Positions 1 through 32,000 of a stretch of DNA of 32,000 nucleotides are shown here, piece after piece. Each line of letters opens with the position of its first letter. Within the stretch, counting starts at the first letter, position 1. Below the pieces are notes generated by a model. It was not told the origin of the DNA, made no database searches, and saw only the letters and a list, made by a program, of their open reading frames with translations. Made by a program: the position numbers and the translations under genes. Location: assembly GCF_000027325.1 (NCBI RefSeq), contig NC_000908.2:60001-92000 (forward strand), in the 5' to 3' direction. The stretch is from Mycoplasmoides genitalium G37. Its GTDB lineage: Bacteria > Bacillota_I > Bacilli_A > Mycoplasmatales > Mycoplasmoidaceae.

Positions 1-1005
1 GGTGATAAGGTTTCTTTAGCATTGGTTCCTATCTTAACTAGTTTAGGATTTAGTGTTGCTAAATTATCAGGAAGAGGCCTTGGTTATACTGGTGGAACAA
101 TTGATAAATTAGAAGCAGTTGGAGTTAAAACAGAATTAACTGACCAACAAGCACAAGCATGTTTAGATAAAAATGATTGTTTTATCATCGGACAAAGTAA
201 GGACATCGCACCAGTTGATAAAGTACTTTATGGTTTAAGAGATATTACTGGAACAGTTGATAGTTTGCCTTTAATTGCATCTAGTATTATGTCTAAAAAG
301 CTAGCAGTTATGAACGAGTATATTTTCATTGATCTTAAATATGGAAAAGGTGCCTTTTGTAAAACTAAGAAAATTGCTAACGAACTTGCAAAACTGATGC
401 AAAGTATTGCTAAAAGTTTTAAAAGAAAGCTGTCTGTTAAATTAAGTGATATGAATCAAGTACTTGGTAAAGCTGTTGGCAATGTAATTGAAGTTAATGA
501 AGCTGTTAACTTTCTAAAACAAGATTTAGATCAAGTAGGACAAGATTTTATTGATTTAATGCAAACAATTGTTATTAACATTCTACTTGAAACAAAACAA
601 GCAAAAACCAAACAAAAGGCTATTGAACTTTATCAGGATGTTTTAACTAGTAAAAAAGCATGAAATCGCTTTTTATCTTTTATTGAATCTCAAGGAGGAA
701 ATGTTGAATTATTTACTCAAAAAGAAGGTTTTTTTAAACCTAAGTATAAGGCATCTATAAAAGCTGAAAAAAGTGGTATACTACATTTTACTGATCCAAT
801 TGATTTAGCTAAAATTGGGATTAATCTAGGGGCAGGTAGGATGAAGAAAACAGATCAAATTGATCCAATGGCAGGGTTATTTTTAATGAAAAAAGATAAT
901 GAGTCTGTGGCAGTTGGAGACACTGTATTAAACCTGTATAGTTCTAGTCCTATTAGCAATGAATATATCTCTGCTGCTCAAAAAACAATAATTATTAATA
1001 AATAA
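1..1005 (+). CDS. deoA: Thymidine/pyrimidine-nucleoside phosphorylase, 5'-truncated by the window edge
   Basis: Frame 1 is open from base 1 (GDKVSLALVPILTSLG...). It contains SGRGLGYTGGTIDKLE, the phosphorylase TGGT-DKLE signature. ORF-track piece 22..663 ends at TGA 661-663; reading that as Trp continues the frame to TAA 1003-1005. Confidence 0.9.
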
Positions 1006-1013
1006 AAATTCCT

Positions 1014-1406
1014 ATGAAGGTGAATTTAGAGTGGATAATTAAACAGTTACAAATGATAGTTAAAAGAGCATATACTCCCTTTTCTAACTTTAAAGTTGCA
1101 TGTATGATTATTGCTAACAACCAAACTTTTTTTGGAGTTAACATTGAAAATTCTTCCTTTCCAGTAACTTTGTGTGCTGAAAGAAGCGCCATTGCTAGCA
1201 TGGTTACAAGTGGTCATAGGAAAATTGATTATGTTTTTGTTTACTTCAATACTAAAAATAAGAGTAACTCACCCTGTGGAATGTGCAGACAAAACTTACT
1301 GGAATTTTCCCATCAAAAAACAAAGCTTTTTTGTATTGATAATGATAGTAGTTATAAACAATTTTCCATTGATGAATTATTAATGAATGGTTTTAAAAAG
1401 AGCTAA
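1014..1406 (+). CDS. cdd: Cytidine deaminase
   Basis: 130 aa with the zinc-ligand motifs CAERSAI and PCGMCRQ. Its stop overlaps the next start (TAATG at 1404-1408). Confidence 0.92.
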   Translation: MKVNLEWIIKQLQMIVKRAYTPFSNFKVACMIIANNQTFFGVNIENSSFPVTLCAERSAIASMVTSGHRKIDYVFVYFNTKNKSNSPCGMCRQNLLEFSHQKTKLFCIDNDSSYKQFSIDELLMNGFKKS

Positions 1407-3058
1407 TGGATAAACTTAGATTAGAAGTTGAAAGATGGTTAAATCATCCTAATGTTAATTGGGAGTTAAAACAACAAATTAAGGAGTTGAATGAATCAGA
1501 AATTCAAGAACTTTTTAGTTTGGAAAAACCTTTATTTGGCACTGCAGGTGTAAGAAACAAAATGGCACCAGGTTATCATGGTATGAATGTTTTTTCTTAT
1601 GCCTATTTGACCCAAGGTTATGTTAAGTACATTGAATCCATCAATGAACCAAAGCGTCAACTACGGTTTTTAGTAGCACGTGATACAAGAAAAAATGGTG
1701 GTTTATTTTTAGAAACGGTTTGTGATGTAATTACATCTATGGGTCATTTGGCTTATGTGTTTGATGATAACCAGCCAGTTTCAACACCTCTAGTGTCCCA
1801 TGTCATTTTTAAATATGGTTTTAGTGGAGGTATTAATATCACAGCTAGCCATAACCCTAAAGATGATAATGGTTTTAAGGTTTATGATCATACTGGTGCA
1901 CAGCTTTTAGACACACAAACAAACCAATTGTTAAGTGATTTACCTTGTGTTACATCTATGCTAGATTTGGAATTACAACCAAATCCAAAGTTTGTCCATA
2001 CTCTTGACAATGAAAAGGTTTATAAAAACTATTTCAGAGAGTTGAAAAAGGTGTTGGTTATTAACAACAACAATTTCAAAGACATTAAGGTAGTTTTTAG
2101 TGGGCTTAATGGGACTTCAGTTTGCTTAATGCAACGCTTTTTAAAGTACCTTGGTTATAGCAATATTATCAGTGTTGAGGAACAAAATTGGTTTGATGAG
2201 AATTTTGAAAATGCTCCTAACTTAAATCCAGAGTATAAAGATACATGGATATTAGCACAAAAATATGCTAAGAAAAATAATGCTAAGTTAATTATTATGG
2301 CAGACCCTGATGCTGATAGATTTGCAATTGCAGAGTTAAATAATAATCAATGACATTATTTTTCAGGTAATGAAACAGGAGCAATTACTGCTTACTATAA
2401 ACTTAATCATAAGGTTTTTAAATCACCTTACATTGTCTCAACTTTTGTCTCAACTTATTTGGTAAATAAGATTGCTAAAAGATATGGCGCTTTTGTGCAT
2501 AGAACCAATGTTGGTTTTAAGTACATTGGTCAAGCAATTAATGAGTTATCACAAACAAACGAATTAGTTGTTGGTTTTGAAGAGGCAATTGGTTTAATAA
2601 CTAGTGATAAATTAAACCGCGAGAAAGATGCTTATCAAGCTGCTGCATTATTGCTTGAGATTGCTAGACATTGCAAAGAACAAAACATCACGCTTTTAGA
2701 TTTTTATAAAAGAATTCTTTCTGAGTTTGGTGAATATTTCAATTTAACAATATCTCATCCCTTTAAAGCTACTGCTACTGATTGAAAAGAAGAGATTAAA
2801 GCTTTATTTAATCAACTTATAAATGCTAATTTAACTGAAGTGGCTGGTTTTAAAGTAGTTAAAGTCCATCTTGATAAACAAACAAATATCTTAGAGTTTG
2901 GTTTTGAAAATGGCTGGGTTAAATTCCGCTTTTCAGGTACTGAACCTAAATTGAAATTTTACTTTGACCTAACTAATGGCACTAGAGAGGCTCTAGAAAA
3001 GCAAGCTAAGAAAATTTATAAATTCTTTGTAAATTTACTCAAACTCAACAAAGCTTAA
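1406..3058 (+). CDS. manB: Phosphomannomutase/phosphoglucomutase family protein (alpha-D-phosphohexomutase)
   Basis: Three frame-2 pieces (1406..2353, 2459..2785, 2840..3058) join across TGA 2351-2353 and 2783-2785 with no TAA/TAG between them. Motifs present: TASHNPKDDNGFKVY (catalytic Ser loop), DPDADR (metal loop), GFEEAIG and RFSGTEPK (phosphate loop). Confidence 0.9.
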
Positions 3059-3985
3059 ATTTTCTAAAGGTAAGTTAATTAATTGGGTTTTAGATGTTAA
3101 TTCTATCTCTACAACTGCTTTGTTAACTGTACCTTGATAAAGTGCTTTTATCTGTCCTTGAACATGAATAGTATCAGTTAAATGTACCTCTACTAAATTA
3201 CCAACACTAAATTCAAAGAGTTGTTCAACTTTATTGTCAGTATCAAGAATTTCATATTTGCCCAAAAAAGGAACTAATACTGATGGATCAAGTTTGGTTT
3301 GCTCACTTTGAATAATCGTTGCTTTTTCTTTCCATTCATCTTGTTCTTGACTATTTTGTAGTTTTTTAAAAGCTTCTTTTAGTTTTTCAGCATCAACAAT
3401 TTCTGAATCTTCATCCTCTTTTGGTTTTTGAATGGCTTGTTTTTGTTTTAAGATATATTGAAATTTTTCATCAAATTTATCACTGTCCATTTCAATAATG
3501 GCAGTATTTGTTAGCATAATTCGTTTGCTAGGATTGATTGATATCCCTTTAAGCATTTGTTCTAAATTATTAGCATCTTTTTCATCTAAAGGGATAGGTA
3601 AAGCACCCCTGCCAGAAGAACCTACTATGCCAGTGATCCCAGGGAAGTTACGAACAATTCTTCAAGCATCTTCACTATAAATCATCTTTATGTAGATGTA
3701 TCTACCAAGGAGATTTTTTTCACTAATTTTTACCCTAAGATAACGGTAATCATCAAGAACAAACCATTTGTTAAAAGTAGTGTTCTTTAAGGAACGAGGA
3801 AGTTTTCCTGATTTTAATGAATAAACTTCTTCATGAACTTCCCTTTCTTTTAGAACTTTAACATCAACAATCTCATGATTAAATCCTAAAGCTTGAATTT
3901 TAGCTTTTAGATTTTTTACAACAGCTTCATCTTTAATACTAACAGGAGCTACATACCACTTTGGTGTTAATTCACTAGCTTGCAT
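3035..3985 (-). CDS. nusG: Transcription antitermination factor NusG, unusually long (316 aa)
   Basis: Pieces 3662..3985 and 3035..3556 share a frame and join across TGA (3664..3662). I checked 3557..3661 and found no TAA/TAG. The joined segment reads WRIVRNFPGITGIVGSSGRGALPIPLDEKD, a typical NGN-domain end. The C-terminus has a KOW-like FSVGNLVEVHLTDTIHVQGQIKAL. Confidence 0.85.
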
Positions 3986-3988
3986 AAA

Positions 3989-4360
3989 TTAATTTTTAAA
4001 TATTCCCAACGTAATTAACAATTGATTGATACCAAAAAAGATTCCTACCATCAGTCCACTAACTAGCAAAATTAAAAGAAAAATTATGATAAGTTGTCTA
4101 CCTTTTACTCAAACAATTTTGTTGATCTCTTTATCAACTCCAAATCATAAATTAACAATTCGTTTTTTAAAAGGAAGCTTGGGTTTCTTTTCCTTTGCTA
4201 AACTTTCATGCTTTTCTTTTTCTTTAGTTCTTTCCTTATCTTTACTTTTCTTGGCTTCTGTTCTAAGTTTGAGCTGTTTATGTAACTCATGAATTGAAGC
4301 ATCATCATAAGCAGTTAGCTTTTCCTTCTTTTTAAAGCTAAAAGGCAGTTTTTTTTCCAT
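3989..4360 (-). CDS. secE: Probable preprotein translocase subunit SecE with a Lys/Glu-rich N-terminal extension
   Basis: The 71-aa piece 4145..4360 ends at TGA. Read-through gives WFGVDKEINKIVWVKGRQLIIIFLLILLVSGLMVGIFFGINQLLITLGIFKN and stops at TAA 3991..3989. It has a single C-terminal TM helix and lies directly upstream of nusG, the conserved secE-nusG arrangement. Confidence 0.65.
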
Positions 4361-4366
4361 GGCTTT

Positions 4367-4513
4367 TTAAAAAGAATCTAGATGCTTAGTTTTTTGATTG
4401 CACTGCTTGCAGTACTTGTTGATGATAAGTCGCTGCAAAGGTTGTTTTGTTCACCGTTTTACATAGTTACGACTTAAACAGTCTTGACAGACAAAAATAA
4501 TCTTTTTGCGCAA
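4367..4513 (-). CDS. rpmG: 50S ribosomal protein L33 (Zn-ribbon form)
   Basis: My own translation, absent from the ORF track because it is too short: (TTG)RKKIIFVCQDCLSRNYVKRWTKQPLQRLIINKYCKQCNQKTKHLDSF, stop TAA 4369..4367. It has CxxC...CxxC and one in-frame TGA. No ATG is present in the open frame, so I chose the TTG start by homology. Confidence 0.75.
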
Positions 4514-4526
4514 CTTCAGTAGCAAA

Positions 4527-4910
4527 TTATAAATTATCTGCTTGTTTTACTAATTTAATCTTTTGATAGCAATAGAGCTGTAAAAGGCCAAAGGGTAAAA
4601 AACAAGATCAGTGTAGAATTTTTTTGAATTTAGGTTCAATATTTTCACATGCAGTATTAATTGTTTTTCAAATCATTATGCTGATAACTAACTGGATGAT
4701 CATAAAACAGATAGCAAAAACTCCTAAAACAATTAAAACTGCTCGTAAATTAAAAAAAATAGGATCACTTCTAATTGCACTTAAACTAGCTTTTCTAATT
4801 AAATCAAAGATGATACCAATCCCTACTAAAGAGATAATACAAACTAAAAAAAAGATACTAATTAACAAAAGAATCTCATTAAGGTTATGGAGTTTTTTAA
4901 ATACTTTCAT
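4527..4910 (-). CDS. Hypothetical small membrane protein (127 aa)
   Basis: Piece 4668..4910 (two clear TM helices) ends at TGA 4670..4668. Read-through continues to TAA 4529..4527. Its ATG is overlapped by 14 nt by the rsmI stop, an operon-style junction. I recognise no family. Confidence 0.5.
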
Positions 4911-5730
4911 GGAAAAGTGTATAGAGCATACTTGATTTTAAATGCATTTTTTTAGCTAAATAATTGCATGCATCTTTTAACTTAACACCAATATCCATTA
5001 ACTTCTTTATTTCATATACTAAGTATTGATTGGAAGATAATGTTTGGTGATTAATATTTTGATTATCAATAACAATTACAAATTCTCCTTTTAAAGTGAT
5101 GTCAGGTAAAGTGTTTTCACTGGTGTTAAATCAATAATGTGATTCATGTAACTTAGTTAATTCTCTTCCTATAAAAACGTCATTGTTTTTAAAAACATTT
5201 TTCACAGTTTCTAAAGTATTTTCTAACCTATGCACTGCTTCAAAAAAAACGATAGTGCTTTTCTGATTTTGATAGGTACTTAAATAATTTTTGAGCTGAT
5301 TTTGTTTGTGACTTAAAAAACCTAAAAACAAAAGTGGTGTTGTTTTAAAACCACTAGTGATCAATCCACACATTAATGCACTAGGACCATTAATAACTTC
5401 GATTCTTATCTCCTTATTTTTTGATATGATCCAATTAATCATTTCATTACCAGGATCAGATAAACTAGGATAACCTGCATCACTAACAAGACAACACTTA
5501 AAGTTAGTTATAAATTCCTCAGCAAAAGTTAAATTCTGTTTTTCTTTAAAACTGTTGTTAATAACAAACTTTTTTTGCTTGCAATCAATGTTGAGTAAAT
5601 CCAGCATTTTTCTTGTTACTCTACTATCTTCACAGAATAACACTTCACAATCTTGTAACGCTTTTTTAGCTCTTTCACTTATCTCTTGAATATTACCAAT
5701 TGGTGTAGCAACTACTTTAAGTGTTTTCAT
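4897..5730 (-). CDS. rsmI: 16S rRNA 2'-O-ribose C1402 methyltransferase (tetrapyrrole-methylase fold)
   Basis: Piece 5131..5730 joins across TGA 5133..5131 and ends at TAA 4899..4897 (277 aa); I verified this codon by codon. The N-terminus [20 protein letters not shown]...[12 protein letters not shown] matches the RsmI TPIGN/EDTR pattern. Confidence 0.85.
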
Positions 5731-6248
5731 ACATCTTGAAAAGTTAGATTTAATAAGTTAAGTTTTTTAAATAGTTGCTTGTGGTTAAAATAAGGTAAAT
5801 TAAGATTATTGCATAAAAGTAATCGCTTTTTCTTATCATTTAACTTTAAGCTTAAATACTGATCTCATAATATGCTTTGATTAGCATTTTTTGTGATTGC
5901 AACACGATTATTTAAAGCAGCAATTAAAGCACTAGTTTCCATTTCAGCAATACCAGCTTTTTTAGCGTTTTTTAACCTTGCATTCATATCAACATAACAG
6001 TTGTAATAGTTTGTTAGATGTTGTTCTAATTTACTTCTAATCTTTTTGCCTTGTTGATCTGGATCTAATAACAAGATAACAGTTTGCTTTTCACTGATTT
6101 TTTTAATTAGGTTAATAGTTTCTTTTTTTAAAGCTGAACCATTTGTTGTAATTACATCTACATCAAAAATTTGCTGTAATTTAGCTTGGTCAGTTTTACC
6201 CTCACAAACAATTACCCCATCAATTTTTATACGTGCTTTTTGATCCAT
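5712..6248 (-). CDS. rnmV: Ribonuclease M5 (Toprim domain)
   Basis: Piece 5865..6248 reads through TGA 5867..5865 to TAG 5714..5712 (178 aa). Toprim motifs are VIVCEGKTD and LLLDPDQQGKKIR. It overlaps the rsmI start by 19 nt. Confidence 0.8.
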
Positions 6249-7225
6249 TCAATGTGACGTTCATATATTGCAGAAACTGATAAGCTGTTAGCGTAACACA
6301 GAACAACCTCTTCATATAAAGATGCTAGATCAACTACTTCAAACTGCTTTACAGCTTTAAACTTATATTGAGGAATAGAGTTTGATACAAACAAGAAATC
6401 AATTAGTTTTTGATCAAATGCTTCCATAAACTTTTGTTCTGCATCATTGTTAAACAAACCATGAGTTGCCATTACACACACTTTTTTAGCTTGTTCTTTT
6501 TGTAATAGCTTGGCTGCTGCAATTACTGTACCACCAGTATCTATCATGTCATCAACTATTAAACAGTTTTTATTTTTCACTTCACCTAAAACATTAATTG
6601 ATTCAGCAACATTATGAGATGGTCTTCTTTTATCAATAATGGCTAATGGTAGTTCTAGTGTATTTGCAATTAACCTTGCTCTTTTAACCCCACCATAATC
6701 AGGGGAAACAACCACCAAGTCTTTTTTACCAAGTAGTTCTATAACTCTAAAAAGAAAGATGTGATAAGTTCTTAAAGAATCAACGGGAATATCAAAAAAA
6801 CCTTGGGTTTGATCACTATGAATGTCAGTTAGAACAACCCTGTTAGCACCTGCTTTTGTTAACATATCAGCAATCAATTTACTGGTAATTGGTTCTCTTC
6901 CTTTTGTTTTTCTATCTTGTCTTGCATATCCATAATAGGGTAGAATGGCAGTAATACTTTTAGCACTACCTCTTTTCAATGCATCAATAGCAATTAAAAG
7001 TTCCATTAAGCTATCGTTAACATTAGGACAGGTTGATTGAAAAATATAGATATCTTTGTTACGAACTGATTCATCAAAACGGATATAAGTTTCACCATCA
7101 GCAAAGTGTTCGCAAACCATTTTGCCCTCTGAAATATTTAGTTTTTTGCAGATATTTTCAACCAGTGTTTTGCTTTTAGATAAACTAAAAATAACGTGCT
7201 TTTTATTATCGATACTCAGCTTCAA
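6227..7225 (-). CDS. prs: Ribose-phosphate pyrophosphokinase (PRPP synthetase)
   Basis: Motifs: YYGYARQDRK, the PRPP loop LIVDDMIDTGGT, and VSPDYGGVKRA. The stop is TAA 6229..6227. The start is uncertain. TTG 7225 gives MKLSIDNKKHVIFSL, the N-terminal length I recall for B. subtilis Prs. The longest ORF starts at ATG 7318, 113 nt inside smpB. Confidence 0.88.
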   Translation of the reverse strand: MKLSIDNKKHVIFSLSKSKTLVENICKKLNISEGKMVCEHFADGETYIRFDESVRNKDIYIFQSTCPNVNDSLMELLIAIDALKRGSAKSITAILPYYGYARQDRKTKGREPITSKLIADMLTKAGANRVVLTDIHSDQTQGFFDIPVDSLRTYHIFLFRVIELLGKKDLVVVSPDYGGVKRARLIANTLELPLAIIDKRRPSHNVAESINVLGEVKNKNCLIVDDMIDTGGTVIAAAKLLQKEQAKKVCVMATHGLFNNDAEQKFMEAFDQKLIDFLFVSNSIPQYKFKAVKQFEVVDLASLYEEVVLCYANSLSVSAIYERHIEWIKKHV

Positions 7226-7643
7226 GCTCGCGTCGGATTGTTTTCTTTTTAATAGTTTCACGTTTGTCAAATTTCTTTTTAGGTTTTGCCAATCAAATTT
7301 CCACTTTAATTTTGCCATTTCTAAAGAATACTTTACTTGGGATTACAGATAAAGATTGTTGTTGTTTTTTATTGATAATTTGTTTAATTTCATGTTTATT
7401 TAATAAAAGTTTCTTAATTCTATCTGAAGCGTGATTTAATGGACCTGCAAAACTATAAGGTGGAATAGTGAACTGTTCTAAAAAAAGCTCATTGTTTTTA
7501 ACAAAAACATAAGCTTCTTTTAAACTACCTTGACCTAAACTTAAAGCTTTAACTTCACTTCCTTTTAAAACTATTCCAGCACAATAAGATTCCATTAAAT
7601 GATAGTCATATTTAGCCTTAGGATTGTTAACAAGAATTAACAT
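7206..7643 (-). CDS. smpB: SsrA-binding protein SmpB
   Basis: Piece 7293..7643 reads through TGA 7295..7293 into the basic tail WLAKPKKKFDKRETIKKKTIRRELEAEYR, ending at TAA 7208..7206 (145 aa). The N-terminus NPKAKYDYHL...GIVLKGSEVKAL is SmpB-like. Confidence 0.9.
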
Positions 7644-7649
7644 TTATCA

Positions 7650-8543
7650 ATGAAATTATCTGTAATTATACCTACTTACAATTGTGCATCATTTATTGAA
7701 AAAGCAATTAATTCAATTGTTAAAAATAGACCTAATGATTTGGAAATAGAAGTTTTAATTATTGATGATGGATCAATTGACAATACTAACAAAGTTATTA
7801 AGAAAATTCAAGACCAAATTAATAATTTAACTTTGCAGTATTTTTACAAAAGTAATGGTAACTGGGGTAGTGTTATTAATTATGTTAGAAACAATAAACT
7901 AGCAAAAGGGGAATGAGTAACAGTATTGGATAGTGATGACATTTTTTCAAAAAAAACAATTTCTATTTTTCAAAAATATGCCCAAAAACAAAGATATGAT
8001 GCGATTATTTTTGACTACTATAAATGCTGAAAAAAGTTTTTGTGAAAAATTCCTACCTATGCAAGGTTTAGAAAAGAAATTAAAGGTGAATTGAAAAAAC
8101 AAACACCTTTTTGTATTCCCTTAGCTAAGTTTTTTAAAAATGAGGTTTTCTATCAACTTCCTAAACTAAGAGAAAATGTTGGTTTTCAAGACGCTATTTA
8201 TACGATGCATGCATTACAAATTGCAAATAATGTTTTCCATGTTTCTAAAGCTGGAGGATATTACTTTTTTAAAAGGGTAGGTAACTCTATGAGTATCCCT
8301 TGACACAGTTCTAGGTTTGATATTGAAGTACAAATCTGCAAGGATCTGATTGAAAATAATGCGCAAGAGATCGCTTTAGTGCATTTACTTCGTTTAAAAT
8401 TTCGTAATTTAGTTGATGATAAAAAGATTAAATTTACAGTTAAAAGAGACTTTTGTTTTAGTGGTTTTAGTTGGTATAGTAGGTTAATTTTATCTCTGAT
8501 GTATAACTTCTGATTGAAACGTTATTTCAACAGTTCTGAATAA
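7650..8543 (+). CDS. Family-2 glycosyltransferase
   Basis: Frame-0 pieces 7650..7916 and 8091..8303 plus the downstream stretch join across TGA codons; I checked every codon over 7914-8093. The gene ends at TAA 8541-8543 (297 aa). It has SVIIPTYNCASFIEKAINSI, IIDDGS and VLDSDD (GT-A DxD). Confidence 0.85.
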
Positions 8544-10225
8544 CGATTTTTTTGCTTATTTGCAATTACAAACTGTCATTCATTGAGTTTTCATTTTCTT
8601 GTCATTTCCTGAACCAATTGATCACCATCTTTAATCCAACAAGCAGGAAAGAACTTAACAATTAGGTTTGCTAGTGCAATAAGTCCTAAGAAGAAAACAA
8701 TACTTACAATTACCCCTGGTAAAATACTTGTACCTTTTCCTTGAATTAAAACAGGCGCTTGGAGAAATACTGATTGGGTAATGTCAAATAAGGTGTAAGC
8801 AATATAACCAAAGCCCCAACAAAATCCAAAAAGAATAGGAAGTTCATTCTTCTTGTAATCTTTAAATTCATATGGCAGGATTAAATTTGAACTTGATAAA
8901 CTCCAAGCAAATGCACCACCGATAAATGAAAAGATACTAATTAAAGCAAACCCAGCTGCACTACCAATACCAAGTGTTGCTGCAAACATGATGATTATAA
9001 GCAATACCACTATGTTAGCTGTTAATAAGAAGTGCATTCACCTCTTCTTGTCATAAATGGTTTTATTAAATGGTGAAAAAACAACAAAGCCCAAAGCATA
9101 ACCAATAACTCAAAAAATAGCAAGTGTTGCTAAACCTGTTGTGTACACACCAGTACTTATCAAACCATTTGATCCTGATGGGGAAACAGTTTGCAAGATG
9201 CTAAATCAAGCTGGAGTTAACGGATTGACTATTAGTATTAAAACTATGCCATAAACACCAATTAATTTTCATGTTGTTTTATTCTTTAAGATATCTATGG
9301 ATTTTGGTTGAGTAGTTAAACTCATATTTTCCTTAGTTTGCTTTTGAGGAAAGATGTGATCTATCTTGCTTTCAAACCATAAAAATAAACATAAGTTAGC
9401 AAACACAACCAAAATCATCACAGTCATAATGTAAACCCAGTATTGAGAGGCTACTTGTTGAACTTGTTCAAATAAAAACGGTGTGAAAACTACTGCAATC
9501 CCAATGTTAAAACCCCAAAGGTTAGCATTAGATAGGATTGATTTTTTTCTGTTTGAAGAAAGATTAGCAATTGCTGGTTGAGTATAAACTACTAAGGTAG
9601 TTCCACCAATAGCAATTGTGCTTCTAAAGATAATAAACAATGCATAACCAGTAATTGATGCAGCTGTACCAATACTATTACCATCCAAACCCTTAATAAG
9701 TTCAACACTTGTTCCATCTGCAAGCATCGTTTTACCATTGATCATCACCGGTCCAAGTAATTGACCCACTTGTAAATTGCTACTTAGTGAACTTAATTGA
9801 GTTTTTACTGAATCTGATAAAGGTCTTAATAAAGTTAATTGATTATGACCATTCAAAGGGTCTCCTATAATAAGAAAGGGAAAACAAACACACATGATTC
9901 CCATCATGATTAAAACCGCATAACGATAACCAAATTTCAAAACAACAACTCCACAAAGAATAGAACCTACTGCTCTCAATAAAGTGATAGTTCAGTTGGT
10001 GGAAGATGTGGCTATTTGCCCAGCATTTTCAGTAAAGAAAGAACTTAACCAACCACTGTACTGTGGTAAAGTGGTGGTTGATTGAGTAAGTATACCAGTT
10101 GGTTTACCACTAATTCGATCAATTACAAACCATTCAACTACAAACAATAGATACCCAAAAATTACTATGATCCACAGGGTAATAAGTTTCAGATCACTTA
10201 CTTTTTTTTGACTTTTATTTTCCAC
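8522..10225 (-). CDS. Polytopic membrane transporter, probably MFS-type (567 aa)
   Basis: Three same-frame pieces (9992..10225, 9269..9979, 8591..9037) join; I checked 9038..9268 and 9980..9991 and found only TGA, never TAA/TAG. Read-through of TGA 8593..8591 ends at TAA 8524..8522. It is hydrophobic throughout, with many TM helices. The GTG start at 10225 is the first start after an upstream TAA. The MFS assignment comes from my memory of the MG061 annotation, not from a motif I can point to. Confidence 0.72.
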
Positions 10226-10351
10226 AAATTAAGACAGAATTTACATTAGACTAATTTTAAAAGCTGTAGCTAATTGTTTTTTAGAACAAACTGAATCAAA
10301 GAATTTGAAATTGTCTTTCATTGTTAACAGCATTTAACAACAAAATTGAAT

Positions 10352-10380
10352 AAAAATAAAAAACAGACCCTGATGGTCTG
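10352..10380 (-). terminator. Rho-independent terminator downstream of tRNA-Ser
   Basis: On the minus strand: CAGACC-atcag-GGTCTG (10380..10364) followed by TTTTTTATTTTT (10363..10352), 12 nt after the tRNA 3' end. Confidence 0.55.
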
Positions 10381-10392
10381 TTGGATATTTAA

Positions 10393-10481
10393 TGGCGGAA
10401 GCGGTGGGATTCGAACCCACGCACCGTAGAACGATCTAACACCTTAGCAGGGTGTCCTCTTAACCACTTGAGTACGCTCCC
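10393..10481 (-). tRNA. tRNA-Ser (anticodon GCU), class II with long variable arm and encoded CCA
   Basis: I folded the reverse complement by hand: acceptor GGGAGCG/CGCTTCC (one G-U pair), anticodon stem ACACC/GGTGT, loop CTGCTAA, a 17-nt variable arm, T-arm GTGGG-TTCGAAT-CCCAC, discriminator G, then CCA. Confidence 0.9.
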
Positions 10482-10495
10482 AGTTTGTTGTTAAA

Positions 10496-10510
10496 TTTAT
10501 TATAAATATG
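10496..10510. promoter_or_regulatory. Candidate back-to-back -10 elements in the 48-nt divergent tRNA-Ser / fruA spacer
   Basis: TTTATTATAAATATG reads TATAAT on the minus strand (10504..10499, 17 nt before the tRNA 5' end) and TATAAA on the plus strand (10501..10506, 23 nt before the fruA ATG). This is sequence inspection only, in an AT-rich background. Confidence 0.3.
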
Positions 10511-10529
10511 CAACTAATTAGCGCTTTAG

Positions 10530-12572
10530 ATGTTTAAAAATTTATTAAGACCATCCCTATTTTTTAACTGGAGCCAAAAAACATTTAAAAATAAATTTTC
10601 GTTTTTAAAACAAGCAGCAAATGCATTACAAAAACAGGCTGTTATCAATGATAACAATGTTGCATTTGAAGCTTTAAAAAAGCGTGAAGAAGAGATTACA
10701 ACTGGAATTATTACTAGTTTAGCTTTACCTCACTTACAAAGTCAAAGTGTTATAGAACCTTTTGTTGCTGTATTTAAGGTTAAAAACTTAGATTGACAAT
10801 CATTAGATCAAAAACCAGTTAAATTGATATTTTTAATTGGTGTTCTTGTTGACAAAACCAATTTGCATCTTGATTTCATTAGTAACTTTTCCAAGTTAAT
10901 GTTGAATGAAACATTTGCAAGTAAGGTTTTAAATGTCACTAGCTATAACGGCTTGATTAAACTAATTGATCTTTTTAACCAACAAAAAGTGCAAGACCAA
11001 CCAGCTGTTGAAACAAAAAAAGAGTATGACTTTGTTGCTGTAACAGCATGCCCAACTGGCATTGCCCATACTTTCATGGCTAAAGAAGCGTTGGAAGCAT
11101 TTGCAAAAAAGCATAACTTATATGTAAAAGTTGAAACTCAAGGTACAGATGGGATACAAAATCAACTTACAAGTGACGATATTAATAACGCTAAAGGTGT
11201 TATTCTTGCTTGTGATCGTTTAATTGATTTCTCTAGGTTTTATGCAAATAAGAATGTGATTGAAGTGTCAACTACTAAAGCCATTAAAAAACCTGATGAG
11301 GTGTATGAATTAATTAAAAACCAAAAGGGTAAACAGCTTGCAAATAGTGCTAAACCAACTAATCAAACCCAATTAGCTGAAAGTGAAGGGGAATTCAACT
11401 TTAATAATTTTCACAAGCGGATTTATCGTGCCATTTTAAGTGGTGTTTCTTACATGCTACCATTCGTTGTTTTTGGTGGGATATTAATTGCACTCTCTTT
11501 TCTAATTGATATAAATAACGCTAATAATGCTGGTGGTAACTTTGGCACAATTAATCCTGTTGCTAACTGGTTAAATAAGCTAGGAGGAATTTCCTTTAGT
11601 TTAATTGTTCCTATCTTATCTGCATACATTGCATATGCATTGGTATCAAGACAGGGATTATTACCTGGTTTTGTTGTTGGTTTAATCTCTTCAGGACAAT
11701 TTTTATTAAATATTGTTCTGACCAATGGAACAATTGAATGGTTAGCACCATCACAAGTATCAAGTGGCTTTTTTGGTGCTATCTTTGGAGGACTTTTGAG
11801 TGCTTGCTTAATAATTGTTCAACAAAACTACATCTATAAAAAATTACCTCAATCTTTGCAGGGAATTAAAAACATCTTGTTTATTCCCTTGTTTGGTACT
11901 TTATTCACTGCTGGTTTATTTTGGGTTATTAACATTCCTTTAATTTATCTAAACTATGGATTAAGTCTGTTTTTAAATATTATGAACAGCCCTATCCTAG
12001 CACCTTTACTTGGTTTTGTAATTGGGTTGATGATGTGCTTTGATTTAGGGGGGCCAATTAATAAAGCAGCTTATGTTTTTGGTGTTGTTTCTTTACAAAA
12101 TCAAAATGCAGGAACAATTTCGATGGCTGCAGCTATGCTATCAGGGATGGTACCTCCTTTATCAATTGCTTTGGCAGCTTCCATTCGAAAGAGCTGCTTT
12201 GATAAACAGGAATTACCTGCAGCTTATGCTTGTTATCTGATGGGATTGAGTTTTATTAGTGAAGGTGCTATCCCATTTGTTGTTAAAAAACCTAAGGTGA
12301 TGTTAACTGCTAACTTAATTGCTGGAGCAATTTGTGGAGCATTAACAGGAGCATTTGCCTTATCAATTCGTGCTCCTCATGGCGGTGTTTTTGTGTTTGC
12401 ACTTTTAAAAACTACTTTACAAGGGATTGAAGGAGCTACATTACAAACTGGAGTTGGCATTGGTTTGGCATTGGTTTGTTTAATAATTAGTATGATAGTT
12501 GGTAGTAGTATTATCATTGGCTATGACTTGATTGCAAAACATAACCAAAGAAAGCAAAATCTGAATAGTTAA
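10530..12572 (+). CDS. fruA: PTS fructose-specific EIIABC component
   Basis: Pieces 10530..10796 and 10824..12572 (frame 0) join across TGA 10794-10796 (680 aa). The N-terminus is an EIIA(Fru/Mtl)-type region (LALPHLQS). The EIIB active site is [21 protein letters not shown] long EIIC follows with about 8-10 TM helices. Confidence 0.9.
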
Positions 12573-13434
12573 TTACGCTTGCGCAATTGATTATTATGTT
12601 GATTTAAACAAGCAAAAAAATAGTGTTTTAATACCTGGTGGTAAGGGGATTAATGTTGCTATTGTAATGAAATCACTTGGTTTTGATCCAACTGTCATTA
12701 CTTTTTTGGGACAACCCACTAAAAACTTATTTTTAGAGTTGGTAAAACCTTATGATCTAAATATAGTTAGCTTCATTTCTGAAACTAAAACAAGAATTAA
12801 CCTTAAGTTATTAAAAGATGAAAAAACTACTGAAATTAATGATTTAAGTCCTTTAATAACAGATGCTAATCTAACTGAATTGTTAACTTTTTTAAAAGCT
12901 AATGTTAAGAATAATGATTTGGTTATCATCAACGGAAGATTTAAATTTGAAGCTTTAGAAAAAGTTCTAAACTTGGTCTTTACATTAACAGAAAATGTGG
13001 TTATAGATGTTGATGAAAGCAAAATGTTAACGCTTTTAAATCAGTCTAAACCACTAGTTATGAAACCTAACATTGATGAGTTTCAAACTATGATTAATAC
13101 TTTTTTTCACGATCAACAAAGCTTAATAGCAGCAATTAAAAAATTTCATTACTGTAAGCTCTTATTATTATCTGATGGTGACAAAGGAGCTTATCTTTTT
13201 GATCAGAATAAGTTATTGTTTGTAAGTTCTATCACTCCTAAACAAGTAGTTAGCACCACAGGAGCAGGTGATACTTTGTTGGCAGTTTTTTTAGCAAATT
13301 TGATTCTAAAGGTAGATTTAAAAACTGCTTTGATTAAAGCAACTAACTATGCAAGTGCAACAATTAGTAAGTTAGGTGTTGTTGATAGTAAAGACAAAAT
13401 TAGTGTTATAACCCCAAAAAGTTACTATTTATAA
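12523..13434 (+). CDS. fruK: 1-phosphofructokinase (PfkB family)
   Basis: Motifs [21 protein letters not shown] and LMKPNIDEF. The ORF-track start 12667 is too late, because frame 1 upstream reads ...[34 protein letters not shown]. The candidate ATG 12523 lies 50 nt inside fruA. TTG 12532 or a non-canonical start near 12559 are also possible. Confidence 0.83.
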
Positions 13435-13444
13435 TTAATATTTG

Positions 13445-13648
13445 ATGGTAAAAAGAAAGCGAAAGCCTAAGCTTAATTCGCGTAATATTTTAACTATCCA
13501 GATTGTTTTAACAATCTTTAGTATGATCTTTTTTCTTACTTTGCTATCTTTAATCTTGTTTTTGAGTTTGCAAAGTAATTTAGCTACAGCTTTAGTTGAA
13601 AACAGAAATAAAGCTGTGGAACTTGTAGATAACATTGTCTTTTTTTAA
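13445..13648 (+). CDS. Possible small membrane protein (67 aa)
   Basis: MVKRKRKPKLNSRNILTIQIVLTIFSMIFFLTLLSLILFLSL... has a basic N-terminus followed by one long hydrophobic helix, and ends at a true TAA. It fills an otherwise empty 255-nt gap between fruK and the ABC permease. I recognise no homology, and a mirror ORF lies on the other strand. Confidence 0.3.
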   Translation: MVKRKRKPKLNSRNILTIQIVLTIFSMIFFLTLLSLILFLSLQSNLATALVENRNKAVELVDNIVFF

Positions 13649-13689
13649 AAGAACTGATTTTTAAATTTGTCTCTGACTAATTTATTAGT

Positions 13690-16600
13690 GTGTTAAACCT
13701 AATTAAAAATGTTATTCGTTCTTTAAAGAGTGCTAAGATTGCTTTAATAGCGTTAACTTTTTTAATTTTTGTTGCTGTTGGTGGTTTTGTGTTGTTAAAT
13801 AACACAGTTAATAATTTTAACGCTGCTTTTAACTATGTCACCCACACTGGTAAATTAAGCAATGCCATCATTAATGAGCGTTATGACTTTGGTAAATTAG
13901 AGTTTCAAGAACAGACCAATAATTCTCAGAATAGTAGCGACAGTTTTACTTTAACTTTAACTAATGATTCAAGAACAAGTTTTATTAATAATGCCTTGAG
14001 AACTAACCCTTCTTTGTATGAAGGATTAGTAACCCAAACTTTTAGCTATCAAAACAAAACTGAAATGACTGAAAAAACCAATATAGTTAATCAGTCTAAA
14101 ATTATTGCTGCTAACAATCTTAACAATGCATTAAGTAAAGATAAACAGCTCTTAGTTTCAGGTCAACTTGAAAAACTAAATGCTGTTTTTCGGGAATATA
14201 AAGCTATTAATATTACTGACAAAAGTGTTTTTAAAAAATTGATAGTATCAGAACCTAATGATTTGGTAAATAGCCTAGTTATTTTTGATGGTCAAAATTT
14301 ATCTAGCTCCAAACAAAGTGATTTCAATAATTTTTTAAATCAATTTAACGAAATTAAATCAAAGGGTAAAGATAATTTAAGTACTACTTTAAAAACTGGG
14401 CAGTATCAGGCATTTTTACAAACTCTTTTTGATTATGCTCAAGCGAGTGAAACAACATTAAAAGATCAGCTTCAAAAGTTAATTTCAAATCCAGATTCAA
14501 GTGAAACAAATCAGGTTAAAAATCTCTTTGATACTCCAAGTACGCTTACTAATATTGGGGGTCAATTAACCTTACAATGAACAGAAAATAGCCTAACAAA
14601 ACAGATAGTTATCTTTGATCCTAGTAGTTATGAAACAATAGTCGCTCCTGGTAACTGAACTTATCAACAACAATTAGGTAAAGAAGTTTATCCTGATATT
14701 AACAACTGAGAAAGTATTAAAAAACTACCACTTGAACAATTTGAAAGTGAATTTTTAAAAATTGATCAAAAGTATAAGATCAGTATTGATAATATCGATT
14801 ATTTAGTTATTGGGGTTGGAATTAGTCCAGATTTTGTTTATCCTGTTTTTAGTGCATCTTTAATTGTTCCTAACATTGAAAATGAACAACTTTACTATGT
14901 TAACCAAACTGGATATGAAAGAACTTTTTCCTCTTTTTTAACAAATCCAGTTGAAACAGCAATAGTAGCAAGATTGATTAATCTTGAAAGTGATCTTAAT
15001 ACTATCAACCAGTGAGCTGTTGAAAACATGTCATGACCAACAAACATTAAAGCTGCATACAGTAGTTCTGATACCACTAATATTTTGAATTTATTAGCAG
15101 CAAGAACAGTTTTTATCCCTAATCTAATTAACACAATTAATTTAGTGGCTTTGTTTTTAACTATTGCTATCCTAACTGTTGCTATAATTGTCAGCATTTT
15201 AATCCTGATTAGTTATTTAAAGAAAAACACTGAGCAAATTGGCATTTTAAAAGCAAATGGGTTAAGTGGTAAAAAGATTAACCTTAGCTTGTTAATCTTT
15301 GGGTTAATTCCTGCTATAGTAGGTGCTATTTCTGGATATAGCTTTGGAATTGGATTTCAAGACGTAGCTATTCATCTATTTAGTAACTATTGATTTATAC
15401 CAACAGCAACATCAAGTTTTTCAGTAGTAGGATTGTTGTTTTTTTCACTGTTTGTTATCTTAATTATGAGTAGTATATCGCTTTTAGTGGGATCAATTAT
15501 CTTAAAGAAGGATGTTGTAAAGATTTTAAAGCATGACAGTGAATTTAAAGTTTCAAGATTAGGACTTAGTTCTAAGAAATTGTTTGCTAGGTTTGGTATT
15601 ATGACCAGGTTTAGAGTAGCATTAGCATTTAACGCTCCTTGAAAATTAGTTTTTCTAACCTTGATGAGTTCATTTACAATGATGATTTTAAACCTTAGTT
15701 TTGCAACTAAAGATAGCTTTGAAAATGCTCAATCAAAAACTAATTTAACTAATCAGAACCACCAATATGAATTTGAACTCGCTTCAGCAACAACACAAAG
15801 TGGTTTATTGAAGTGACAGTTATTTGCAGAACTAGGTACAACTGATAAAAGAAGTGAAAGTAGTGTAAAGCTTGCAAATAAAAGGATGGATATTAGTAAT
15901 GTTGATGCATCTAAAGATTGAAAGAACCAACAAGTAATTAATTTTTTAAGCGATGCTAGTGGCTTTAGTAATGATTTAAATTACCTTGAAAACATTGTTC
16001 AATCCAAGATAGGTTTAGACTATTCATTGGGATTTAACAATATTGTTTCAAATCCCTGAAGGTTAAGTGAAACATTAATGCCAACTAACCAAGCATCTGC
16101 TTCCAACACTGCTTTTCAAAATTTTTTAAAAGCAATCATTACTATAAATCCAAGCCAAGGATCGCAATTCATTAAACAAACCCAAGATCCATTAACAAAA
16201 AGATTTATCTATGCAATTGACAGTGATAAGGCATTAAAAAATAATAATGAACAAAACGGTTCCCAAAACCACTTAACTTTAAATGATGATTTTGCTAAAT
16301 TTCTCTACAGTCAATTTGAATTAATTAAAAAGAGTGGGAATGCAAGTAATGAAGATTTAAATGCAATTGATTTTGAAAACCCCCAAACAATCAGAGATTT
16401 TTACAACAAGTACAATGCTTTACCACCATTAGATTACAAACTTAGCTTTAATGTAATAGGTTTACCCAAAGAGACAATTGCTGGACAAATTGACACCCCT
16501 AAGTATGGATTTTTAACCCTTCATGGTGAATATCAAAATACTCCTATCAAGATTAAAGGTATTAAAGATTGAAAAGATAAAGTGGATAATTTAGGTCCAG

Positions 16601-17685
16601 TTTTGAGTGATCAAAACAACCACATTATTAATCAAGAATTGTTTAAAAATTATTCTTTTGATCCTTTGATAGTTAACAATTCTGCTGCAAAAAAATACCA
16701 ACTTGCAATAGGTAGTGAGATTAATATTGCAGTTAACAACAGCTTCAAACGGATTGACAATAAGATCATTAATCAAGATCCTTTAGTGAATGCTACCTTT
16801 AGAGTTGTAGGGATTAACAATTCCGCTCATGATCCTGAATTTTTCACTAGTTATAGTACTGCTTTTAAAGTATTGGAATATCCCAATGAATGGTTCGTAA
16901 AAAAACTTCCATTTAATAGCTTCTATGCTAATTCGCTTTTAAGTTTTGTTCAATCTACTTCGCTATTTTCTGAATCTGGTATTTTTCCTGCTACTAGTAG
17001 TTTTTCAACTAATAACACTGTACTTGTTGAGTTAATTAAAAAAACCATTAATTACAAGAATGGTCAAATGAATCAAACTTCAAGTAATGACTCTTCTAAG
17101 AAAGAAAATTACCAAAAATTGCAAAAAGCATTAGGAATATCAACTGATTTGGAGATTAGTAAAGTTAATGAATATGTTGCTATCTTAGCAAGGGTTTATA
17201 ATGGTTTACCTTACAACTCTACTATTAGCTTTATTAGCAATGTTGCTGCTAACAACGCTTTATTTGGAAATATTGCTAACACCACCAAGCAGATTCAAGC
17301 TGTTGTAATTGCAGTGATTATTCCTATAATCATGTTGATTATTCTTTTGGTTTCAACTACCTTAATTCAAGAGTTGAAAAAAATTGCTATTAGATTAAAA
17401 GCATTGGGATATTCCAATTTAAAAATTCTCGCTTCATTTTTATCAATATACATCCCTTTATTTGCCTTTGGTTTGTTGATTTCTATCCCCTTTTCTATCT
17501 ATCTAATTGCACTACATAATGAGGTAATTTTTGCAAGCTCATCGATCTTTTTAGATGCTTTTTTAAGTTTTGAAAGTGCAATTGGTTCAATGTTAGTTTT
17601 ACTAGCGGTTTTATCAATTACCTTTGTGTTGAATTGATTAGAGTTGAACAAAATTAAGATTGACAAGGAAATCAAAAACTCCTAA
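13690..17685 (+). CDS. ABC transporter permease, tandem FtsX/MacB-type domains with two very large extracytoplasmic regions (1331 aa)
   Basis: Five frame-1 pieces (13690..14580, 15085..15393, 15433..15642, 16078..16572, 16582..17637) join. I read 14578..15090 codon by codon and found only TGA interruptions. The gene ends at TAA 17683-17685. The N-terminus [22 protein letters not shown] is typical of FtsX permeases. TM clusters lie at about 15090-15660 and 17280-17640. The start is GTG, directly after an upstream TAA. Confidence 0.85.
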
Positions 17686-19085
17686 TGGATTTTTTCTCTT
17701 TAAACAAAATCATAAAACCCAACCAGAAATTCACTAGTAATGAAGCTGAATTTCTACAGATAGCTACTGATTATTTGGAGGAAAGTCAAAACTATCTTCA
17801 AAAGGGTTTAAAGCAATTAAAAAAAGAATATAAAAGATCCATTATTTATAACCCTAACCTTGAATATAAACGCTTTGTTAAATGAAAAGAAAATTTCACT
17901 GAAACATTTGAAAGTTATTATGACAGGTTTTTTATTACCAAATACAACCATTATTCACTAAGCTTACTTTTTAGCTTTATTAATGAACAGATTGAAACAG
18001 TTATTGCTAGTTACAACTCATTTCTAAATGAGCATAATAAGTTAGCTTTTAATAAAGTTAGTTTTAGTTTTGAAAAGAAACTTTTTGAAGCTACACAACA
18101 GTTTAATAACTTAGAAAAAAACACTGCTATTAGTGATGATTTACCGCTCCAGTTTAAAGTTAGAACAACTCAACTAAAAGCCCAAAGAGAAAGGGAATTG
18201 AAGAACTTGTTGAATAAAATCAAGCTTAAAAATTTAAGTGAAAAAAAACAAGAAATTTTGTTAAATAACTGGTTTAATAGCAACGAACGTTTGTTTTTAA
18301 AAAATGAAGTGAAAAAGGTTAATTGACTAAACTCGCCAAGACAAAAACAACAAGCAGCTCAAATTGATGATCAAAACATTATTGAATTGAAAAATGTGTA
18401 TAAATACATCACTAATGGCATTACTACAAATGCAGTTCTTAAAGGAGTTGATCTTGCCATTAAAAGTCATGATTTTATTGTGATTTTAGGCCCTTCAGGA
18501 TCTGGTAAAACCACATTACTAAACATTATTTCAGGGATGGATAGAGCTTCTAGTGGTAGTGTTATTGTCAATGGTTATAACATGATTTGTTTAAATGATA
18601 GAAAGCTCACTAAATTCCGTCAAAAGTATGTTGGTTACATCTTTCAACAATACGGTTTATTACCTAATTTAACAGTTAGAGAAAACATTGAGATAGGAGC
18701 AAATCTTCAACCAGATCCTAGTAAAAGGATCAGCATTGATGCACTTTTAGAAGCGGTTGGGATGGATAGTTTGCAAAAGAAGCTTCCTAATGAATTGAGT
18801 GGTGGGCAACAGCAACGTGTTTCCATTGCAAGAGCTTTTGCTAAAAACCCCTTATTAATTTTTGGTGATGAACCTACTGGGGCACTTGATCTTGAGATGA
18901 CCCAAATTGTTTTAAAACAGTTTTTAGCAATTAAAAAGCGTTATCAAACGACAATGATTATTGTTACCCACAACAATTTAATTGCTAACTTAGCTGATTT
19001 AGTTATCTATGTAGCAGATGGAAAAATAAAATCACTACACAGGAACTTAAATCCTAAACAGGTTGAAGAGATCCATTGAATTTAG
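17685..19085 (+). CDS. ABC transporter ATP-binding protein with a roughly 230-aa N-terminal extension (466 aa)
   Basis: Pieces 17685..17885 and 18387..19079 (frame 0) join across TGAs; I read 17883..18390 and found no TAA/TAG. Read-through of TGA 19077-19079 gives W-I-stop (TAG 19083-19085). Motifs: Walker A GPSGSGKTT, signature LSGGQQQRV, Walker B LIFGDEPTGALD. The ATG overlaps the permease stop (TAATG). Confidence 0.9.
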
Positions 19086-19088
19086 ATT

Positions 19089-21035
19089 ATGAAATACTTA
19101 TATGCCACTCAACACCTTACTTTAAATGCTATTAAGCATGCTAAGGGAGGACATGTTGGCATGGCCATTGGTGCAAGTCCTATCTTATTTAGTTTATTTA
19201 CTAAACACTTTCACTTTGATCCTGACCAACCAAAGTGGATCAACAGAGATCGCTTTGTTTTAAGTGCTGGCCATGGTAGCATGGCATTATATTCAATTTT
19301 CCATTTTGCCGGACTTATTTCTAAACAAGAGATCTTACAGCATAAACATGGTCAAATTAACACTTCTTCCCATCCTGAATATGCTCCAAATAACTTCATA
19401 GATGCATCAACAGGCCCTTTAGGTCAAGGCTTTGGCATGGCAGTTGGCATGGTGTTAGCACAAAAGTTATTAGCTAATGAATTTAAAGAGCTAAGTGATA
19501 AATTGTTTGACCATTACACCTATGTGGTTGTTGGGGATGGAGATCTACAGGAGGGGGTTAGTTATGAAGTTAGTCAAATTGCTGGGTTATATAAATTAAA
19601 TAAACTAATTGTGCTTCATGATTCAAATAGAGTGCAAATGGATAGTGAAGTAAAAAAAGTTGCTAATGAAAATCTAAAGGTTAGGTTTGAAAACGTTGGT
19701 TGGAATTACATCCATACTGATGATCAACTAGAAAATATTGATCAAGCTATTATTAAAGCCAAACAATCAGATAAGCCAACTTTTATTGAAGTGAGAACAA
19801 CTATTGCTAAAAACACCCACCTTGAAGATCAGTATGGAGGACATTGGTTTATTCCCAATGAAGTGGACTTTCAACTTTTTGAGAAAAGAACAAATACTAA
19901 CTTTAACTTTTTTAATTATCCAGATAGTATTTACCACTGATTCAAACAAACTGTTATTGAAAGACAAAAACAAATTAAAGAAGATTACAACAATTTGCTA
20001 ATTTCTCTTAAAGACAAACCACTTTTTAAAAAATTTACTAATTGGATTGACAGTGATTTTCAAGCCCTTTATCTTAACCAACTAGATGAAAAGAAAGTAG
20101 CAAAAAAAGATAGTGCTACTAGAAACTATTTAAAAGATTTTTTAAACCAAATTAATAATCCTAATTCCAACTTGTATTGCTTAAATGCTGATGTATCACG
20201 TTCTTGTTTTATCAAGATAGGTGATGATAATCTCCATGAAAATCCTTGTTCTAGAAATATCCAAATAGGAATTAGGGAGTTTGCAATGGCAACAATAATG
20301 AATGGTATGGCACTTCATGGTGGTATTAAAGTGATGGGTGGTACTTTTTTAGCATTTGCTGATTATTCAAAGCCAGCAATTCGCTTAGGTGCATTAATGA
20401 ACTTACCAGTATTTTATGTTTATACCCATGACTCTTATCAAGTAGGGGGTGATGGTCCTACTCATCAACCCTATGATCAACTACCAATGTTAAGAGCAAT
20501 TGAAAATGTTTGTGTATTTCGTCCTTGTGATGAAAAGGAAACTTGTGCTGGATTTAACTATGGTCTTTTAAGTCAAGATCAGACAACTGTTTTGGTTTTA
20601 ACACGTCAACCCTTAAAATCCATTGATAACACTGATAGTTTAAAAACACTGAAGGGTGGTTATATCCTTTTGGATAGAAAACAACCTGATTTAATTATTG
20701 CTGCTAGTGGTAGTGAAGTGCAACTTGCAATAGAGTTTGAAAAAGTTTTAACTAAACAAAATGTAAAGGTAAGAATTCTGTCAGTTCCCAATATAACTTT
20801 ACTTTTAAAACAAGATGAAAAATATCTAAAGAGTTTATTTGATGCTAACAGTTCACTTATCACCATAGAAGCTAGTAGTAGCTATGAGTGGTTTTGCTTT
20901 AAGAAGTATGTTAAAAACCATGCTCATTTAGGAGCTTTTAGTTTTGGTGAATCTGATGATGGAGATAAAGTTTATCAGCAAAAAGGGTTTAATCTGGAAA
21001 GGTTAATGAAAATATTTACTTCCCTAAGAAATTAA
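19089..21035 (+). CDS. tkt: Transketolase
   Basis: Pieces 19089..19940 and 19995..21035 join across TGA 19938-19940 (648 aa). Motifs: GGHVGMAIGASPI, GDGDLQEGVSYE (ThDP motif), THDSYQVGGDGPTHQP. Confidence 0.93.
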
Positions 21036-21045
21036 AATTATCTTA

Positions 21046-22596
21046 ATGTTGTATAGGTTTTGAAAAACAGGATTGGCAATTTTTATGCCTGGTTGCATCT
21101 TACTTTCATCCTGTTCTTTTAGAAGTTATATCCCAACTCCTAGTTTAAGAAATACTGTTGGTAATCACAACAGTTATGTTAATAATACTGTCCCTAAAAA
21201 CAATTTTTATGAAAAGTTTTATGATCTAACTTTTGCTTTAAATTTCACTAATCAGAAAACTCAAGAGTTTGGTACTGGTTGGTTAATTGACTGAAAAGGA
21301 GATGAAACTAAAGATCTTAATACATTAACTATTGCTAGTTCTTCTATTATTTCCTCTGTAAGTAATCATTCTTTAAAAGAAAAACAAGATGACAAGCTTT
21401 TTATTGCTTATATTGCCACCAATTTACATCTGATAGATGGTTTAAAGAATGATCATGATTATCAACCATACAATAAAGATGGAAATGGTCTTAGTTTTCC
21501 ATTTGATCAAAAAACCCAATCATTCTTATTGGGTAGGTTTGCCAATCCTAAGATAAATTCCAAACCAGAAGAGATGAACTACCAAGTTCAAACTCGTTTA
21601 AAACAAGATGCAATGGTGTTTATCCAAACCAGTACTTTACCTAAAACTGCTTATGCAGGAATTGATCCTATTAACTTTGATTACCATGAAACTAGTGATG
21701 AGAGTGGATTTTGAACTAAAAAACAAAGCACTGCAAACTTCCCTAGAACAAGAACATTAAAAAGTTATGCTGATTTTGCAGTTTTAGAGGTACCCTTATT
21801 CTTAGATAATGCTAATGATGCCAAGATTTATCAAGAGTGAATTAGACCAGCAGTTCAAGCTTATAAGGAGCTAGGGGATGTTGAAAATATTTTTGCTAAA
21901 ACCCCATACGCTGAATATATTAATAACACCTACTACTTATTGGGTTATCCTGTTACTAATAACAATAAGTATCAGTTTATCTTAGGTCAAGATGAAAAGT
22001 GAAAGTTTTCTCAACAAACTTCTGTATTAAAGCACTATCAAAAACAACCTCTTCAACAAAGAACAGTTTATGTTGAACGTGATGATGGTCTTCCTACATT
22101 AACTTTTAATGAAGATAAACTCACTCATGTTCAAGGTACTGATCTAATTAATGTTGATCAGATTACCGATACTAATTTAGGAAATGGCTTAATAAATTAT
22201 GCTGGTTTATCACGCTTTACTTTAAGCTATCACAATGTTGAATATAAGTTATTTGGTTATGGCACTATTTTAAATAATACTAATTTTCCAGGTGGATCTT
22301 CTGGTAGTGCTGTTTTCAACAAGGAAAAACAACTAACAAGTATTTACTTTGGTTCACTGATTAATGTAACAACTGGAAATAACAGGAATGTTAATTTAGG
22401 TTTGGGTCAAATTCTTCGTACTTATAACACTAATAATAGTAAGCACAGTGCACCATCATCATATGATTTAATTTTTGGTGATAAAAACACCATCAAGTTT
22501 TATGCACAGTTTGCAAAAGAAAAGCAAACTCATCTTTGAAATAAAATTCAAACATCTGTTAACTCTTCAATCAGCTTTTACAAAGACAAAAAATAA
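21046..22596 (+). CDS. Lipoprotein with a trypsin-like serine-protease-type domain (DUF31-like), paralogue 1 (516 aa)
   Basis: ATG 21046 gives MLYRFWKTGLAIFMPGCILLSSCSF, a signal peptide with lipobox LSSC. I read frame 1 through all TGAs to TAA 22594-22596. Motifs: GTGWLIDW, ATNLHLIDG, YADFAVLEVPLF, FPGGSSGSAVFN. Confidence 0.85.
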
Positions 22597-22619
22597 TAAT
22601 TAACTAACAATTTGTATTT

Positions 22620-24044
22620 GTGTTAAGACGTTATCTAACTCTGAGTTTTTCTAGCTTGCTTTTATTAGCACTGCTGTTTTTAACAGGCTGTTCTTTTGTT
22701 AGACCACAATTTCGCAGGGGCTTTAGAACCCAGTTTAAAATTAACTCTATTCCAACTGTTAGTGATCCTTATCACATTAACTACGACTTAACTTTTTCAT
22801 TAAACTTTGCTTCCAACAAAAGAAATACTTATGGTACTGGTTGGTTAATTGATTGGAAAGGAGATGAAAATAACCCTGAGAAAAATGATCCTTTTAAAGT
22901 TTATTTAGCTACTAACCTCCATGTGATAGATGCTTTAAGAAATAATAATGACTATGAACCATATAACAAGGATAGTAATAACCAAGCTTTTAATAGTGAA
23001 GAGATCACTAGGTTCTTTTCTATAGGTAAATACACATATCCTAGTATTTTTAGTGAATTAAATTTCATTATCAATGCTAGAGAAGCGTTTGTTTCGATTC
23101 AAACCTCTACTATTCCTAAAACTGCTTATGCTGCTGTTAACTTTGTTGAAACACAAGGAGAGGATGAAAGTTATACAGATTCATTATCAACTGATAATAA
23201 AAGAGATATTTATGCGGATTTTGCTGTGATAGAAATTCCCTTATTCTTAACTAACCATCGCGATTATCAAGTATTTAATGAATTTATTAAACCAGCAATA
23301 GAAACATACAAACAACTAGGAAACTCTTCCTTTGAAAAAAAACAACTAGATCAACATAAAAACGACAACTTTTACATGTTAGGTTATCCTTTGGTTGAGA
23401 GTAGCATAGATGCTCTAATTTTGAACCAAAGAAGACAGTACAATAACAGTTATACTGAAAAATATACTCCTCAAACTTTAACCAAAGATCAACGTACCAT
23501 TGACTTAAGCAGAGAAGTTCCTACTTTAATTCAGAACAAAACAGAAAACTCTACAGGAAGTCAATTACTAGTAAATCAATCTTTAAGTAGTACATCTGAA
23601 GGGATTATTGAATTTATTAAGTTACCTGAATTTAAACTCAATTATCATAATAAAAGTTACCGTCAATATGGTAGAGGTTTTGCTCTACAAAACACTAACT
23701 TTAGACCAGGTTCTTCAGGAACTTTAATGTTAAATAACCAAAAACAGATAGCAGGTATTTATTTTGGTGTTTTAGATTTTGGAGAAGATGTAAGTTTAAT
23801 GAGTAACATTGGCGTTGGACAAATTCTTCGTGTTCCTCAAAAGAACAATACTAGAAATAGATCAATTGCTACTAATAAAAGCAACTATGATTTGATCTTT
23901 GGTGATAGCAATACAACTAACTTTTATGCAAAATTTGCTAGACAAAATAACACCCATCTTTATCAGATGATTTCAAATAGTAAAGATACAAAATTAAAGT
24001 ATGTGAATACTGTTGAAAAAACAGTAAAAGCTAGTATTAAATAA
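22620..24044 (+). CDS. Lipoprotein with a trypsin-like serine-protease-type domain (DUF31-like), paralogue 2 (474 aa)
   Basis: The GTG start is the first start after an upstream TAA. MLRRYLTLSFSSLLLLALLFLTGCSF carries lipobox LTGC. Motifs: GTGWLIDW, ATNLHVIDA, YADFAVIEIPLF, FRPGSSGTLMLNN. It is collinear with the upstream paralogue. Confidence 0.85.
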   Translation: MLRRYLTLSFSSLLLLALLFLTGCSFVRPQFRRGFRTQFKINSIPTVSDPYHINYDLTFSLNFASNKRNTYGTGWLIDWKGDENNPEKNDPFKVYLATNLHVIDALRNNNDYEPYNKDSNNQAFNSEEITRFFSIGKYTYPSIFSELNFIINAREAFVSIQTSTIPKTAYAAVNFVETQGEDESYTDSLSTDNKRDIYADFAVIEIPLFLTNHRDYQVFNEFIKPAIETYKQLGNSSFEKKQLDQHKNDNFYMLGYPLVESSIDALILNQRRQYNNSYTEKYTPQTLTKDQRTIDLSREVPTLIQNKTENSTGSQLLVNQSLSSTSEGIIEFIKLPEFKLNYHNKSYRQYGRGFALQNTNFRPGSSGTLMLNNQKQIAGIYFGVLDFGEDVSLMSNIGVGQILRVPQKNNTRNRSIATNKSNYDLIFGDSNTTNFYAKFARQNNTHLYQMISNSKDTKLKYVNTVEKTVKASIK

Positions 24045-24081
24045 AACAAAATAGTGACTTTCTTTTTTTATACTCATAAAA

Positions 24082-24408
24082 ATGGAAAATCAAAACAGTT
24101 GTAGTTCTGTAAAAGAAAAAGAGTTATATAATCCAAAAAAGCCTTTTCTTTTTGCGGTAATTTCTTTCTTTGTTTTCATAATATTTTTTGCTTTAGCAGG
24201 TTCATTTACCAAATTTGCATTAGAAGAAAGCAGGGGTTATAGTTTTCTTGTTATTGTCTGTTATCTTCTAGGAACAGTTTGTTTTTTTGTTTTTATCTAT
24301 TTTTGGTTTTGATTCTTATCTGAATTTTTTGCAAATAGAGTTCTAGTTAAGTTATGAGATTTACCTACTAAAAAGAGAAGAAAAAGACATGCAAAAAAAC
24401 AAAGATAA
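24082..24408 (+). CDS. Hypothetical 2-TM membrane protein with a basic C-terminal tail (108 aa)
   Basis: Piece 24082..24312 ends at TGA. Read-through gives ...WFLSEFFANRVLVKLWDLPTKKRRKRHAKKQR and stops at TAA 24406-24408. It has two hydrophobic helices and sits 37 nt after the lipoprotein gene on the same strand. Confidence 0.5.
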
Positions 24409-24420
24409 TTAGTTAAGTTT

Positions 24421-24457
24421 TAATAACTCAGTTGGCAAATAAATTAGGGAGTTATTA
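24421..24457 (+). terminator. Weak candidate hairpin after the 108-aa ORF
   Basis: TAATAACTC (24421-24429) and GAGTTATTA (24449-24457) form perfect 9-bp arms around a 19-nt loop, with a T-run at about 24466-24471. The stem is AT-rich and the loop long, so termination is doubtful. Confidence 0.25.
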
Positions 24458-24504
24458 GAACGCTATTTTTTATTAATTTAAGTGTTTGTTTAAAATTTAT
24501 TAAG

Positions 24505-24530
24505 TACTTTTTTAACTTGTTAAAAAAGTA
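24505..24530. promoter_or_regulatory. Perfect 12-bp-arm palindrome (possible operator or hairpin)
   Basis: TACTTTTTTAAC tt GTTAAAAAAGTA, ending 21 nt upstream of the GTG at 24551. Confidence 0.3.
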
Positions 24531-24550
24531 GTTATTTTATTAGTTGGAAA

Positions 24551-25555
24551 GTGCAAAAAGAATTAAATATTTCAAATGATAAAAAGACTTGTTTAAATGA
24601 AATAGAAACAAGCAAAGTTAAATTTCTAACAACAACTTTAATTTTGTTGTGATCAATATTAATAACACTCTTAGTTGTTGTTAGTGTATTAGCATTTAAT
24701 TTCATTTTATTAGGATCTACTAAACAAGGATTACCAAATACCAATGAAATAGAGACACTAAAAAGTTCATTAGCCTTGCAATTATCACAAAATGGTGTGA
24801 TCTTATCAATAGCACTACTTGCTTTTTTTAGTTGGATGGCAATTGTTGGAATTCACAGCTTTTTAGTTGGAATTTTAGTTAATCATCAAACACTTAAAAT
24901 AAGTAAAAAGTATGTTATTTTAGGTTCGATTTTTCCAATTATGGCATTAACAAATACTCTTGTAATTAGAAAAAAATTAAAAGCTTTATTAGGAGAGGGT
25001 AAGGTTCAAAAAGGACTCAAAGTTTTAACTATTAGTTTTATTTGTGTTTGAAGCTTGCAATTGATAATAGGCTTTTTTGTATGACTTTTTCCTTATGCTG
25101 GTGAGGCAGGAATTAATATAGGAATTAATTTATCTATTTTTAATTTGGCTCAGTTAGTAGGCTCAGATATAAATGTAATAACTTACTTTACAACTTTTTT
25201 AACGCTGCTTTTTGCATTTCTTTCATGAGCCGTATTGCATGTTTTAGCTTGCTTTATTTTGGTACATTTGACTATTTATAAACAACAAGAATGAATAAAA
25301 ATTAAAGCTATTTACATTTTGGCTTTAACCTTAATTGATTTAATGGGTTTAATTTTGGCTTTTGGTATTATTGTTGTTAACAATACAAATTCTTCAAGTG
25401 TTGATGCAAAATCAAATTCCTTAGCATTAATTTTTAAGTTCATTTATTTTGGTAGTTCTATAGCAGCCTTTTTAACAGTTTTAAGTTTTGCTAGTTCAGT
25501 TGCTTTACTTGTCAATTTAATAAAAAAAGATAAGGGATTAACCTTAAAAAATTAG
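24551..25555 (+). CDS. Hypothetical polytopic membrane protein (334 aa if the GTG start is correct)
   Basis: Frame 2 is open from 24524 to TAG 25553-25555 once 5 in-frame TGAs are read as Trp. This unites ORF-track pieces 24776..25051 and 25319..25555. Each of those Trp residues lies in or beside a hydrophobic segment (LLWSIL, CVWSLQ, FVWLFP, LSWAVL). There are about 8 hydrophobic helices. I recognise no family. Confidence 0.55.
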
Positions 25556-25561
25556 TTAACC

Positions 25562-25998
25562 TCCCCCAACCTCTATTTTCTGTTACTAGTGCCTAAGGTG
25601 GTATTGGAGTATCACAAGCTCAGTAAGGATGTAGTCAAAGAGAGTTTGGGGGTGGATACATCAGGTTCAACTTTTGATCCAACTAAAAGGTTGAAAAAAG
25701 ATAGTCCAATGAAGGATTCAAACAAAGACAGTGAGAAACTCACCGAAGCAACTGCTTCATCCATGAGTAGTGGTGGGGCTACATCCACTCGCAAGGCCCT
25801 CAAGGTTGAGGTGGAGAAACAAAGTGGATCAACTGATTCACTTTTAAAAAACGACTTTGCTAAAAAGCCACTAAAGCATAAAGAAAATAGTGGGGAGGTG
25901 AAGTTGGATGCGAGTGGGGAGTTTGCCAATGATAAAGCCTGAAAACCGGTGTTGAAAACAGATGAGATAACAAGAGAGAGGGGGATGGGGGCGACTTA
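25562..25998 (+). pseudogene. MgPar block resembling mgpB region B (frame 2)
   Basis: SPNLYFLLLVPKVVLEYHKLSKDVVKESLGV...TASSMSSGGATSTRKALKVEVEKQSGSTDSLLKNDFAKKPLKHKENSGEVKL...WKPVLKTDEITRERGMGAT, then TAG 25996-25998. Confidence 0.75.
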
Positions 25999-26598
25999 GA
26001 CTTTCTCCCCTGAATCGGCAATGGTTATTCCTTCTCCAACTCCCCCTCCCCTTCTTCTTCTTCTTCTACTACTTCTACTTCCTCTTCTACCCCACTCCCC
26101 ACTTTTTCTAACATCAATGTTGGGGTTAAATCAATGATCACTCAACACTTAAATCAGCAAAACACCCGGTGGGTGTTTACCCCTAACTCTTCACCAGACA
26201 TCTGAACGGGAGCAGGGTATCGCAAGGGTTCATCAAACACCAACGGCATTCCCTTCGACCAGGTGAAACCTAGCAATAATAGTCAACAGTTTAATCCCAA
26301 TTCAGATGATAATAAAGTCACTTCAGGTGGCTCCTCCAAACCAACCACCTACACCCATTTACCCAACAGTATCAGTCCCACCAGTGACTGGATCAATGCG
26401 TTGACTTTCACTAATAAGAATAACCCGCAAAGAAACCAACTGTTGCTCAGAGCACTGTTAGGAACGATCCCGGTATTGATCAATAAGAGTGGAGGAAGTG
26501 GGAATGAGTTTACCCATACGAGTGAGCAGCAGTGAAACGAAACAGATAAATTAGGAGGTAACCTCCCGGGGTTTGGGGAGGTGAATGGCGGTTTTTAC
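25999..26598 (+). pseudogene. MgPar block resembling mgpB region EF (frame 1)
   Basis: DFLPWIGNGYSFSNSPSPSSSSSTTSTSSSTPLPTFSNINVGVKSMITQHLNQQNTRWVFTPNSSPDIWTGAGYR...[37 protein letters not shown]...GNLPGFGEVNG. Confidence 0.75.
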
Positions 26599-26785
26599 CC
26601 AGTTTTACTTATTTAATAGTTAAAAAAGCTTTAGATTTTTATCAAATTTTTATCTATTTAATATTTAAGAAAGTCGCAAATTTTTATCAGTTTATTGGTC
26701 AAAGAAGTCGCAAATTTTTCTTAGTTTTTTATTTGCTTAATGGTTAAAAAAGCGTTAGTTTTTACCTTTATTTAATTAATAAACT
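26599..26785. repeat. AT-rich intra-MgPar spacer with two pairs of imperfect direct repeats
   Basis: A1 is 26613-26641 (TTAATAGTTAAAAAAGCTTTAGATTTTTA) and A2 is 26737-26764 (TTAATGGTTAAAAAAGCGTTAGTTTTTA). B1 is about 26668-26693 (AGAAAGTCGCAAATTTTTATCAGTTT) and B2 is about 26702-26727 (AAGAAGTCGCAAATTTTTCTTAGTTT). The order is A-B-B-A, all direct. Confidence 0.8.
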
Positions 26786-27545
26786 TCGCCACCCCCATCA
26801 CCGATTCTAAGGCTGATCTGGTTAGTTTGGCACAACTAGATGATTCCTATCAAATCTCCGACCAAACCATCCATAACACCAACCTGTTTGTGTTGTTCAA
26901 GTCCAAGGATGTGAAGCTTACATATAGTTCAAGTGGCTCAAATAACCAGATTAGTTTTGATTCAACTAGTCAAGCTAACAAACCCGCCTACATCGTTGAA
27001 TTTACTAATTCCACCAACATTGGCATCAAGTGAAGCGTGGTGAAAAAATATAAGTTAGATGTGCCAAGTGTTTCAACAACCATGAACCAAGTGTTGCAAG
27101 AATTGATCCTTGAACAACCTTTGACTAAGTATACGCTTAATAGTAGTTTGGCCAAAGAGAAGGGCAAAAGCCAAAGGGAGGTGCATCTGGGTTCAAATTC
27201 AAATCAGTGACGATCGATGCGTGACCAACACGGCTTAAACAACAATCCCAGCCCAAATGCTTCAACTGGATTTAAACTCACTACCGGCAACGCATATAGA
27301 AAACTAAGTGAGTCCTGACCAATTTATCAACCAATTGATGGGACCAAGCAGGGCAAAGGGAAGGATAGTAGTGGGTGGAGTTCAACTGAAGCAACAACGG
27401 CAAAAAATGATGCGCCCAGTGTTTCTGGAGGGAGATCATCAGATCAAAGTAATAAATTCACCAAGTACCTCAACACCAAGCAAGCATTGGAAAGGATCGG
27501 TATCTTGTTTGAAAGTAATGGAGAGGCGAGGAATGTTGTTAGCCT
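26776..27545 (+). pseudogene. MgPar block resembling the mgpC (P110/MG192) variable region (frame 1)
   Basis: FATPITDSKADLVSLAQLDDSYQISDQTIHNTNLFVLFKSKDVKLTYSSSGSNNQISFDSTSQ...EFTNSTNIGIKWSVVKKYKLDVP...LILEQPLTKYTLNSSLAKEKGKSQREVHLGS...NNNPSPNASTGFKLTTGNAYRKLSESWPIYQPIDGTKQGKGKDSSGWSS...KFTKYLNTKQALERIGILF. Confidence 0.7.
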
Positions 27546-27757
27546 CCTTCCTCTACTTTCAACCCAACAAGGTGAAAAGTGGTCAATACCAAACCACCAA
27601 CACCTACAACAAGTTAATTGAACCTGACAAGTGACAATCAAGTAGTGATTTGAACAATATGACCAACTTGTTAAAACTCCTAACAACTAAAAATGTGAAA
27701 GCAAAGTTGGGGAAGACAGCCCAATCTCAGGAAAATAGTGGGGGGGTGAAATGATAA
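27546..27757 (+). pseudogene. MgPar block resembling mgpB region G (frame 2)
   Basis: ...FQPNKVKSGQYQTTNTYNKLIEPDKWQSSSDLNNMTNLLKLLTTKNVKAKLGKTAQSQENSGGVKW, then TAA 27755-27757. The frame differs from the preceding block. Confidence 0.65.
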
Positions 27758-27934
27758 AAATGTTTTTAAATAACTACATTAATTCTCTTAAACTTACTAA
27801 ATTATTTTTCCATTTCGAACTATTATTTGAAAAAAGTTATTAATTGCAAGTTGATAAAGAAAATGAAGCAAAATAACAAGAAAGAATTATCTAAATTTAA
27901 ATAGACTAGAATTAAATTAAGACCAAAATGTTGC

Positions 27935-28207
27935 ATGCAAACAACATATGCTCTTTTAGTTGTTTTTGGAATTTTATTAGTTCTAATTGGACTAGGATTT
28001 TTATTTTGAGCTTTAAAAATTTCACTTAAAGAACAAAAGAAAGGTCAAATTACTAATGATTTGACTTCCAATAACTCACTTAAAAATGAAGTTCCTAGAG
28101 GGAGTTGATGAAAAAGAAACAACAAATTAGTTTTATTTTTGCTTGCAATAGTTTTTTTAATGCTAGGAATAGGTGGACTTGTTTCCCTTCCTAAGCTGTT
28201 TGGTTAA
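27935..28207 (+). CDS. Possible small 2-TM hairpin membrane protein (90 aa)
   Basis: My own code-4 translation, absent from the ORF track: MQTTYALLVVFGILLVLIGLGFLFWALKISLKEQKKGQITNDLTSNNSLKNEVPRGSWWKRNNKLVLFLLAIVFLMLGIGGLVSLPKLFG, stop TAA 28205-28207. It contains three TGA codons, two of them adjacent. It ends 20 nt before ptsG. Confidence 0.4.
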
Positions 28208-28227
28208 TAAAATTTAGTAGTTTTAAA

Positions 28228-30954
28228 ATGCAGATTAGTTTAGTTAAAATCCGCAATAAGTTTAAACAAAGAAACCGTGGTTCTTTTCGTCAGTGAGTTG
28301 GTAAGCTTTCCAACGGTTTGATGATCCCTATTGCAGTTTTGCCTTTAGCAGGTATTTTTTTAGGAATCGGTGATGCCATTTCTTCCAATTCATCTGGCAT
28401 TGTTGGTGTGAAATTTTTTGGTGAATTTATTAAACAAGGTGGTAATGTAGTTTTTGCTAACTTACCTATTTTGTTTGCAGTTGCAATTGCGATCACCTTT
28501 TCTCAAGATGCAGGGGTTGCTGGATTTTCTGCTTTTGTTTTTTGGGCCACAATGAACGCGTTTATGAGTTCATTAATTATTCCTGTTGATGCAAATAATA
28601 CTGCTTCAGGTTATAACATCCTTTATTGAAAAGCAGTACCTCAGTCAGCAATTGCTTCTACTTTAGGATTAAATTCACTTTCAACTTCAGTTTTTGGTGG
28701 GATTATAGTAGGGGCTTTAACTGCATATTTATATAACAAGTTTTATGCAATTAGATTGCCTGATGTAATTGGGTTTTTTAGTGGTACTAGGTTTGTTCCT
28801 ATTATTTGTATGACTATTGCTATTCCAGTAGCATTACTTTTATTGATGGTTTGACCTGGTGTTTCTATCTTATTAAATTTAATAGGAACTGGGCTTGGAA
28901 TCTTAGGTGGAAGAGGATATGGTGCTAACAGTTTAATCTTTGGATATATAGAAAGAGCACTAATTCCTTTTGGAGTACATCATGCCTTTTATGCACCATT
29001 ATGATATACAAGTGCAGGCGGTAGTTTGCAAGAAATTGCAAATCAACAAGTTTGGATTAGAGCTCCTGGTAGTGATTATGTAACCAGAGTGATAGGTTGA
29101 GAAGATTTTAATACTCCAGGAAAATGAGTTATTCCTGCTGCTTTAGCTAATGGAACAAGTGGAATGATGAATGGAGCTACTACAACAGGACAAGATAGTA
29201 CATCTGCACTTTCAAAATACATGAGTAAAGAATCAACAAACTTTCTAAGTTGAAAAGAACTTGTTGATGGTCTTACACGTAAAGGTAACTTTGATGAATT
29301 GGCTAAAAACGGTTTATTAGATGGTTCTAACAAGATTTGAATTGGTTTAAACCAGTCAGGGATCTTAGGTAAAAAAGTACTGTTAAGTGATGGTAAGGAC
29401 TACACTATTACCTTTAAAACTTTTGCTAACACCACGCCAACATTCTGAAGCCATGGTGCTCATGCACTTTTACCAATTAGTGGAACTCCAAGTGCAATAA
29501 CTAATGGAGTTACTGTTAATGGTACTGCTAATTCTAAAACCTATAATGTCAGTCAGTTCACTGTTGCAGTTCCTTCTTTAAACCCAGCACAATATTCCCA
29601 AGGTAAATTCCCATTCATGCTAATTGGAATTCCAGCAGCTGGACTTGCAATGATCTTAGCTGCTCCTAAGGGTAGAAGAAAAGAAGCTAGTTCTATTATT
29701 GGTAGTGCTGCATTCACTAGTTTTCTAACAGGGATCACCGAACCTTTTGAATTTACCTTTCTTTTCTTAGCACCATGGTTATTCTATGGTATCCACGCTG
29801 TATTAGCTGCAGTAAGCTTTTGATTAATGAACTTATTGAGTGCTAACGTTGGACAAACCTTCTCAGGTTCTTTCATTGACTTTATCTTGTATGGGGCTTT
29901 ACCTGATGGTAGGGGTTGATTAGCAAACTCTTACTTAGTACCTATTATTGGTATCTTTTTAGCATTGATTTATTTCCCTACCTTCTATTTCTTGACAATT
30001 CGCTTTAACTTAGCAACTCCTGGTAGAGGTGGTAAGTTAATTACTAAAAAGGAATATTTAGCAGCAAAAGCAGCTCAAAAAACTGATCAAACTACTAACA
30101 CTAACTTTAATCAAACCCAAATTGAAGCTGGTATGTTACTAAGAGCTTATGGTGGAAGTGAAAACATTGCTGAATTAGGGGCTTGCATTACTAAATTAAG
30201 AGTAACAGTTAAAAACCCTGAACTTGTTAATGAAACTATTATTAAAGACTTGGGAGCAGCTGGGGTAATGCGTACCACTCCAACATTCTTTGTAGCAGTG
30301 TTTGGTACTCGAGCTGCTGTTTATAAATCAGCAATGCAAGATATTATCCAAGGCAAAGTAAATTGAACAGAGTTGCAAAAAGTCTTAGATAAAAATGATA
30401 GTACTGTTGAAAAACCAGAAATAAAACCAACCCCAGTTTTAAAAGTTCAAGATGAAATTGTGATCCTCTCACCAGTTAATGGCACCTTAAAACCGCTCAC
30501 CCAAGTTCCTGATGATACCTTCAAAAATCGTTTGGTAGGAGATGGAATTGCTATCTTACCTAGCGATGGGCACTTCAAAGCACCAGGTGATGTGGGTGTG
30601 AAAACTGAACTTGCTTTCCCTACTGGTCATGCCTTTATCTTTGATGTTGATGGTGTGAAAGTAATGCTTCACATTGGGATTGATACAGTAAAAATTAATG
30701 CTGATAAAAAACCAGGGGAACAACTTGAAGTGTTTGATGTAAAAACAAAACAAGGAGAATACACTAAATTAAAGAGTGAAAGTGTTGTTGAAGTTGATTT
30801 AAAGAAACTTAAACGAAAGTATGATCCAATCACTCCTTTCATTGTGATGCAAGAATCACTTGATAACTTCAAGTTGGTGCCAATTCGCCAACGTGGTGAA
30901 ATTAAAGTTGGCCAACCTTTATTTAAACTAATTTATAAAGATAAGAAGAGTTAA
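28228..30954 (+). CDS. ptsG: PTS glucose-family EIICBA component (908 aa)
   Basis: ATG 28228 gives [50 protein letters not shown]. All the frame-1 ORF-track pieces (28318.., 29617.., 29965.., 30373..30954) join across many TGAs. Motifs: [12 protein letters not shown] (EIIC), [17 protein letters not shown] (EIIB Cys), GDGIAILP...HIGIDTV (EIIA His). Confidence 0.92.
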
Positions 30955-30981
30955 TCAATAAAACTCGATAATAACTAAAAG

Positions 30982-31008
30982 CCATAAAACCTTGGTTTTG
31001 TGGTTTTT
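30982..31008 (+). terminator. Rho-independent terminator after ptsG
   Basis: CCATAAAACC tt GGTTTTGTGG (one G-U pair; the inner pairs must open to form the loop) followed by TTTTT at 31004-31008, 28 nt after the ptsG stop. Confidence 0.55.
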
Positions 31009-31064
31009 AGCTTGTTTATAACAATATTATTGCAGTTTTACTGCATAATGTAAAATTACACAGC

Positions 31065-31919
31065 ATGTCAGATACAAATACTGAAAAACCTGAGTTAGTT
31101 TCCCTTAATAAGTTAAGTGAGATGCGCACTAACATCGGGATGGTTAAACGTTATTGAAACCCAAAGATGGGATTCTTTATCGAACCTGAACGTAAGCATA
31201 ATAACGATTTATTGAAGCTTGATCTACAGTACCAAGCGTTAAAAACTGCTTATAACTTCATTAAGGATGTTGTTAAAAATCACGGACAAATCCTTTTTGT
31301 TGGAACAAAGAATGATTATGTTAAAAAACTGGTAATTGATATTGCTAAAAGAGTTAATGTTGCATATATTACCCAGCGCTGATTAGGTGGTACTTTAACT
31401 AACTTTAAAACCCTTTCTATCTCAATTAACAAACTCAATAAATTAGTTGAACAGCAAAAGCAAAATGCAAATGATCTAACCAAGAAAGAAAACCTGTTAC
31501 TTTCAAGAGAGATTGAAAGACTTGAAAAGTTCTTTGGTGGGGTCAAAAATTTAAAAAGACTTCCTAATCTAATAGTTATAGATGATCCTGTTTATGAAAA
31601 AAATGCAGTTTTAGAAGCAAACAGCTTAAAAATCCCTGTTGTGGCACTATGCAACACCAACACCAATCCAGAGCTAGTTGACTTTATTATTCCAGCTAAT
31701 AACCACCAACCCCAAAGTACTTGTTTATTGATGAATTTACTAGCAGATGCGATAGCAGAAGCGAAGGGTTTTGAAACCTTGTATGCTTACAAACCAGATG
31801 AACAGATCCAAATTGAAATTCCTCCCAAACAAGAACGCCAAGTTATTAACCGTTCCAATACCAGAAACATCACTAACCAGCGCTTAAACATTAACCGTCA
31901 ACAACAAGAAACTTTATAG
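31065..31919 (+). CDS. rpsB: 30S ribosomal protein S2 (284 aa)
   Basis: ATG 31065. Frame-0 pieces 31167..31382 and 31641..31919 join across TGAs; I read 31380..31645. Motifs: ILFVGTKNDYVKKLV, ITQRWLGGTLTNF, PNLIVIDDPVYEKNAVLEANSLKIPVVALCNTNTNP. The stop is TAG 31917-31919. Confidence 0.92.
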
Positions 31920-31923
31920 AGCA

Positions 31924-32000
31924 GTGAACAGTTGAACAGGACTTAGTGAACAAGCGGCAATTAAAAGTCGTCAAGAACATGGTGCTAATTTTCTTCCTGA
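31924..32000 (+). CDS. Probable cation-transporting P-type ATPase, N-terminal 25 codons only (3'-truncated by the window)
   Basis: GTG 31924 gives (M)NSWTGLSEQAAIKSRQEHGANFLPE, the usual P-type ATPase N-terminal pattern (GLS..EA..R....G.N.L). It also fits my memory of MG071 following rpsB. The fragment is very short. Confidence 0.55.

Follow-up and report, generated by a model that had tools for sequence, protein, structure and literature searches.

Silent pilS cassettes in Neisseria gonorrhoeae and vlsS cassettes in Borrelia burgdorferi are promoterless partial copies that serve as a reservoir for one expression locus, and thereby give rise to antigenic variation. In Mycoplasma pneumoniae, the elements RepMP2/3, RepMP4 and RepMP5 form the archive for P1 and P40/P90; scattered through the genome, they duplicate portions of the variable parts of the orthologous adhesin operon and recombine with a single expression site. 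The corresponding elements of Mycoplasma genitalium are the MgPars, and MgPar 1 of strain G37 was reportedly described by Peterson et al. in 1995 and by Iverson-Cabral et al. in 2006 and 2007. When MgPars are shuffled into mgpBC, P140 and P110, which are the immunodominant adhesins, are altered or switched off, and the MgPars explain long infections by an organism with a genome of roughly 580 kb. MgPar 1 of G37 is also treated in Ma et al. 2007 (PMC2169797) and Ma et al. 2010 (PMC3004944). The MgPa operon and its nine repeats make up about 4.7% of the chromosome (PMC3004944). Exchange between mgpBC and the MgPars was found to be reciprocal, segmental and RecA-dependent, to be boosted by σ20, and to produce antigenic and phase variants (PMC2169797, PMC3004944, PMC7549776, PMC4575044, PMC4446450, PMC6105099).

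Identity and genomic setting of the element

The 2.2-kb element at positions 25558-27757 of the window (the whole stretch of 32,000 nt that was analyzed) is MgPar 1 of M. genitalium G37, where it occupies nt 85558-87757. Positions 22134-30616 of the window are byte-identical to positions 82134-90616 of CP159789.1, a chromosome of the G37 type. The published MgPar 1 primer 1F2 (G37 86583-86602) falls on 26583-26602, and primer 1F8 on about 25494-25514; the published MgPar 1 primer coordinates include 85501-85514. According to these primers, the offset from the window to the G37 coordinates is exactly +60000, which places the window at G37 nt 60001-92000. Since the sequence is identical to that of CP159789.1 and the MgPar 1 primer sites are in place, the element is MgPar 1. 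The site is one of the nine known chromosomal MgPar sites in G37 and lies between the genes for MIP-like lipoproteins and ptsG (Table 1). Thus, the element is already known and is none other than MgPar 1 as published for the type strain; nothing about it is new, and the preliminary description was right to assign it to a known class rather than to a new system. No counter-evidence to the reading as MgPar 1 was found. We consider it nearly certain that MgPar 1 is one of nine archived partial copies of the MgPa operon in G37 and acts as recombination donor and acceptor for mgpBC.

The stop codon of the ORF upstream of MgPar 1 is located at 25553-25555, and the element begins two nt after this co-oriented ORF. 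Homology to mgpB starts at 25562 and ends at 27737-27745, followed by a stop codon in frame 0 at 27755-27757. The edges proposed at the outset (25558 and 27757) were therefore accurate to about 20 nt. In the assembly GCA_036689675.1, MgPar 1 seemed to carry a 66-bp deletion, but this turned out to be an 'NN' scaffold gap and not a variant.

Table 1. Features of MgPar 1 and its surroundings, with window positions, match to the expression operon of the same genome and identity between strains G37 and M2288
Feature	Position	Strand	Description	Identity G37 vs M2288
Upstream neighbours		+	Transketolase; two MIP-family protease-like lipoprotein paralogues; two small membrane ORFs	
Upstream flank				99.0%
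Block B	25558-25995	+	mgpB nt 589-1016 (codons 197-339), region B; homology from 25562; 81.1% over 440 nt	90.3%
Block EF	25996-26588	+	mgpB nt 2292-2876 (codons 765-965), region EF; homology from 25995; 82.3% over 604 nt	90.6%
AT-rich spacer	26589-26783	none	195 nt, without mgpBC counterpart	99.5%
Block JKL	26784-27512	+	mgpC (P110) nt 117-839, 5' part of variable region; 84.0% over 738 nt	91.0%
Linker	27513-27542	+	Without high-identity operon match; gap between blastn HSPs	78%
Block G	27543-27757	+	mgpB nt 3305-3490 (about codons 1097-1166), region G; homology to 27737; 75.7% over 202 nt	95.4%
Open frame 0	25556-25996	+	147 codons, code 4, stop-bounded	
Open frame 2	25936-26613	+	226 codons, code 4, stop-bounded	
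Open frame 2	26776-27642	+	289 codons, code 4, stop-bounded	
Open frame 0	27308-27754	+	149 codons, code 4, stop-bounded	
Downstream flank				99.8%
Downstream neighbours		+	MPN207a-family PtsG accessory protein (90 aa), ptsG, rpsB	

Adhesin blocks and coding capacity

The element was compared by blastn with the expression operon of the same genome (locus L003, mgpB at 1583-5917 and mgpC at 5928-9080). Four blocks, 75.7-84.0% identical to the operon, were found in the order B, EF, spacer, mgpC part and G, exactly as the preliminary description had stated, and this order is not collinear with the expression locus. Its assignment of the blocks to regions B, EF and G of mgpB and to the variable region of mgpC was likewise borne out, both by blastn and by matches to the P140 and P110 proteins. 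The alignment to mgpB/mgpC and to the other MgPars that it had proposed as a check gave 76-84% identity to the operon and 79-82% to three other MgPars. For the mgpC part of MgPars, the published identities range from 78 to 94%. The JKL block is 729 bp long, which is the published length of the mgpC fragment of MgPar 1, a fragment limited to the JKL division. The rest of 25300-28000 showed no other match to mgpB (4335 nt) or mgpC (3153 nt) by blastn. MgPar 1 thus holds variable regions only; the conserved regions, gene starts and gene ends of mgpB and mgpC are absent.

At the protein level, the translated blocks matched solved structures titled 'Adhesin P1' and 'Mgp-operon protein 3', which we take to be P140 and P110 of M. 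genitalium. Block B corresponds to residues 197-339 of P140 (8pbx_B; E 2e-55), block EF to residues 765-965 (E 4e-96) and block G to residues 1097-1166 (E 6e-17), while block JKL corresponds to residues 43-300 of P110 (E 1e-128). A Pfam search with the four block translations returned nothing significant; the only hit was Adhesin_P1_C for block G with an E value of 0.0012, below the cut-off. This silence is not counter-evidence, because Pfam domains do not cover the variable regions. Block EF carries a CTT trinucleotide array at 26051-26088, detected as a period-3 array by TRF, which encodes a Ser/Thr run. The motif GGGGAGGTGAA is enriched at the block edges (four matches, all within MgPar 1, versus 0.18 expected). 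It was considered as a recombination signal and rejected: the copy at the end of EF is the last conserved stretch common with mgpB, and the others encode Gly-Glu or Gly-Val in frame.

The G+C content of 25558-27757 is 0.413, compared to 0.309 for the remainder of the window. In 254 sliding windows of 2200 nt outside the element, the mean was 0.309 with a standard deviation of 0.020 and a maximum of 0.363; the element therefore lies about five standard deviations above background, and its characterization as G+C-rich and compositionally foreign holds. By part, the values are 0.438 for B, 0.455 for EF, 0.422 for JKL and 0.400 for the linker together with G, and 0.210 for the spacer.

Reading frames were scored from stop to stop on the + strand, and translated with code 4 (TGA = Trp). 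The long code-4 reading frames noticed earlier are indeed present, as four stop-to-stop frames of 147-289 codons on the + strand. Along MgPar 1, the frames follow each other in the order 0, 2, spacer, 2, 0. Blocks B and EF adjoin in different frames, and a TAG at 25997-25999 closes the B frame. The frames of JKL and G also differ, the change falling across the linker, and the G frame ends at the TAA at 27755-27757. Judged from its sequence, MgPar 1 cannot make an adhesin in place, since its content is partial, its blocks follow neither the gene order nor a common frame, and its spacer is rich in stop codons.

An alternative reading is that small stand-alone proteins of adhesin type, one or several, are encoded here. 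Three internal ORFs of 131-187 codons starting with ATG or TTG (25604-25999, 26134-26616 and 27082-27645) speak for this, and a protein that NCBI names 'adhesin [Mycoplasmoides genitalium]' matches the 160-aa product of 26134-26616 with 100% identity; ORF 25604-25999 is also present among the gene calls. However, these ORFs are arbitrary inner pieces of the larger stop-to-stop frames, the homology extends upstream of the called starts, and the fragments correspond to variable stretches within P140 and P110, well away from the N-termini of these proteins. Promoter-like sites were found at chance level in a scan for σ70-like sequences (16 versus 16.7 expected), bearing in mind that promoters of M. 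genitalium are poorly defined. In addition, specialists describe MgPars as being without translational signals and unexpressed. The label 'adhesin' on the internal ORFs reflects gene calling and not evidence of expression. We regard the production of such small proteins as highly improbable.

Transcription of the archived copy is a separate matter; the preliminary description called the element promoterless and without start codon context, and on sequence both are at most presumptive. No match to the σ20 motif TTGTCA-N18/19-ATTWAT with at most one mismatch was found inside 25558-27757, and σ20 promoters of the kind that drive the non-coding RNAs of MgPars 4 and 5 were rejected for MgPar 1 on these grounds. 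The best σ20-like candidate within the element (26639-26668, TTATCA-N18-ATTTAA) has two mismatches. Between 24000 and 29000, three terminator-like sites were detected, all on the - strand, and none was found on the + strand before MgPar 1. Because MgPar 1 is co-oriented with its neighbours and is not preceded by a terminator-like site on the + strand, passive read-through transcription into the element is plausible and may occur. Since MgPars 4 and 5 carry σ20-driven non-coding transcripts (PMC6105099), strict silence at the RNA level does not hold for the whole class of MgPars.

All four blocks are in the codon phase of their parent gene and are open throughout under code 4. Relative to the operon, they differ in net length by 6, 9, 6 and 9 nt, all of which are multiples of 3. 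In a protein-guided codon comparison with the operon, dN/dS values of 0.44 (B), 0.30 (EF), 0.33 (JKL) and 0.42 (G) were obtained at dS values of 0.40-0.94; 142-276 codons were aligned for B, EF and JKL, and 90 for G. The open parental frames, together with dN/dS values of 0.30-0.44, indicate that the archived copies are under selection for coding capacity. Selection on copies that are untranslatable in the archive is expected if it acts after their transfer into the expression site.

These values also bear on a second alternative, according to which a duplicated adhesin operon has left behind a decaying pseudogene at this locus, functionless and never a recombination donor. The lack of a complete gene, the disrupted order and frame of the blocks and the AT-rich filler between them would be compatible with such decay. 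A neutral relic at 16-24% divergence would, however, gain stop codons and frameshifts, whereas all four blocks have remained open in the parental frame. The length differences in multiples of 3 and the low dN/dS likewise argue against a relic, and so does the comparison between strains.

Strain divergence, exchange and the AT-rich spacer

MgPar 1 of G37 was compared with the same locus of strain M2288 (CP003773.1), which lies between the same genes. The differences between the two strains begin at the left edge of MgPar 1 and stop at its right edge, and they are absent from the spacer. They are also strongly clustered: 27 differences fall in 25650-25749, for example, and none in 25750-25849. 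In several windows of 60 nt, MgPar 1 of M2288 is nearer to mgpB or to another MgPar of G37 than to MgPar 1 of G37. Segmental recombination involving the copies and the expression site would give rise to just such a mosaic, which for this copy is indirect evidence. The cross-strain comparison proposed in the preliminary description, run here on M2288, thus gave clustered, mosaic differences, with blocks at 90-95% identity versus flanks at 99.0-99.8%, as segmental recombination would predict.

Divergence between the strains is 5-50 times faster in the blocks than in the flanks and the spacer. A clustered mosaic of this kind argues for ongoing exchange rather than clock-like decay, and exchange from MgPars to mgpBC is documented in the literature for the family as a whole. 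We consider it very unlikely that the element is a functionless remnant. For MgPar 1 as an archived copy, we infer exchange with the expression site from the mosaic divergence of this copy and from the literature on the family.

According to the proposed mechanism, MgPar 1 would serve both as donor and as acceptor in homologous recombination with mgpBC, the only expression site, in exchanges that would be RecA-dependent, segmental and largely reciprocal. With each exchange, the expressed P140 or P110 would acquire a new variable segment, resulting in antigenic variation, and some exchanges would truncate or delete mgpB or mgpC, resulting in phase variation. Our analysis covers the identity of the locus, the block content, the frames, the selection signature and the strain mosaicism; recombination and its dependence on RecA and σ20 are taken from the literature.

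The spacer has a G+C content of 21% and contains stop codons in all six frames (1, 6 and 6 in the + frames; 6, 8 and 8 in the - frames). It consists of degenerate tandem units of 45 and 34 nt (repeat families D1-D3; TRF periods of 45 and 34). No match to mgpB or mgpC was found by blastn, but the spacer aligns with the spacers of three other MgPars, and it contains the published primer 124F3, which is listed as common to MgPars 1, 2 and 4. Its identity to the spacer of the MgPar at 167 kb is 92% (98% over 26650-26783), compared with only about 81% for the adhesin blocks on either side in these two elements.

The spacer could be a conserved functional module of the MgPars and not inert filler, although we regard this as unlikely. 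As candidate roles, it could form a barrier to heteroduplex formation or branch migration from the mgpB-like into the mgpC-like blocks, or it could be a protein-binding array. The simplest reading is that the expression site offers the spacer no partner, so that it is not shuffled and evolves at the background rate; this fits the data equally well. A functional role of the spacer is thus possible but unsupported.

Comparison with known systems

Compared with the published MgPar 1 of G37, the element shows no difference: it has the same coordinates, the same primer sites, the same 729-bp mgpC part restricted to JKL, and a spacer shared with MgPars 2 and 4. All the defining traits of the MgPar family that sequence can reveal are present in it. 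Among the other MgPars of G37, MgPar 5 at 229 kb, which sits directly downstream of mgpC, and the copies at about 167 kb and about 313 kb are collinear with it in B, EF, spacer, JKL and G, at 79-82% identity. MgPar 1 and these three MgPars have the same breakpoint from EF to the spacer, directly after GGGGAGGTGAATGG, and the number of spacer units varies among the copies. MgPar 5 carries the LM division of mgpC after G, whereas MgPar 1 does not. Furthermore, MgPar 5 is flanked by σ20-like motifs at 9142 (+) and 11920 (-) of L003, in outer flanks that MgPar 1 does not share. These motifs probably correspond to the published promoters that drive the non-coding RNAs of MgPar 5.

The silent pilS and vlsS cassettes resemble MgPars in mechanism only and have no sequence relation to them. 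They act mainly by unidirectional gene conversion; the exchange that involves MgPars, by contrast, is described as reciprocal for the most part. To our knowledge, no guanine-quadruplex initiator has been described for M. genitalium.

The RepMP elements of M. pneumoniae follow the same principle as the MgPars, but they come from another species and have diverged much further. Blocks of MgPar 1 matched M. pneumoniae P1 with E values of 1.8e-29 for EF and 1.8e-5 for B. JKL matched a second, more distant entry titled 'Mgp-operon protein 3' (6rj1_A, E 9e-43), which is presumably P40/P90 of M. pneumoniae. The RepMP elements of M. pneumoniae are the nearest analogues of MgPar 1 outside M. genitalium.

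The 11-mer and the repeats of MgPar 1

When we scanned the 32-kb window for the 11-mer GGGGAGGTGAA, allowing at most one mismatch, four matches were found against 0.18 expected, all of them within MgPar 1. Three of these copies lie no more than about 15 nt from a block or element edge. At the end of block EF, the 11-mer is the final stretch shared with mgpB and four other MgPars, before the sequences diverge into the spacer. It is probably a mere homology anchor or a coding coincidence.

The AT-rich spacer (26589-26783) is built from degenerate 45- and 34-nt tandem units. With the spacer of the MgPar located at about 167 kb in the same genome it shares 92% identity, rising to 98% across 26650-26783, although these two MgPars are only about 81% identical in their adhesin-like blocks. 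Between G37 and a second strain, M2288, the spacer is 99.5% identical.

In block EF, the trinucleotide CTT is repeated in tandem about 12.7 times (26051-26088), and this array encodes a Ser/Thr run five residues longer than that of the expressed P140 of G37. Variation in the length of the mgpB serine repeat has been described previously. An apparent 66-bp deletion in MgPar 1 of assembly GCA_036689675.1 was rejected as a biological variant, as it corresponds to an 'NN' scaffold gap within this repeat element.

Coordinates of features in and next to MgPar 1 (L008, MgPar 1 locus of GCA_036689675.1)
Feature	Window position	Strand	Remark
GGGGAGGTGAA copy	25556-25566	-	≤1 mismatch
GGGGAGGTGAA copy	25892-25902		≤1 mismatch
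GGGGAGGTGAA copy	26575-26585		≤1 mismatch
GGGGAGGTGAA copy	27740-27750		≤1 mismatch
Hydrophobic ORF	24082-24408		108 aa
Hydrophobic ORF	24551-25555		about 334 aa
'NN' gap of GCA_036689675.1	26947-27014		L008 4813-4816

Genes upstream of MgPar 1

Two tandem paralogous lipoprotein genes (21046-22596 and 22620-24044) are found about 1.5 kb upstream of this antigenic-variation cassette. Their products scored 92.9 and 123.4 bits, respectively, against the model for the MIP family Ig-specific serine endopeptidase, both just under its cut-off of 125 bits. The two hydrophobic ORFs had no match in NCBIfam and no significant match in Pfam; the longer one stops two nucleotides short of MgPar 1. The sole RNA gene detected across the window was tRNA-Ser (GCU) at 10393-10481 (-).

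σ20-type promoter motifs

Upstream of smpB, we found the σ20-type promoter motif TTGTCA-N18-ATTAAA at 7783-7754 (-); the published compilation of candidate σ20 promoters lists this site as '67783 -, MG_059'. Two further matches in the window, each with one mismatch (23184-23213 (+) and 29998-29968 (-)), are intragenic and probably due to chance. Unlike MgPar 1, which has no counterpart to them, MgPar 5 is bordered on both sides by inward-pointing σ20-like motifs (TTGTCA-N18-ATTTAG), located at 9142-9171 (+) and 11920-11891 (-) of L003, the mgpBC expression locus; the left motif fits the published ncRNA-2/orf192.1 promoter.
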